Source of the DNA: Candidatus Latescibacterota bacterium
GTDB lineage: Bacteria; Latescibacterota; UBA2968
Assembly (NCBI GenBank): GCA_965208125.1
Contig: OZ242320.1
Location: 3,424,001 to 3,488,000, forward strand
Length of the DNA: 64,000 nt
Reading direction: 5' to 3'
The notes below the pieces were generated by a model, which saw only the letters and a program-made list of their open reading frames with translations, was not told where the DNA came from and ran no database searches. Of the stretch, positions 1 to 64,000 are shown piece after piece (the first letter of the stretch is position 1; each line of letters opens with the position of its first letter). The position numbers were made by a program, and so were the translations under genes.

Positions 1-1
1 T

Positions 2-628
2 GCAGAATCTGTACTGGTCAATGTGCCTAAGATGGTAGAATTTTCTCAAAATGATCTCAACGGTATAACGACGCACTTCCCAGAAGACATGGACGCGAGA
101 AATATAAAGTACGATGCAGAGGCTTTTGATTTGGCTTTGACGTCTCCTCCATATGCCAATGCAGTAGATTATCCGAGAACCCACCAGTTGGAAATTTATT
201 GGTTGGGATTTGCTGAAGGCACATTGACGCCGTTGAAGAAAAAAAACGTGGGCACGGAAAGTGTTTCATCTCGTGATTACCAGGTACAACATCAGATTGG
301 TGTAAAGGATGCGGATACCGTCATTTCTAAAATTTTTGAAGTAGATCCAAGGAGAGCCTATATTGCGTTCAAATACTTAGAAGACATGAAAAAGAATCTG
401 GCTGAAGTGTACAAGGTTTTGTGTAAGGGGGGGAGATACATCATCGTTGTGGGTAATAATCGGATGCGCGGTCAGCTATTCGAAAGTTGGAAGTATCTCA
501 TGACACTCGCTGAAGACATCGGGTTTGATGTTGAAAATTACTTTGGATCAGAGATCATAAAGCACTTTATCAAAGTTCCTAGAGGCGAACGCATCAATAC
601 CGACTGGATTTTGGTGCTAAAAAAGTAA
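2..628 (+). CDS. DNA amino-methyltransferase (N4-C/N6-A), C-terminal part; 5' end lies outside the window
   Basis: Frame is open from position 2; catalytic motif IV LTSPPY followed by 'LAEVYKVLCKGGRYIIVVGN' (motifs V-VI of m4C/m6A MTases); no FxGxG motif in the visible part, so it is presumably upstream. Confidence 0.85.
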   Translation, partial: AESVLVNVPKMVEFSQNDLNGITTHFPEDMDARNIKYDAEAFDLALTSPPYANAVDYPRTHQLEIYWLGFAEGTLTPLKKKNVGTESVSSRDYQVQHQIGVKDADTVISKIFEVDPRRAYIAFKYLEDMKKNLAEVYKVLCKGGRYIIVVGNNRMRGQLFESWKYLMTLAEDIGFDVENYFGSEIIKHFIKVPRGERINTDWILVLKK

Positions 629-646
629 GAACAGAGAGGGAAAAAT

Positions 647-1165
647 ATGGCAACGCGTGAAGATAAAGGGCGACAAGCGTCAATAGATGGCTTTGCCCAT
701 GAGCATATTGTTGTTGGAATTCTAATGAAAAAATATCGGAACGTTTCATTGGTTGATTTACCTCTGTCACCTTACGATGTAATCATTGTATTACCAAGCG
801 AAGAACTTGGACGCGAAGAGATTATTCGCGCTCAAATAAAAACAGCAACTCAATCTATTAGCTTTACCGGTGGTAGTAGAGGCGGTGTGGATAGAGAATA
901 TAAATCTGGCGTTAAAGAATACCGACAATCAACAAAAACTTCAGATGTTGTCATTGGTATTCACCCGACAGACGATAACTCATTTGAACTCTATTTCGTT
1001 CCCACTGTTCTAATTGAACGTTTGGATCAAAACAGTATTTCCATTAACAAAATTCAAGGTCTGAAGGAAAACTATGATGTTTTAGAAAATTGTAAGAACA
1101 AGGATCTGATCATCGAGAAGTGCCAAGAATATGGAATTCTTGAGCGTTCACTATGGGATTCTTAA
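647..1165 (+). CDS. small PD-(D/E)XK endonuclease, putative restriction enzyme subunit 1
   Basis: G-x-x-x-E helix, 'PYDVII' and 'IRAQIKT' pattern typical of PDDEXK_5/I-Ssp6803I-like nucleases; 18 bp after the MTase; GAGG RBS. Confidence 0.7.
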   Translation: MATREDKGRQASIDGFAHEHIVVGILMKKYRNVSLVDLPLSPYDVIIVLPSEELGREEIIRAQIKTATQSISFTGGSRGGVDREYKSGVKEYRQSTKTSDVVIGIHPTDDNSFELYFVPTVLIERLDQNSISINKIQGLKENYDVLENCKNKDLIIEKCQEYGILERSLWDS

Positions 1166-1320
1166 GCGTTCACATTTATTGAGATCTCCTACACTATTCA
1201 CTAAAGCAGGGTAACTCTATAAAAAATAGACTGTTACTTTGCTTCTGAAATTATCAACCATTTTATCCATATTTCCCGTAAGGAACGGATAAATGACGAT
1301 TATGTTCTGGAGCTTCGAAA

Positions 1321-1812
1321 ATGAGCGATACAAACGACAGAGCTGAAATAGGCAAACGGTCGTCAATAAAGGGATTTGCTAATGAAAGTCGGTTGTTAGC
1401 AGCACTACTTGACCGCGGTTATAACGCTTCTCGCGTTGACCTGCCACATTCTACTTATGATATTGTAGTAGAAATCGCAACTCGTGATGTAATTCGGATT
1501 CAGGTAAAAACAGTATCTCCGTTAAAGTCAATACCCTTTACAAGTGGAGGACGCGGTGGCGTAGATAGAACGTACAGATCGGACGTGAAAACCTATGTTC
1601 ACAACACCGAAACATGCGATATTATTGTCGGGGTAGAAAGTCTTGCATCTAACGGAGATCAGGAAATCAATTTTTATTTTGTACCGACCTTATTTATTGA
1701 AAAACTTGGCCAAAGAAGCATAACGATTAGAAAAATCTCACAAGCGAAAAATAATTGGGAGATTTTAGACCGATGTAGGGAAATGAGATTTGTGTATGAG
1801 ATGTTTGACTGA
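1321..1812 (+). CDS. small PD-(D/E)XK endonuclease, paralog of 647-1165, putative restriction enzyme subunit 2
   Basis: 'GFANE', 'TYDIVV', 'IRIQVKT'; shares FTxGxRGGVDRxYxSxVKxY and YFVPT motifs with the upstream gene; GGAG RBS. Confidence 0.7.
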   Translation: MSDTNDRAEIGKRSSIKGFANESRLLAALLDRGYNASRVDLPHSTYDIVVEIATRDVIRIQVKTVSPLKSIPFTSGGRGGVDRTYRSDVKTYVHNTETCDIIVGVESLASNGDQEINFYFVPTLFIEKLGQRSITIRKISQAKNNWEILDRCREMRFVYEMFD

Positions 1813-1842
1813 CTTTTTATGTTTGTCAAGTATATAATCCCC

Positions 1843-1936
1843 TAATTTTTTTGAAGTTCTCTTTGGATTTTGAGGTCAGCGGCCATTTTGCTTAACTGTG
1901 CATCATCATCTGTTTTATCAGAGATATTTTCTCGTA
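1843..1936 (-). repeat. direct repeat copy 1: degenerate internal fragment of the 6637-6900 gene
   Basis: Manual alignment to 6711-6803 gives 8 substitutions and 1 indel over ~93 bp. Confidence 0.9.
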
Positions 1937-1987
1937 CTTCAGCAACGGACAGGATTGGACATTACTGTAAATTAGGAAATCTGAGAT

Positions 1988-3535
1988 ATGGATATATTCT
2001 GGAATTCTGGAGAAAGAGAGAAAATCCAGGGATTGGACTTCCTGAATGTCCGAAGCATTGACCAGGCGATGGAAAAAAAGTGGGTTGCTGGCATCACGAC
2101 GATTGCACCCCGAGCTCGATATCTTTCCTTGCTCCCTTGGGCATTATCATTATACTATGAAAGAGAATTAGAAAAAGCCCAAACGAGTGTTCAGTACGAC
2201 TATCAGCATTTGAGTCATTTTTTGAGCCGCTTGGAAGTCATCATCCTTGCGGCTTCTTTTCTTACAAAACCTGGTGAAAGTATTCCCAAAACCACGAATA
2301 TCTTAGGTCGAGACATACACGAAAACTTACTCTTGCAGCTACAAGATTCGGGGTATGTAGAATTGGAACCGAATGGCGGTGGGGCGATTGCTCAGACATA
2401 TGTCATGCCCTGTCAGGGGTTTGATATCCTGGAGAGCGGTGCCCCTATCAAAGTGCTTGAGCGAGGACAAAAGCTATATGATGTAAAGCAGCGATTGCTT
2501 GAAGGATGTCCTTTTATTGACAATCTCTTCACCGGAGGGAAAGTCACAGCCAAAGATATTCTCACCTGGCGAGATCATTTTTCTATCACGGGATTGCTAT
2601 CGGATGCTGGGAACAAAGAAAAGAATTTGCTTATATCGTTTTTTTTAACACCTCAGAATCCGCAAAATAAGCCTCATTACCAACGGTTCCGCGGCACATT
2701 AAAATGGATCCTGATGCGGGCTAGAGAGAATCCTTCATCTCCTGGGGATCTGATTGCTGAGGAATACAGTCAGTGTCTTGGAAATGGCTCAAATGCGAAT
2801 TTAGAAGCTGCTCGGGTTGCCTGGATGAATTACGAACTGCGTCGCCGAGGGCATTGGGGGCTTGAACTACTTCTCTCAGCTTTCAGTGACACACTCGCAA
2901 GGCTTGTCACTGCCAATCTGGATGAGGTTATCAGTGAGTGGATAGAAGAAGATGAAATTCCGGAAGGTCTGCGTAGTGCCATAGCAATCCATAATACACC
3001 TTGGGAATTGTCTTGGAATGAATTTCTTGCATCAATTCCTGAAAATCTGTTGCTACATAAAACGCCATCAACCGGTGATTCCAGGAGATTTTCCTCACAT
3101 ATACAAGCCTTTTTAGGATTCTTGCTGGTTGTGTCTTGCTGGCGCCATTCACAACCTTGGCGTGAGAATGAATTGCTTCAGACTTTCGAGAAACGACCTC
3201 TGGATTTCGCATTTGAAATTCTGGATCAGGCTGAAGGGAAGTCTATTGTTGAGGTTCTGTCTCAGCTTGTAGGTGATTGCGCCGTTGCACCTCATCTGCA
3301 ATCGACATGGCGTAAGATGGGCAATGGGCAGAAATGCTCACTCAGATTTTTTTGGGACGGAGAAGCCTTTAGATCAACGGGAACCATCACCAAGCCTGGA
3401 TTTAGCGGCGAAAGATTAGGCAGTGTAATGCGTATGCTGGCAGACTTAGGTCTGCTTACTTCCCCACAGACAGGGAGGTATACCACTACAGAAGCAGGCC
3501 ATGCCGTGCTTGCTGAATTGGAAAAGATAGGATGA
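1988..3535 (+). CDS. hypothetical protein, putative defence-system component
   Basis: 515-aa ORF; N-terminal 'GLDFL...AGITTIAPRARYLS' resembles PLD-associated DUF6361-like N-termini (from memory); possible wHTH-like C-terminus 'MLADLGLL...YTTTEAG'; ATGA overlap with the next gene. Confidence 0.7.
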   Translation: MDIFWNSGEREKIQGLDFLNVRSIDQAMEKKWVAGITTIAPRARYLSLLPWALSLYYERELEKAQTSVQYDYQHLSHFLSRLEVIILAASFLTKPGESIPKTTNILGRDIHENLLLQLQDSGYVELEPNGGGAIAQTYVMPCQGFDILESGAPIKVLERGQKLYDVKQRLLEGCPFIDNLFTGGKVTAKDILTWRDHFSITGLLSDAGNKEKNLLISFFLTPQNPQNKPHYQRFRGTLKWILMRARENPSSPGDLIAEEYSQCLGNGSNANLEAARVAWMNYELRRRGHWGLELLLSAFSDTLARLVTANLDEVISEWIEEDEIPEGLRSAIAIHNTPWELSWNEFLASIPENLLLHKTPSTGDSRRFSSHIQAFLGFLLVVSCWRHSQPWRENELLQTFEKRPLDFAFEILDQAEGKSIVEVLSQLVGDCAVAPHLQSTWRKMGNGQKCSLRFFWDGEAFRSTGTITKPGFSGERLGSVMRMLADLGLLTSPQTGRYTTTEAGHAVLAELEKIG

Positions 3536-6300
3536 GAACGGATTTAATTGGCAAAATGCAACACTTGGGAGATTTGGAGAATGCGATTGTGCTCACTCAC
3601 AACATTGATTGCATCTTCTTGGAGTCTATCCTTCTGCCAACTTTGAGGCAGGCTGGTAACCCCCTGCTTACCGTATTTGCTGAGAGCACCTGTGCGATCG
3701 ATACGTTTCAACGTCAGAGTCTCTATCTTTCCGAACTGGGACGCAGGTATCGTCTGGTCTCTGTCAACCTTCCTCATCCCTTTCGATTTCATCCCAAAGC
3801 TGTGTTACTTGCCGCACGAGAAAGTGCCCACCTGTTTATTGGAAGCGGAAACATAGGTTTTGGGGGATGGCGAGAGAATGGAGAGATTTGGGTAGAATAT
3901 GTGCTGGATGAAAAAAATCAACAAGCAGCACCCGCTTTTGCCTTCTTTCAGGATTACCTGAAACAGATATTGAGGATTGCCCCCTTTACAGAGACCATAG
4001 AGCATGAAATTGTAGATGCCTTTTCGCGGGAGCGAAAACAGTGGGTCTCTTATTTGGCAGAAAGAGGTGGGCTGATTGGTCGAGCAGGAAGTGGCCCGAG
4101 TCTGATAGACTGTTTGGACGACGTAATTTCGAGTGAACCGGTTGATTGTCTCTGGATCTGTGCTCCTTATTATGATATTCGGGCAGAAGCCCTGAACGCT
4201 TTAAAAGAAAAGTTCGCGGCAAAGGAGACTCGGGTGCTCTTGCAGGAGAAAGAAACCAATTTTACTACCGAAGCTGCGGAAGCACAGACAAAGGATGTTC
4301 GGCTTAAATCCGTGAACTACAATGGAAATGATGGTAAACCCAGATTCTTGCATGCCAAATTCTATGGTCTTGAAAGAAAAAGGCGAGTTACTGTTATTCT
4401 TGGAAGTGCCAACTGTTCGAATGCGGCCTGGATGATTCCCGGCAATCGGGGAAACGCGGAACTGGTGGCGATTAAGGAGATGAGCAAGAAAGAGTTCGAG
4501 CAACATATTCTGCAGGAACTCCATATAGCAGACGAACCACCAGAGCTTCAGTCTCACCAAGAGCGGGATGCTGTGTCTGAACCGGAATCGTATGCGTTGC
4601 GAGCCTTGGCTGCGAGTTTTGACAGATTTGAAGGTATCAATGTGCGGTTTCAGAAAGATGTAAATATTGAAATTTCTAGATGTTTGATCGACAACCAACC
4701 CGTTGAATTCAAGATCGAGAACGAAAGTGAACTCACAGCGAATCCTCTTCCTCAGACCATACATAATGGTAAGGGCAACCGGGTTTTGCAGTTGGAAGGA
4801 GAGGGCTCACTAGGGAAGATCTGCTCGAATCCCATCTGGATAGACCACGAATTTGAATTGCGCACGACCTCTAAAGAACGCACACTGGTTGAGACCATAC
4901 AACAGAATGTAAAGCAGGATGCTTGGGGACTGCCAGCTTTCAATGAAATTTTAAGATTGCTACAAGATCACCTGGACTATTTAACAACACATAAGACATC
5001 GGGTGGTGGACAGAACGGGCGTAGCGGTTCTGAGAGAGTCATTCGATTCACACGCGAGGATGTATTTGCCGATGATTTCGGACTCCTCCCGGAAACGTCA
5101 ACAGTTTCTGATATTGCTATTCCGAATCAAGTAGACGGATTGAAGGGTTTGCTGCTCAGATATTTTGGTTTCGAGTGGATTCAAGACGAGGATCCATCGG
5201 AAGAGGAAACGATGGATGATGAAGAAGCTGAAGATGACTCAATCAGTCCAGACGAACTGGAATCACGAAAGCTGGAGCGATCCCTTGTTGGACCATCTCC
5301 AAAAGACTCTCATCCTGATAATGACCCGGTGAAGCAAGAGAAAAACCGTCAAATAACTCTCCAGTTTTTTGAGTCGATCATCAATACCATTTCTGATGAG
5401 AGTTATTTACTGCAAAGATCGCCGGATCTGATTGCTAAAGATTTAGCGATCATCGCTATACTGATGACTTCTGCAATAAATGAAGAAGCACCGAGTTTGG
5501 GAATAAACTGGCTCACTGAAGATGAATACTTCGAATTCACTCGCCGGGTTTGGAATGTATTTTTTTTCAAATTTATACAGTCTGAAACGGATTCTTCAAG
5601 ACAATACCACGGTTATCTTGACAGACGTTATCAGGAATCCGAAGATCCACACGCTTTCATCCAGTCTTTTGCATCTACCGATTTTGCCGCTGCCATTGCT
5701 GTGTGGGTGTTGGCGAATTTGAAAGACAAGCCTTCTCCGCGAGAAGCACAATTAGCTCTGATACAAATTTCTACAGTTGCTCGTTTTCCCTGGCTGTGGG
5801 GCGCAGATACTTTTTCTGATCTAGCTCCTTTAATTAAACGTCTTTTAGTCCATACCAAAGTTCTGCCATTAGAAAAACAGGAAGATTTCGGACGCTATCT
5901 CACAAAATGGCGTGAATTTATCCAAGTTGGAAATGCAATCGGTGTTTTTCAAGAAAAATTCGAGGATTTTGAACCCGAAAATGTAAAGGACATACTTGAG
6001 CGGAGTGAAATACAGAGGGGAGAGCTTCTTTGGCAGGGAGGATCAGGTCTTTGTGTCGCCCAGAAAGATTGCCTAAGGTTACCTAAAAAAAAGATTGATG
6101 TTTTGAGTTTACGGAGTCATGGTAGCAGTCCGAAGAAGACTTTCTATGCTGACTACCTAATTCCAGTCGGAGCGCTTTTGGATACGCCTCAAGGTAGGAA
6201 AACGAAGCCATTGCCCGAGGCTGTTCCTAAGATTCTGAATCGTTTTGTAAGAAAATTCATGCAACCTTTATCTCTATTGACTGAAAGAGATATTGTATAG
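3532..6300 (+). CDS. large phospholipase D (HKD)-superfamily protein, putative nuclease
   Basis: Two HxK motifs, each followed by GSxN (FHPKAVLL...IGSGN; LHAKFYGL...LGSANCS); long acidic linker and helical C-terminal half. Confidence 0.8.
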   Translation: MRTDLIGKMQHLGDLENAIVLTHNIDCIFLESILLPTLRQAGNPLLTVFAESTCAIDTFQRQSLYLSELGRRYRLVSVNLPHPFRFHPKAVLLAARESAHLFIGSGNIGFGGWRENGEIWVEYVLDEKNQQAAPAFAFFQDYLKQILRIAPFTETIEHEIVDAFSRERKQWVSYLAERGGLIGRAGSGPSLIDCLDDVISSEPVDCLWICAPYYDIRAEALNALKEKFAAKETRVLLQEKETNFTTEAAEAQTKDVRLKSVNYNGNDGKPRFLHAKFYGLERKRRVTVILGSANCSNAAWMIPGNRGNAELVAIKEMSKKEFEQHILQELHIADEPPELQSHQERDAVSEPESYALRALAASFDRFEGINVRFQKDVNIEISRCLIDNQPVEFKIENESELTANPLPQTIHNGKGNRVLQLEGEGSLGKICSNPIWIDHEFELRTTSKERTLVETIQQNVKQDAWGLPAFNEILRLLQDHLDYLTTHKTSGGGQNGRSGSERVIRFTREDVFADDFGLLPETSTVSDIAIPNQVDGLKGLLLRYFGFEWIQDEDPSEEETMDDEEAEDDSISPDELESRKLERSLVGPSPKDSHPDNDPVKQEKNRQITLQFFESIINTISDESYLLQRSPDLIAKDLAIIAILMTSAINEEAPSLGINWLTEDEYFEFTRRVWNVFFFKFIQSETDSSRQYHGYLDRRYQESEDPHAFIQSFASTDFAAAIAVWVLANLKDKPSPREAQLALIQISTVARFPWLWGADTFSDLAPLIKRLLVHTKVLPLEKQEDFGRYLTKWREFIQVGNAIGVFQEKFEDFEPENVKDILERSEIQRGELLWQGGSGLCVAQKDCLRLPKKKIDVLSLRSHGSSPKKTFYADYLIPVGALLDTPQGRKTKPLPEAVPKILNRFVRKFMQPLSLLTERDIV

Positions 6301-6621
6301 GTAATCTATGGTGGCTGTTGGACTTGCCATGATGTGTCTTCTCAGAAATTTTTTCGTTTCTTCGGAACCAATAGCATTTCTGGCTTTCTCTGTCAGCCCC
6401 AATGCCCCGATGAGGATTTCTATAATCTCTTGATCTCTTTCCGCTGCCTGGAGCAAATTCTCTAAATCCGGTCCGATGTGTGCGAGCTTTTTCTGGGCTT
6501 CAATTATTCTGCTGACAAATGGTGATGCTGATGTGAACTGCCTCCTGGATTGTTGGCGAAATCCTTCGGCAGTTTCCGCTGGGGTGGTTGTGATTTCGGA
6601 TGGATGATAAATGGGCTGCAT
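6274..6621 (-). CDS. hypothetical protein
   Basis: 115-aa ORF with AAGGA RBS; overlaps the 3' end of the PLD gene by 27 bp; no motif recognised. Confidence 0.5.
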   Translation of the reverse strand: MQPIYHPSEITTTPAETAEGFRQQSRRQFTSASPFVSRIIEAQKKLAHIGPDLENLLQAAERDQEIIEILIGALGLTEKARNAIGSEETKKFLRRHIMASPTATIDYLYNISFSQ

Positions 6622-6636
6622 CTGATGTTCCTTGCA

Positions 6637-6900
6637 TTATAGAGGCGAGAGATTTTTCTTTATATCGAACGGCGTCTTACATTCTCGTTCTGTGGTTGAG
6701 AACTCATTTTTAATTTTTTGAAGTTCCCTTTGTATTTCGGGATCAGCGGCCATTTCGCTTAACTGTGCATCACCATCTGTTTTTTCAGAGATATTTTCTC
6801 GTATGCGGTGGCTTACACGCTCAATAAGGAGCAATTGTTCATCCAGGGACAACCGACTGATATTTTCTTCTAATTCAGAAAGAAGGGATGGTGCAGACAT
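6637..6900 (-). CDS. small antitoxin/addiction-module-like protein, no cognate toxin visible
   Basis: AAGGAG RBS; 'LSLDEQLLLIERV...MAADPEIQREL' resembles small antitoxins (inference). Confidence 0.55.
   Translation of the reverse strand: MSAPSLLSELEENISRLSLDEQLLLIERVSHRIRENISEKTDGDAQLSEMAADPEIQRELQKIKNEFSTTERECKTPFDIKKNLSPL
6711..6803 (-). repeat. direct repeat copy 2, inside the 87-aa gene
   Basis: ~90% identical to 1843-1936. Confidence 0.9.
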
Positions 6901-7061
6901 GGTTGTTCTCCTTAAATCATCCCGCTCAAAATGGGCGCGGATGATTTTTCTTTTACAACATCAAATTGTCTATTAACTTCCTGACCTACACGGCGACATG
7001 AAGTATAGAAAGAATTTAAAAAAAAACAAGGCCAGATGTCCTTTCAAACTGGAGAACCTCG

Positions 7062-8393
7062 ATGGGTAGTACTGCTTCTGTTGATTTGCGCGATGTTCGC
7101 AAGCAGGATTTAAATCACGTATGGCATCCTTTGATGCAATATGAGGGTAAGAGTGAAGATGATTTGCTCGTTATTGTGTCGGCGGATGGGTGTGAGATCA
7201 CGGATTCGGATGGGAAAACGTATCTTGATGCGTATGGCGGGATATGGAATGTCAATGTGGGGTATGGTCGGGATGAGATTGTCGAAGCTGTGTATGAACA
7301 GATGAAAACACTTCCGTTTTATCCCATGACGCAGATCAATGTGCCCGCGGCGCAGCTCGCTGCTCGTTTGGCCGAATTGTCACCGGGCGATCTCAACCAT
7401 TTCTTTTTTGTGAATAGTGGTTCAGAGGCTAATGAAACCGCTATTAAAGTTGCGCGACAATACGGCCGGGCGACGCATCCGGGCGAAAGTCGCTTTAAAA
7501 TTATCTGTCGGTATAAGGGCTATCACGGCTTTACGATGGGATCCATGTCTGCGACCGGGCAGGTGAGGCGACGCGCGCCGTTTGAGCCCCTGGCGCCGGG
7601 ATTTATCCACGTTGAATTGCCCACTGCCGATGCCCACGGAGCGGATGAGATCGCGCGGGTTATCGAACGCGAGGGTCCCGATACGGTCGCTGCTGTTCTT
7701 GCAGAACCCGTGGTTGGCGGGGGTGGTGTGCATGTCCCGCCAGACGATTATTTTCCGGCTCTGCGCGATGTGTGTGACCACTATGGGTGTTTGCTGATGT
7801 TTGATGAGGTGATCACTGGATTCGGGCGTACTGGAAAATTGTTTGCCGCTGAACACTGGGGGGTTGTGCCCGATGTGATGACGATTGCCAAGGGCGTGTC
7901 GAGCGGGTACCTGCCGCTGGGGGCATGTGCTGTTACCGAAAAGGTCTGGTCGGCATTTTTGGGAGGGGCGGATGAGGGAAAAGAATTTGCTCAGGTTTCC
8001 ACGTATGGCGGGCATCCGGCTTGTTGTGCTGCGGCGCTGGCGAATATCGAAATTCTGACCAGGGAACGGCTGTGGGAAAATTCGGAAACTGTGGGTGCGT
8101 ACTTGTTGGCGCGGCTCAAAGATATGTCATCGCCTTTGATCAAAGAAGTTAGAGGTCTGGGGCTTATGCTCGCAGTTGAGCTTCAAAATGAAGATGGGAC
8201 GGAATTGGATAGCGAGAGGACAAACAAGTTTGGTGGCGCGCTTCGAGATGCGGGTGTGATTACCGGGAAGATGAGTCATGTTATGGTCGGGTCTGAGCCT
8301 GTATTTACACTGGCACCACCCCTGATTCTTACGGAGGAGCAAGCCGACCGAATAGCAGGTGCGCTTGTGACTGCGCTTCGGGCTATAAGTTGA
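7062..8393 (+). CDS. class III PLP-dependent aminotransferase
   Basis: 'SGSEANE', 'FDEVITGFGRTG', 'PDVMTIAKG' (PLP lysine), 'TYGGHP'. Confidence 0.95.
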   Translation: MGSTASVDLRDVRKQDLNHVWHPLMQYEGKSEDDLLVIVSADGCEITDSDGKTYLDAYGGIWNVNVGYGRDEIVEAVYEQMKTLPFYPMTQINVPAAQLAARLAELSPGDLNHFFFVNSGSEANETAIKVARQYGRATHPGESRFKIICRYKGYHGFTMGSMSATGQVRRRAPFEPLAPGFIHVELPTADAHGADEIARVIEREGPDTVAAVLAEPVVGGGGVHVPPDDYFPALRDVCDHYGCLLMFDEVITGFGRTGKLFAAEHWGVVPDVMTIAKGVSSGYLPLGACAVTEKVWSAFLGGADEGKEFAQVSTYGGHPACCAAALANIEILTRERLWENSETVGAYLLARLKDMSSPLIKEVRGLGLMLAVELQNEDGTELDSERTNKFGGALRDAGVITGKMSHVMVGSEPVFTLAPPLILTEEQADRIAGALVTALRAIS

Positions 8394-8452
8394 GTTGATA
8401 AATTCGCAGGCTGTTTAGATTTTTCGCCCCTGCGATCACCACCGGAGTGCGC

Positions 8453-9994
8453 ATGCACCTGAGTTGGATTGACTATGCCATAGTTCTCGTATATGTCGGC
8501 GGCACCATCGTCGCTGGCACGTTGGCGCGAGGAGCCATCAAGGGCATCTCCGACTTCCTCGTCGCTGGCCGCGGTCTCAAAATCCACATGGCCGTCGCCA
8601 CTATGGTCTCAACCGGTCTCGGGCTGGTTACGGTCATGTACATGGCCGAAGAGGGCTTTAAATACGGCTTTGTGCCCTTCGTCTTTGGCCTCATGGCCCT
8701 GATCACCACCCTGATCATCGGCCGCACGGGCTTCATCGTCAGCCGCTTGCGCCATTTGCAGGTGATGACCGTGCCCGAATTCTACGAACTCAAGTACACG
8801 CGCGGCGTACGCCTGCTCGGCGGCATCATCCTCACCCTCGCCGGTACCCTCAACATGGGGCTGTTTCCCATCCTCGGCAGCAAGTTCGTCGTCGGCTTCA
8901 CCGGCCTCGACAAGGAATACGTCAACTACGTCATGATCGGCATGTTGCTCATCGTCGTCTTCTACACGCTGATGGGCGGCATGGTCTCGGTGGTGCTGAC
9001 GGACTTCGCTCAGTTCGTGCTGCTGGCGCTGGGGTTTTTCTTCGGCACGTATGTCATTCTCAATCATCCGCAACTCGGCTGGGACAACCTCGTCCAAGCC
9101 GTGCAAATCTACAAAGGCGATATCGGCTTTGACCCCATAGCCAATCCCGGCTATGGCATCTCAATGATCTTATTTCTTTTCTGCGTCGGCCTGGTCGGCG
9201 TGGTCTGGCAACCCGAAATGATGCGGCCGCTGAGTGCCGAAAGCCCCAAGGTGGCCCGCCGCGTATTCTGGATTTCCTCTGCCACAGTCATGGGGCGGGC
9301 GATGGTGCCGATGTTTTGGGGCATCGCGGCACTGGCCTATTTTGGTAACCCCGAACTCGACCCCCACTACGCCATGCCCGAAATGCTCGGCAAAATTCTG
9401 CCTCTGGGCATCGCTGGCCTGCTCATGGCCGGGATGTTCGCGGCCTTCATGTCCACCCACGACAGCTATCTGCTGGCCTGGAGTGGCGTCATCGTCCGCG
9501 ATGTGGTCTCGCCGATCAAGGCCATGCTCGCAAAATCGAGCGGCGAGCGCGAAGCAGACGGAACCTGGGGCGGGCTGTCGAGCGAGCGCGAGATCTACTG
9601 GACCCGGGCTATCGTCGTCATCCTCGCTACCTTCTTGGCCATTTTCGGCGCGCTCTACCAGCTTCCCGAGACGGCCTTCCGCTTTATGTACGTCACAGGC
9701 AGTATCTACTTCTCCGGCTGCGTCGGCACCGTAGCTCTGGGTCTGTACTGGAAAAAGGCCAATACTCCAGGTGCGTACTGTGCCCTGATCCTGGGTGCGC
9801 TGGTGCCACTCAACTTCCTGATTATGACCGAAAACCAGCATGTGGTGCCCGAGTTTTTGTTGCCACTGGTCGAAAACTCCAACCTCGTCGGGATTACCAG
9901 CCTGGCCCTGGGCGGCCTCGCCATGCTGGTCGTTGCCTCGCTCACGCAGCGCTCGCACCCGCCGCGACCTTTAGATTTTAGCAACATGGAGTAG
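8453..9994 (+). CDS. sodium:solute symporter (SSS) family transporter
   Basis: Many TM segments; 'DFLVAGR', 'YTLMGGMVSVVLTDFAQF', 'AAFMSTHDS'. Confidence 0.92.
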   Translation: MHLSWIDYAIVLVYVGGTIVAGTLARGAIKGISDFLVAGRGLKIHMAVATMVSTGLGLVTVMYMAEEGFKYGFVPFVFGLMALITTLIIGRTGFIVSRLRHLQVMTVPEFYELKYTRGVRLLGGIILTLAGTLNMGLFPILGSKFVVGFTGLDKEYVNYVMIGMLLIVVFYTLMGGMVSVVLTDFAQFVLLALGFFFGTYVILNHPQLGWDNLVQAVQIYKGDIGFDPIANPGYGISMILFLFCVGLVGVVWQPEMMRPLSAESPKVARRVFWISSATVMGRAMVPMFWGIAALAYFGNPELDPHYAMPEMLGKILPLGIAGLLMAGMFAAFMSTHDSYLLAWSGVIVRDVVSPIKAMLAKSSGEREADGTWGGLSSEREIYWTRAIVVILATFLAIFGALYQLPETAFRFMYVTGSIYFSGCVGTVALGLYWKKANTPGAYCALILGALVPLNFLIMTENQHVVPEFLLPLVENSNLVGITSLALGGLAMLVVASLTQRSHPPRPLDFSNME

Positions 9995-9998
9995 TGCA

Positions 9999-10178
9999 AT
10001 GGACGTCGAAACATGGAAAATCTTCTGGCAATTCGTCTTTATCGTCGCTAGCGTCCTCTTTTACGGCATTGTCATCGCCGTCGCCTGCAAGGGCTTTGGC
10101 GATGTGGTCCAGATGATCCGCAACATGGCTGCCGGTCGCGGGGCCAGCGAATCCGCCTCAGACTCCCAGCACGAGTGA
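9999..10178 (+). CDS. small (59 aa) single-TM membrane protein, probable SSS-transporter partner; not in the ORF track
   Basis: Manual translation MDVETWKIFWQFVFIVASVLFYGIVIAVACKGFGDVVQMIRNMAAGRGASESASDSQHE; GGAG upstream; 4 bp after the SSS stop; same GC-rich codon style. Confidence 0.75.
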   Translation: MDVETWKIFWQFVFIVASVLFYGIVIAVACKGFGDVVQMIRNMAAGRGASESASDSQHE

Positions 10179-10225
10179 CGCAGCGCATGTACTGGCGTTG
10201 CGCCAATTCAATCAAGGAAACCGCG

Positions 10226-10693
10226 ATGATCAATGCGACCTTATGCTATGTCAAAAATGGCAATAAAACGCTGATGCTGCACCGAGTGAAAAAGGAAAAT
10301 GACATACACGAGGGCAAATGGAATGGCCTGGGTGGCAAGATGGAAGCGGGCGAGACGCCAGAGGAATGCGTGATTCGGGAGGTGCGCGAAGAGAGTGGTC
10401 TGCGGATTCAAAACCCCGCTTTAAGAGGTGTGCTCACTTTTCCAAAATTTGATGGGATTAATGACTGGTTGGCGTTTGTGTTTACTGCGGAGATGTTCAC
10501 GGGTGAGTTGATTGATTCGAGTGAAGGTATCCTGAAATGGATTGACGACTCAGAGCTGCTTGATCTCAACCTTTGGGAAGGCGATAAAATTTTTTTGAAA
10601 TGGCTAAACCGAGATGCGTTTTTTTCGGGTAAATTTACGTATGAAAACAAGCGGTTGATCGATCACGATGTTGTGTTTCACACATTTATTTAA
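10226..10693 (+). CDS. NUDIX hydrolase, 8-oxo-dGTP diphosphatase (MTH1/MutX-like)
   Basis: Nudix box GGKMEAGETPEECVIREVREESG; 'GKWNG', 'LWEGD'; AAGGA RBS before ATG 10226. Confidence 0.9.
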   Translation: MINATLCYVKNGNKTLMLHRVKKENDIHEGKWNGLGGKMEAGETPEECVIREVREESGLRIQNPALRGVLTFPKFDGINDWLAFVFTAEMFTGELIDSSEGILKWIDDSELLDLNLWEGDKIFLKWLNRDAFFSGKFTYENKRLIDHDVVFHTFI

Positions 10694-11543
10694 CTTTTTC
10701 TAAAACCCGCCGCAGATAAGCCGCGTCTTCTTTTGCCCAGGCTTCCAAATTTGGAGGCGATGTTTGCGCGTAACCAACTTGACGGATGATGGTTTCGTCA
10801 AATTTGTATTCGGTGTGGACGGATAAGGGTCCGTCAAATCCCATTTCGTGCAATAGCCCCAGGCAGCGATGCCAATCTACGCATCCTTCTCCTGCTTTTG
10901 TGAAGCAGGGACGATAGCGCGGTGTTTGACCTTCCGGTTGCTGTAGATAATACGCATCTTTAATTCCCACGACTGAGATATAATCCCGAACCATCGCCAA
11001 TCCCATTGCCCAGTCTTCTCCATCCAGTGCGAGATGTCCGAAATCGGGGTACGCGCCCACGTATTGCGGGTCAAAGCCTTTGATGAGGTGCATCAATCCC
11101 GCGCAGTTGCTTCCCAGACAAGGCCCGCTGTGAATCTGATAGCAGGTCTGTACGCCGTATTTTTCACTCAGGCGTACAATTTTTTTCAGATCTCTCCGCG
11201 CTGTATCTACGACCTGCCAGTAATCATCACCGGGCTGATATTTCCAGAATCCGATTTTGAGACGGGGAATTTCGGCTTCAGCGCAGGCGGTATAGTAATT
11301 TTCTATTTCTGGTGATTCTGGATCTATTAGTGTCACGGGCGCGGTTATCATAGGGCAGACCAGGTCCTGACCGCGCCAGATTTCGGCTGCTTTGGGCAAT
11401 GCCTCTATTATATTGTCTGCGTGAATGGGATGGCCCGGACGCACGCACAGGTCAATGCCGTCGTAGCCCAGTTCAATCGCTTTTTCGCCGAGTTCGGGCA
11501 CGGAATACTGCGCGAAAAATTTGGAGTTGATAATGAGGTCCAT
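10686..11543 (-). CDS. sugar phosphate isomerase/epimerase (xylose-isomerase-like TIM barrel)
   Basis: 'GYDGIDL', 'DFGH', 'IKD', 'GEGCVDW', 'GFDGPLSVHTE'. Confidence 0.85.
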   Translation of the reverse strand: MDLIINSKFFAQYSVPELGEKAIELGYDGIDLCVRPGHPIHADNIIEALPKAAEIWRGQDLVCPMITAPVTLIDPESPEIENYYTACAEAEIPRLKIGFWKYQPGDDYWQVVDTARRDLKKIVRLSEKYGVQTCYQIHSGPCLGSNCAGLMHLIKGFDPQYVGAYPDFGHLALDGEDWAMGLAMVRDYISVVGIKDAYYLQQPEGQTPRYRPCFTKAGEGCVDWHRCLGLLHEMGFDGPLSVHTEYKFDETIIRQVGYAQTSPPNLEAWAKEDAAYLRRVLEKVK

Positions 11544-11745
11544 TTGAATGATTCCTTATTTTTAAATGGGAAAATCGTACGTTTCATCTCCCAATCCGTA
11601 GGGCTTGAGGGAGATTTTGAGGATTCTCCTTGAAGGCCAGAGGGGCGCGATGGTCGGATCTCAGAACCAGTTTGATTTCTGACCACTGACCCATTATACT
11701 GCTTAAGCGGTCTATTAGGTAGTTAAAACGACAAGGGAAAATGAA

Positions 11746-12561
11746 ATGAATACGTTGAGCAAAGAAGATGTTGAGGCTTTCAGGGAGCAGGGATATCACG
11801 TTGCGCGAGGCGTGTTTGATGGGGATGAGATTGCGCGTTTGCGTGAGGGGTATGATTATATTTTTGAACTGGCAGCGCGGACAGATCTTCCCGATGCCAT
11901 TCTTCAGGGCAAAGACCGCGAGGTGCATATCCATTTGCAGACACCCGGGCCGATGGTTGGTCCAGGGGCTGTTCAGTATCTGCGAAAAGTCCAGTGGCCT
12001 TCTCTCATTCACCCCGCGTTTGAGAAGATTCGGAATAGTGCGAAGTTTCCCGCTCTGTTAGAGCCGTTGATAGGTACGTCGTTGAAGCAGTATATTAATC
12101 AGATTAATTTCAAGATGCCAGGGGGAGATATTCACTTTCCATGGCATCAGGATATCCGTCCCACACCGGCGTTTCGCGATCAGGTGAATAATTATGTGCA
12201 GACCATTATTGTGGTGGATGAGGCGACTGTTGCCAATGGTTGTTTGCACATTGTTCCCGGCAGTCACAGGTTGGGAAATTTGAAGGTGACGCGGTATGCA
12301 AAGGGCGAAGTTGAAGATCAGGTGGATGTGTCATCGGCTGTGCCTTGTGAGGCAATGCCAGGTGATGTGGTGATGTTTACGTCTTATACGGTTCACGGCT
12401 CGGCTCCGAATACGACGGATAAGCCGCGGCGTTCGTATATCAATGGTTTTGTCCGTGCTTCGGCGTGTGATGTGGGAAAGTGGGCATTTCTGGAAGGGAA
12501 ACCCGTTCCGATTACGAGTGATCGCGATTATCACGAGATTCGCTATGGGGCTGCCGGTTAA
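11746..12561 (+). CDS. phytanoyl-CoA dioxygenase (PhyH) family Fe/2OG dioxygenase
   Basis: 'PWHQD', 'NGCLHIVPGSH', 'HGSAPN...RR'. Confidence 0.92.
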   Translation: MNTLSKEDVEAFREQGYHVARGVFDGDEIARLREGYDYIFELAARTDLPDAILQGKDREVHIHLQTPGPMVGPGAVQYLRKVQWPSLIHPAFEKIRNSAKFPALLEPLIGTSLKQYINQINFKMPGGDIHFPWHQDIRPTPAFRDQVNNYVQTIIVVDEATVANGCLHIVPGSHRLGNLKVTRYAKGEVEDQVDVSSAVPCEAMPGDVVMFTSYTVHGSAPNTTDKPRRSYINGFVRASACDVGKWAFLEGKPVPITSDRDYHEIRYGAAG

Positions 12562-12578
12562 ATAAAGAGAGGTTCACA

Positions 12579-13895
12579 ATGCGTACAGCAAAAGCCGGTT
12601 GGGCGCAGTTTGATTCAACGCCGCCACTGGGGCTGCCAATGGGCGGTCGAGGCCCGCGGTTTTCACCCGGGGCTGAGGTGCTCGATCCTCTGGTCGCGCA
12701 GGCGGTTGTTATTGAGGATCAAAAGGGCTATCGCACGGTCTGGATTTCGATTGATATGATTGGGATGACATGGCATGTGACGAGTCGTTTGCGCTGTGAG
12801 TTAGCTTCAATAACGGGTATTCCTTTTGAAGCGATTATTGTCAATTTTTCGCATACGCACAGCGGTCCCATGTCCGGGTTTGAGGGATATGCGACGACTG
12901 TATCTAAGCCAGCAGAACTCGAGGCTTATGAAACTGATTTGCTGTCTCGTACGGTGAAAATGGTGGTCGAAGCCATCGAGAATATGCGAGAAGTCTCTGT
13001 TTGCGTGTATCGCGGTACGTCTGAGATTGGGATTAACAGGCGCAGGCGGGGTGCCGATGGCAGTATGGGGATGAGGCCGAATCCAGATGGATATATGAAT
13101 CGGGATCTCTGGGTACTCGATCTCGCCGCAGAAGACGGTCGTTGTGTGCTGTTTAATTATGGATGCCATCCGGTGATGGTTTACGGTTTTGCATGGGATG
13201 GCATTTCTGCTGATTTTCCCGGAGTGTGTCGCAATCGATTGGTCGAATCTCTCGGTCCGAATACCCACGCGCAGTTTATTCAGGGGCTTGCCGGCAATAT
13301 TCGTCCGCGCCGCCTCGCGGGGGCAGACGCATTTCGCAAATCCACGCCAGAAGATGTTGTGGCGACGGGTACTCAACTCGCCGATGATGTTCTCTCGGCT
13401 ATGGATGCGGGCGGTGAATGGTTGGAATTGAATCTCAATTGCGTTTCGGGATTCGCGCTGGCGCCGCGCGATTGTGATGCGATTCCGCCTCTTGCTCATT
13501 GGAAAACACTTGCCAAAAGCGAGGCAGAACTGGAGCGCAATCTGGGTGCGTACTGGGTCGAGCGTTTGGGGTCTGGCATACCGCCTGCGCGATTTTTTCC
13601 CTGGGCGGTTGGTCTTATTCGCCTGACTGGGGATCACACCATCGCGTGGCTTGGCAACGAGGTTGTTGCGGAGTGGCTTCCTTTGCTGAGGACTTATCTC
13701 AATGATCCGAATCTCATTGCCTGGGGTTATTGTCAGGATGGGCGCAATTACATGCCGACAGACGCGCTTATCCCCGAGGGTGGGTACGAAGTTGATAGCG
13801 CGAATGCGTACACCAAAGCGGGTCCCGGTCCGTTTCAGGTTGGTATTAACGAGGTGACCGAGAAGACATTTCTCGAACTGGCCGTAAGGCTGTGA
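12579..13895 (+). CDS. neutral/alkaline ceramidase-like hydrolase
   Basis: 'SHTHSGP', 'INRR', 'NYGCHP', 'ISADFPG', 'EGGYE'. Confidence 0.85.
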   Translation: MRTAKAGWAQFDSTPPLGLPMGGRGPRFSPGAEVLDPLVAQAVVIEDQKGYRTVWISIDMIGMTWHVTSRLRCELASITGIPFEAIIVNFSHTHSGPMSGFEGYATTVSKPAELEAYETDLLSRTVKMVVEAIENMREVSVCVYRGTSEIGINRRRRGADGSMGMRPNPDGYMNRDLWVLDLAAEDGRCVLFNYGCHPVMVYGFAWDGISADFPGVCRNRLVESLGPNTHAQFIQGLAGNIRPRRLAGADAFRKSTPEDVVATGTQLADDVLSAMDAGGEWLELNLNCVSGFALAPRDCDAIPPLAHWKTLAKSEAELERNLGAYWVERLGSGIPPARFFPWAVGLIRLTGDHTIAWLGNEVVAEWLPLLRTYLNDPNLIAWGYCQDGRNYMPTDALIPEGGYEVDSANAYTKAGPGPFQVGINEVTEKTFLELAVRL

Positions 13896-13898
13896 CGG

Positions 13899-14990
13899 TT
13901 AGTTTTGATTAGATCGTCTGCCTCGTCCGCGTCGCCGCTGTTCACGCCACCGTTCGTATGCCTCTTCGTCAAACTTGATAACGGGGACCTCACCTTCCCA
14001 TACATCGGCAATGATGGGCATGATGCGCGATGTTGCCAATTGGAAATCCCGTCCAAAAGGTCTCGGGTTTGGAAACCATTTCCACAGGAGAGCACCTGTG
14101 ATTCGCGGTTCGTTTTCAATGGCTTCGAGCGCGACGCGCCAGCACATTTCTTGTAAGGGGCGCGCGCCATCGTCATCCACGCGATATGTCCACGGTTCTG
14201 ACGCTGCTTTATAAGATTGGTTGTATCCCAATTCGGTAAATACGATGTTGCGATCTATCTTTTCAGCATAAGCTCGCAATTCTTTTACCAGACGATCCCA
14301 TCCACGGCGCAGGTCGGCCTCTGTGGGATTTTGATTTTTTGTTATCGGAAAATAGCCCTGAATACCGACCGCATCCAGAGCATCCCAGAATGGCACGCGC
14401 GTGTAATCCGACCAATTCGCCGCATAGGTGATCCGTCCTTTATATACTTTGCGCACATCTGCAATCAGGGCACGCCATTCGGCTTCGTGATGCAGGGTTT
14501 TGTCCAGTTCTGTTCCTATGACAAATGCATCGGCGTCTTTGCAGGCTTCTGCCACGGCCAGAATCCAGGCGCGATAATCCGCCCAGAAGCGCGCCCATTC
14601 TTCCTCAGAGCGAAACGCAATTTCGCCCCGCCACTCAAATCCCGACCGCCAGTATGCCAGATGGGGCTTGATGCAAATTTTCAATCCCCGTTTGTGGGCT
14701 TCTACTATTGGTCGCGTCCAGTGTGCGGGAGCCAATTCATCGGCGCCTTCAAATCGCCTTACTCTGACCGATCCATCCTGCGAAATGCCCGCATAGGGAT
14801 GGGTCGCCACCCAGTTTGCCCCCAGAATTTCAATATCCCGCAGCGTTGAAACCATTTCGTCACTCGCCCAATCTCGCCCACCTCCGTGCGTTGAAATCGT
14901 GATTCCCCGCATTGATGTATCATCGTCAAATGCATGGGGTTCAAACGCGGTTAATAAGCTGAATAATAGGATGGTGCAATAACGAGGCAT
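13899..14990 (-). CDS. secreted glycoside hydrolase, GH113-like TIM barrel
   Basis: Signal peptide; 'IKPHL', 'IGTEL', 'TYAANW', 'FTELGY'. Confidence 0.8.
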   Translation of the reverse strand: MPRYCTILLFSLLTAFEPHAFDDDTSMRGITISTHGGGRDWASDEMVSTLRDIEILGANWVATHPYAGISQDGSVRVRRFEGADELAPAHWTRPIVEAHKRGLKICIKPHLAYWRSGFEWRGEIAFRSEEEWARFWADYRAWILAVAEACKDADAFVIGTELDKTLHHEAEWRALIADVRKVYKGRITYAANWSDYTRVPFWDALDAVGIQGYFPITKNQNPTEADLRRGWDRLVKELRAYAEKIDRNIVFTELGYNQSYKAASEPWTYRVDDDGARPLQEMCWRVALEAIENEPRITGALLWKWFPNPRPFGRDFQLATSRIMPIIADVWEGEVPVIKFDEEAYERWREQRRRGRGRRSNQN

Positions 14991-15009
14991 GATGGCCTTT
15001 CATTTATGC

Positions 15010-15035
15010 AAAAAAGGCGCAGTGCGAACTGCGCC
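15010..15035 (-). terminator. intrinsic terminator after gltD
   Basis: GGCGCAGT-gcga-ACTGCGCC hairpin followed by a T-run on the minus strand. Confidence 0.7.
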
Positions 15036-15098
15036 CTCCTGCGGTCTGATTTGTTTTTATCCTGCTCATCCTTAAATCCTGCCCATCCTGATCCGATT

Positions 15099-16592
15099 TT
15101 ACGGCAGGTCGGTCGATCCCATAAGGTAGCGGTCTGCTTCGCGGGCAGCGCCGCGACCTTCTGCGAAGGCAAAGACAACGAGGCTCATGCCGCGACGCAC
15201 ATCGCCTGCGACAAAGAGGCCGGGAATTTTAGTGGTGAATTCGCCTTCGACAGCTTTGGCGTTGGATCGTTCGTCTCGTTCGAGTTCGAGTTCGTCCATA
15301 ATGGTATCTTCGGGGCCGAGCCAGCCCATGGATAGGAAGACGAGGTCGGCAGGCCATTCTTTTTCTGTGCCGGGCACTTCGCGGAAGGGCGCGCCGTTTT
15401 CTGCGGGTATCCATTCCACTTGCATGGTTTTTAATGCTTTGAGTGTGCCGTTTTCATCGCCGATAAATTCCGTGGTGCTGATGAGATATTCGCGTGGGTC
15501 TCTGCCAAAAATGGCGGCGGCTTCCTCTTGACCATAGTCCGTTTTGAAAATGAGTGGCATTTGCGGCCAAGGGTTGCTGTCAGTGCGCGTTTTGGGCGGT
15601 TCGGGAATAATGTCGAACTGGTACAGACTTTTGCAGCCGTGGCGCATTGCCGTGCCCACGCAGTCCGTACCCGTGTCCCCTCCGCCGAGCACGATAACGT
15701 GTTTGTCTTTGGCGTTTATATAATTGCCGTCTTCATGGTTGGAGTCGAGCAGGCTTTTGGTGTTTTTGTGCAAATACTCAATGGCCTGATGCACGCCTTT
15801 AAGTTCGCGGCCTTTGATCGGCAGGTCGCGGGGCTTGAGTGCGCCAATGCAGAGCACGACCGCGTCGTATTCATTGAGGAGATCTTTTGCCAGCAGGTCT
15901 TTGCCAATTTCTGTATTGGTGATAAACTCGATGCCCGATTCGATCATAAGGTCAATGCGGCGTTGCACAACTTCTTTTTTGTCGAGTTTCATGTTGGGAA
16001 TGCCGTACATGAGCAATCCGCCAATGCGGTCAGACCGCTCGTACACGGTGACTTTGTGCCCGGCTTTGTTGAGTTGTGCGGCGCAAGAGAGCCCTGCGGG
16101 ACCTGAACCCACGACAGCCACGCGCTTGCCCGTGCGCTTTTCGGGTATATCGGGTGTGACCCAGCCTTCTTCCCAGCCTTTGTCAATGATGGAGACTTCG
16201 ATGTTTTTGATGGTGACGGCAGGTTCTGTCATGCCCAGTACGCAGGAACCCTCGCAGGGAGCGGGACAGACGCGACCTGTAAATTCGGGAAAGTTGTTGG
16301 TCTTGTGTAATCGCTCGAGGGCTTCTTGCCATAGGCCGCGATACACGAGGTCATTCCACTCGGGGATGAGGTTGTTGATGGGACATCCAGAAGGAAAGGG
16401 TGTGGATTCGGGCAGGCGCACGCCGGTATGGCAAAAGGGTATGCCACAGTCCATACACCGCGCACCCTGTTCACGAAGTTTTTCATCGGGGTGATGATGG
16501 TGAAATTCTTTCCAGTCTGCGATGCGCTGTGCGGGGTCTCTATCGGCCGGAAGTTCTCGCTGAAATTCCATGAATCCGGTCGGTTTTCCCAT
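15099..16592 (-). CDS. gltD: glutamate synthase small (beta) subunit
   Basis: 'MGKPTGFME', '[10 protein letters not shown]', 'GRVCPAPCE', GSGPAG, 'GGGDTGTDC'. Confidence 0.97.
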
Positions 16593-16606
16593 AAATACTC
16601 CTTTTT

Positions 16607-19600
16607 TCAGGCTTCAACTTCTACGCCGCGGCGGAATGCTTCAAGCCATGCATCTTCGCCTTTCAAACCCTCTTGTTGCGCGGTTTCATAAGCAGAGAGA
16701 ATGCGCTTGTAGGGTTTGGGGAAGACTTTGACAAATTTGGGCAACATGTCATCCCAATGGACGAGGATGTGTTGCGCCACGCTGCTCTCGGTGTAGTCGG
16801 CGTGTTTGGTGATCATGCTTTTGAGTTCTTCAATGTCTTCGTCGTTTTGGACGGGTTCGAGATCGACGAGTTCGGGATTGCAGCGTATGTGGAAATCGCC
16901 GTCTTCGTCGAGGACATAAGCTATGCCACCGGACATGCCGGCTGCAAAGTTGCGCCCGGTTTTGCCCAAAATGACGGCCATCCCACCTGTCATATACTCA
17001 CAACCGTGATCGCCAACGCCTTCGACGACTGCGCTAACGCCAGAGTTGCGCACGCAGAAGCGTTCGCCCGCTTGACCGCGGATAAAGGCTTGCCCATTGG
17101 TTGCACCGTAGAAGGATACGTTGCCGATGATGATGTTGTCTTCGGCTTGAAAGGTGGATCCCTTGCGCGGATAGACAATCAGTTTGCTGCCGCACAGGCC
17201 CTTGCCAAAGTAGTCATTGGCGTCGCCTTCGAGGCGGAAGGTGATGCCCGGCGGGGTAAAGGCTGCAAAAGATTGTCCGGCCGATCCCTCAAAGGTGATG
17301 TCAACGGTGTCTTCGGGCAGGCCATCGGGTCCGAATCTGCGCGTGATTTCGCTACCGAGGATGGTGCCGACCACGCGGTTGGTATTTTTGATGTCGAATT
17401 TCGCGCGCACTTTGCTGCCATCCTTGAGGGCGGGTTCGCAAAGTTCGAGCAGGATCTGGTTGTCCATCGCGTTTTCGAGGCCGTGATCCTGCTCAATCTG
17501 GCAATAACGGCCAATGTTGGGATCGGCGTCTGGTTTTTCGAGAATGGGGGAAAGATCCAGATATTTCGCTTTCCAGTGATCGGTTTTTGCCTGGTGGAGC
17601 AGGTCGGTGCGACCGATGAGTTCATCGATGGTGCGCACGCCGAGTTGCGCCATTATTTCGCGCATGTCCTGTGCGATAAAACGCAAGAAATTGACGACCT
17701 GGTCGGGATCACCCATGAACTTTTTGCGCAGTTCGGGATGCTGCGTGGCCACACCCACAGGGCAGGTGTCGAGGTGGCAAACGCGCATCATAATGCAGCC
17801 CATGGCGACGAGTGCTGTGGTGGCAAATCCAAATTCTTCGGCACCGAGCAGGGCTGCAATAATCACATCGCGTCCGGTTTTGAGTTGTCCGTCGGTCTCG
17901 ACTATGATGCGCGATCTCAGATTGTTGAGTACCAGGGTCTGGTGGGTTTCGGCAACGCCGAATTCCCAGGGCAAACCGGCGTGTTTGATGCTGGTTTGCG
18001 GCGATGCGCCGGTACCGCCGTCGAGGCCTGAGATGAGTACCACATCGCCGTGGCCTTTGGATACGCCCGCTGCGACGATGCCGACATTGATTTCTGCGAC
18101 GAGTTTGACGTTAATTCTGGCATGATGGTTGGCGTTTTTGAGATCGTGAATGAGTTGCGCCAGATCTTCGATGGAATAAATATCGTGATGCGGCGGCGGT
18201 GAAATGAGTTCTACACCCGGTGTGGAGTGCCGAACTGAGGCAATCCACGGATACACTTTATTACCGGGCAATTCGCCGCCTTCACCAGGCTTGGCACCTT
18301 GCGCCATTTTGATCTGCAATTCTTTGGCATTGACCAGATAATTGCTGGTGACGCCAAAGCGTCCAGAAGCCACTTGTTTGATGGCACTGTTTTTAGAATC
18401 GCCATTGGGTTCGAGGGTATAACGCGCCGGGTCTTCGCCGCCTTCGCCAGTGTTGCTTTTGCCACCGAGACGATTCATCGCGATGGCGAGTGCTTCATGC
18501 GCCTCTTTAGATATCGATCCATAGGACATGGCGCCAGACTTAAATCGCCTGGTGATTGCTTCGACGGGTTCAACTTCGTCGATGGGAATGGGTTCGTTGG
18601 CATAGTTGAAGTCCAGGATACCGCGCAGAGTTGCCAGATTTTTGGCCTGTTGATCGATGAGAGTGGCGTATTCTTTGTACACTGCGTAATCGTTGGTGCG
18701 CGTGGCGTGCTGGAGTTTGTGAATTGTAAGGGGATTAAAGAGGTGATATTCCCCGCCTTGTCGCCACTGAAAATGTCCGCCGACGTCGAGGGTGCTGCCG
18801 TTGACTGAAATTTGGGGATACGCATCGCGATGCCGCATCAGGGCTTCTCGGGCAATGACATTGAGGCCAATGCCGTCTATGCGGGAATCTGTCCAGGTAA
18901 AGTATTGGTCAATGACGTTTTTTGAAATGCCAACTGCTTCAAAAATTTGAGCACCCCGATAGGACTTGATGGTGGAGATGCCCATTTTGGCCATGACTTT
19001 GACTACGCCTTTGGTCGCGGATTTGACATATCCTTTGACCGCATCGCGGTAGGCAATATCGGTCAATTGTTTTTCAGCGATCATGTCGGCGAGGCTTTCA
19101 TAAGCCATATAGGGATTGATCGCCTGAGCGCCATAGCCGATGAGCAAGCAGAAGTGATGCACTTCGCGGGGTTCACCCGTTTCGAGGGCAATCCCGACTT
19201 TGGTGCGCGTACCTTCTCGGATGAGGTGGTGGTGGAGACCGCTCATGGCCAGGAGCGCGGGAATGGGGGCACGATCTTTGTCAACACCGCGGTCTGAAAG
19301 AATCAGAATGGTATAACCGCCTTCAATGGCTTTGTCGGCTTCTGCACACAATTTATGCATGGCTTTTTCGAGGCCGGCTTCACCATCGGCCACATTGAAG
19401 AGCATAGGAATGGTGGTGGCTTTGAGGCCTGGGCGGTCAACGCCGCGCAATTGCTCGAGTTCTTCATTGGTCAAGACGGGCGTATCGAGATGGATTTGTC
19501 TGCAACTTTCGGGTTCGGGAATTAGCAGATTGCGCTCGGGACCAATGGTGGCGTCAGCCGAGGTGATAACCTCTTCTTTGAGGGGATCGAGAGGTGGATT

Positions 19601-21181
19601 GGTCACCTGGGCAAAGAGCTGTTTGAAGTAGTTGTAGAGCAGGTGTGGTTTGTTGGACAATACCGCCAATGGCGCGTCATTGCCCATTGATCCGACGGGA
19701 TCGCGCCCGATTTTGGACATGGGACCAACAAAAATTTTGAGGTCTTCAAATGTGTATCCAAAAGCCTGTTGCCGCGTGAGTATTTCGGCGTGATTTGTGG
19801 GAGGTGCAATGGGCGCGACTGCGGGCAGGTTTTTGAGCGAAATGAGATGGTCGTCGAGCCATTGCTGGTAGGGATGCTCGGAGACCATTGACTGTTTGAC
19901 TTCGTCGTCGGAAATGATGCGGCCCTTTTTTGTATCGACGAGGAGGATGCGACCGGGTTGCAATCGGCCTTTGTAAGCGATGCGCTCGGGTTCTAAGTCG
20001 CAGACACCTGCCTCGGAACTAAGGATGAGCATATCGTCTTTGGTGACGTAATAACGCGAAGGGCGCAAGCCATTGCGGTCGAGGCAGGCACCCACGATTT
20101 CGCCATCGGTAAAGCCAATAGAAGCCGGGCCATCCCAGGGTTCCATGAGACAGGAATGGTATTCGTAGAAGGCGCGCCTTTCGGGGGTCATACTCTCGTG
20201 GTTTTCCCAGGGTTCGGGAATCATCATGACGGCTGCATGCGCCATTGAGCGGCCAGATAGAGACAGAAATTCAAAGCAGTTGTCAAAGATCGCGGAATCC
20301 GAGCCGTCTTCGTAGAGGATGGGAAATATTTTTTGTACGTCATCACCCCAGAGCGCTGAAGCCAGCATGGCCTGTCGGGTTTTCATCCAGTTTTGATTCC
20401 CGCGCAGGGTATTGATTTCGCCGTTGTGGATGAGGTAGCGATAGGGATGCGACCGTTCCCAGGAGGGAAAGGTGTTGGTGGAAAACCGGGAATGCACGAG
20501 GACAATCGCGGCTTCCATGCGGTGATCTTGCAGGTCGGGATAAAATTCGGGCACCTGCATGGGCGTGAGCATGCCTTTGTACACAATGGTGCGCGACGAC
20601 AAGCTGGGGATATAAAAATTTTCGTCGTGCCCGGCATAGCGGATCGTATTGGTGGCGCGCTTGCGAATGACGTAGAGTTTGCGTTCAAATGCCCTGGAGT
20701 CGGGCAAGTCGGCACTGCGACCAATGAAAATTTGCCACACAACGGGTTCACAGGATCTGGAAGTGAGGCCCAGATAGAAATTGTCGGTGGGCACTTTGCG
20801 CCAGCCCAGAATTTCTTGCCCTTCTTCGCGGACAATATCCTCGATAATTTGACGCGTTTTTTGGCGGATGGACCGATCCTCATGATCGGTCATGAAAATC
20901 ATGCCAACTCCGTATTGACCGGGATCTGGTATATCAATACCAACACCCTTGCAGGCGTGTTCAAAGAATCGATGAGGAATTTGCATCAAAATGCCAGCGC
21001 CGTCGCCCGTGTTGTCTTCGGCACCGCGCGCGCCCCGGTGGTCGAGACAGACCAGGGACTCGAGGGCCATTTTGACGATCTGGTTGGATTTTTCGCCTTT
21101 GATATTCACGACAAATCCAATGCCACAGGCGTCGCGTTCGTATTTGGGATTGTAGAGTCCGTGCTTGCGAGGATATGCCAT
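16607..21181 (-). CDS. gltB: glutamate synthase large (alpha) subunit
   Basis: 'DACGIGF' N-terminal nucleophile, 'HSRFSTNT', '[12 protein letters not shown]', '[15 protein letters not shown]', GXGXG C-terminal domain. Confidence 0.98.
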
Positions 21182-21267
21182 AAAAAATGTTCCTTAATCA
21201 CATGGCGCGAAAATGCCAGAACCGCGATCCGGCCCTGGCATTTGAAAACCGGTTATTTTGTTAGACG

Positions 21268-21531
21268 CTATTCAAAGGCGACTGCATTGATTTCGATGTA
21301 TTCCAACCATTCGTCGGGGGTATCTTCTTCGGCGAAGATCGCTTCAACCGGGCATTCGGGTTCACAGGCTCCGCAGTCGATGCATTCTTCGGGGTGAATA
21401 TAGAGCATATTGAGGCGTTCATCTTCCGGCAAATCGGTTGCATCGGGTTCGTAGATGCAGTCCACCGGACAAACTTCCACACAGGCCTTGTCCATAACAT
21501 CAATGCATGGCTCTGCGATAATATAGGCCAT
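21268..21531 (-). CDS. fdxA: 7Fe-type ferredoxin
   Basis: '[20 protein letters not shown]' and '[13 protein letters not shown]'. Confidence 0.9.
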
Positions 21532-21667
21532 TTTATTTTTCCTTTCCTTTGCTATTGTTCCGACTCATCCGGCGTTGACTTTGCCAAATATACTTATTTG
21601 GTTAGCTTTGTCAAGTATTGTAAGTTAAAATTATGATTGCAGGTACACAAAAGAAGACATTTTACTT

Positions 21668-22231
21668 TTAAGATAGATTCTCGAGGAGTTTTGCAACGGA
21701 CCAATCGCCCTCTGCGCGAATGTCCAGGGTGAATCGTTGCTTGGCATCTTTCCTGCGTTCGGCAGCCACCTCTGAACCGTTGTAAAGCTGGTGCAAAAAC
21801 GCCTGGAGATCGTCATTTATGGCGTTGTGCGTGTTTTTGGTGTTGGGGGCATTGAGGCGGTCGTTGAGGATGAGCCTGAGTTCATTCCCTCGGAAGGCGA
21901 CCGCTTCTTCTGTTTCAAGGCGCTGGCAGATTGTGCAGGCCGCGCGAACCGCTGAGGATAATTGCTGCGCAAAATTACCTCCGTTGGGTTGCTTGCGGTT
22001 ATAGAGCAGGCCGCGTTTTGCGTCCGTGTCATCAATGCTGATGTCGTATTCGTGACCGATTAGCAGGGTTACAGGACCATTGGGTACGTGACTGTAATCG
22101 GCTGCATCGAGCAGCACATCGGATCCATTGTGTGCTGAAATCCAGTTGTTGAAGGTTTTGAACCAGGTCTCAGGCGCGATATTGTGCCCCTGATCGAGAT
22201 AAAATTTGACACTGATTTTATGGGTTGGCAT
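21668..22231 (-). CDS. hypothetical protein cotranscribed with the sulfite/nitrite reductase
   Basis: 187 aa; 9 bp after the reductase stop; 'DAADYSHVPNGP', 'NDRLNAPNT'. Confidence 0.75.
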   Translation of the reverse strand: MPTHKISVKFYLDQGHNIAPETWFKTFNNWISAHNGSDVLLDAADYSHVPNGPVTLLIGHEYDISIDDTDAKRGLLYNRKQPNGGNFAQQLSSAVRAACTICQRLETEEAVAFRGNELRLILNDRLNAPNTKNTHNAINDDLQAFLHQLYNGSEVAAERRKDAKQRFTLDIRAEGDWSVAKLLENLS

Positions 22232-22240
22232 AATTACCTT

Positions 22241-24469
22241 TCACACCACATTCATTTGACCATAACAGGCATAGGCTTCTTCGATGAAGAGTTGTGCTTC
22301 TTCGACGACCTGGTGGGCAATGTCGCGGGTGTATTCGGCGACTTTCTCTTCGTGAACGCGGAAGAGATAATTGGCAAATTTTGCGCCAGCAAACTGATTG
22401 TAGAACAATTCGGTATCGCAAAAGCGCGTGCGAAATTCTTCGACGATGACATCGGCCTCTTCTGGTACGTCGAGAAACTGCGTTTTGACCAGTGCTTTGG
22501 CGGCGTGCAACATGGCGCTAAAAGCCGTTTTGTACGCGGCTTCGTAGTCGCCTTCCTCCAGGTAAATCTGCGATTCAAAGGATTCGGTTTCGCAGCCGGA
22601 TAGTTCAAATTGCACCAGTGAAACCACTTCGCCAGCGCATTCGCCTTTGCCCATATCGCCGATGGTAAATTCGCGTGTATCGCCCCAGTCCGTATAGTAG
22701 GAGGGGTCTATTTCGTGCATGGGAACCTGCGTGAGGCCCTGAAGCAGGTCTTTGACGTCTTTTTTTCCGATACGCTGAATATAGGCCTGGAAGCTTTCGT
22801 CTTTTTCGCGGTTTTCAACATAATTGCCGGTGATGCGTTCGATGACGGCCGGAATATTTTTGGAGGGAATAGCGCCCATGGCCAGGCCGTAAGAGGCCGC
22901 ATTTTCGGTCCATTGTCCGCCGAGTACGACCTGGAAGTGCGGTACGGTATAGCCATTGATTTTTCGGCTGTTGCCGTAAAACCCGAGATCGGCTACGTGG
23001 TGTTGCCCGCAGGAGTTAAAACACCCGCTGATTTTGATGCGGAAGTTTTTGATGGCGTCGTCGAGTTGGAGATTCTGTTGTGCCAATTGCGTGCGCAATT
23101 CCGCAGCGAGACCGCGCGATGAAGAAATGCCCAATTTGCAGGTGTCGGTGCCCGGGCAGGCGGTAACATCAACGATGGTGCCAGCCCCGGATTCGGCTAA
23201 TTCCAGTTCACAGAGGTCATTGTAGAGCGAAACGACATCGGATTCGCTGACCCACCGCAGGATGATGTTTTGCTCGACGGTGGCGCGAATGGTGTCTTTG
23301 ACGTATTTGCGCGCAATATCGGCCAGATTTCGCATCTGGTCGGATGTGATGTCCCCGAGAGGCAGACATATTGTTGCGACCACATAACCTTTTTGTCGTT
23401 GTTTGTAGATGTTGGTCTCTGCCCAGGCGTCAAATTCTTTGGGACGCGCAACTCCATTGAGGGGAGCCGCGATTTTGAGGGGTTCTTCACCGTAGCTATC
23501 CAGGTCGTCGAGATAGGCTGTCCATGCGGGGTCTTCGGGCATGATTTTGCGTTCTTCTTCGACCAGGCGAATAAATTCTTCGATGCCGAGCTTGGCGACG
23601 AGGAATTTGATGCGCGCACGGGCGCGATTTGTTTTTTCGCCCAGGCGGGCAAAAACGCGGCATATTGCCTGCGCTGTGGGCAGGAGTTCTTCGGGAGGCA
23701 GAAATTCCGAGTAGAGTTTGGCCTGGTGGGGCACGGCTCCTAAGCCGCCGCCGACGTAAGTTTCGAACCCTCGTTTGCCATCTTTGATGCGCGCGATCAT
23801 GCCCATGTCGTGCATGCTGGTCAAACCGCATGCTTCCTGTGCGCATCCGGAAAAGGCGATTTTAAATTTGCGACCAAAGTCCTGGCAGTCGGGGTGTCCG
23901 AGGAGGAAGTTGGCAAGGGCGTGAGAATACGGCGTGACATCGAATGTTTCGGTGTGACACACGCCCGAAAGCGGACAGGCGGTGACATTGCGGATGGAGT
24001 TTCCGCAGGCTTCTCGGGTGGTAATGCCCACGGCGGCGAGGCGGCGCATGAGGTCGGGTGTGTCTTCGATGTGTACGTAGTGGATTTGAATATCCTGGCG
24101 CGTGGTGATGTGCAAAATGCCGTCAGAATATTCTTCGGCTATGTCGGCCAACACATCCATTTGATCGGTGGTAAGACCGCCATAAGGGATTTTGATGCGC
24201 TGCATGCCCGGCGCATCCCAGACTGTGTCTGGACCTTTGAGCAGATCGCCGCTGGGATAGTTGAGTGGTTTGGTTACCAGGCCGTCAAAGCGTTGCCCAT
24301 TGTCGTAGCGCTGGCCGTAAACACCGCGGCGAAGACGGGTTTCTGCAAAGACGCGGTCGTCAATTTGTCCCTGTTTTTTTTGTTCGATCTGCGCTTCAAA
24401 TGTATCGATTTCAGCACCTATATCTTCCGGGATCAAATCGCGCAATTCTTCTTTCCAGTTTGTGGCCAT
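22241..24469 (-). CDS. ferredoxin-dependent sulfite/nitrite reductase (siroheme) with C-terminal HEPN-like extension
   Basis: 'HITTRQDIQ', 'RKFKIAFSGC', siroheme/4Fe-4S ligands 'CPGTDTC' and 'SGCFNSCGQH'. Confidence 0.92.
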   Translation of the reverse strand: MATNWKEELRDLIPEDIGAEIDTFEAQIEQKKQGQIDDRVFAETRLRRGVYGQRYDNGQRFDGLVTKPLNYPSGDLLKGPDTVWDAPGMQRIKIPYGGLTTDQMDVLADIAEEYSDGILHITTRQDIQIHYVHIEDTPDLMRRLAAVGITTREACGNSIRNVTACPLSGVCHTETFDVTPYSHALANFLLGHPDCQDFGRKFKIAFSGCAQEACGLTSMHDMGMIARIKDGKRGFETYVGGGLGAVPHQAKLYSEFLPPEELLPTAQAICRVFARLGEKTNRARARIKFLVAKLGIEEFIRLVEEERKIMPEDPAWTAYLDDLDSYGEEPLKIAAPLNGVARPKEFDAWAETNIYKQRQKGYVVATICLPLGDITSDQMRNLADIARKYVKDTIRATVEQNIILRWVSESDVVSLYNDLCELELAESGAGTIVDVTACPGTDTCKLGISSSRGLAAELRTQLAQQNLQLDDAIKNFRIKISGCFNSCGQHHVADLGFYGNSRKINGYTVPHFQVVLGGQWTENAASYGLAMGAIPSKNIPAVIERITGNYVENREKDESFQAYIQRIGKKDVKDLLQGLTQVPMHEIDPSYYTDWGDTREFTIGDMGKGECAGEVVSLVQFELSGCETESFESQIYLEEGDYEAAYKTAFSAMLHAAKALVKTQFLDVPEEADVIVEEFRTRFCDTELFYNQFAGAKFANYLFRVHEEKVAEYTRDIAHQVVEEAQLFIEEAYACYGQMNVV

Positions 24470-24556
24470 GATATATCACCTGTAGTTAGGAGATTTTTGG
24501 TTGAGCATGATCAAAAATGAATTTGAAACTTAGTGTATTATGGGGATTTGTCAAGG

Positions 24557-24651
24557 GTAAAAGGTAAGAGGTGAGGCGTAAGAGGTAAGTGGGCTACCGC
24601 ACACAGGCAGATGCCTTTTCGCACTTCACACTTTATACTTCCCTCTTCCCC
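24557..24651. repeat. degenerate heptamer tandem repeats arranged as an inverted pair
   Basis: Left arm gtaaaag-gtaagag-gtgaggc-gtaagag-gtaagtg; right arm cacttca-cacttta-tacttcc-ctcttcc. Confidence 0.6.
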
Positions 24652-25662
24652 TTATCCCCCGATTTGATACATTTCGATTTTGCGAGTTGCAGGGGTGTGT
24701 TCAGAGCGGATTTCGGAGTAGCGGTCCGTGCGGTGGCGCCATATCCGGGTGATCTGGTCGCGGAGGTCGGCGTTGGACGCGCCTCGTCGCAGGACATTGC
24801 GCAGGTCTGTTCCCTCTGAGGCGAAGAGGCAGGTGTAGAGTTTGCCGTCGGTGGATAAGCGGGCGCGCGTACAGTCGCCGCAAAAGGGCTGTGTGACAGA
24901 GGCAATGATGCCTATTTCACCGCCGCCGTCGAGATAGCGATAGCGTTTTGCGACTTCGCCTGTGTAGTTTGGGTCAAGAGGCTTGAGAGGTAAGACTGTG
25001 TGAATGCGATCGATAATTTCTGCGGCGGGCACGACCTGATCCATGTTCCAGTTGTTGCGATTGCCAACGTCCATAAACTCGATGAATCGCAGGATGTGTC
25101 CCGTGTTGTGGAAGTGTTGGGCGAGGTCGATAACGAGGTGATCGTTGATGCCTTTTTGTACGACTGCGTTAATTTTTATGGCTTGAAAGCCCGCCTTTTC
25201 AGCAGCGCGGATGCCTCCGAGTACGCGCTCGGTGCCATGGGTGCGACCACTCATGAGATTAAAGGTCTGGTCGTCAATCGCGTCGAGGCTCACGGTGAGG
25301 CGGTGCAGACCGGCGTTTTTGAGGCTCTGAGCTTTGGTGTCGAGGAGATAGCCATTGGTGGTGAGGGTGAGGTCTTGTACGCCGTTGATTTGCGAGAGTT
25401 TGGCGATGAGGGTTTCGAGGTCTCGGCGCAGGAGGGGTTCACCGCCGGTGACCCGGATCTTGGTGACACCGAGATCGACAAAAATTCTGGCGAGGCGGGT
25501 GATTTCTTCAAAGGTGAGGATTTCTGCTTTGGGAAGAAATTCGTATTTTTCGCCAAAAATCTCGGCGGGCATGCAGTAGGGGCAGCGGAAATTGCATTTG
25601 TCGGTGACCGAGATACGCAGGTCGCGGATGGGGCGTTGCAATGTGTCGAGGAGATCGGACAT
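24652..25662 (-). CDS. moaA: GTP 3',8-cyclase (molybdenum cofactor biosynthesis radical SAM)
   Basis: 'LRISVTDKCNFRCPYC', C-terminal 'FCGDCTRARL...C', ends in 'IGG'; start could instead be 25695. Confidence 0.97.
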   Translation of the reverse strand: MSDLLDTLQRPIRDLRISVTDKCNFRCPYCMPAEIFGEKYEFLPKAEILTFEEITRLARIFVDLGVTKIRVTGGEPLLRRDLETLIAKLSQINGVQDLTLTTNGYLLDTKAQSLKNAGLHRLTVSLDAIDDQTFNLMSGRTHGTERVLGGIRAAEKAGFQAIKINAVVQKGINDHLVIDLAQHFHNTGHILRFIEFMDVGNRNNWNMDQVVPAAEIIDRIHTVLPLKPLDPNYTGEVAKRYRYLDGGGEIGIIASVTQPFCGDCTRARLSTDGKLYTCLFASEGTDLRNVLRRGASNADLRDQITRIWRHRTDRYSEIRSEHTPATRKIEMYQIGG

Positions 25663-25673
25663 TGGAATATTAT

Positions 25674-26690
25674 TTAGAATTTCAAGATTGTCCATACGGG
25701 CACGTGATCCGAAGCAAAGTCGCCGCGTGTGGTATAGACGATTTCGCCGTCAGAGAAGCGGATGCGTGAGCGGGTTCCTTTCACGGCTTCGGCGTGGGTG
25801 AAAATACCCGATGATTGGACGTGATCCTTCAGGTTTTGGGACACGAGGATTTGGTCAAAAAGAATTGCTTTGACTTTGACGTCCCGGGCAAAATTGTGTG
25901 GTTTGTCCCGCCATTTGTTGTTTTCTGCGCGCGCACCTGAGACCATGGGCTCAAAGATATCGCTTTCGATTTTTTCATAGATATCGTGGTATCCATAAGA
26001 ACAATAGTCCCGATCTAACAGGCTCTCGGATGTGTTGTAGAGAAATGCATCGGGCACCTGGTCAATTCCGGGAAACGCGTCGGGATTGCCGGATTCGAGA
26101 ATGTTGAGCGATCGATCGTCGGGGTTGTCGTTGAAGTCGCCGAGTAATACAATGTGATCGTATTTCACGCGGCTGGTGAGATAGCGCATGGTCATGGTCG
26201 CGCTGGCTTCTCGGCGCGCATTGGTTTTTGCACGACCTCCTGATCGCGATTTGGCGTGGTGAACCAGAACAATCAAGCGGCGGCCATATCCTTCGACATA
26301 AGCCTGGAGGAGATCGCGTTTGCGTGGAAATGCCTGGTCGTGTACTTTTTCTGGAAAGACCATTTTGAGGTCGGTAATTTCAAATGGCTCGCGCACAGCT
26401 ATGGCGAGTTCCTGGAGTTCTTCGGGATCATCGAGCATGCCAATGGTATAGTTGTCGGGCAAAATGCGCTCGAGCGCGGATTTTGATTGGATTTCCTGAA
26501 AGCCGATGATGTCCGCATTGAGTTCGCGTACAACGGTTTGTAGGCGTTCCTGGCGCGCATTGGAAATGCCATCGTCGAGCCAATAGATGTTGTAAGTCGC
26601 AATCTTGATCTCGGCGGGCTGTGGACCACACGCAAAAAATAGAAGCAGAATCAGGGAGGCGAGATATGTCATCCGTACATGTTTTTGCAT
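25674..26690 (-). CDS. endonuclease/exonuclease/phosphatase (EEP) family lipoprotein
   Basis: Lipobox 'LFFAC'; 'ATYNI', 'FQEI', 'HAKS', 'LGDFND', 'SDHVPV'. Confidence 0.9.
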   Translation of the reverse strand: MQKHVRMTYLASLILLLFFACGPQPAEIKIATYNIYWLDDGISNARQERLQTVVRELNADIIGFQEIQSKSALERILPDNYTIGMLDDPEELQELAIAVREPFEITDLKMVFPEKVHDQAFPRKRDLLQAYVEGYGRRLIVLVHHAKSRSGGRAKTNARREASATMTMRYLTSRVKYDHIVLLGDFNDNPDDRSLNILESGNPDAFPGIDQVPDAFLYNTSESLLDRDYCSYGYHDIYEKIESDIFEPMVSGARAENNKWRDKPHNFARDVKVKAILFDQILVSQNLKDHVQSSGIFTHAEAVKGTRSRIRFSDGEIVYTTRGDFASDHVPVWTILKF

Positions 26691-26757
26691 GCAAATCTCC
26701 AGATAGGGTCAGGATAGAGCTATCTGCCCAATAATATACACGATTGCGAAAAAAATA

Positions 26758-26787
26758 AAAGGGCGACGGTATAAACCGCCGCCCTTT
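26758..26787 (-). terminator. intrinsic terminator after smc
   Basis: AAAGGGCGACGGT-ataa-ACCGCCGCCCTTT hairpin with A/T runs. Confidence 0.7.
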
Positions 26788-26807
26788 GTGTTATCCGGGG
26801 TCGGGTA

Positions 26808-29800
26808 TCAATCGTCATCTGCGGGTTGTGCTACGGCTTCGGTGAACGAGTCAACACTATCGACCTGGTTTTCGCTATCGCTGGATATTTTGACGGAAAC
26901 GAGCCTGGAGACGCCGGGTTCTTCCATGGTCACGCCGTGCAGGGTTTCGCCAGATTCCATTGTCCCTTTGTTGTGGGTGACAACGATGAACTGTGATTGT
27001 TTGGAGAATTTTTGGATGACTTTTACGAAGCGCGCGATATTGGCATCATCGAGGGGCGCATCGACCTCGTCGAGGACGCAAAAGGGACTGGGTTTGACCA
27101 GGTAAATTGCAAAGAGAAGGGCAATGGCCGTCAGCGCGCGCTCTCCGCCCGAAAGCAGGTTAATGCTCTGAAGGCGCTTGCCCCATGGACGCGCTGTGAT
27201 GATGATGGGCGCCTCGAGGGGATCTTCGTCGGGAGGCATGGTCAGATCGGCTTCGCCACCTTCAAAAAATTCCTGGAATGTGGTCTGGAAATTTTCGCGA
27301 ATGCGGCCAAAGGTGTCGAGAAAGCGCTGGCGCGCCGTGCGGTCAATGCGCGTGATGGTGCGCTTGACGATTTCTTCGGCTTCCAGAAGGTCGTCGCGCT
27401 GGTGCGTGAGAAATTCGAGGCGTTCTTTTTGGACTTCGTACTCTTCGAGTGCCGCCAGGTTGACAGACCCCATGCGCCGCATACGCTCTTGCAATTCGTG
27501 GGTCTTTTTTTCTGCCATATCCGCGTTAAATTCGGGATCCTGAAAACGCCCTTGTTCGACGATATCGACTTCGTAATCGCGCTTGAGGCGTTGGATAATT
27601 CCCTCGCCGCGCTCTTTGATATGCGCCATGGCGACTTGAATTTCGCTCAAACGCTCGCGGTGTTGTGTTGTGCGGCGGTTCTTTTCGCGCAACTTTTCTT
27701 CAATGGTGCGCGCAGCCATCACGATTTCGTGTTGTCTGTGCGCTTGTGCATCGCGTTTGTGTTCAATGCGGGATTGTTGCTTGTGCAGGGCTTCCAGTTC
27801 GCCCGACGCTGTTCCGATGCTCTCTTCGCGTCCTTGTTTGCGTTTTTGGCTTTCATCGGCCTCGGCGGACAAGCGCTCGGTTTCGCGGGCAATAGCTTCT
27901 CGCTCTCGGCCCTGGCGTACGGCCTCGTGTGCGAGACTTTCGATGCGTTCTTTCAAAGAGGCGATTTCCACGCGTACAGCGGCGACGCCATCTTGAAGTA
28001 CGCGCCGCTGGTGTTCTTTTTCCCGCAAGTCTTCATCGGCACGGCGAACCACGTCTTCGAGGGTCTCTCGCTTGGCGTCGAGCTTTGTTTGCGCTTTCTC
28101 GGCCTGGGAAATCAAATGCATCAATTCGCTTTCTCGCTTGGCAAGTTGTGCAGCCTCCTGGTCGAGTTCTGTTACAGCTCGAGCCTGGCGTTTGGCTTCT
28201 GTTTCGGCGTTTTGCCGGTCTCTTTGAAGGCCCGCACGGCGGTTGTGCAAATCGGCCAATGTGTTATCGCAGGCTTCGATTTGCGCGAGGTGTTTGTCGA
28301 GTGTTTTGAGCGTGCGTGTCAGTTGTGTTTCGCACTTTGAGAGTGCGGTTTGGGCGGATTCTATGGCTGACTGGAGGTCGTCAATTTGTTGCTGGCGACC
28401 AATGAGCCCCGATTCTGAGGTTGCATCTGCACCGCCATATACCGTGCCATCGGCGGAAAAAACTTCGCCGCTGAGTGTCACAATTTCAATGCCTTTAGCA
28501 TGCATGGCACCACTGTGAACAATCGCGGTTTGTGCATCGCTTACAATCAGAGTATGGCGCAACAGCGCAGATACGGCACCGTGTATATCGCGCTGTGGAT
28601 TTAACAGATCGCTTGCCAGCCCGACAATCCCCTCTCCATTGGGTACATCGCAAGGTGTACCATTGGTAGAGATGATGCGTTCGAGGGGCAAAAATGCAGC
28701 AGCACCGTGCTCTCCTTGTCTGAGAAAATCAATAGCCCAACGCGCGTCGTCGGTATTGCTGACGATCAAACATTCCAGTGCACGCCCCAGCGCAGCTTCA
28801 ATGGCGGTGATGTATTCTGGCTCGACATCGATCATATCGGCGACGACACCCTGTATGTGATTGGAAAAAGGCGAATCGACAGCCAGGGCACGCACGCCTT
28901 TGGAATAACCTTCAAAGCCCTCTCTCAGTTTTTGGAGAAGGGTGATCCGCGCCTGATCGGCTTCGATATTTGCGCGCAAGCGGTTACGCGATTCGATTTG
29001 TTCGTCTCGCTGGGCAATACAGCGATCTCGACCGTCGATCTGTTGTTGTCGTTCTTCTGTGCGTTGGGCAATTTGACTTTCAACTGCGGCGATTTGTTCT
29101 GCGGACTGATAGGCAGTTTCGTCAGCCTCCAGGCGGCGTGCAGCCACGCGCTCAATATCCTGAGTCAATCGCGCTTTGCGCTGTACAATGCCTTCGCGCT
29201 CGGCCTGCATGCGCTCGAGGGCTTTGCCCTGATCGCTATTTTGGCGCAATAGATCCATCAACTGAGATTTTTGGGCATCAACTTGTGTGCGTTGTGTGTC
29301 CAGATCCCGGATTTCTGATTCGAGTTTGGCGGTTTCCTCTTCGAGTTTCGCTTCTGAGGATTTGAGCCTTTTACCGGCTTCACGCCCGTCTTGTTCGGCA
29401 GCTTTTTGGCCTTTTTGGGCGTTGTCAAGACGCACCTTGAGCGATTTTTGCTGATACTCGGCGCGTTCTAAAAATGCGTGAATGTTGCGTAACTCTTCGC
29501 GTGCAACGAGTATCTCGCTGTCTTTGCTGTGTACGCGCTCAATGTGTTGCGATAGCTCGATATTGGCCTCGGCCAGTGCGCGATCCTGATCGGTTAGTTC
29601 GGCGCGCATTTCTTCGAGTTGGGCCTCGAGAGTGGTCATGTCGGTTTCTGAAATTTCGATGTCTTCTTTGAGGAAGACCATTTCCTCGCGCAGCGGTCCA
29701 GATTGGTCGGCAAGGTCGAAGTATTGGAATCGCGCCAGTTTGATTTCGAGGTCGCGCAATTCATCTGATAGTGTTTTATAGAGCCTTGCTTTGCGCTCTT

Positions 29801-30422
29801 GTCGCTGTAGCGATGCGACCTGGCGCTGGATTTCTCCGAGCCAATCTTCCATTCTCTGCAGGTCTTGTTGTACGGCGATGAGCCTGTTCCACGCAGATCG
29901 CCGGCGAATTTTATACCGCGTTACACCAGCGGCTTCTTCAAAGCACCGGCGGCGTTCTTCGGCGTTGTCGCTGATGATCTCATCCACCATGCCCTGTTCA
30001 ATAACATAGGAAGACTGCGTGCCCAGGCCGGTGTCCATCAGCAAGTTTTGAATGTCTTTCAGGCGGCACGGAATTTTATTGAGCAGGTAGTCGCTTTCGC
30101 CGGATCGGAACAAACGACGGGTAATTGTGACTTCGGAAAATTCGGTGGGCAAAACTTTTTGTGAATTATCGAGTGTGAGCGATACTTCGGCCATACCGAG
30201 GGGTTTGCGCGAGCGCGTACCGGAAAAAATCACATCTCCCATACTGCCGCTGCGCAAAGATCGGGGGCGCTGTTCGCCCAGTGCCCAGCGCAGGGCATCG
30301 ACTACATTGGACTTGCCACAACCATTTGGTCCCACGACACATGTGAAGCCTTTTTGGAGGGGCATATCGAGCTTTTGTGCAAAGGACTTAAAACCCAGTG
30401 CTTGCAAACGAGTCAGGTGCAA
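26808..30422 (-). CDS. smc: chromosome segregation protein SMC
   Basis: 'GFKSFA', Walker A GPNGCGKSN, coiled coils and hinge, 'LSGGE', 'LDEVDAPLD'; TTG start with AGGAGG RBS. Confidence 0.98.
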   Translation of the reverse strand: MHLTRLQALGFKSFAQKLDMPLQKGFTCVVGPNGCGKSNVVDALRWALGEQRPRSLRSGSMGDVIFSGTRSRKPLGMAEVSLTLDNSQKVLPTEFSEVTITRRLFRSGESDYLLNKIPCRLKDIQNLLMDTGLGTQSSYVIEQGMVDEIISDNAEERRRCFEEAAGVTRYKIRRRSAWNRLIAVQQDLQRMEDWLGEIQRQVASLQRQERKARLYKTLSDELRDLEIKLARFQYFDLADQSGPLREEMVFLKEDIEISETDMTTLEAQLEEMRAELTDQDRALAEANIELSQHIERVHSKDSEILVAREELRNIHAFLERAEYQQKSLKVRLDNAQKGQKAAEQDGREAGKRLKSSEAKLEEETAKLESEIRDLDTQRTQVDAQKSQLMDLLRQNSDQGKALERMQAEREGIVQRKARLTQDIERVAARRLEADETAYQSAEQIAAVESQIAQRTEERQQQIDGRDRCIAQRDEQIESRNRLRANIEADQARITLLQKLREGFEGYSKGVRALAVDSPFSNHIQGVVADMIDVEPEYITAIEAALGRALECLIVSNTDDARWAIDFLRQGEHGAAAFLPLERIISTNGTPCDVPNGEGIVGLASDLLNPQRDIHGAVSALLRHTLIVSDAQTAIVHSGAMHAKGIEIVTLSGEVFSADGTVYGGADATSESGLIGRQQQIDDLQSAIESAQTALSKCETQLTRTLKTLDKHLAQIEACDNTLADLHNRRAGLQRDRQNAETEAKRQARAVTELDQEAAQLAKRESELMHLISQAEKAQTKLDAKRETLEDVVRRADEDLREKEHQRRVLQDGVAAVRVEIASLKERIESLAHEAVRQGREREAIARETERLSAEADESQKRKQGREESIGTASGELEALHKQQSRIEHKRDAQAHRQHEIVMAARTIEEKLREKNRRTTQHRERLSEIQVAMAHIKERGEGIIQRLKRDYEVDIVEQGRFQDPEFNADMAEKKTHELQERMRRMGSVNLAALEEYEVQKERLEFLTHQRDDLLEAEEIVKRTITRIDRTARQRFLDTFGRIRENFQTTFQEFFEGGEADLTMPPDEDPLEAPIIITARPWGKRLQSINLLSGGERALTAIALLFAIYLVKPSPFCVLDEVDAPLDDANIARFVKVIQKFSKQSQFIVVTHNKGTMESGETLHGVTMEEPGVSRLVSVKISSDSENQVDSVDSFTEAVAQPADDD

Positions 30423-30582
30423 TGAAAACCTCCTACTCGAATTCTTCTAAGATCATAAAACGCGAAAAAATAGGGGTATATGGCAATAAAAGTCAGGACA
30501 CTTGTGTGTCAAAACTCAATGGGGAAAATAGAGGACGCACTTTTGGACTGCGTTTAAACACAGCAGCCCGGGGAGATTCGGG

Positions 30583-30651
30583 GAACTACATTTTGTGGAG
30601 GGGAAGGTTGTTATACGTCGCTATAATACTATATCTTGTGGCAGTCGTCAA
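30583..30651 (-). promoter_or_regulatory. sigma70-type smc promoter overlapped by two NrdR-box-like operators
   Basis: Minus strand TTGACG-17 bp-TATTAT; boxes CCACAAGATATAGTAT (30641-30626) and CCACAAAATGTAGTTC (30598-30583), 43 bp apart. Confidence 0.6.
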
Positions 30652-30791
30652 GGGTAAAAAACGGGGTGATGCCTCTGTGCTCGTCCATTGAAGTGGTGGG
30701 GTTCTTTGGCGATTGACATTATATCAGGGGCGTTCTAATTTAGGCAGGGCGTTTCGCAACTATGCAGCACTTTCTCAGAATGGGAGTTTTT

Positions 30792-31919
30792 ATGCTGAAT
30801 TTACACGGTGAAAAAATTGTTCGGATTGAAAAAGTGGTTATGAAATTTAAGCGTCCCCGCCTGATCGGGCGCAATGCGCGGATTGGTGTTCACGGGGATA
30901 TGGTGACGGATCCCGTGGTTCGCATTCATACAAGTAGCAGTGCTATTGGCGTTGGATGGTCGCGGTTAGGGCGGGAAGAAGCCGAGTCATTGGTGGGTAA
31001 AAGCATTGGGGATGTGTTTCAATTGCCGGGGGGATCAAACGACGCTGGAGCGGCGATTGACTTGCCTCTGTGGGATCTGGTAGCCAAATTATCGGATCAG
31101 CCGTTGTACAAACTTTTAGGTGCTCGGGGGGCTCGGGCAGTCGAGTTGTACGATGGTTCGGTTTATATCGACGACCTGGATGCCTCGGACGAGGAGGCGG
31201 TGGAGATATTTCGAGACGAAGTCAAGACGGGACACGATTACGGGTATAAAAATTTCAAAATTAAAATTGGTCGTGGCGCGCGCTGGATGCCCGTTACAGA
31301 AGGTACGGATCGGGATGTGCTGGTTATTCACATTGTTCGGGAAGCCGCTGGCGCAGATGCGAAGATACTCGTTGATGCAAATAATGGCACGACGCTCAAT
31401 ATTGCAAAAGACATTCTCGAGCGTTGTGAAGATGTGGGGATTTACTGGTTTGAAGAACCGTTTCCCGAAGATGGGGCTTTTAACGAAGATTTTAAGCAGT
31501 TCATCGTCGAAAAAGGATATGATACACTCGTCGCTGATGGGGAATCGGGGCCTCCGCCACCCAGTTATTTTGATATGGTCAAAAGGGGATGGATCGATGT
31601 GGTGCAACACGATTTTCGCGCCAAGGGTCTTACGTGGTGGCGTGAGACTGCGGCGATGATCGAGCCCTGGGGTGGCCAGTGTGCTCCTCATTGCTGGGGC
31701 AGTTTGATTGAGCGCTATGCCCACGCGCATTTTGCCGCTTCAGTTCCCCATTTTGCGCTTCAAGAAGCCGCTCCCGCAGATATGCCGGGCATTGTGCTGG
31801 ATGGCTGGACGATGCAGGATGGGTGTTTGATGGTGCCAGATACGCCGGGTACGGGTTTTGATCTCGAGGCAGATGTGATTGAAGAGGGGGTGAAGCGGGA
31901 AGATGGGTTCAGGGTGTAA
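30792..31919 (+). CDS. mandelate racemase/muconate lactonizing enzyme (enolase superfamily)
   Basis: 'DLPLWDL', KxK 'FKIKIG', 'VDAN', 'WFEEP', 'DGE', 'PGTG'. Confidence 0.9.
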   Translation: MLNLHGEKIVRIEKVVMKFKRPRLIGRNARIGVHGDMVTDPVVRIHTSSSAIGVGWSRLGREEAESLVGKSIGDVFQLPGGSNDAGAAIDLPLWDLVAKLSDQPLYKLLGARGARAVELYDGSVYIDDLDASDEEAVEIFRDEVKTGHDYGYKNFKIKIGRGARWMPVTEGTDRDVLVIHIVREAAGADAKILVDANNGTTLNIAKDILERCEDVGIYWFEEPFPEDGAFNEDFKQFIVEKGYDTLVADGESGPPPPSYFDMVKRGWIDVVQHDFRAKGLTWWRETAAMIEPWGGQCAPHCWGSLIERYAHAHFAASVPHFALQEAAPADMPGIVLDGWTMQDGCLMVPDTPGTGFDLEADVIEEGVKREDGFRV

Positions 31920-31932
31920 TGGAGATAATAAT

Positions 31933-32970
31933 ATGGATATGACATTTCCTGGAGCAGAATGGGAGACGAGACCGCCCGGTGACCTGGGCTTTGACGCGGA
32001 TAAACTCGCGCGGGTGCAGAGATGGTTGCGCGAGGTGGCGGGTGGTAGATCTTTTCAGGTGGGGATTGCGCGTTACGGGTATCTCGCGGCGGAGTGGCGG
32101 CAAGGTGTTGCGGCTGCTTCTTCGCACTCACAGGCTTCTGCGGCTAAGTCGTATTATTCGACGCTTTTGGGCATTGTGGTGGCGGGAGGCAAGTTGTCTT
32201 CGCCAGATGAAAGAGTCGTCGATTACTATCCTGAGATGATGGATGTGGGCGAGCAGGAGGGTCCAAAGCCCGGGCGGTATGCGTTTGAAAAAGATCGCTA
32301 TATTACGTTTCGGCATTTGATATGTAATGTGTCGGGCTATATGAAGCCGGGGGAAAAACCGGGGGAGGTTTTTCACTATCAGACTTATGGGATGAATATT
32401 CTGACCCACGCAATGGCTAAAATTTATGGGTGTTACGATGCAGATGATCCCGAGGGTTTGCCGGGGTGCGGGAAGGTGATAGAAGAAAAGTTGCGCGATC
32501 CCATTGGCGGGACCTGGACGCATTCGCATTCTAATTTTGATCTGTGGCCCAGTGCGCGGTTAAATATTTTCGGGTATTACACGCAGGTGCATACCACATT
32601 GCGCGACCAATTGAGGGTGGGACATTTGTGGGGCAACTACGGTAATTGGAATGGGGTTCAGGTTGCGCCGGAGAATTACTTGCGCGAGGCAACAGTGACG
32701 AATGATTTTCTTCTGAAAAACGAACCCGAAGAGAACTGGAAATACGGACACGGATTCTGGTGCAATGATCGCGGGATGCAGTGGGCAGATGCACCGAGGG
32801 ATTCTTTTGCTGCATCGGGTGCTGGTGCCAAACATGTCTGGATGTGCCCGCGGTTGGGGCTGGTTATCGCGCAAAATCCAGGGTTGTGGGATCAGTTCAG
32901 GGAAGAGCGGGATAAGGTCGGGAGCCAGAATGAGGTGATTGCGCGAGTTGTGAATGCGGTGAAGACTTAG
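31933..32970 (+). CDS. serine hydrolase, beta-lactamase-like
   Basis: SxxK 'SAAKS', 'PGEVFHY', 'YGHGFW', 'ASGAG'. Confidence 0.85.
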   Translation: MDMTFPGAEWETRPPGDLGFDADKLARVQRWLREVAGGRSFQVGIARYGYLAAEWRQGVAAASSHSQASAAKSYYSTLLGIVVAGGKLSSPDERVVDYYPEMMDVGEQEGPKPGRYAFEKDRYITFRHLICNVSGYMKPGEKPGEVFHYQTYGMNILTHAMAKIYGCYDADDPEGLPGCGKVIEEKLRDPIGGTWTHSHSNFDLWPSARLNIFGYYTQVHTTLRDQLRVGHLWGNYGNWNGVQVAPENYLREATVTNDFLLKNEPEENWKYGHGFWCNDRGMQWADAPRDSFAASGAGAKHVWMCPRLGLVIAQNPGLWDQFREERDKVGSQNEVIARVVNAVKT

Positions 32971-33081
32971 GAATTGCTTGCACTCTGCACTATCGCATCA
33001 TGTATCAATCACATTCAATGGGAGAGTGAGATTTCCGTAGAATAACTTGACACAAAACAACGCGAGGCTATTTTGGCTAAC

Positions 33082-33183
33082 ATGAAAACTACGATCACAC
33101 TTGATACAGATGTGGAGAAGGCAATGCACCGACAGGGCAAGAGCTTCCAGGAAAACTTAAATCACAGATCGTTCAGGCTGTGA
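33082..33183 (+). pseudogene. truncated RHH/VapB-type antitoxin remnant
   Basis: Manual translation MKTTITLDTDVEKAMHRQGKSFQENLNHRSFRL resembles 'MRTTxTLDxDV...SFK..VN' antitoxin N-termini; upstream TTGACA-16-TATTTT; no toxin follows. Confidence 0.55.
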
Positions 33184-33199
33184 AGAGGATATTTGCATT

Positions 33200-34774
33200 A
33201 TGCGCTTCTTCAATACTGCTGGTCCCATCAAGCCCGAAAGGCACTACTGCATCCTGCCTCTGGAACGCTTAAATATGGACGAGGTGCTCGCACTCATCCG
33301 AGACGAGAAATACTTTGTCTTGCACGCGCCTCGGCAGACGGGCAAGACTTCTGCTTTGCTGGCATTGCGCGACCTGCTCAACGCTCAGGACACCTATCGC
33401 TGTGTGTACGTCAACGTTGAAGGTGGACAGGCCGCGCGCGAAGATGTGGAACTGGTGATGCGCACCTTTTTGGGTGAGTTGGCATCTCGGGCGCGTTCAG
33501 TAGGTGACGAATTTTTGGACGAGATCTGGTTCGACATCCTGGCGAAATACGGGCCTCACACTGCACTGCGCGAGGCGTTGATGCGCTGGGCACAGGCTGC
33601 TCCGAAGCCATTGGTGTTGCTCATTGACGAGATCGATTCTCTGATTGGCGATTCTCTGCTGTCCGTGTTGCGGCAGTTGCGGGCTGGCTATGACCGTCGC
33701 CCGGAGGGTTTTCCGCAAAGTGTGGTGCTGTGTGGGGTGCGCGATGTGCGCGATTACCGCATCCAATCAACGGCAGAGAATGCGATTATTGCCGGTGGCA
33801 GTGCGTTTAATATCAGAGCGCGATCTTTGCGCCTGGGCGACTTCTCGCGTGACGAGGTGCTCGCCCTGCTCAACCAGCATACGGATGAGACAGGACAGGT
33901 GTTCACTCCTGCTGCGTTGGAACTGATCTGGAGACAGACCCAGGGGCAGCCGTGGCTGGTCAACGCGCTGGCGGAAGAAACCTGTTTCTATGGCGAAGCC
34001 GCAGAGGACCGGGGTATCTCGATTACTGCCGACGCCATCCGCGACGCTCGTGAGCAACTCATCCTGCGCCGGGAGATACACCTCGACCAACTCGCCGACA
34101 AGTTGCAGGAGAAGCGCGTGCAGCGCGTGATTGAACCGCTGCTGAGTGGTGGAGAGGACAGCGACTTCTCCACTCGCGATCTCGAATATGTCCGCGACCT
34201 GGGTTTGATCGCATCCGAAGATCCACTCCGTATTGCCAATCCGATCTATGCAGAAGTCGTCCCGCGCGAATTGACCTACGCAGCCCAGGTCGGGATCAAT
34301 GAGGACACAGAATGGTATGTCAATGCCGATGGCAGTTTGAATGTGGTGAAATTAATGACCGCGTTTCAGACCTTTTTCCGCGAGCACTCAGAGCATTGGG
34401 TGACGCGGTTTCAATATCAGGAGGCAGGGCCGCAGTTGCTGTTGCAGGCATTTCTGCCGCGCATTGTGAACAGTGGCGGACGCATTGAACGGGAGTATGG
34501 TCTGGGGCGAATGCGTACGGATTTGCTGATCGTCTGGCCGCAGGGTGATCAGACGCGCAAGATTGTGATTGAGTGTAAATTGCTCCACAAGAGTCTGGAC
34601 CAGACCATTGCCGATGGCCTGGATCAGACCGCCGAGTACATGGATCGGTGCGATGCAGAGGCGGGTCATCTGGTGGTTTTTGACCGCCGTGATGGGAGAC
34701 GTTGGGCGGACAAAGTATTCCACGATCGCCGGACATCAAGCAGTGGGGTCGAGATTGAGGTGTGGGGGATGTGA
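33200..34774 (+). CDS. AAA ATPase with C-terminal PD-(D/E)XK nuclease-like domain
   Basis: 'FFNTAGP', Walker A 'APRQTGKT', Walker B 'LLIDEID', C-terminal 'EREY...RTDL...IECK'. Confidence 0.85.
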   Translation: MRFFNTAGPIKPERHYCILPLERLNMDEVLALIRDEKYFVLHAPRQTGKTSALLALRDLLNAQDTYRCVYVNVEGGQAAREDVELVMRTFLGELASRARSVGDEFLDEIWFDILAKYGPHTALREALMRWAQAAPKPLVLLIDEIDSLIGDSLLSVLRQLRAGYDRRPEGFPQSVVLCGVRDVRDYRIQSTAENAIIAGGSAFNIRARSLRLGDFSRDEVLALLNQHTDETGQVFTPAALELIWRQTQGQPWLVNALAEETCFYGEAAEDRGISITADAIRDAREQLILRREIHLDQLADKLQEKRVQRVIEPLLSGGEDSDFSTRDLEYVRDLGLIASEDPLRIANPIYAEVVPRELTYAAQVGINEDTEWYVNADGSLNVVKLMTAFQTFFREHSEHWVTRFQYQEAGPQLLLQAFLPRIVNSGGRIEREYGLGRMRTDLLIVWPQGDQTRKIVIECKLLHKSLDQTIADGLDQTAEYMDRCDAEAGHLVVFDRRDGRRWADKVFHDRRTSSSGVEIEVWGM

Positions 34775-34845
34775 GGCATTCCCGCACATTATCCATTTAC
34801 TGATGTTACGCCGTTTATCTACAATGGGCTGTCATTAGAGAGAGG

Positions 34846-36174
34846 ATGAAAATGGATGCAAAAACCAAAAAGTTGCAGGTGGATCAGGCTGTGAAATCGC
34901 AGTCGCGACGGGCGTTTAAGCTGTCGCGGAGTATTCACGGCTGGGCAGAGCGGCCGTTTCAGGAATACGAGTCGTCAAAGGCGTTGGCGGCGTATTTGGA
35001 GGAGAACGGATTTCAAATTGAATTTCCGTTTAAAAAGATCCCGACGGCTTTTCGCGCCACATGGGGCACGGGCAAACCCATTATTGGCATGTTGGGGGAG
35101 TACGACGCATTGCCCAATTGCGGTGCCGAGGAGGGTACCTGGGGGCACGGCTGAGGTCATAATCTTTTGGGCGTTGCCCCGGCCGCAGGTGCGGTTGCTG
35201 CAAAAACAGTGTTGGAAAATTTGAAGTCGCCCGGTCAGATTATTTACTACGGCTGTCCGGCTGAAGAGACGCTGGCGGGCAAGGTGTATATGGCCCGCGA
35301 TGGTGCGTTTCGAGATCTGGATGCGGTGCTGGCATGGCATCCGGGATCGAGTACGGGTGTTAGTAATTATGGTGGTTCGTCGCTGGATTCGCTGGTGTAT
35401 GAGTTTTTTGGCAAGACGTCTCACGGCGCGAGTGCTCACAATGGGCGCAGTGCATTGGACGGGGTGATGTTGATGGATGTTGCGGCGAATTATTTGCGCG
35501 AGCATGTTCCCGAAAATGTGCGTATCCATTGTGTGATCCGTGACGGTGGGGATGCGCCCAATGTGGTGCCGGCTTATGCGAAGGTGTGGTACTATGTGCG
35601 TGGGAAGGATCGTGAACAGGTGAATAAAGTACGCAAGCGATTGACTAAGTGCGCCAAAGGTGCGGCGATGGCTACGGAAACAACTATGAAATGGCATCGT
35701 ATCACGGCTGTGTACCCGCGTTTGCCAAATGATGTGATGTGCGAAACTGTGCGCAAAAATCTCGAATTATTCGGTCCACCTCGTGCGTCAAAAAAAGATA
35801 AGGAACGCGTAAAGGAATTGGGATACAAAGGTGAATTTGACGGGAAGATCAAAAAGGGGAAGGGGTCGCAGGGGCGTGGGTCTTCGGATGAAGATAATGT
35901 GTCGTGGCTGGCACCGATGGGGCGGTTTCAGATGGTGTGTTATACCAAGGGCACGCCGGGCCATCACCGCGATATGACCGCACAGGCGATCATGCCTTAT
36001 GCCGAGCGCGCGGTTTTGCAAACGGCCAAGGTGTTTGCGGGATCGGCTATTGATCTGATTTTGGACAAAAAGGTGTTGCAAGCAGCGCGTGCGGAATTTA
36101 AGAAGGGAACGAAGGGGTTTGAGTACGATCCGTTGATTCCGAAACGCCAGAAGGTTCCCGTGGATCCTCCATAG
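34846..36174 (+). CDS. M20D/AbgB-like amidohydrolase with in-frame TGA (35152-35154) at the conserved Cys; candidate selenoprotein
   Basis: ORFs 34846-35154 and 35167-36174 share a frame: GEYDAL...GHG-[TGA]-GHNLLG, then GCPAEE, AWHP, GRSALD, 'GSSD'; joined length 442 aa. Confidence 0.85.
35165..35205 (+). promoter_or_regulatory. putative bacterial SECIS element
   Basis: Apical stem GGCCGC/GCGGTT with loop AGGT (35187-35190), 32 nt downstream of the TGA; outer TTTTG/CAAAA pairing. Confidence 0.55.
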
Positions 36175-36180
36175 AAGGAG

Positions 36181-37179
36181 ATGGTCGTGAAAGCACAACG
36201 ATTAATATGCACAGATGTCCGGCGGATTGAATTAGAGGATTTTGAACTGCTGCGTGTGCCAGATAATGGCATTTTGGTGCAGAATGATTATACCGCTGTG
36301 AGTGTGGGTACGGAAATTTACAATTATGCACATGGGGGTGAACCGTCGCGTGCGAGAACATTTCCGCGGCCAACGGGGTATTGCAATACGGGTGTGGTGC
36401 TCGAGGTGGGCAAAGATGTGAAGGGGATAGAACCAGGTGATCGTATTGCCGCGCAGGGCAATCACGCCAGTCATGCGGTCATGAGCGGGAATTTTTTTAG
36501 AGTGCCCGAAGGTGTTTCGCCCAGGTCCGCGGCTTTTATGGTTATGTGTGCTATTGCCATGCACGGGCACCGGGTTGGGCGTCCGGAATTGGGTGAGGTT
36601 GTTGCAATTACCGGTATGGGTATTGTAGGCCAGTTGGCAGCGACCTTTGCGCGATTGGCCGGTGCGCTCCCGGTTATTGCGATTGATCTGGATGTTTTTC
36701 GGTTGGGTAAAGCGAGAGACAGGGGCGCAGATGTTTGTGTCAATCCCAATAATGCAGGGGATGTCGCCGAAGTGGTGCGCGAGCATTGCGTGGGCGATGG
36801 TGTCGATCTGGTTATTGAAGCGACGGGTATTCCGGCGGTTTATCCCATGGCGTTGACTTTGCCGCGGTTGGGAGGGCGTCTGGTCGCTTTGGGGTCTCCT
36901 CGCGGTACCGTGGAGGTTAGTTTTTTGCCCGAGGTTCATTTGCGCGAGATCACAATTCTGGGCGCGCATCAGCCCAAGACGCCGGATAATGACCATATTT
37001 ATTATCCGTGGAGTAAGCACAGAGATCGCGAACTAATTTTGCGTTTGATGGCTGCGGGCAAGTTGCCCATCGAAGATTTGATTACCCATGTTGTCAATCC
37101 CGCCGATTGCCAGGCTACCTACGATATGCTCGCCGATAATCCGAGAGAAGTGTTGGGCGTGGTATTTGAGTGGAGGTGA
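36181..37179 (+). CDS. MDR-family (zinc-binding type) alcohol dehydrogenase
   Basis: 'SVGTE', 'GYCNTG', 'GMGIVG', 'IEATG', 'LITH'. Confidence 0.88.
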   Translation: MVVKAQRLICTDVRRIELEDFELLRVPDNGILVQNDYTAVSVGTEIYNYAHGGEPSRARTFPRPTGYCNTGVVLEVGKDVKGIEPGDRIAAQGNHASHAVMSGNFFRVPEGVSPRSAAFMVMCAIAMHGHRVGRPELGEVVAITGMGIVGQLAATFARLAGALPVIAIDLDVFRLGKARDRGADVCVNPNNAGDVAEVVREHCVGDGVDLVIEATGIPAVYPMALTLPRLGGRLVALGSPRGTVEVSFLPEVHLREITILGAHQPKTPDNDHIYYPWSKHRDRELILRLMAAGKLPIEDLITHVVNPADCQATYDMLADNPREVLGVVFEWR

Positions 37180-37229
37180 TCTCGCCTGCTGAAATAAAAT
37201 CCCTGTCAGAACCATAGAGGAGATCGAAT

Positions 37230-38201
37230 ATGAGACGCCACTCTTTTGGAAGTCGTGCTGTAGTAAAGGTTTTCGGATTCTATCTTCTTTTGTTTTTCTC
37301 GTTTTCCGTCTTTGCTAATATCAGAAAAGTTTTCGCACAACAAGTCTCACAAAGCAGAGGTTTGGCTTCACAGATGTCAGAGATAGCAACCATTAAAAAT
37401 TACAAGTACGGCCCCCATGAGCGGAACGTATTTGATTTTTATCCGGCACAATCGGACGAACCCACCCCTGTTGCAGTGTATATTCACGGCGGCGGTTTCA
37501 GAAACGGCAGCAAGGATGGGATTGGTAATAAGACATTGAAAGCTTTATTAGATGCGGGCATTTCTGTCGCGGCTTTTAACTATCGCTATGTCCAGCAGGC
37601 TCCTTTGCCTGCTGCGCACTACGATTGTCGGCGAGCGCTTCAGCTTCTGCGTTCCAAAGCCACCGAATGGAACATCGATAAAAATCGGATCGGTGCATTT
37701 GGCGGATCGGCTGGGGCACAAATTTGCATGTATCTTGCTTTTCACGAAGACATGGCCCGTCCAGACAGCGATGATCCAATCGAACGCGAATCTACCAGAC
37801 TTCAGGCCGTGGCCACATCTGGCGGTCAGACCACGATGGACGTTGCCTGGTGGAAGAAGAATATTCCCGGGTACGACGAGTCCCATCGAGATTTTTATCA
37901 GACATTAGGCGCAACGACCCAGGAAGAATATCAGAATCGCGTAAGCGAGATTTCGGCGCTTGATTTGGTATCAAAGGACGACCCCGCTATTTATATGAGC
38001 TATAGAATGTCACCGAAAGATCCTGTGCCAGAAGGACAGACTGCTCGTGGTTGGAAAGTGCATCACGTGCAGTTTGGTGTTGCTTTACAAGAAAAAATGA
38101 CAGCGCTTGGTATAGAATCTGATCTGGTTTATCCAGGTTCAAAAAATAAATATCAAAGCAATGTTGACTACTTTATCTCAATGTTAAAAAATAGGAAATA
38201 G
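37230..38201 (+). CDS. secreted alpha/beta hydrolase (esterase)
   Basis: N-terminal hydrophobic signal; HGGGF; GGSAG nucleophile elbow. Confidence 0.88.
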   Translation: MRRHSFGSRAVVKVFGFYLLLFFSFSVFANIRKVFAQQVSQSRGLASQMSEIATIKNYKYGPHERNVFDFYPAQSDEPTPVAVYIHGGGFRNGSKDGIGNKTLKALLDAGISVAAFNYRYVQQAPLPAAHYDCRRALQLLRSKATEWNIDKNRIGAFGGSAGAQICMYLAFHEDMARPDSDDPIERESTRLQAVATSGGQTTMDVAWWKKNIPGYDESHRDFYQTLGATTQEEYQNRVSEISALDLVSKDDPAIYMSYRMSPKDPVPEGQTARGWKVHHVQFGVALQEKMTALGIESDLVYPGSKNKYQSNVDYFISMLKNRK

Positions 38202-38315
38202 ACGGGTTTGAGACACCAGTTTGGAGCTTTTTTCTTTGACAAGTTACTTTTGGGGCGCAATTATAGAGGTGCATAAATGCAGACCTACTGTTCAAAATAT
38301 TTTACGAGGTGATTG

Positions 38316-38813
38316 ATGGCTTTCAAGACTACTGATTTGTGCGATGAGCACGAAACCGATCCAGCACTTCAAGTTGCCGAACCGATATTCAATGACTATG
38401 GCGGCGTGATGGCATTTTGCGGTCCGATTGCCACGGTCAAAGTTTGCGAAGACAATGTGCTGGTGCGCGAGATCCTCGAAACCCCGGGCGAGGGGCGCGT
38501 TCTCGTCGTCGATGGCGAGGGCTCGATGTGGTGTGCGCTGTTGGGGGATATGGTCGCTGAAATCGCCAGTGACAATGGCTGGTCGGGGATTGTCATAAAT
38601 GGCGGTGTGCGCGATGTGTCTGAACTTGCACAAATTGGAATAGGCGTCAAAGCACGCTTTGCTGTGCCGCGCCGCAGCCGAAAAGAAGGCAAGGGCCGCC
38701 AAAATACGCCTCTTGCTTTTGCCGGTGTCGCCTTTCTTCCGGGCGATTATCTCTACGCCGATGAAGACGGTATTTTGATTGCTACGAGAGATTTGTTAGA
38801 CGCGCAGGATTGA
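38316..38813 (+). CDS. rraA: RraA-like protein / HMG aldolase
   Basis: 'TTDLCD', 'EDNVLV', 'VLVVDG', 'ALLGD', 'GGVRD', 'YADEDG'. Confidence 0.92.
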   Translation: MAFKTTDLCDEHETDPALQVAEPIFNDYGGVMAFCGPIATVKVCEDNVLVREILETPGEGRVLVVDGEGSMWCALLGDMVAEIASDNGWSGIVINGGVRDVSELAQIGIGVKARFAVPRRSRKEGKGRQNTPLAFAGVAFLPGDYLYADEDGILIATRDLLDAQD

Positions 38814-38847
38814 CCTGCAATACAACCTTACACTATGGAGACAAAAT

Positions 38848-40215
38848 ATGCCGCAGACGGATCGGCCCAATATTCTCTTTATTATGGACGACCAGCATCG
38901 TTTTGATTACATGGGCTGTGCAGGTGCTGATTTTGTTCGCACACCCAATATTGACCGCCTGGCAAAGCAGGGGGTGCATTTTACCCAATGCACGACGAAT
39001 TGCCCTGTTTGCGCGCCTTCGCGCATTGCACTGGCTTCTGGCATGCAGCCCTCGCGCCTCGGTTGCGTTGGGAACAATTGCTTCTTGCCTCGCAGCCAAC
39101 CGACTTATTACCAGCAATTGCGCGATTATAATTATTATGTGGGTTGTGTGGGCAAGCTCGATCTGGCCAAACCCGACGGATACAATGGACGCGATGGCGA
39201 CAGGCCAGCTACGTATATGTGGGGCTTTACTCATCCGGTCGAATGCGAGGGCAAAATGCACGCTGGGCATTCCAAAACACCACAGGGCCCTTATAACCAC
39301 TTTTTGGAGGAAAGAGGGTTGCTCGGTGCTTTTGTCGATGATTATACCCGTCGCTCCAAAGAGGGTTATCACGCTTCCTGTCACGATTCGGTCTTACCTA
39401 CCGAAGCTTTTGAGGATGTGTATATTGGGCAGCGATCTGTCGAGTGGATTGAGAATATCCCCGGGGATTTTCCCTGGCATTTATTTGTGAGCTTTGTGGG
39501 ACCTCACGATCCTTTTGATCCGCCAGCCGAATACGGAGAGAAGTACCGCGATGCAGAGATGCCACCCGCCACGCCTGCTAATTTGCCGGGTAAACCCGCT
39601 TACTTAAAAGATCGCATCAAAGACATGACCCCGGAAAAAATTGCAGAGACCCGACGGCAATATTGCGCGGCAATTGAAGTTATTGACGATCAGATCGGCG
39701 AGATGCTCGCGGCAGTGGAACGGCGGGGGATGGCCGATAATACGTATGTTATCTTTTCCAGTGATCACGGAGAAATGCTGGGCGATCACGGTTTGTACAC
39801 CAAAAGTGTGCCTTACGAAGCATCGGTACATGTTCCGCTCATTGTTGCGGGGCCTGGGATTGAAGGCGGTCGCGTCTCAGATGCTCTCGTTGAACTCATT
39901 GACATGAATCCAACGATATGTGATCTTGCTGGCGTGCCTCCGCTTTCGGATATCGATGCGCGATCAATTGGCGCGGTGCTTCGCGGAGAGGCAGAGGAAC
40001 ACCGCACGGAAACCGTGAGTGGCATACAAAATTTCAGGTGTATCCGTACGCGGGAGTACAAATTGGTGGAGAACTACAACGATGTTACGGAACTCTACGA
40101 TCTGATCGCTGATCCTGCAGAAGAACACAATATTGCCGAACAAGAGCCAGAGGTACGGCGCGAATTGTCTCGCCGTCTCTCAGCGCGTTATTTAGAAGGC
40201 ACATGGTATCGGTAG
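38848..40215 (+). CDS. sulfatase
   Basis: 'PNILFIMDDQHR', CxPxR 'CAPSR', 'SDHGEMLGDHG'. Confidence 0.95.
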   Translation: MPQTDRPNILFIMDDQHRFDYMGCAGADFVRTPNIDRLAKQGVHFTQCTTNCPVCAPSRIALASGMQPSRLGCVGNNCFLPRSQPTYYQQLRDYNYYVGCVGKLDLAKPDGYNGRDGDRPATYMWGFTHPVECEGKMHAGHSKTPQGPYNHFLEERGLLGAFVDDYTRRSKEGYHASCHDSVLPTEAFEDVYIGQRSVEWIENIPGDFPWHLFVSFVGPHDPFDPPAEYGEKYRDAEMPPATPANLPGKPAYLKDRIKDMTPEKIAETRRQYCAAIEVIDDQIGEMLAAVERRGMADNTYVIFSSDHGEMLGDHGLYTKSVPYEASVHVPLIVAGPGIEGGRVSDALVELIDMNPTICDLAGVPPLSDIDARSIGAVLRGEAEEHRTETVSGIQNFRCIRTREYKLVENYNDVTELYDLIADPAEEHNIAEQEPEVRRELSRRLSARYLEGTWYR

Positions 40216-40224
40216 GAGGGAATC

Positions 40225-41208
40225 GTGAAATACACCAAACTGCCCGGTACGGATATCGATGTCTCTGTTATTGCTCTGGGCTGCTGGCCTTTTGCTGGTG
40301 GTGATGTTTGGGGTGAGCAAGACGACGATGTGTCTATCGCCACGGTGCATGCTGCGCTTGATGCGGGTATCACTTTTTTTGATACGGCAGAAGGGTATGG
40401 CAAGTCCGAGCGCGTGCTTGGGGAAGGTCTCAAAGGTCGTCGGCAAGACGCGGTGATCGCCACCAAAGTTGGCGGCGGTCATCTTTCGTCCGATGATTTG
40501 CCCAGAGCCTGCGAACAGAGCTTGAAAAGTCTGCAAACAGATTATATCGATTTGTACCAGATTCATTGGCCCAATCACAATATTCCCATCGCAGAAACAG
40601 CAAGCGCACTTCAACGTCTCCGCGATCAGGGAAAAATTCGGGCTATTGGCGTTTGTAATTTTGCCTGCGGCGATTTGCGCGACCTGCTCGCTGTTGCCGA
40701 TATTGTCACCAATCAGTTGTCCTTTAGCTTGCTCTGGCGCGTTATTGAACGCGAGATTCAGCCGATGTGTTTGGAAAACAATATTGGCATTATCTGTTAT
40801 AGCCCGCTGATGCAGGGGTTGCTTACCGGACGTTATGCCTCTGCGGATGATGTGCCAGATGGTCTGGCGCGAACCCGCCTGTTTTCGAATGACCGCCCCA
40901 GGGCCAGACACGGTGAAGAAGGCTGTGAGGCCGAAGTGTTTGACGCGCTGGAAAAAGTTCGCGATGTTGCCGATGAAGCAGGCGTTGCAATGGCAGAGAT
41001 TGCCCTTGCCTGGGCACTACAACAACCCGGTATTACATCGCTTCTGGTGGGCGCGAGAAATCCCGATGAAGTGCAATGGAATCTCCCTTCGGTTGATCTC
41101 GCATTGTCAGAAGATATATTGCAACGCTTATCTGAAATTACAGAAGGTGTTAAAGACAAACTCGGCAATAATCCCGATATGTGGATGTCGGAGTCGAGGA
41201 TGAGGTAG
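40225..41208 (+). CDS. aldo/keto reductase
   Basis: 'FDTAEGYG', 'ATK', 'DLYQIHWP', 'YSPLMQGLL'. Confidence 0.95.
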   Translation: MKYTKLPGTDIDVSVIALGCWPFAGGDVWGEQDDDVSIATVHAALDAGITFFDTAEGYGKSERVLGEGLKGRRQDAVIATKVGGGHLSSDDLPRACEQSLKSLQTDYIDLYQIHWPNHNIPIAETASALQRLRDQGKIRAIGVCNFACGDLRDLLAVADIVTNQLSFSLLWRVIEREIQPMCLENNIGIICYSPLMQGLLTGRYASADDVPDGLARTRLFSNDRPRARHGEEGCEAEVFDALEKVRDVADEAGVAMAEIALAWALQQPGITSLLVGARNPDEVQWNLPSVDLALSEDILQRLSEITEGVKDKLGNNPDMWMSESRMR

Positions 41209-41283
41209 TTTTGCGAAACAAATTTTACTCGTATTTGTCTCATTTTTTAGATACGCTACGTTAGAAAAGATCAGGAGGCTCTC

Positions 41284-41631
41284 ATGGCTCATCTTCAGAT
41301 TGACGACCCAGAAACATTTTTTCGCACCTTTGCAGATCTTTTAGCTGCTGGTGAAGACGACAAACACATGGCCCGAAAATTGGGGTGCTCGCGGGGCGAA
41401 AGCAAGCGCAGGCGACAGGCATTTCAAAAAGGGGGTATTGTGACGGGAAAAGGCGTATCTAAAGAAAAATTGGATGCGTGGCTGTCTTCAAGTGACGGCC
41501 AGCGCGCACAACGCCAGTGGGAAGGCCATCACAAGCGTCAACAGGCTATGGGGGCAACGGGTACCAAACCGCAAAAGGGTTTTCGCAGACAGCCCGAAGT
41601 CAAGCGCGGTTGGATGCGGCAAAAGATTTGA
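41284..41631 (+). CDS. small basic hypothetical protein with possible HTH
   Basis: AGGAGG RBS; 'DKHMARKLGCSRGESKRRR'; followed by a terminator. Confidence 0.7.
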   Translation: MAHLQIDDPETFFRTFADLLAAGEDDKHMARKLGCSRGESKRRRQAFQKGGIVTGKGVSKEKLDAWLSSSDGQRAQRQWEGHHKRQQAMGATGTKPQKGFRRQPEVKRGWMRQKI

Positions 41632-41650
41632 GGTATTACAATATCAGTTT

Positions 41651-41686
41651 AAAAAAAGGCCGATGGGCAATGTTCCATCGGCTTTT
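41651..41686. terminator. bidirectional intrinsic terminator
   Basis: A7-GCCGATGG-loop-CCATCGGC-T4 between convergent genes. Confidence 0.8.
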
Positions 41687-41702
41687 AATATTTTTATATC
41701 TC

Positions 41703-42677
41703 TCACCGCTCGTCGCGTTTCAAGTCCAGCCAATCGAGTTCTTCCTGTGTGAGTTTCAAATTGAGAGCCTCGATATTGGCCTTGCACTCATCGGGATGGA
41801 ACACGCCGATTAATGAGAAGAGATTCAGGGGCTGGTTCAGGTTGAATGCCAGCGCGATTTGTGGCACGGTCAGCCCTTTTTCTTTTGCCAGTTCGCCCGC
41901 GCGGTCCAGGCGTTTAAAATTTTGTTCGTAACAATAGGCTTCGACGCAAGAGCCAGGCAGATTTGCTTTGTAGTCTGCAAAAGTTTCGCGCGTAAATCTG
42001 CCAGAGAAAAATCCCTGCGCGAGACTCGACCAGGTAAACAGGGGCATGTTTTGTTCTGTGTACCACACGCGGTCTGCCTCGTTGTCAGGCCCACTGATGC
42101 TGATACAACCTCTCCAGGGTTCTTTCACCTGTTCTGCAAGGCTGTAATTGGGGCTGCTCACGGTAAATGGTTCAAGGTTGTGCTTATATGCGTATTCATT
42201 GGCTTCTTGTATGCGCGGCACGGTCCAGTTCGATCCGCCAAATAGTCCGATTCGACCCGCTGCTTTGTGTTCGTTTAGTATCTCTACTATTGGCCCAACT
42301 TCGACATTGAGATCATCGCGGTGCAATACGTAGATGTCGATAAAATTCGTTCGGCAACGCTCCAATGAAGTGGTTAGATCGGCTGTAATGTCAACAGGCG
42401 TTACTTTGTTTTTGTTCCCAGTGTGGTGTGCCCCTTTGGTCAAGATGACGGCTTCTTCGAACAGGCCTCGTTCGTCGAGCCATTGGCCCAGAACACGCTC
42501 ACACTGACCGCCGCCGTAAATATATGCCCCGTCAAAGCCGTTGACGCCGAGTGCCCATACGCCGTCTAACAGGTCAAATGATTCTTGCAGGTGATCTTCG
42601 CGCAACATCATTGTCCCTTGTAAAATGCGCGAAATTTTTTTGTTCATTCCTTCAATTGTGCCGTATTCCATTGGCAT
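41703..42677 (-). CDS. aldo/keto reductase
   Basis: 'DGAYIYG', 'LTKG', 'IDIYVLHRD', 'GGSNW', 'WSSLAQG'. Confidence 0.93.
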   Translation of the reverse strand: MPMEYGTIEGMNKKISRILQGTMMLREDHLQESFDLLDGVWALGVNGFDGAYIYGGGQCERVLGQWLDERGLFEEAVILTKGAHHTGNKNKVTPVDITADLTTSLERCRTNFIDIYVLHRDDLNVEVGPIVEILNEHKAAGRIGLFGGSNWTVPRIQEANEYAYKHNLEPFTVSSPNYSLAEQVKEPWRGCISISGPDNEADRVWYTEQNMPLFTWSSLAQGFFSGRFTRETFADYKANLPGSCVEAYCYEQNFKRLDRAGELAKEKGLTVPQIALAFNLNQPLNLFSLIGVFHPDECKANIEALNLKLTQEELDWLDLKRDER

Positions 42678-42681
42678 GATA

Positions 42682-43668
42682 TTATGTCCTTTCCATCGGA
42701 TATTTCAATCCCCATTGCTCTCGAATTGCGTCCAGGGTCTGCATATTGGCAAGCGTATCGCCGTGTGACATGAGATCGCTTTCCAGCTTGCCCGCGCGCA
42801 CGCAACGGGCCACCTCGGCGGCTTCACATTCGTATCCATTTCCAGCGCATTCCAGTGTTACCACTTCCTCTTTGTCGCCAGCGGAGAGGATAGCGGTGCG
42901 TCCATCCCAAAACTTCGGTACTGTGATCATGCCGTCTGTGCCCAAAATTTTCGCTTCGTGTGGTGTTTTGATTCGCACGCCACAGGAGATCAATGCGAGT
43001 TGTCCTTTGTCGTAGCCAAATACCATCGCTGCCTGTTCATCTACGCCAGTTTCGCCGATATGCGCCTGGCTCGAGATGGTGGCAGGTTGGGTGTCGAAGA
43101 TCAGGGATGCATAAGAGATGGGGTAGATACCTATATCGAGCAGGCCACCTCCACCGAGTGCGAGATCGAACAAGCGACCTTCGGGATTAAGGTTGGCGCG
43201 AAATCCAAAATCGGCGTATAACATCCGCACTTCGCCAATTGCGCCGTCTGTGACCCACGCTTTTACCTGTTTGGTGATGGGCAAAAATCGGGTCCACATG
43301 GCTTCCATCAAAAACACGCCTTCGCTGCGGGCGACTTCGATAACTTCTCTGGCTTCGTGTTGGTTGATTGTAAATGGTTTTTCGCACAACACGGGCTTGC
43401 CCGCTTTCAGGCATAAGATACTGTTCTCTTTGTGAAAGGGATGGGGTGTTGCCACATAAACCGCATCGACTTCTGGATCTTCGGCGAGTGCTTCATAAGA
43501 GGCGTGGCGATTGGGTACATCATACGTATCGGCAAAGGCGTCGGCGCGATCCTGACTGCGCGATCCCACGGCGACGACTTGTGCATCGTCGAGGGCGCGC
43601 AATCCCGTGGCGAACTTGTGTGCAATACTGCCGGGACCGATAATGCCCCAGCGGAAAATATCACCCAT
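42682..43668 (-). CDS. Gfo/Idh/MocA family oxidoreductase
   Basis: Start placed at MGDIFRWGIIGPGSIA (AAGGA RBS); 'VYVATPH', 'LCEKP', 'GGGLLDIGIY'. Confidence 0.93.
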   Translation of the reverse strand: MGDIFRWGIIGPGSIAHKFATGLRALDDAQVVAVGSRSQDRADAFADTYDVPNRHASYEALAEDPEVDAVYVATPHPFHKENSILCLKAGKPVLCEKPFTINQHEAREVIEVARSEGVFLMEAMWTRFLPITKQVKAWVTDGAIGEVRMLYADFGFRANLNPEGRLFDLALGGGGLLDIGIYPISYASLIFDTQPATISSQAHIGETGVDEQAAMVFGYDKGQLALISCGVRIKTPHEAKILGTDGMITVPKFWDGRTAILSAGDKEEVVTLECAGNGYECEAAEVARCVRAGKLESDLMSHGDTLANMQTLDAIREQWGLKYPMERT

Positions 43669-43685
43669 TGTTGATCCTTTTCTTA

Positions 43686-44414
43686 TCAGGAGGTTAAAAA
43701 TAGAAAATGCAAAATCATGCGTAAGGCGAGCAGTGTTACCAGCCACCTTAAAAGGACGCGAAAATGGTGCTCGGGCACATGCCCGCGAATCAGGGTTCCC
43801 AGATAAGACCCAAGCGATGCCGAGGCGATCATGCCAACGACCAATTTCCAATAGGGTGCAAAGGCAAATCCCAAAAATCCAAATGTCAAAATTTTCATCG
43901 CATGGCTCGATGCCATCTGAACCGAATGCGTGATTACCGTGCGGTCTCGGGGCAGGTTTTCTCGCAGGAGAAATGGCATATTGAGCGGACCACTTACACC
44001 CAAAAACAAGGATAAAGCAGTTTGAAAAGCACCCAGAAGTGTGAATTTTGCGGGTAAATCGGGCGCGCGGGAAAATTTGGGCATCCACGTGATGAGCAAA
44101 ATAAAAATACCCAAAAAGAGGGGCAGGAGTTCCCATTTAAAATCGATAATAAAACGAGAACCCAATGCGGCGCCAATCACTGTTCCGATCGCGTATTGCC
44201 CCACAAGACGCCATTCGGTATGCTTGAGGCCAATGAACGCGCGGCTCAAATTGCTGGCAATTTGCACCAGTCCGTGAATCGGGATAATCGCCGCAGCGGG
44301 GAGGAAGCCCGGCATAATCGCAATGAGGACAACGCCGCCGCCAACGCCGCCAACAGCCGCGATCATCGATGTTATACACGCCGCCCCAATTAAAAACCAA
44401 TCCGCTGTCTCCAT
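43686..44414 (-). CDS. TauE/SafE (sulfite exporter) family membrane protein
   Basis: 'GGVGGGV', 'HGLVQIASN', 'GVSGP'; ~8 TM segments. Confidence 0.85.
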   Translation of the reverse strand: METADWFLIGAACITSMIAAVGGVGGGVVLIAIMPGFLPAAAIIPIHGLVQIASNLSRAFIGLKHTEWRLVGQYAIGTVIGAALGSRFIIDFKWELLPLFLGIFILLITWMPKFSRAPDLPAKFTLLGAFQTALSLFLGVSGPLNMPFLLRENLPRDRTVITHSVQMASSHAMKILTFGFLGFAFAPYWKLVVGMIASASLGSYLGTLIRGHVPEHHFRVLLRWLVTLLALRMILHFLFLTS

Positions 44415-44421
44415 GCACTCA

Positions 44422-45858
44422 TCACCAGGTCATATAATGCGTTACAGGCTCGCCCTGTTTGGCGGTAAAGCGATCGTATTTCGGATGGATAAAATCTTCG
44501 GTTGCATCCATGTGGGCGTAAAAAGTTCGCTTCATTTCTTCTCTTTTTTCCGGTTGGGCGTCGTATAAATTGTTTAGTTCAAAGGGATCGTCGATTAGAT
44601 TGTACAACTCGCCGTAATTTTTTGCCGGGTAGTGAATATATTTCCACTCTCGCGTGCGGATGCAGCGTTTATCGACCGCTTCGGCAAAAATTATGTCTCG
44701 TATTTCCGATTGTTCGCCATTCATCAGCGGCGATAAATCCAGGCCCTGCACGCATTCGGGCGCATCAAAACCCGATAGCTGCGCGATTGTGGGAAATAGA
44801 TCCACGGTTTCGATCAGGGCATCGCAGTCGCCGCCAGCACGACCCGGCACGGCGATAGAGCACGGTATATGTAACATGCAGTCGAGGAGAAATGGCGCTT
44901 TGGCCGGGATACCGTGATCGCCTAAAAATTCACCGTGGTCCGATAGAAAGATTACGATGGTCTCATCCGCCACGCCTTTTTTTTCTAATGTCTCGATGAT
45001 CTGGCCCACTTGATGGTCAATTTGCGATACCATGCCGTAATACGCCGCCTTCATCTTGCGGAATGTCTCATCGGAAGCCTGGTCAAACCCGCGGTATTTG
45101 TGGTGTTCTGCTTTGAAATACAAACTGTATTCGGGCGGTTTTTTTGCAATGTCGTCTTCCGCGTACCGAAAGGGGGGCATCCCATTGGGATCGTACATAT
45201 TTGCAAAGCACCCAGAGGGGACATAGGGATGGTGCGGTCCGTAGAATCCCACCCATAAGAAAAAGGGGTTGCTCGTATCCAATCCTTTGAAGTATTCAAT
45301 GCTTTTCATTCCCACATAGGCATCGATGTGGCAATCTTCGGGGAGATCGGATGGCACAGCACCGAGGTTTTTGCGAAAATTGGGCAGGGCGTATCCCGTT
45401 TTATATTCGTATCCCCGATCGCGAACATATTGCTCAAATGGATTGGGATCGGTGACTGTATAATTTCCATCTGCGCGCTCTTTCCATCCCCGCCGTATTC
45501 CCACGGCGTCCATGTGGTCGAGTATTTGTCGAAAACGCTGCTGTCCAATGCCGTGTTTGCCCACGCTGGCAGTTGTGTAGCCCTGGTTTTTGAACGCTTC
45601 TACCATTGTAATTTCATTTTCGTTGAGCTTTGAACCGTTCCATTTTACGCCGTGATTTTTGGGATAACGCCCGGTCATGAATGTCGCACGCGACGGAGAA
45701 CATACGGGATTTTGCACAAAGCATTTTGAAAATCGCGTGCTCCTTTCAGACAGAGCGTCTATCGCAGGCGTTTGTATAACGCGATCCCCCGTGTATCCCA
45801 GCGTATCATATCGCAAATGATCGGTTGTGATAAATAAGATATTGGGCTGTTTAATCAT
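44422..45858 (-). CDS. sulfatase
   Basis: 'PNILFITTDHLR', 'CSPSR', 'GKH', 'SDHGEFLGDHG'. Confidence 0.95.
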   Translation of the reverse strand: MIKQPNILFITTDHLRYDTLGYTGDRVIQTPAIDALSERSTRFSKCFVQNPVCSPSRATFMTGRYPKNHGVKWNGSKLNENEITMVEAFKNQGYTTASVGKHGIGQQRFRQILDHMDAVGIRRGWKERADGNYTVTDPNPFEQYVRDRGYEYKTGYALPNFRKNLGAVPSDLPEDCHIDAYVGMKSIEYFKGLDTSNPFFLWVGFYGPHHPYVPSGCFANMYDPNGMPPFRYAEDDIAKKPPEYSLYFKAEHHKYRGFDQASDETFRKMKAAYYGMVSQIDHQVGQIIETLEKKGVADETIVIFLSDHGEFLGDHGIPAKAPFLLDCMLHIPCSIAVPGRAGGDCDALIETVDLFPTIAQLSGFDAPECVQGLDLSPLMNGEQSEIRDIIFAEAVDKRCIRTREWKYIHYPAKNYGELYNLIDDPFELNNLYDAQPEKREEMKRTFYAHMDATEDFIHPKYDRFTAKQGEPVTHYMTW

Positions 45859-45866
45859 CGCATACC

Positions 45867-46607
45867 TCATAGCAAATCGTTACTTAAAATTGTTGGACAC
45901 CAGAATTTTTCAATAAACGATATTACCAATTGCGTGCCTACTTCATGGCTCACATAAGGCGGCTTTGCCGGATTGTACATAGCATCGGTCAAATCTCGAA
46001 TTAGCGCGACCTGGATGCCCCAACGCGTCATTTGTTTGATTGCAAACGTGCGATGCAACACGCACATGTTAGTATGCACGCCCATGATGAGCATTTTGTC
46101 GATTTCCCGATGCTGCATATAGCTGTAGATTTCGTGTCCTTGATCGGAAATAATATCCCGTTCGTGGTCAATATCTATCCCCGCGTGTTGCCGCGTCCAG
46201 ACCTGCGTGTTGATTTTCTTCGGGTCTTCACCCGTGTCTGACCCGCCATCCGAATCGTCGATCGGTAGCGGGGGATCAGCGAGATCTAAATTTTCAGGTG
46301 GCTCAACGGGTGGGACATCCAATACCCGTCTCCGCGCAGGCGTATTGGCATAAACATCGAGTGTGCCCGAAGGTGCGTGAATAATGGTCACACCTTGCTT
46401 TCTCGCGCTTTGCACTACGGCGTGCATGCGGGGAATCATTGCTTCTAATCGCTCAACTGCACCGCGACACCAGTGGTTGTTCCACACATCGCATAATAAC
46501 AGGACTGTTTGCTCGGGAGGCCAATAGACCCGTTCTGTTATTGTTTCCCAAACTGTGTGTTCACTGTCGTCCCACAATAAGGTCTGATGCTGCACGGTTA
46601 GATTCAT
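45867..46607 (-). CDS. isochorismatase/cysteine hydrolase family protein
   Basis: 'LLCDVW', 'IHAPS', 'GVHTNMC', 'RDLTD'; GGAGG RBS before ATG 46607. Confidence 0.85.
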   Translation of the reverse strand: MNLTVQHQTLLWDDSEHTVWETITERVYWPPEQTVLLLCDVWNNHWCRGAVERLEAMIPRMHAVVQSARKQGVTIIHAPSGTLDVYANTPARRRVLDVPPVEPPENLDLADPPLPIDDSDGGSDTGEDPKKINTQVWTRQHAGIDIDHERDIISDQGHEIYSYMQHREIDKMLIMGVHTNMCVLHRTFAIKQMTRWGIQVALIRDLTDAMYNPAKPPYVSHEVGTQLVISFIEKFWCPTILSNDLL

Positions 46608-46627
46608 CGCGTCCTCCATATCAAAAA

Positions 46628-47449
46628 TCAGGTTTCCCACACCAACCGGGGCCCCTCGTCCATCCCGCATACCACCCCCAATTGTCTCTCGCGCTGATAG
46701 CCCAGACAATGAGAAATATACGTCACACCCTCGATTTCTCGACACCGATTGCGATGCTGATGGCCGTATATGTGAATCGATGAACCGAGTTTTCGCAATA
46801 GGCGATCTAAGGCCCTTGTGCCAGCCACCCGACTGAAATTGAAATTCGACGCGCTCGTCAATGGGCGCGGACGGGGAGCGGAATGGGACCTGCCAAAGAT
46901 CAACTCCCGTCTGGGCAAAAAGTGGCTAAAGGTAATGACTGGCCCATCGCCCTGAACAGGCGCGGTATTTTGGGCGAGCATATAGCGCGCAATGGATCGC
47001 TCGTTTTCGGGCCAGCGAATCAGACGGTTGTCCGCCCACATGTGCAACGCTGCGTCTTCTCCTTCTTGGGGCACGTACAAACTGTCGGTACTTTCTTCGG
47101 GTTTTTCATACCACGACAAAAGCGGTACAATTTGTACACCCGGCAATTGCGTCCGCGAGGTTTCTATGTTCAACACGTTACACAAAGCCATAAGCGCGTG
47201 GAATTTCTCCAACGAGTCGCATCGTTCATTGGGCCTCACCCACAAATCGTGATTGCCCGGTACAAAAAAAACGCGTGCAAATTTTTGCTTCAGTTCGCAC
47301 AGGGTATCGCGCATCGGGTCGGCGCGGTCAGTTATATCTCCGGCCACAATCACCACATCATCGGTAAAATCGCAATTGGAAAGCCGCTGCACCCACCGAT
47401 GGTTTTCCTTGTAATCGACGTGCAAATCAGAAATGGCAAAAACGCGCAT
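46628..47449 (-). CDS. calcineurin-like metallophosphoesterase
   Basis: 'SDLH', 'AGD', 'GNHD', 'SH', 'GHQH'. Confidence 0.92.
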   Translation of the reverse strand: MRVFAISDLHVDYKENHRWVQRLSNCDFTDDVVIVAGDITDRADPMRDTLCELKQKFARVFFVPGNHDLWVRPNERCDSLEKFHALMALCNVLNIETSRTQLPGVQIVPLLSWYEKPEESTDSLYVPQEGEDAALHMWADNRLIRWPENERSIARYMLAQNTAPVQGDGPVITFSHFLPRRELIFGRSHSAPRPRPLTSASNFNFSRVAGTRALDRLLRKLGSSIHIYGHQHRNRCREIEGVTYISHCLGYQRERQLGVVCGMDEGPRLVWET

Positions 47450-47473
47450 GGGTTATCCAGTTGAAATAGCCAC

Positions 47474-47590
47474 GAGCGGGGTATGAAGGCGAGTAATGAA
47501 CTGCTGACTCAGTTGTACCCCGCTCCGAGCATGACTGGCCGGTGAACGAGCCTGAAAAGCGGCTCGTTGTACACCATCCTCAGGCCAGTT
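47474..47590. other. structured non-coding element (two long hairpins); candidate ncRNA or miniature mobile repeat
   Basis: Stems GAGCGGGGTA/TACCCCGCTC with inner AACTG/CAGTT, and ACTGGCC/GGCCAGT with inner AACGAGCC/GGCTCGTT; partial inverted copy at 62698-62733. Confidence 0.55.
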
Positions 47591-47613
47591 CAAAATCACA
47601 AAAGAAATCACGC

Positions 47614-48408
47614 TCAATATCTCTCATCGACCAGCCACGCGCTTTTGGGATTTTTTTCCCAGTGTTGGCGCAACACCTGTTCGTTTGGACAAAATTCACC
47701 GCGATAGGCGACCCCGCCATGAGAAATATTAAAGCTCATGGCGACCTCATCTTCGCCCGCATCAACCCAGTGAGGCGTCAATAACTGGTTCCACAGCAAA
47801 TCGCCGGGTTGCATGTCATAGGTCAAAATATCTGCTGGATCTATTTGGGGAATATCAATGCGCGTAACACCCGTTCGATCTTCCACGAGTTTCTGAACAG
47901 GTTCGCGTTTTTCCGGTTCCAAAAACCCGTGAAAGTGTTTTTTTCCATAAACTTGCCACGCGAGTACATGCGAGGAATCTGCGTGATAGGTCGAGCTACA
48001 TCCTTTTCCAGAGATAAATATAATGGGATAACATCTTTGCCACGTAAATCCGAGTTGAGAGAGGAATGTGCGCCAGAGAATCATCACACATTCTTGAAAG
48101 TGTTCGAGAAATTGTCCTGCGCCATAAAAATTTTGCAAATGAAAATGCGCCAGACTAATCGGCATTTCGACGGCTTTTTCTATGGGCGCAGCCTTAAACT
48201 TTTCGACCAGATTATTTTGCTCTGCATCGCTTAAGCTGTCATCTAAAAATTGAATGCGCGCCTCGGAATCGCGCCGCAAAATATCTATAACTTCTTCGGC
48301 GGGGATGAGTGGCATTTCAAATTTGAACAACGCAGAATGGATAAGAAAATTTCGCTCGCCATTCCAAAGCTGGCGAAAATCATCTGCTGTCTTGGCAATC
48401 AGGTGCAT
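47614..48408 (-). CDS. JmjC/cupin-like Fe/2OG oxygenase
   Basis: 'YHADSSH...QVYGKK...PGDLLW...PHWV' HxD..H triad. Confidence 0.8.
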   Translation of the reverse strand: MHLIAKTADDFRQLWNGERNFLIHSALFKFEMPLIPAEEVIDILRRDSEARIQFLDDSLSDAEQNNLVEKFKAAPIEKAVEMPISLAHFHLQNFYGAGQFLEHFQECVMILWRTFLSQLGFTWQRCYPIIFISGKGCSSTYHADSSHVLAWQVYGKKHFHGFLEPEKREPVQKLVEDRTGVTRIDIPQIDPADILTYDMQPGDLLWNQLLTPHWVDAGEDEVAMSFNISHGGVAYRGEFCPNEQVLRQHWEKNPKSAWLVDERY

Positions 48409-48600
48409 TGTTTGCTCCAGTGGTTAGTGGTAAAAGGGCCATCCAGTCCCAGCCTCTAGTCCCCAGCCCCTTGCTTCTCTAACATACATCATCACCCAAA
48501 GAGATTCAAGCGATCAAGATAGGGCGGCGTGAAGGTACTTGACAGTAAATTTTCTTGCATTCATTATGTACTATCAATTCCCACATATAGGAGGCTAAAG

Positions 48601-49824
48601 ATGAAAATCACCGATATTGAAGCCATCCCGATTGCGATGCCTTTGGCAAAACGCTACGACAACCACCACGGGCGCACACGCATGTACGATATTGATCAAC
48701 ATGTGGTGGTCAAAATCCATACGGATAACGGGCTGATTGGCTATGGCGATTACGAAGACAGTTCTGCGATTGCGTCTGAGGAAATCGAGCCGTTAATTGG
48801 GCGCAATCCCTTTGACTTTTTGCACAATAATTTACATCTGGCTCTTGGCATGGCGCTCTACGATGTGATGGGCAAGTACCTCGAAGTGCCTGCCTATAAG
48901 CTCCTGGGGCAAAAAGTGAGAGATGCCGTGCCGGCGGCGGCATGGACGCGGCCTTGTTCGCCCGAAGTATTTGCCGGAGAAATCCAGCGTGCTGTCGATC
49001 AGGGGTATCGCATTTTCAAGATGCACTCCGACGCCCGCTATGACGTTATTGAACAAACGCGAGCCGCTGCCGAAGTTGCGCCAGAGGGCTTTAAGCTTCA
49101 TTGGGATTTCAACCACAACCGCACGATGGGTGTTGTACTTCCCATTGTTGCCGAACTCGAACGCAATTATCCGGTGGTCGGTTTTATCGAAGACCCGCTG
49201 CCATGGGCCGATATTGATGGCTGGCGCACATTGAGACAAAAAACGCAGTTGCCGCTTATTATGCACAATCCTCAACTCGGCGGCATGCAGGAGGTCTTAC
49301 ACGGCACTGCCGATATTTATATGATTGGTGGTCGCATTGGCGATACTATGCGAAAGGGATTTGCGTACGGTCAGGCCAATATCCAGACGCTCCTTCAGCA
49401 ATCGGGCAATACCCTGATGAAGGCTTTTACGTTGCATCAAGCGGCGGTCTTGCCCACGGCAACCGCGCATATTATCACCCTTGACGATCAATACGAAGAC
49501 GATATTACCACGTCGCAACTGCTGCCGACAGAGGGTTTCTGTCGCGTGCCGGAGGGGGCGGGGCTCGGTGTTGAGGTCGATGAGGAAAAACTCAAGCAGG
49601 CCGCCCAACGCCAACATATTCCCAAACTCGATGTCATTGGCGTGCTCCACCTGCCTTATGGACGCAAGTATTATACCCGCGGAGAGCCCAATGTTATAAA
49701 TCTTACTGGTTTTGAAGAAGGCGCGTTGCGGGGTATCCATTGCGAACGCCTCGTCAGAGGCGAATCTCCCGACTTTGAGCGCGTTCACAAACGGCTCGAA
49801 GAGGAGGGGCCATTTGTTGAATGA
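48601..49824 (+). CDS. mandelate racemase/muconate lactonizing enzyme family protein
   Basis: 'MALYDVMGK...PAYKLLG', 'FKMH', 'DFN', 'IEDP', 'GLGVEVD'; GGAGG RBS. Confidence 0.9.
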   Translation: MKITDIEAIPIAMPLAKRYDNHHGRTRMYDIDQHVVVKIHTDNGLIGYGDYEDSSAIASEEIEPLIGRNPFDFLHNNLHLALGMALYDVMGKYLEVPAYKLLGQKVRDAVPAAAWTRPCSPEVFAGEIQRAVDQGYRIFKMHSDARYDVIEQTRAAAEVAPEGFKLHWDFNHNRTMGVVLPIVAELERNYPVVGFIEDPLPWADIDGWRTLRQKTQLPLIMHNPQLGGMQEVLHGTADIYMIGGRIGDTMRKGFAYGQANIQTLLQQSGNTLMKAFTLHQAAVLPTATAHIITLDDQYEDDITTSQLLPTEGFCRVPEGAGLGVEVDEEKLKQAAQRQHIPKLDVIGVLHLPYGRKYYTRGEPNVINLTGFEEGALRGIHCERLVRGESPDFERVHKRLEEEGPFVE

Positions 49825-49830
49825 AAAATA

Positions 49831-49862
49831 AACAGGGCATCTCTTTAAAGAAATGTCCTGTT
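49831..49862. terminator. hairpin terminator between convergent genes
   Basis: AACAGGGCAT...ATGTCCTGTT. Confidence 0.55.
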
Positions 49863-49887
49863 GTGTTGCGGGCTGTATTATGCAATT

Positions 49888-51333
49888 TTAAAAGAATCGA
49901 TCTGCATCGCGAGGTGGCGTGGTGGCGAAAGATACGAGGATGAGAATGAGCGCGGAAACAGGGACGATAATGCCGGCGGGGATTAAGCCAGTTCCGCCAA
50001 TGCTGTACGCGCCTTCTGCGTTAAGGGAATCTGCATAAAAAAATAGCCATAGACCAATTACACTCAGGATTGCCGCGGTTGCGCCCTGCTTTGTGCTGCG
50101 CTTCCAGTACAGTGCGCCGACGAATACGGGTACCAATCCCGCAAAACCCGTGAGTGACCAGGCACCGAGTTCAAAAATTGACCGCGTTGTAAATAGCGAC
50201 GCAACAAAGGCCAGGACGAGGAATGCAGCGACAAATAGACGCCCAAACAAGACCTGCTGTTTTTCGGATAGCTGGTTGTCAAAACCGTAAAATCGCACAA
50301 TATCTTCGGTAAACATCGCGCCCAGGGCAAGGGTTTGAGAGTCGAGCGAAGACATAATTGCAGCAAAAACACCTGCCGCAAGGCATCCTGCCAGCACACC
50401 GCCCGTATGTGCCAGAATCAATTCAATCAAAATGGGGCCGTTCAGCGGCGCCGTAAAATCAATGCGACCGACCATTCCCAGGGTGACGCTGGGCACCCAT
50501 ACAGCGGCGATACACAGGGGATAGAATACTATGGGCGTTTGAAATGATCGCGCGGTTCGGGCGGAGAGCCAATGACCGTAAATATGGGGAAATGCCGCAA
50601 CACTGATGGGTAGCATGAGATAGGAGAGTATTTTGAATACGGTATAAGATCCGCTGCCAAAAACCACAAATTCGGGGTGCGTATCGCGCAGCGTTGCCAT
50701 AGCTTCGCCGATCCCGCCGTAGTGATCCATAATGACGAGATAGGCGATGATGCCCACGAGAATAAATACTGTTGTTTGAAAGGTATTTGCCCAGGCCGTA
50801 CTTCGCATTCCGCCATAGGTTACGTACAAAAATGTTACTCCACATACGAGCAAACTACCAGCCCAACTCGGCCACTCACCGCGCGTGATTGCCGCGAGTG
50901 CATCGCCTCCACCTTTGACTCCTATCAAGATGTAGGGTAGCATCAACAACACCACGACGACAAATAAGAGCGTTCCCAATGCTGGCGAGGTATAGCGGTC
51001 CCGGATCATCTGGATTTGGGTGACATAGGAAAATCGTTTGCCCAACCACCAGCTTTTTGTGCCGAGATAATAAAAGAGAAATGGTATCAGAATAGACGAG
51101 CTCGCGCCCATCAAACCGAAAACGACAATCCCCAGACGATAGGCTTCTCCAGATGCTCCCAGCATTGTAAATGCAGTGAGATTGGTGCCCAGCAGTGTCA
51201 TCAACAGGACTACAGGGCCAATGGTTCGGCTTGCGACAAAGTAATCTTCTGCGGTATTGCGAAACAGCCGATGCCCCAGGGTGCCGACCACTATAACCAG
51301 CCCCAGATAAATTGCGACAACCGCAATAATCAT
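49888..51333 (-). CDS. sodium:solute symporter family transporter
   Basis: 'DYFVASR', 'YGGMRSTAWANTFQ', 'AAIMSSLDSQ'; start overlaps the upstream small gene (ATGA). Confidence 0.92.
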   Translation of the reverse strand: MIIAVVAIYLGLVIVVGTLGHRLFRNTAEDYFVASRTIGPVVLLMTLLGTNLTAFTMLGASGEAYRLGIVVFGLMGASSSILIPFLFYYLGTKSWWLGKRFSYVTQIQMIRDRYTSPALGTLLFVVVVLLMLPYILIGVKGGGDALAAITRGEWPSWAGSLLVCGVTFLYVTYGGMRSTAWANTFQTTVFILVGIIAYLVIMDHYGGIGEAMATLRDTHPEFVVFGSGSYTVFKILSYLMLPISVAAFPHIYGHWLSARTARSFQTPIVFYPLCIAAVWVPSVTLGMVGRIDFTAPLNGPILIELILAHTGGVLAGCLAAGVFAAIMSSLDSQTLALGAMFTEDIVRFYGFDNQLSEKQQVLFGRLFVAAFLVLAFVASLFTTRSIFELGAWSLTGFAGLVPVFVGALYWKRSTKQGATAAILSVIGLWLFFYADSLNAEGAYSIGGTGLIPAGIIVPVSALILILVSFATTPPRDADRFF

Positions 51334-51545
51334 TCCCGGTCCTCCGCATCTAAATGATGAGGCCAGGCCAGGCGCACGATTACGAGCATAGAGAGTGTGG
51401 TCAGGACACACAGGCCAATGTGGTAAAGCAAATTGATCGGCAATCCCAGGATTAGTGCGTCGTTGTCCCACATCCAGATATTAAAGAATAAAATCAGCAG
51501 ACTGAGCAAAACACTCAAGGGCCAGATTTTTGTCTGTTGTGACAT
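51330..51545 (-). CDS. small two-TM SSS partner protein (DUF3311-like)
   Basis: 'WMWDND...LGLP...LYH...AWP'; AAGGAG RBS; translationally coupled to the SSS gene. Confidence 0.75.
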   Translation of the reverse strand: MSQQTKIWPLSVLLSLLILFFNIWMWDNDALILGLPINLLYHIGLCVLTTLSMLVIVRLAWPHHLDAEDRE

Positions 51546-51573
51546 GGATTTCTCCTTTTTGTTCTGCTCGAGA

Positions 51574-52545
51574 TTACGGCCTTTGCGCGCCTTTTGCTTC
51601 AAGGTACACTGAGTACAAACACATGCCGCCTGTCATGAAGAGGCGGTTTTTTTTGTGTCCGCCAAAGCAGAGATTGGAACACACTTCGGGCAGGTGAATT
51701 TTGCCAATGAGGTCGCCATTGGGCGCGAAAATTTTGACGCCGTTGTCTTCGGGGTTGCCCCAGCCCGAACTGCTCCACAGGTTGCCGTCAATGTCGCAGC
51801 GAATCCCATCGGCAAATCCGGGTGCCATGTCGGCAAAGATGCGACTGTTTTTGAGGTGGTTATTTTCCACATCAAAAGCGCGAATATGTGCGGGACCTCC
51901 CAATCCATGAGAGGACCCGGTATCGGTGATGTAGAGAATTTTTTCGTCGGGTGAGAAACACAGTCCGTTGGGGCGCACAAAATCGTCGGTAACAACTGTG
52001 GCATTTCCAGTATTGGGATCGAGGCGATAGACGTTGGTGGGCAGTTCGCTTTCGGCAATGTTGCCTTCGTAGTCGAGCATGATGCCGTACCCCGGATCGG
52101 TGAACCATATACTGCCATCGGAATGCGCGGTGACGTCATTGGGTGCATTGAGAGGTTTGCCCTCAAAGCTGTCGATGAGTACGGTGATGGTTCCGTCGTA
52201 TTCGGTGCGCGTGACGCGCCGCGTGCCGTGTTCACAGGTGATCAGACGACCTTCCCGGTCGCGGGTGTGACCATTGCAATAATTGGAAGGTTGACGATAG
52301 ACGCTGAGGCTGCCATCACTTTCGTTCCAGCGCATGATGCGATTGTTGGGGATGTCGCTGAAGAGCACACAACGCGCGTCTCCAAACCACACCGGGCCTT
52401 CACCCCAGCGCAAGCCAGTACAGAGGCGCTCGACTGCGGCGTTGCCTATGGCGTATTTTTCAAAGCGCGTGTCCAGAATTTCGATGGCGGGGTCGGGATA
52501 AGGGACAGGGCTGCCGTCCCAGGAACGGGTTTTCCAATCGGACAT
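51574..52545 (-). CDS. SMP-30/gluconolactonase family protein
   Basis: 'WGEGPVW', 'FSDIP', 'APND', 'FTDP', 'RPNGL', 'ADG', 'SNLCFGG'. Confidence 0.95.
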   Translation of the reverse strand: MSDWKTRSWDGSPVPYPDPAIEILDTRFEKYAIGNAAVERLCTGLRWGEGPVWFGDARCVLFSDIPNNRIMRWNESDGSLSVYRQPSNYCNGHTRDREGRLITCEHGTRRVTRTEYDGTITVLIDSFEGKPLNAPNDVTAHSDGSIWFTDPGYGIMLDYEGNIAESELPTNVYRLDPNTGNATVVTDDFVRPNGLCFSPDEKILYITDTGSSHGLGGPAHIRAFDVENNHLKNSRIFADMAPGFADGIRCDIDGNLWSSSGWGNPEDNGVKIFAPNGDLIGKIHLPEVCSNLCFGGHKKNRLFMTGGMCLYSVYLEAKGAQRP

Positions 52546-52654
52546 TTTTTCTCCTTAGAAGCGGTTTGATGTCTGCGCTTACGATGGGCTTCAACGAGTA
52601 CCGTACTTTGAAGAGCTGCAGGTATAAGAGAGGATGGGAGGAGGGGATTTAATC

Positions 52655-52805
52655 CAACGAAAATTCTATTGGCATAAACATCCAGACTTTGCGGCGTTCT
52701 CCCTGGTGTTTGCCGGGGCGGAATTATTGTCGCTTCAGCGAAAATTCTATCGGCATAAACATCCAGACTTTGCGGCGTTCTCCCTGGTGTTTGCCGGGGC
52801 GGAAT
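52655..52805 (-). repeat. tandem duplication (70 bp, period 81) of the tonB 3' end
   Basis: 52655-52724 vs 52736-52805, two mismatches. Confidence 0.95.
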
Positions 52806-53476
52806 CGATATTGCCGCGCCGCCTCTAATGCCGCTTTTTTGAAAATTTCCGGGCCGTGTACAAACTGGACGTCTTCTACGTTGCCTATCTTGTCAACCAG
52901 TACTTTGACCATGGCTTTGCCTTCGAGGCCCTTTTTTCGCGCTTCAACGGGATATTCCGGTACGACAATTCGACTTGGGTGTGGTTTGTAGTCAATCTCA
53001 GTATAGTCGAGCGGTTCGTCTAAGTCAGGTCCCTTTGTGCTTGCTAAATTGGGGATAAATATTTTGTCGAGGTCCAATTCCGTTGATTCAATTGTCACAT
53101 CCTCGGGTACCTCGTCGCCTTCAACGGCCAATGGTACCTGCGGGCGTGGGGGCGGTGGCGGGCGTTTTTGTTGACTGGTTTCGGGAATATTTACTGTTTG
53201 AACCTTGATGGCCGATTTCGTCAGGTGTACGGTGGGATGGTATTCGGGGTAGAGCAAAGTAGCGGCGATGAAGAGTATGAGATTCAACAGGCTCGCGCGC
53301 ATCATGTTCGGCCAGTAGGGCAACTTCAAGTCAGCAGAAGGGTTTTTTGAGCGCGTTTCTATCTGAACATCGCAGGGCTGGGCAGATAGTCTTTTTTGAA
53401 ATTCGCGCTGAGCCTGGCGCGCCTGATAAATTTGACCACTTAGTGTATTTCCAAATCTAATCTGGACGAGGTTCAT
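52724..53476 (-). CDS. tonB: energy transducer TonB
   Basis: TM anchor, proline run 'RPPPPPRP', TonB_C 'PEYPVEARKKGLEG...FRPG...PIEF'; start position uncertain. Confidence 0.88.
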   Translation of the reverse strand: MNLVQIRFGNTLSGQIYQARQAQREFQKRLSAQPCDVQIETRSKNPSADLKLPYWPNMMRASLLNLILFIAATLLYPEYHPTVHLTKSAIKVQTVNIPETSQQKRPPPPPRPQVPLAVEGDEVPEDVTIESTELDLDKIFIPNLASTKGPDLDEPLDYTEIDYKPHPSRIVVPEYPVEARKKGLEGKAMVKVLVDKIGNVEDVQFVHGPEIFKKAALEAARQYRFRPGKHQGERRKVWMFMPIEFSLKRQ

Positions 53477-53703
53477 GCGTTTCCCGTTTAATAAACAATT
53501 TTGATCAGTCAGGTATTCTTTAAATTTTCAACGAAGAATAAAGTTCCATTTCTACGGATCAGAAGGGCAGTAGAAAACAACAATTTATATGAGTCTGAGG
53601 CGTTTGTCCAGACGAATCCGTATCAAACCAGTTGTGTTTTGGGGCGATGAATTGTAATATAAAGGCGATATTTAGGTTATGACAAAACTTATTGGAGGAA
53701 GAG

Positions 53704-54705
53704 ATGAATCGTCAGATTACGCTGGCCGCACGTCCTGAAGGATTTCCCGTACCGGAGGATTTTAAGCTCGTTGAAATGCCTATTCCAGAGCCGGGCGAAG
53801 GCGAAGTGTTGTCGAGAACGCTGTTTATGTCTGTTGATCCGTATATGCGCGGGCGGATGAATGATCGGGCATCGTATGCGGCAAATGTGCAAATTGGCGA
53901 TGTGATGGTGGGAGGTACGGTGGGTGAGGTGATCGCGTCGAATGATCCGAATTTTGGGGTTGGCGATATTGTCCAGGCGCAAATTGGGTGGCAGGCTTAT
54001 GGTGTGTCTAAGGGATCGAATTTGCGCAAGGTCAATCCAGATATTGCACCTGTGTCAACGGCTTTGGGGGTGTTGGGAATGCCTGGGCTTACGGCGTATT
54101 TTGGATTGTTGGAAGTTGGGCAACCCAAAGAAGGCGAGACCGTGCTGGTGACGGGTGCTGCTGGTGCTGTGGGATCAATTGTGGGACAAATTGCCAAAAT
54201 CGTGGGCTGCCGCGTTGTGGGTGTGGCGGGATCGGATGAAAAGATCGCCCATGTGGTTGATGAGTTGGGTTTTGACGCCGCTTTCAATTACAAGGAGGTC
54301 GATGATTACAGCGCCGAATTGCAACGCCAGTGTCCCGATGGCATTGATGTATTCTTCGACAATGTAGGGGGCGCAGTTTCCGATGCGGCCTTTCCCCTGA
54401 TGAATGTGCGTGGTCGCATTTCTGTTTGCGGGCAAATATCGCAGTACAATTTGACCGCTCCGGAACAGGGTCCGCGGATGATGTGGTACTTTATCTCTCA
54501 GAGATTGACGATGCGCGGCTTTCTGGTTTTTGACTTTGAAGACCAGCATGCCGAAGCACTCAATCAGATGGCTATTTGGGTCAATGAAGGACGGATTAAA
54601 TATCGGGAAGATATCTGGGAGGGGTTGGAGAATGCTCCCGAGGCATTTATCGATATGATGCGGGGTGGTAATGTTGGGAAGCGCGTAGTAAAGGTGGCGG
54701 ACTGA
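53704..54705 (+). CDS. NADP-dependent alkenal/double-bond reductase (PTGR/CurA family)
   Basis: 'LAARPEG', 'SVDPYMRG', 'LGMPGLTAYFGL', 'AAGAVG', 'CGQISQYN'. Confidence 0.95.
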   Translation: MNRQITLAARPEGFPVPEDFKLVEMPIPEPGEGEVLSRTLFMSVDPYMRGRMNDRASYAANVQIGDVMVGGTVGEVIASNDPNFGVGDIVQAQIGWQAYGVSKGSNLRKVNPDIAPVSTALGVLGMPGLTAYFGLLEVGQPKEGETVLVTGAAGAVGSIVGQIAKIVGCRVVGVAGSDEKIAHVVDELGFDAAFNYKEVDDYSAELQRQCPDGIDVFFDNVGGAVSDAAFPLMNVRGRISVCGQISQYNLTAPEQGPRMMWYFISQRLTMRGFLVFDFEDQHAEALNQMAIWVNEGRIKYREDIWEGLENAPEAFIDMMRGGNVGKRVVKVAD

Positions 54706-54707
54706 GT

Positions 54708-55466
54708 ATGATAGATTATCAGATCGAACATTTTCATCGCAATGGATTCTTTTTTGTTTCAAATCCGTTGGGCGATGATGCTATGTTCGAGATTGACCAA
54801 CGCCAGCGAGCGGTTGAACCGGAGTGGTTAAAGGCCGAGTGGGCAGCGGGTTTTAACCGGGGGGCCTGTCAGTTTTTTATGGTTGGCGAGCCGTTGTTGC
54901 AGGCGGTGGAGCGGCCGGAATTTGTGGATATGGCGCGGCGCATTTTGGGGTGTGAAGATGTGCATGTGGGCGCGTGCGGGTTGGGCGATGCGTCGAAGAT
55001 TGTGTCGGCAGATGGGCGTTTGCTGCAGCAAGTCCACTGGCACGCGGATGGGGGACCAGATGTACAGCAGGTGTCAATGCGTACAGCATTGGATAGACAC
55101 GACCCATCCAATGCGCCGTTGCGCGTATTGCCCGGCACCCATGTCAGATCCCGCGAGGAGGTCGAAGAAGAATTGCGACAAATCGAAATTGCCACGGGAC
55201 AGCACGATGAGATGCCCGAGTTGTTATTTGCCCCACACCCCCGCGAGGTGGAAGTGATTCTGGATCCGAGATGGACGCTGGTGTGGACGCCGAGTTGCTG
55301 GCATGCGACGGGTGTGAAGACGGCTGCGGGTCCAAGGCGTGCGATGGCGTGGAATTATTTCCCGAGCGGTGGTCGTAAGCGAGATGTGGAGGCGCTGAAG
55401 TACGTGATTGAAGGTTGGGAGGATTGGTCCGATGACCGAAAGCGGTTATGGGGGCTTGTGGCGTGA
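54708..55466 (+). CDS. PhyH-family dioxygenase
   Basis: 'HWHADG', 'LRVLPGTH', 'WHA...RR'. Confidence 0.85.
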   Translation: MIDYQIEHFHRNGFFFVSNPLGDDAMFEIDQRQRAVEPEWLKAEWAAGFNRGACQFFMVGEPLLQAVERPEFVDMARRILGCEDVHVGACGLGDASKIVSADGRLLQQVHWHADGGPDVQQVSMRTALDRHDPSNAPLRVLPGTHVRSREEVEEELRQIEIATGQHDEMPELLFAPHPREVEVILDPRWTLVWTPSCWHATGVKTAAGPRRAMAWNYFPSGGRKRDVEALKYVIEGWEDWSDDRKRLWGLVA

Positions 55467-55496
55467 AGGCGGATCAGGATAAGAGGGGGCTATCTG

Positions 55497-55525
55497 AGAG
55501 CGGCGCACAGGTTTGGTGCCGCTCT
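55497..55525. terminator. hairpin terminator between convergent genes
   Basis: AGAGCGGCGC...GTGCCGCTCT followed by a T-rich run. Confidence 0.6.
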
Positions 55526-56661
55526 TATTTTTTTGATATCATTACCAATGCGCCGATGGCATATATTCCACCGCCAATGAGAAAAATCCAGTCCGATGAC
55601 AAATGTACTTGCTGTGTCATCCATCCGAGCATAGGGCCTGTTGCCGAGCCGAGGTCAGATGCTGTTACGTATCCGGCAACTGAACGCGAACCGCGCATTC
55701 CCGCCTCGGCGTGCATTATTACCGTTGCGCCAACACCACACAAAAAAAATACCACCACGCACAAGATCAACAATCCCATATTGGATGTGATTGACGCAGA
55801 GAACAGAGCCAACATCCCTATGCCAAAATAAATAATTGCACTCCGCCGCCGTCCCAACCGATCACTGATGTGGCCCAGAAAAGGGGCACCGATCGCGTCG
55901 GCAATCCACCGTGAAGATAGCAACAGGCCGTTTAATGTGGCTACGCCAATGACCATACCCAACAGGTTCAGCGATGTGCCCACGGTTTCGACGAGGACTA
56001 CTCCCAGGGTGGACATTAAAATGCCCGGCCCAACGCACCCGATCACAAAACCGCAAATCATTAATTTGGGTACCCAGCCCGAGTCTTCAACACTTTCTTT
56101 TTTTTGACTTTCATGTAAAACGGCGCGTCGAGCCAACCAGCCCAGGGGTGTTCCCAGCAACGAGATGATGGCGAATAAAAAGAGTGTGAGTGTAAATCCA
56201 ATGATGTCGTGAGCCAGCCCGCCCAAAGAATTGCCCGCCAACGACCCAAGGCGCGATACGCCGTTGTAAAATCCCATCCTGTGACCGATCATTGATGGCG
56301 GCGTGGTATCTACTACAGTCATCAAACCAATCTGGCGTATAAATGACCAGGATAATCCCCAGAGCATGCGCGCGATAAGCAAGATGGGAAAAGAGGTGAA
56401 AACCCCGTAAACGGCGGTCAATACGGCTCCGAGAATCAAGGAACCTGTCATCAAAGCCGTCAGATTATAGCGCTGGCACAATTTTTCAGCCAGGGTGTTT
56501 GTTATCAGGCGCACCCAGCGATTTACAGAGAGAATGATGCCGACCTGATAAGGCATCAGTCCAATTTCGGCATAATGCGTTGGCAACACGGAGTACAACA
56601 TCTGGTCGCCCAGCAATGAAAATGCCGTAGCCAATGCAATGAATACTACAGACGACTGCAT
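55525..56661 (-). CDS. MFS transporter
   Basis: ~12 TM segments; 'GHISDRLGRR' motif A. Confidence 0.9.
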   Translation of the reverse strand: MQSSVVFIALATAFSLLGDQMLYSVLPTHYAEIGLMPYQVGIILSVNRWVRLITNTLAEKLCQRYNLTALMTGSLILGAVLTAVYGVFTSFPILLIARMLWGLSWSFIRQIGLMTVVDTTPPSMIGHRMGFYNGVSRLGSLAGNSLGGLAHDIIGFTLTLFLFAIISLLGTPLGWLARRAVLHESQKKESVEDSGWVPKLMICGFVIGCVGPGILMSTLGVVLVETVGTSLNLLGMVIGVATLNGLLLSSRWIADAIGAPFLGHISDRLGRRRSAIIYFGIGMLALFSASITSNMGLLILCVVVFFLCGVGATVIMHAEAGMRGSRSVAGYVTASDLGSATGPMLGWMTQQVHLSSDWIFLIGGGIYAIGALVMISKK

Positions 56662-57386
56662 TACGGATGATGTTCGACATTTTCTCCGCGATGCTCGCCG
56701 TCGATAAATGCCTGAGTAAATGCCGTTACCTGTGTAATTGCATCTTCCACGAGTGCTGCGCCGGCTTCTGCGGTGGCTTCCAGCGGTTCTTTATCTATTT
56801 GGTCCTGCATTGCATCGTGGCGCACGTTTTCGGGCCACAGTGCCAGCGCAAATGCCGTTTCAAATTCCTGCGCGTGTCCCGGATAGCGTTTTGTTTTTAA
56901 ATTCTGCTCGGCAACATCTTTTGACATGAGATCCCAGTAAGAAGTCCATTGTAGATTTACGTCGGGACGGTCGATCTTAAAAAACAACCGCCATTGACCA
57001 AATATGCCCCGCAGGGGAGCTACATTGCCGCCGTGACCATTTAGCACAATGACATTTTTTACGCCATGACGCACCAGGCTTTCGACTGCGTCGAATAACA
57101 CGGCCAACCACGACCCGGGTTTGGCTGTCACGGTTCCTTTGTGTACCATATGGTGTTCGGAGATGCCCACGGCCATCGGTACATTGACAATTACCTGGGG
57201 ATACAATCGTTTGGCGGCCTCCACCGCGACATGGGCTGACGAAGCGGTATCGTGCTCCATTGCCAGGTGCTCTAAATGCTGCTCGTTGCTTCCCACCGGA
57301 ATAATCGCCGTTTGAAATTCTCCGCGCGCCAGTGCTTCCCGAAACTCGCGTCGCGTCAATTTCGCCAGCAGTACTTGCTCGCTCAT
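56661..57386 (-). CDS. creatininase/creatinine amidohydrolase family protein
   Basis: 'GSNEQH..HL...DT', 'NGHGGN', 'GHAQEFET'. Confidence 0.92.
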   Translation of the reverse strand: MSEQVLLAKLTRREFREALARGEFQTAIIPVGSNEQHLEHLAMEHDTASSAHVAVEAAKRLYPQVIVNVPMAVGISEHHMVHKGTVTAKPGSWLAVLFDAVESLVRHGVKNVIVLNGHGGNVAPLRGIFGQWRLFFKIDRPDVNLQWTSYWDLMSKDVAEQNLKTKRYPGHAQEFETAFALALWPENVRHDAMQDQIDKEPLEATAEAGAALVEDAITQVTAFTQAFIDGEHRGENVEHHP

Positions 57387-57406
57387 TGCGTTTCTCCTTA
57401 TGTTAA

Positions 57407-58144
57407 TTAATCTTGTGAATAATACTCCGCGGTCTGGTTAGATGATGCCTCTGTGCCATTACGTCTCTGAATTAATCCCCTCATCGCCCTGTACATGAAA
57501 TAAATCGAAATAGTAGCCCAAACAAATGCAATTGGATATGCCAATATCTCTATGCCGAAATACCGCGCCAATATTCCCGCATCGGTCCGTTCTGTCTGCA
57601 TCCACAAATCTGTGCGAAAATCGTACAAACTGTACAAACACAAGACAATACCGATCCACGTTGCCAACAGATGGGATAAGCGACCAAATCGAATCGTTAC
57701 GACAATCAGTACGAGACCGCAGGTCGCGCCAAACCAGAAATCGAGTGTCCCAAATGGTGTGTACAGTGCAGCCATTCCAATTTGCATAACACCGATCAAT
57801 CCGAGCAATATTCTTTGCGTGCCCAGCCAGCGGCCCGTATAAATCAGCAATGCACCGAGAATGGCCGATCCCACATAACCCGCTGAACTGATGAGTGGAA
57901 ATATTCCCCCTCGGCTGATCACATGCCCCGATTCATTCCACCGTACGCGCAGTTCCTCTACTTCACCACCTGTTGCAATCGCCATACTCGCATGGCCCAT
58001 TTCGTGTATCCATACCACAAATACGCGAAACGGTTTTATGACCGGCGTGTCCCACAATGCCAGGGCGATAACCGCCAATAGCAGATGCAGCCAGAATGTT
58101 CTTATTATGATCATTCCCAATACAAACCTATCGTCCGGATTCAA
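57407..58144 (-). CDS. M50B-like membrane metallopeptidase
   Basis: HExxH 'HEMGH', 'AGY', 'TDA'; multiple TM segments. Confidence 0.85.
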   Translation of the reverse strand: MNPDDRFVLGMIIIRTFWLHLLLAVIALALWDTPVIKPFRVFVVWIHEMGHASMAIATGGEVEELRVRWNESGHVISRGGIFPLISSAGYVGSAILGALLIYTGRWLGTQRILLGLIGVMQIGMAALYTPFGTLDFWFGATCGLVLIVVTIRFGRLSHLLATWIGIVLCLYSLYDFRTDLWMQTERTDAGILARYFGIEILAYPIAFVWATISIYFMYRAMRGLIQRRNGTEASSNQTAEYYSQD

Positions 58145-59102
58145 GATTCACGGAAACGGCGTCCAATTTATCTCGCAATGCGGCATCCAGAATCCATCCC
58201 ACGCCCCCGATATTGTCCTCTAAATGCGCGATGGTGTCGCCACCTGTAATTGCCACGGTCACTTCGGGATGCGACAGGACCCAGGATAGGGCGACTTGTC
58301 CCGGTGTTTTGTCCAGTTCATCTGCGATATCAAATAGGGTTGTTAGCACTTTTCCCTCTGCGCCCGCCATCATGGTTTCGTATTGGTCCATTCGGCGTTT
58401 TGCCCATAGTGAACCTTCTGGAGGTGGTGCGTCGGGTTTGTAAAATCCGCTCAATAGTCCCACGGCTAATGGACTGTAAACCATTACTCCCAGCCCCTCG
58501 CTTCGCACAAAGGGGAAAATTTCTCGCTCCAATGCGCGGTGTAGCAGATTGTATGGATTTTGCATGCACATATAAGGCGCCAGATTCAATGTGTGTTGAA
58601 TCCAGAGGGCTTTGCACGCTTGCCATGCCGAATGGTTGCAACACCCGATATAGCGCACTTTGCCCTGATGTACCAGGTCGTCCAGTGCGCGTGCGGTTTC
58701 TTCAATGGATGTCGATTCATCGAAGTTATGTACGAGATACACGTCGATATGATCGGTGTCCAATCGGTTCAGTGAGCGCTCTACTTCCCGCATGATGTGA
58801 TAGCGGGATAGACCCTGATCATTAGGTCCCGTGCCGATGCGGCTAAATACTTTCGAGGTGATTACCACATCATCGCGCTTGCCCTTTAGAGCTTTGCCCA
58901 ACACGACTTCCGAACGCCCGATATGCGTACGATCATCACCGGGCCCATAGGTATTGGCGCAGTCGATTAAGTTTATGCCCAGATCTATCGCCCGCTCAAT
59001 AACCCTTTGTCCTTCTGCTTCGTCTGCCTGTCCGCGGAATCCCAGGCCCAGTGCCACCCGGCTTACTTTTACACCCGCTGAACCAAAATTGACATATTCC
59101 AT
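58128..59102 (-). CDS. aldo/keto reductase
   Basis: 'IDCANTYG', 'TSK', 'DVYLVH', 'YSPLAVGLL'. Confidence 0.95.
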   Translation of the reverse strand: MEYVNFGSAGVKVSRVALGLGFRGQADEAEGQRVIERAIDLGINLIDCANTYGPGDDRTHIGRSEVVLGKALKGKRDDVVITSKVFSRIGTGPNDQGLSRYHIMREVERSLNRLDTDHIDVYLVHNFDESTSIEETARALDDLVHQGKVRYIGCCNHSAWQACKALWIQHTLNLAPYMCMQNPYNLLHRALEREIFPFVRSEGLGVMVYSPLAVGLLSGFYKPDAPPPEGSLWAKRRMDQYETMMAGAEGKVLTTLFDIADELDKTPGQVALSWVLSHPEVTVAITGGDTIAHLEDNIGGVGWILDAALRDKLDAVSVNLESGR

Positions 59103-59123
59103 AAATCTACTCCCGTTAATTGT

Positions 59124-60404
59124 TCATATTTTCGCCAATAAGATTGGGGCGAGTTTATCTCTTGTTTTGTGTGCCCAGGCTTGCAGGTGAGTTTTCAAAT
59201 TTGCGACGGTTTCAGAGCTTGCCATTTCTTGCCAGCGATTTTGACGTTCACCCGGGTCGCTGGGCAAGTGATACAGTTCGGGTTTTCGCACGGTTGACAA
59301 AATTAGTTTCCAATCGCCTGAAACCACACACCGCTCTTCTCCTTTATCGAGTTCGGGCTGATTGGGGCCTTCGCCTTTTTTATCGATAAATGGCGTATTT
59401 ACTATGACAAGTGCCTCGCGTCCTGTTTTGCCACTCTGTCGGATTGAATCGCTGAGGTCTATACCATCGAGGCCCTCGGAGACTACATATCCCAGAAGGC
59501 CGAGGATCGTCGGTATCAAATCGACCGAACTGATGAGGGATTCGTCGATTTTACCACTGGAAATCGCTGAAGGAAATCGCATGAGCAGGGGGATGCGCGC
59601 GACAATGTCATAACAGAGGCGTTTGCTGTGGTCATTCCACCGGTGGTCAAAGAGGTGACCGTGTTCGGAGGTAAAGACGACGAGGGTATTTTCTGCTATT
59701 CCTTTGTCATCGAGTGTTTTCAACAGGTCGCCAACTGCATCGTCAATCGCTGTACACATCGCGTAGTATTTGCGCCGTTTTTCGTCCTCGGGGTAGAGTT
59801 TTTGATAAAGTGCTTCGTATTTTTTGGGGACAGAATAAGGCGGATGGGGAGGATAATAGGATACATAAGCACAGAATGGACGCGCGTCATCTTTGCGAAT
59901 AAAATCAATGGCGTCTTGTGCCAGCACATCCGTTTGATACACTTTTTTGTCGTCGATTGTGTAATAATGCCCTTGCCCACGGCCATCGCGGGGATATGTG
60001 GGCATTGTCTCCCAGGCGTCTCTCGATGGATCTCCCAGATGCCATTTGCCAAAGTAGGCACACCGATATCCCACAGCTTTGAGGAAATCGGGAAAAAGCG
60101 GTATTTCTGGATCTATATCCCATGTGTTTTCGAGCACGCCGTGATTGTGCGGATAAAGGCCCGAGAAAATTGTGCCGCGATTTGGCGCGCAGACGGGTTG
60201 TGCGGCATAAGCTCGGTCAAATCGCATTCCGTCTGATGCCAACCGATCCAGATTGGGTGTTATAATGCCTTTTTTTCCGTAACATCCCACGCCATCCTGG
60301 CGCTGTTGGTCCGTTAAGATGAATAGCAAATTGGGTTTTGGCTCTGCGGTAGCCGTGCTGCCAACTGCTCCTGAGAAATTTCTGCGCGATACATTTTGTG
60401 CCAT
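59124..60404 (-). CDS. sulfatase, with vestigial Tat-like SRRNF N-terminus
   Basis: 'PNLLFILTDQQR', 'CAPNR', 'GKWHLG', 'PPHPP'. Confidence 0.93.
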   Translation of the reverse strand: MAQNVSRRNFSGAVGSTATAEPKPNLLFILTDQQRQDGVGCYGKKGIITPNLDRLASDGMRFDRAYAAQPVCAPNRGTIFSGLYPHNHGVLENTWDIDPEIPLFPDFLKAVGYRCAYFGKWHLGDPSRDAWETMPTYPRDGRGQGHYYTIDDKKVYQTDVLAQDAIDFIRKDDARPFCAYVSYYPPHPPYSVPKKYEALYQKLYPEDEKRRKYYAMCTAIDDAVGDLLKTLDDKGIAENTLVVFTSEHGHLFDHRWNDHSKRLCYDIVARIPLLMRFPSAISSGKIDESLISSVDLIPTILGLLGYVVSEGLDGIDLSDSIRQSGKTGREALVIVNTPFIDKKGEGPNQPELDKGEERCVVSGDWKLILSTVRKPELYHLPSDPGERQNRWQEMASSETVANLKTHLQAWAHKTRDKLAPILLAKI

Positions 60405-60405
60405 A

Positions 60406-61419
60406 TCAACTCCCATTACATTTCACCAGTCGTTTGCCAATATTATCACCTCGCAGCATGCCGATGAATGCCTGGGGTGCGTTTTCCAATCCTTCGACAA
60501 TATCTTCCCGGTAATTGAGCCGACCTTCCTTTAGCCAAGCCGACATCTGCTGTAATCCCTCGGCGTGTTGATCTGCGAAATCGCCCACCAGGAATCCCTG
60601 CATGTGCAACCGCTTGCCAATAAAGCCACTCATCATCCGGGGGCCCATTTCCGGTTCGATGAGGTTGTATTGTGAGATTTGTCCGCAAACGGAAATTCGA
60701 CCCCACATGTTCATGAGGGAAAAAACCGCATCGGTAATGCTTCCGCCCACGTTGTCGAAGTACACATCTACACCATTGGGGCATAAGCGTTGCAATGCGG
60801 CGCGGTAGTCCGCTGTGGTTTTGTAATTGAATGCGCCATCAAAACCCAGACCGTCAATGGCATAGTTCACTTTTTCATCGCTGCCAGCTATGCCAATGGC
60901 GCGGCATCCTTTGATTTTTGCAATTTGCCCGACCAGCGATCCCACGGCACCGGCGGCTGCCGAAACCACGACGGTCTCATCGGCTTTGGGTTTGCCGACT
61001 TTCAGTAAGCCAAAATAGGCTGTCAATCCCGGCATGCCGAGAATGCCGAGTGCGGTTGAAACGGGTCCCAGTGAAGGATCTATTTTTCGGAGGCCCTGTG
61101 CCGAAGAAACCGCGTAAGCCTGCCATCCGTGATCGGCCCAGACAATATCTCCGGGCTGAAACTCAGAGTGGTTGGATGCGATTACTTTGCTTACACTCCG
61201 CCCAATCATAACCGCACCAATTTCTACATTTGGTGCGTAGGATTTTCGATCATTGATGCGCCCGCGCATATAGGGGTCAACGGAGAGGTACTGCGTTTTC
61301 AAGAGCAGTTCCCCTTCGCCGGGGTCGGGGATGGGCGATTCCTCAATTGAGAAATCGGATGTTTTGGGATATCCGACTGGACGCGCTGCCAATCGAATTT
61401 GAATATTTTTCTCTGCCAT
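60406..61419 (-). CDS. NADP-dependent alkenal/double-bond reductase, paralog of 53704-54705
   Basis: Same motifs: 'SVDPYMRG', 'LGMPGLTAYFGL', 'CGQISQYN'. Confidence 0.95.
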   Translation of the reverse strand: MAEKNIQIRLAARPVGYPKTSDFSIEESPIPDPGEGELLLKTQYLSVDPYMRGRINDRKSYAPNVEIGAVMIGRSVSKVIASNHSEFQPGDIVWADHGWQAYAVSSAQGLRKIDPSLGPVSTALGILGMPGLTAYFGLLKVGKPKADETVVVSAAAGAVGSLVGQIAKIKGCRAIGIAGSDEKVNYAIDGLGFDGAFNYKTTADYRAALQRLCPNGVDVYFDNVGGSITDAVFSLMNMWGRISVCGQISQYNLIEPEMGPRMMSGFIGKRLHMQGFLVGDFADQHAEGLQQMSAWLKEGRLNYREDIVEGLENAPQAFIGMLRGDNIGKRLVKCNGS

Positions 61420-61457
61420 AGAAATAGTGCTCCTGATTTTTCGGTGGTTTGGATATC

Positions 61458-62486
61458 TCATTCTGCATAAACTGCTTCTCGTAAGCCCTTCAAATATCCG
61501 ACGGCAAATAGCCGCGCGATGCCGTGCTCGTCACCAAATTGCTCGTCTCCCATTTTGGGATAGTGGTCTGGGCGGCACACGCCGTCAAATTCGACGTCTC
61601 GATATGCGCGCAAACATTCGACGAGGTCCGTTTTGCCATCGTCGTGAAATGTTTCTTCAAATTTATCGGGTTGACCGACAACATCGCGGATGTGCAAGAA
61701 ATGGATTTTTTTCTGTTCGCCAAAGTGCCGGATGACCGAGGGCAAATCGTCTGTCATCAGTGTAAAATTGCCCTGGCAAAGCCCTATGCCATTCATCGGA
61801 CTCGGTACGAGGTCAACGAGTTTTTGGTAGTTTTCAACGCTGCTCATAATGCGCGCAATGCCGCGGATGGGCGATAGCGGTGGGTCGTCGGGATGCAGGG
61901 CCAGTTTGACATTGGCTTCTTCGGCCACGGGTACAATGCGCTCGAGAAAATACTTCAGATTGCCCCACTGTTGTTCCTCTGTCACGGTTCCCGAGGGATT
62001 CTCTTGCTGGGCTATTGGTACGCCGTCAATATTGTGTATGGGACGCTCGGCGGGATCGCCTTGCGATTCCAGTGCACTGAGATCAAATCCACTTACATGC
62101 GCGCCACCCCGCGATGAAATGGATCGGGATGTACGCATGACTCCCAGTATGGGCATCCACGCATAACACCACACGGGGATTTCGAGTTTGCCCATGTTTC
62201 GGAGCAGTTCACAGACTACCTCAATTTCCTCATCTCGTCCGGGCAATCCCAGTTTTATCTTTTCCATGGGTGGTCGCGATTCAATGACCTCAAAAGGTAT
62301 TCCGGCCGCTTCGTAAGCGGCTTTTGCTTTTGCCAGCGATGTGTAACTCCAGGGCTGTTCTTCTGGCTCTGCGTCCGGTTTTGGGCGCAGTGTTATGCCG
62401 CCAACTGCGCCTTCGACCCCGCATTGTTTCATGAGCGTCCATCGCTGACTGGCTTGTGGCGGTGCCAGGATAGCAATTCTCAACAT
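61458..62486 (-). CDS. uxuA: mannonate dehydratase
   Basis: 'VIES', 'CYAWMP', 'LHPDDPP', 'HIRD', 'RPDH', 'AVGYLKG'. Confidence 0.9.
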   Translation of the reverse strand: MLRIAILAPPQASQRWTLMKQCGVEGAVGGITLRPKPDAEPEEQPWSYTSLAKAKAAYEAAGIPFEVIESRPPMEKIKLGLPGRDEEIEVVCELLRNMGKLEIPVWCYAWMPILGVMRTSRSISSRGGAHVSGFDLSALESQGDPAERPIHNIDGVPIAQQENPSGTVTEEQQWGNLKYFLERIVPVAEEANVKLALHPDDPPLSPIRGIARIMSSVENYQKLVDLVPSPMNGIGLCQGNFTLMTDDLPSVIRHFGEQKKIHFLHIRDVVGQPDKFEETFHDDGKTDLVECLRAYRDVEFDGVCRPDHYPKMGDEQFGDEHGIARLFAVGYLKGLREAVYAE

Positions 62487-62676
62487 GACTATTTCCTTTC
62501 GTTGTTGGTGTTTTTGCCATTTTCATCGCTGCCCAATATATGCAGACCGGGTGCGATATGCCATAAAAAATCCATCGCCAGGAGCGTGCTCTAAATGGCT
62601 TTTGAGAAGCTGTGCTCTTGCATATATTAATAATGACAAAAGGCAATCACTATCTGGCATACAAGGAGGCTCTGCT

Positions 62677-63987
62677 ATGACCTGTAAACTGCTGGCGCAG
62701 TCATGCTCAATTTACTCGCCTTCATACCCCGCTTGGAAAATTCTCGCTGCCATCCTGTTGATCACACCACCTCTATTGGCTCAGGAGCAAGCTGAAAACC
62801 GCTTCCAGAGGGCGGCGGAGCGACATTTTGAGCGCAATGACGCAAATAAAGACGGCAAATTGTCGCGGGAGGAATTTCCCGAACAACGGCGCCGTCTGTT
62901 TGAGCGAATTGACACAGATAAAGATGGCTTTGTCACACTTGAAGAAGATACTTTTTATCGCAAGAGCGCACCGGATCGTTTTTTAGCACGCAATGACGCA
63001 AATAAAGACGGCAAATTGTCGCGGGAGGAATTTCCCGAACAACAGCGCCGCCGGTTTGAGCGAATTGACACAGATAAAGATGGCTTTGTCACGCTCGAAG
63101 AAGATATTCTTTTTCGCGATAATCAATGGAGGAATGCCGTGCAGGTTCCAGAAGGTGTAACTGTCCACCGAGATTTGATCTACGGACGGGTTGGGGAAAG
63201 AGAACTCCCCCTCGATCTCTATCTTCCGCCCGATACGTCATCCCCCGTGCCCGTGGTGATATGGGTTCACGGGGGGGCGTGGCGTGGGGGGGGCAAAGGC
63301 AATGGCGGACGGGCGCGCAATATGACCACACGCGGATTTGCCGTTGTTGCTGTGGAATATCGGCTCAGCGGCGAAGCCCTTTTTCCAGCGCAAATTGAAG
63401 ACTGCAAAACAGCCGTGCGATGGGTGAGAGCAAATGCAAAAAAATACAATCTCGATCCCGACCGTATCGGCGCGTGGGGCTCGTCTGCTGGGGGGCATCT
63501 CGTGGCGCTGATGGGTTTAACGCACGATGAAAATGTATTTGAGACGGATGATCACAGCCAATATTCGAGTCGGGTGCAGGTGGTATGCAACTGGTTTGGG
63601 CCTACAGATTTTTTGCGTATGAATGATTTTGAGGGTCGAATTGATCACGACGCAGCCGATTCGCCCGAGTCCGAATTAATTGGTGGTCCTATCCAGGAAA
63701 ATAAGGAGAAAGTCGCTGCGGCCAATCCCATTACTTATGTCAGCAAGAACGATCCGCCCATGCTCATCATGCACGGGGAAAAAGATCGGGCAGTTCCCTA
63801 TAATCAGAGCGAATTGCTCTATGCCGCAATGCAAAAAGCGGGATTGGATGTCACGCTTTATAAGGTCGTCAATGCCGGTCACGGCTTTGGCAATGCCACG
63901 CAAGATAACCAGGCATCGCTGTTTGAAATGTCCGCTCAATTTTTAGAAAAGCATCTTAAACCCCAAACGGATGCCGCATCACCATAA
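62677..63987 (+). CDS. secreted alpha/beta hydrolase with four N-terminal EF-hand motifs
   Basis: AAGGAGG RBS before ATG 62677; signal peptide; DANKDGKLSREE and DTDKDGFVTLEE twice each; HGGAW, GSSAG, 'HGEKD', 'GHG'. Confidence 0.92.
   Translation: MTCKLLAQSCSIYSPSYPAWKILAAILLITPPLLAQEQAENRFQRAAERHFERNDANKDGKLSREEFPEQRRRLFERIDTDKDGFVTLEEDTFYRKSAPDRFLARNDANKDGKLSREEFPEQQRRRFERIDTDKDGFVTLEEDILFRDNQWRNAVQVPEGVTVHRDLIYGRVGERELPLDLYLPPDTSSPVPVVIWVHGGAWRGGGKGNGGRARNMTTRGFAVVAVEYRLSGEALFPAQIEDCKTAVRWVRANAKKYNLDPDRIGAWGSSAGGHLVALMGLTHDENVFETDDHSQYSSRVQVVCNWFGPTDFLRMNDFEGRIDHDAADSPESELIGGPIQENKEKVAAANPITYVSKNDPPMLIMHGEKDRAVPYNQSELLYAAMQKAGLDVTLYKVVNAGHGFGNATQDNQASLFEMSAQFLEKHLKPQTDAASP
62833..63106 (+). 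repeat. intragenic tandem duplication of an EF-hand pair (118 bp, period 156)
   Basis: 62833-62950 and 62989-63106 are near-identical at DNA level. Confidence 0.9.
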
Positions 63988-64000
63988 AAGTATAATGTGA

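Follow-up and report, generated by a model that had tools for sequence, protein, structure and literature searches.

A predicted selenocysteine at the metal-bridging position of an M20D-type amidohydrolase in Candidatus Latescibacterota

Gene organization at the locus

The window, by which we mean the whole analysed stretch of 64,000 nucleotides from a Candidatus Latescibacterota genome, contains on its forward strand at positions 34846-36174 a gene for a predicted selenoprotein of the M20D amidohydrolase type, whose frame of 442 codons, counted from the first ATG, is interrupted solely by a TGA at 35152-35154 (predicted Sec). This codon is embedded in the context GHG-TGA-GHN-LL (GHG-U-GHN) and is followed at 35155-35166 by codons 104-107 (G-H-N-L), all of them ahead of the earliest codon at which translation could restart. 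Using translation table 11, the gene is divided into two ORFs, 34846-35154 (102 aa) and 35167-36174 (335 aa). Such splitting by standard annotation had been anticipated in the original prediction and is also evident from the C-terminal pieces deposited in databases. The proposal made there that both ORFs constitute one frame, broken only by the TGA, holds at these coordinates, and the joined 442-aa read-through product retains all four motifs named, GEYDAL, CPAEE, WHP and GRSALD, with no other lesion.

From sequence comparison, translation of the amidohydrolase probably begins with the second ATG (34852), in which case the protein would comprise 440 aa and Sec would be residue 101. Reference residue 3 is where most of the full-length homologues start, contigs of relatives depart from the window sequence just before 34852, and in seven genomes of the genus the match from residue 2 includes a TAG, the open frame there measuring 440 aa. 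Residues are numbered here from the first ATG (U103), which becomes U101 if the start is at 34852.

On the same strand, starting 7 nt past the amidohydrolase stop, lies a medium-chain (Zn-type) dehydrogenase/reductase-like gene (36181-37179), which is probably co-transcribed with the amidohydrolase and whose NCBIfam matches are all under cut-off, the best being TIGR00692 with 96 bits. Among the 29 Sec-form loci L026-L054, tblastn located this dehydrogenase-like gene 3' of the amidohydrolase in the majority, immediately adjacent in genus g1 and further off or absent in some others.

Assignment to the M20D family and the predicted dimetal centre

Family assignment to M20D is based on the match to TIGR01891 (198.4 bits, cut-off 153.75) and on the fold, and PF07687 is matched as well (31.5, cut-off 21). 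The AF2 model has a mean pLDDT of 93.4 and exhibits the two-domain organization of M20D with catalytic and dimerisation domains. Its top Foldseek matches are PM20D2 and HmrA, with TM 0.82/0.92 and an rmsd of 2.1 Å to 3RAM, and the nearest solved structure shares only about 27% sequence identity. With HmrA (3RAM) and human PM20D2 (7YH4, 8XZC) the protein has in common TIGR01891, the two-domain fold, the GH[GA]-C/U-GH motif and the spacing of the Glu/His/His ligands, and the N-acyl-glutamine aminoacylase (6SLF), ILL2 (1XMB) and YxeP (1YSJ) belong to the same M20D set for comparison. It differs from the known M20D enzymes in having a TGA-encoded residue where these have the bridging Cys. Judging from its family, the predicted substrate would be an N-acyl-amino acid or a dipeptide.

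The initial assignment had been to AbgB/M20D, of which the M20D part stands, whereas AbgB is an automatic label, and the closest solved relatives are HmrA and PM20D2. Several homologues carry the JGI label 'aminobenzoyl-glutamate utilization protein B', and AbgB (p-aminobenzoyl-glutamate hydrolase subunit B) is indeed a member of the M20 superfamily as is the present protein. However, the AbgB-like 3IO1 is the weakest of eight PDB sequence matches (E 1.2e-08), weaker than HmrA or PM20D2, and neither an AbgA-like gene nor an abgT-type or other transporter gene is adjacent at the locus, where the surrounding genes code for unrelated catabolic enzymes (dehydratase, dehydrogenase, esterase and sulfatase). 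An AbgB identity is hence not supported by these matches and neighbours.

In 6SLF, a detectable relative, the two zincs share the sulfur of Cys-105 as a ligand, the further ligands being His-107, Glu-141, His-168 and His-370. This is described in the structural paper on the enzyme (PMC7209930), which along with a review served as the source for the ligand role, and it agrees with the earlier statement that the Cys of M20D enzymes bridges both catalytic metals. The corresponding pattern in our protein, mapped by motif spacing and by alignments to HmrA and PM20D2, consists of U103, H105, E140/E141, H165 and H373, which are all invariant columns with a spacing as in 6SLF. We infer that the active site may be a selenolate-bridged dimetal centre built by these residues, in which the selenol would sit where the sulfur of the conserved M20D Cys ligates both co-catalytic metal ions. 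Bridging of the metals by selenium, like the identity of the metals bound, is a prediction.

Conservation of the TGA codon and its pairing with cysteine

Searches of 168 genomes of the phylum revealed a match in 73, and 55 of them have exactly this TGA at the same column, distributed over three families with 71-100% protein identity. At least four further metagenome contigs contain the same TGA. Counting TGA versus Cys codons, as had been suggested along with the original prediction, thus established that the TGA is not confined to one assembly and that Cys is found elsewhere: all the examined homologues other than TGA forms have TGC/TGT or Cys at this column. Among the best 120 database matches, 102 are full-length proteins, each with Cys at the column (102/102), and the remaining 18 have their first residue at reference positions 107-149, as is to be expected of split gene calls. 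Likewise, 74 of the 80 genome loci listed have Cys and six have TGA. Close Sec and Cys forms share up to 83% identity. Since genomes of one phylum are kin, these genome counts do not represent independent events, and on a tree of the forms about four Sec/Cys changes suffice. Most likely, a Cys ancestor in one class of Candidatus Latescibacterota gave rise to the Sec form a single time, and several later reversions from Sec to Cys followed, one of them in a genus without a selA match.

Selection acts on both parts of the gene, with dN/dS of 0.07-0.15 upstream of the TGA and 0.06-0.13 downstream, the latter value answering the question of relaxed selection in favour of purifying selection. A stop codon standing alone within a frame typically points to a pseudogene or to a sequencing or assembly error. 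However, the comparative data refute this explanation, to which we assign a negligible probability: the TGA recurs in the 55 genomes and the metagenome contigs, which come from many assemblies of different sources, other lesions are absent, and the dN/dS is 0.06-0.15 on either side. In addition, contigs of relatives from other runs (90-99% alike) cover the TGA, and in the alignments listed they are without difference at 35152-35154. The TGA is also bridged by contigs from two RNA libraries (X15 record 5 and X16 record 7), although such libraries may contain DNA and give no measure here of the expression level, and gaps in coverage carry no meaning.

A different possibility is a conserved split gene, in which the TGA is a real stop and polypeptides of 102 aa and about 335 aa, the second made by a restart near 35167, assemble into the enzyme. 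Gene callers do yield exactly these two pieces, and the 18 of the 120 best database matches that are C-terminal pieces, one of them named by NCBI as a separate protein, would accord with it. However, codons 104-107 would then go untranslated. In 49 TGA forms they encode the same residues throughout with a free choice of codon (for example, four Gly codons; CAT 28 and CAC 21; AAT 21 and AAC 28), which implies that they are translated in frame with the upstream part, and the codons flanking the TGA vary synonymously across the TGA-form genomes. Splitting would moreover cause the loss of a metal-ligating residue and part H101 from H105, and the stop falls on the Cys column every time. Two separate polypeptides are accordingly held to be very improbable, and translation through the UGA is the reading followed below.

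Selenocysteine machinery in the genome and across the phylum

The genome of the window is 96% complete and assembled in a single contig, and a complete set of Sec genes was found in it, comprising selA (577.8 bits), selB (396.2 bits), the selC product tRNA-Sec (70.1 bits; ARAGORN call SeC(tca)) and selD (364.8 bits), which carries its own TGA and adjoins the tRNA-Sec gene. The machinery that the original prediction called for is hence present. The UGA at 35152-35154 would be decoded as Sec by the cell's own SelA, SelB, tRNA-Sec and SelD. The open frame would be the sole argument for TGA having turned into a sense codon throughout the genome. This is refuted and can be given almost no weight, because TGA is the most frequent terminator in this genome, ending 1353 of the 3221 long frames, and because among its 49 tRNAs the tca anticodon occurs only in SeC, with tRNA-Trp having cca and tRNA-Cys having gca.

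Across the phylum, selA was found in 54 of the 55 genomes with the TGA form, the single genome without a selA match being G012 (91% complete, about 430 contigs). Similarly, no selA match was obtained in the close Cys-form genome G059 or in its genus (0 of 2 genomes). This association bears on a further alternative, according to which the UGA is passed by a SelB-independent read-through with a near-cognate tRNA (Cys, Trp or Arg), or Cys is carried on tRNA-Sec, so that the hairpin described below acts as a read-through stimulator and the protein is free of selenium. It is favoured by the fact that the Sec reading draws on sequence comparison, with selenium itself being predicted. Against it, the TGA form goes together with selA, and the lineage without a selA match has TGC. 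Furthermore, a Cys codon is the simpler route to Cys, and several lineages took it.

A conserved RNA element downstream of the UGA

Downstream of the TGA two hairpins follow each other on the forward strand. The first, at 35169-35179, is a small hairpin with a 4-bp stem and a 3-nt loop, which forms the 5' part of a conserved RNA element, and its stem is invariant in 41 distinct sequences (alignment A1). The second, at 35180-35197, is the candidate SECIS apical hairpin with a 7-bp stem and the loop AGGU (35187-35190), which begins 32 nt past the last base of the TGA. It corresponds to the hairpin GGCCGC-AGGT-GCGGTT whose loop had been noticed originally at this distance. According to published bSECIS criteria, the loop should be of 3-9 nt, the stem of 4-16 bp, a G should occupy one of the first two loop positions, the distance from the UGA should be 16-37 nt and the MFE should be -7.5 kcal/mol or lower. 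The hairpin at 35180-35197 passes them all with its 7-bp stem, its 4-nt loop in which the second and third bases are G, its distance of 32 nt and its MFE of -9.4 kcal/mol, and this again speaks against SelB-independent read-through. The small hairpin alone has an MFE of -4.6 kcal/mol, and -15.1 kcal/mol when taken together with the larger one. Its loop differs among genomes (GUU, GUA, ACA) and is hence probably not a SelB contact. The idea of a SECIS hairpin was consequently borne out with regard to the bSECIS criteria, but the conserved RNA element is larger than had been thought and includes the additional 4-bp hairpin.

Folding energy of the region is unremarkable, the 64-nt stretch having z = +0.61 against shuffles of the local sequence. 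As this is not significant, support for the hairpin was taken from comparative data instead. Pairing within 35180-35197 amounts to 99.7% in the 41 distinct sequences, with one pair shifting between GC (26), GU (11), AU (3) and other (1). The eight codons located 15-41 nt past the TGA are the same codon in 428 of 439 cases in Sec forms, as compared to 187 of 563 in Cys forms, and the 27-nt element agrees at 26-27 of 27 positions in TGA forms versus 19-23 of 27 in Cys forms with an identical peptide. Among the 167 conserved columns with four-fold or higher degeneracy, eight of the nine low-entropy columns fall into codons 102-116, and of all 8-codon windows in the gene, the one under the strongest synonymous constraint starts at codon 109, in the hairpin region. 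Conservation of the hairpin, which the original prediction had proposed to examine, is thus found in all TGA-bearing homologues with decay in Cys homologues, whereas covariation is thin, because the element hardly varies: a single pair changes on both sides, and the same score is reached by 45 of 500 shuffles. Such sparse covariation does not suffice as proof of a structure of the SelB type and in this respect leaves room for read-through.

Comparators for the SECIS were selD and two other candidates (UxxC) of the same genome. The loop and closing pair of the hairpin at 35180-35197 are like those of the hairpin after the TGA of selD, a resemblance that speaks against SelB-independent read-through, while the spacing of 32 nt exceeds the 17-20 nt observed at selD and the two UxxC candidates and could be cited in its favour. 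Attempts to obtain a SECIS consensus from two genome-wide scans for TGA plus hairpin (227 and 32 candidates) were abandoned as too noisy, and the coding-potential filter of the 32-candidate scan did not list selD. RNAalifold prefers a fold that places the UGA within a long stem, which was not adopted but could be a competing structure. Its changes are all one-sided, with C/U opposite G, no more than 10 nt separate its apical loop from the UGA, which is outside the range of 16-37 nt, the frozen sites 35187-35199 are left unexplained by it, and one of its pairs is broken in two genomes of family f3, in which the base before the TGA is changed. The SECIS would then be the in-frame mRNA element located 15-46 nt 3' of the UGA, with the 7-bp hairpin and its GGU-containing loop as the likely SelB-binding part.

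Taken together, decoding of the TGA as Sec, the central claim of the original prediction, is supported by the presence of the machinery, conservation of the TGA, Sec/Cys pairing, selection, constraint on the RNA and coupling with selA. The stop codon in this zinc/manganese-type amide-cleaving enzyme of uncultured Latescibacterota is almost certainly read as Sec at the usual metal-bridging residue, as far as comparative sequence data can tell, and selenium would be inserted into the protein at U103. With high confidence, we regard the product as a full-length M20D amidohydrolase/dipeptidase in which the UGA is translated as Sec by the canonical Sec system with a downstream SECIS, its selenolate being predicted to bridge two metals, with a single origin of Sec and reversions to Cys. 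A selenium-free read-through product is considered unlikely.

Relation to known selenoenzymes and physiological implications

Known selenoproteins are, to our knowledge, almost all oxidoreductases, and where selenium is metal-bound it sits on a redox-active metal, as in FdhA and [NiFeSe] hydrogenases. In the text of PMC13188914, Sec is described as a ligand of Mo/W in FdhA and of Ni in the large subunits of [NiFeSe] hydrogenases. The present system would resemble them in the use of UGA with SelB and tRNA-Sec, in the in-frame SECIS just 3' of it, in the existence of Cys homologues and in the predicted role of selenium as a direct metal ligand. However, those enzymes are redox enzymes with a terminal selenium on a redox-active metal, whereas the amidohydrolase is hydrolytic and its selenium is predicted to bridge two metals.

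The M20D family is not among the 119 selenoprotein families of the May 2026 inventory (Table 1, PMC13188914), and an M20D selenoprotein was not found in the main texts of PMC13188914, PMC12013277, PMC2398784, PMC5029168 and PMC1088965, whose supplementary tables could list it. Nor is a selenoprotein-specific NCBIfam model among the matches of this protein. PMC5658510, considered as a prior link between selenoproteins and M20, was set aside as irrelevant, because the passages concerned report Sec genes as absent and, separately, a hippuricase. We are inclined to believe, with some reserve, that this could be the first selenoenzyme with selenium bridging the co-catalytic, non-redox dimetal centre of a hydrolase, from a family missing from all current inventories, which has long been maintained in three families of Latescibacterota, largely marine-invertebrate-associated and marine ones, and in which metal preference or affinity, pKa or resistance to oxidation may be altered as compared to a thiolate.

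If this holds true, a Sec bridge between the two metals of a hydrolytic M20 enzyme would add to the uses recorded for selenium, and it would bear on the long-standing question of what favours Sec over Cys, in a case where a redox advantage is not the obvious answer. The repeated reversions from Sec to Cys, with close forms of up to the above-mentioned identity, would offer natural matched pairs in which to compare the kinetics, the selectivity for metals and the resistance to oxidation. Public annotation consistently breaks the gene in two or shortens it. As a result, neither the selenoproteomes of Latescibacterota nor the numbers of M20 enzymes given for sponge and marine metagenomes are stated correctly, which a model specific to the family would remedy.

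Reading frame and conservation of the in-frame TGA

The amidohydrolase gene (34846-36174, forward strand) forms a single frame of 442 codons, whose sole interruption is a TGA at 35152-35154 within GHG-TGA-GHN, the predicted selenocysteine (Sec) codon U103 as numbered from the first ATG, at the column that has Cys in homologues. As originally predicted, the two ORFs obtained with translation table 11 (34846-35154 and 35167-36174) are one frame broken by the TGA alone, and the GEYDAL, CPAEE, WHP and GRSALD motifs are all found in the read-through product. The second ATG at 34852 is likely the true start, because most full-length homologues begin at reference residue 3, seven genomes of the window's genus have a TAG counted inside the match from residue 2 (open frame of 440 aa) and contigs of relatives depart from the window sequence directly before 34852.

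A search with the read-through protein in 168 genomes of the phylum (E <= 1e-60) gave matches in 73, and exactly one TGA was present inside the match in 55 of these, at 71-100% identity, although the genomes are related and the counts not independent. These TGA-form genomes belong to families f1 (31, including the window's genome), f2 (18) and f3 (6), and in the DNA of all 55 the TGA is invariably at the GHG-x-GHN column, while the adjacent Gly, His and Asn codons vary synonymously. The closest phylum homologue without a stop (G059, 68% identity) has TGC at this column, as have more distant phylum homologues (36-47% identity). G119 and G123, from the same phylum, carry, besides the TGA form, a distantly related paralogue that lacks the stop (36-37% identity). 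The 120 best database matches include 102 full-length proteins (57-83% identity), every one with Cys at the TGA column. The remaining 18 start only at reference positions 107-149, as would be expected of gene calls restarting after the TGA, and one such piece is named by NCBI 'peptidase dimerization domain-containing protein'; the predicted splitting of the gene by standard annotation is hence seen in both the table 11 ORFs and these late starts. In one-genome-per-species contigs, 6 of 80 among the matches listed have TGA and 74 have Cys (13 of these calls required a looser motif pattern), with all six TGA loci at 73% identity or above and none coming from distant hits labelled as other phyla. 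Close metagenome loci, 17 of which were examined among the 80 matches listed, comprise four with TGA and 13 with Cys. Thus, the TGA is not unique to one assembly. Record titles of close relatives are those of Candidatus Latescibacterota MAGs; one TGA-form genome (G041, locus L079) is titled Gemmatimonadota by NCBI, yet genome grouping places it in the window's order.

Decoding capacity and translation through the TGA

The genome holding the window, one contig of 5.75 Mb that is 96% complete, was found to contain selA, selB, selC and selD. The tRNA-Sec scores 70.1 bits to RF01852 and is called SeC with anticodon tca by ARAGORN; selA (577.8 bits) and selB (396.2 bits) are adjacent, and selD (G000:C1:1005357-1006482 of the same genome, outside the window; profile match of 364.8 bits) has its own in-frame TGA (…SCGG-U-ASK…) and directly adjoins the tRNA-Sec. 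The alternative that a tRNA-Cys with a UCA anticodon recodes the TGA was also addressed, and the only tca anticodon among 49 tRNAs is that of tRNA-Sec. TGA is the commonest stop codon, terminating 1353 of 3221 long frames. The organism is able to decode Sec and its genetic code is unchanged.

Instead of relaxed selection 3' of the TGA, purifying selection was observed, with pairwise dN/dS of 0.06-0.13 downstream and 0.07-0.15 upstream, values limited to pairs with estimable dS, as dS is saturated in more distant pairs. Codons 104-107, which follow the TGA but precede any possible restart codon, encode an invariant G-H-N-L with free codon choice in 49 aligned TGA forms. A split gene is therefore ruled out, since these codons are conserved as protein though ahead of any restart codon, and invariant amino acids with varying codons likewise exclude a pseudogene.

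A candidate SECIS element downstream of the TGA

Low codon entropy (< 0.45) was found in 9 of 167 conserved columns of four-fold or higher degeneracy, eight of them within codons 102-116, and the lowest eight-codon window begins at codon 109. Two hairpins are directly consecutive in this frozen stretch (joint MFE -15.1), a 4-bp hairpin at 35169-35179 (forward strand, MFE -4.6) and a 7-bp hairpin at 35180-35197 (forward strand, MFE -9.4), whose 4-nt loop AGGU starts 32 nt after the TGA, as had been described. A rival fold from RNAalifold, with the UGA within a stem, is less likely: it places the apical loop 10 nt from the UGA, short of the 16-37 nt expected of a bSECIS, does not account for the frozen sites at 35187-35199, and has one pair disrupted in two f3 genomes. 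The hairpin at 35180-35197 agrees with all four published bSECIS criteria, as set out in the 2026 review, and is 99.7% paired over 41 distinct sequences, with one changing pair occurring as GC in 26, GU in 11, AU in 3 and another combination in 1, and a second as CG in 26 and UG in 15. Formal covariation is weak because the element barely varies, its score being matched by 45 of 500 shuffles. The informative comparison is the codon contrast between Sec and Cys forms (58 and 156 distinct loci, respectively), which ties the candidate element to the TGA form. At positions with the window's amino acid, Sec forms use the window's codon in 428 of 439 cases and Cys forms in 187 of 563, or in 10 of 39 for those Cys forms that share at least six of the eight element residues. 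The 27-nt element is matched at 23, 19 and 19 positions by three Cys forms whose peptide there is identical, whereas four metagenomic TGA forms agree with it at 26-27 of 27. The selD hairpin, used as in-genome SECIS comparator, likewise has a stem of 7 bp, capped by a GGU loop with a C-G closing pair, but is spaced 20 nt from its UGA as compared to 32 nt. Codon 102 (35149-35151), directly before the TGA, is GGC in 48 of 49 TGA forms, while other Gly codons vary freely, and GGG in two f3 genomes; this preference may reflect an influence of codon context on Sec insertion or on termination.

selA was detected in 131 of 168 phylum genomes and in 54 of the 55 with the TGA form, the exception being G012, a MAG of about 430 contigs and 91% completeness; neither of the two genomes in the genus of the Cys-form G059 gave a selA match. 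In a FastTree phylogeny of 225 rows (169 Cys and 56 Sec, the latter representing 55 genomes with one entered twice), a single clade of 74 tips contains all Sec rows, split into four groups by 18 Cys rows; this requires four Sec/Cys changes, of which at least three are forced by strongly supported branches. Since all four Sec groups have the same downstream RNA element, we infer that Sec arose once from a Cys form, with several later reversions.

Protein family, metal site and novelty

The amidohydrolase belongs to TIGR01891 (198.4 bits, cut-off 153.75) and contains the M20 dimerisation domain. An AlphaFold2 model built with 33 homologues as input (mean pLDDT 93.4) is structurally closest to human PM20D2 and to HmrA of S. 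aureus (3RAM; TM 0.82/0.92, rmsd 2.1 A), followed by 6SLF, 4EWT, 1YSJ, 3IO1 and 1XMB, and sequence searches agree with this ranking. Hence the M20 part of the original M20/AbgB label holds, but AbgB is not supported, as the AbgB-like 3IO1 ranks behind PM20D2 and HmrA. The claim that Cys bridges the two catalytic metals accords with 6SLF, where, according to PMC7209930, the sulfur of conserved Cys-105 ligates both zinc ions and His-107, Glu-141, His-168 and His-370 are additional ligands; a review (PMC11511702) concurs on the bridging Cys. U103, H105, E140/E141, H165 and H373 are invariant columns with the ligand spacing of 6SLF, and the GHACGHN of HmrA and PM20D2 aligns with GHG-U-GHN. By homology to these M20D enzymes, Sec is predicted to bridge both metals.

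A May 2026 review (PMC13188914) lists 119 families and subfamilies of prokaryotic selenoproteins, with GenBank-annotated ones among them, and its Table 1 has no M20, peptidase or amidohydrolase family. The terms amidohydrolase, M20, peptidase, hydrolase and aminoacylase are absent from the main texts of this review and of the deep-Sep, GOS and 2016 comparative-genomics papers; that of the Sargasso paper has 'hydrolase' once, in an unrelated reference, and none of the other terms. No report of a Sec-containing M20 amidohydrolase was found in full-text literature at the level of main articles, and NCBIfam release 20.0 matches were to generic M20 models, with no selenoprotein-specific one. Recoding mechanism and enzyme family are each ordinary, but their combination is new.

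Gene neighbourhood and further candidate selenoproteins

A medium-chain dehydrogenase-like gene begins 7 nt after the amidohydrolase stop and is found downstream in most Sec-form loci examined. Directly upstream is a 524-aa ORF (33200-34774, forward strand) with no NCBIfam match, which occupies that position in just part of the genus's genomes; elsewhere in the genus a 355-aa ORF (31903-32970, forward strand), also without NCBIfam match, abuts the amidohydrolase, which looks like an insertion or deletion. The surrounding run of catabolic enzymes (30762-44136; all matches below equivalog cut-offs) includes an enolase-superfamily sugar-acid dehydratase, an MDR dehydrogenase, an alpha/beta-hydrolase esterase, an arylsulfatase-like gene, two aldo-keto reductases and a Gfo/Idh/MocA oxidoreductase, and none of the neighbours points to a substrate. 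Sequencing runs in which related sequence occurs (word shares up to 0.33) are labelled mainly as sponge metagenomes, with one coral-reef and one marine run, several bearing coded organism names, and the contigs compared are 90-99% alike to the window.

Two other genes with in-frame TGA lie outside the window. That at about 640631-641998 of G000:C1 (forward strand; L247 82..1449) encodes a signal peptide, a thioredoxin-like …VGYN-U-GTC… motif at the TGA, Ig-like repeats and a dockerin-like tail, with a GGU-loop hairpin about 18 nt downstream of the TGA, and is plausibly a further selenoprotein of UxxC type. The other, at about 857356-862431 (reverse strand; L248 57..5132), encodes a secreted protein of 1691 aa with an N-terminal …IGYG-U-PTC… motif followed by about 15 Ig-like repeats, and 17 nt beyond its TGA comes a 7-bp hairpin whose loop contains GGU; the protein probably joins a Sec-containing thiol-disulfide oxidoreductase domain to a surface array.
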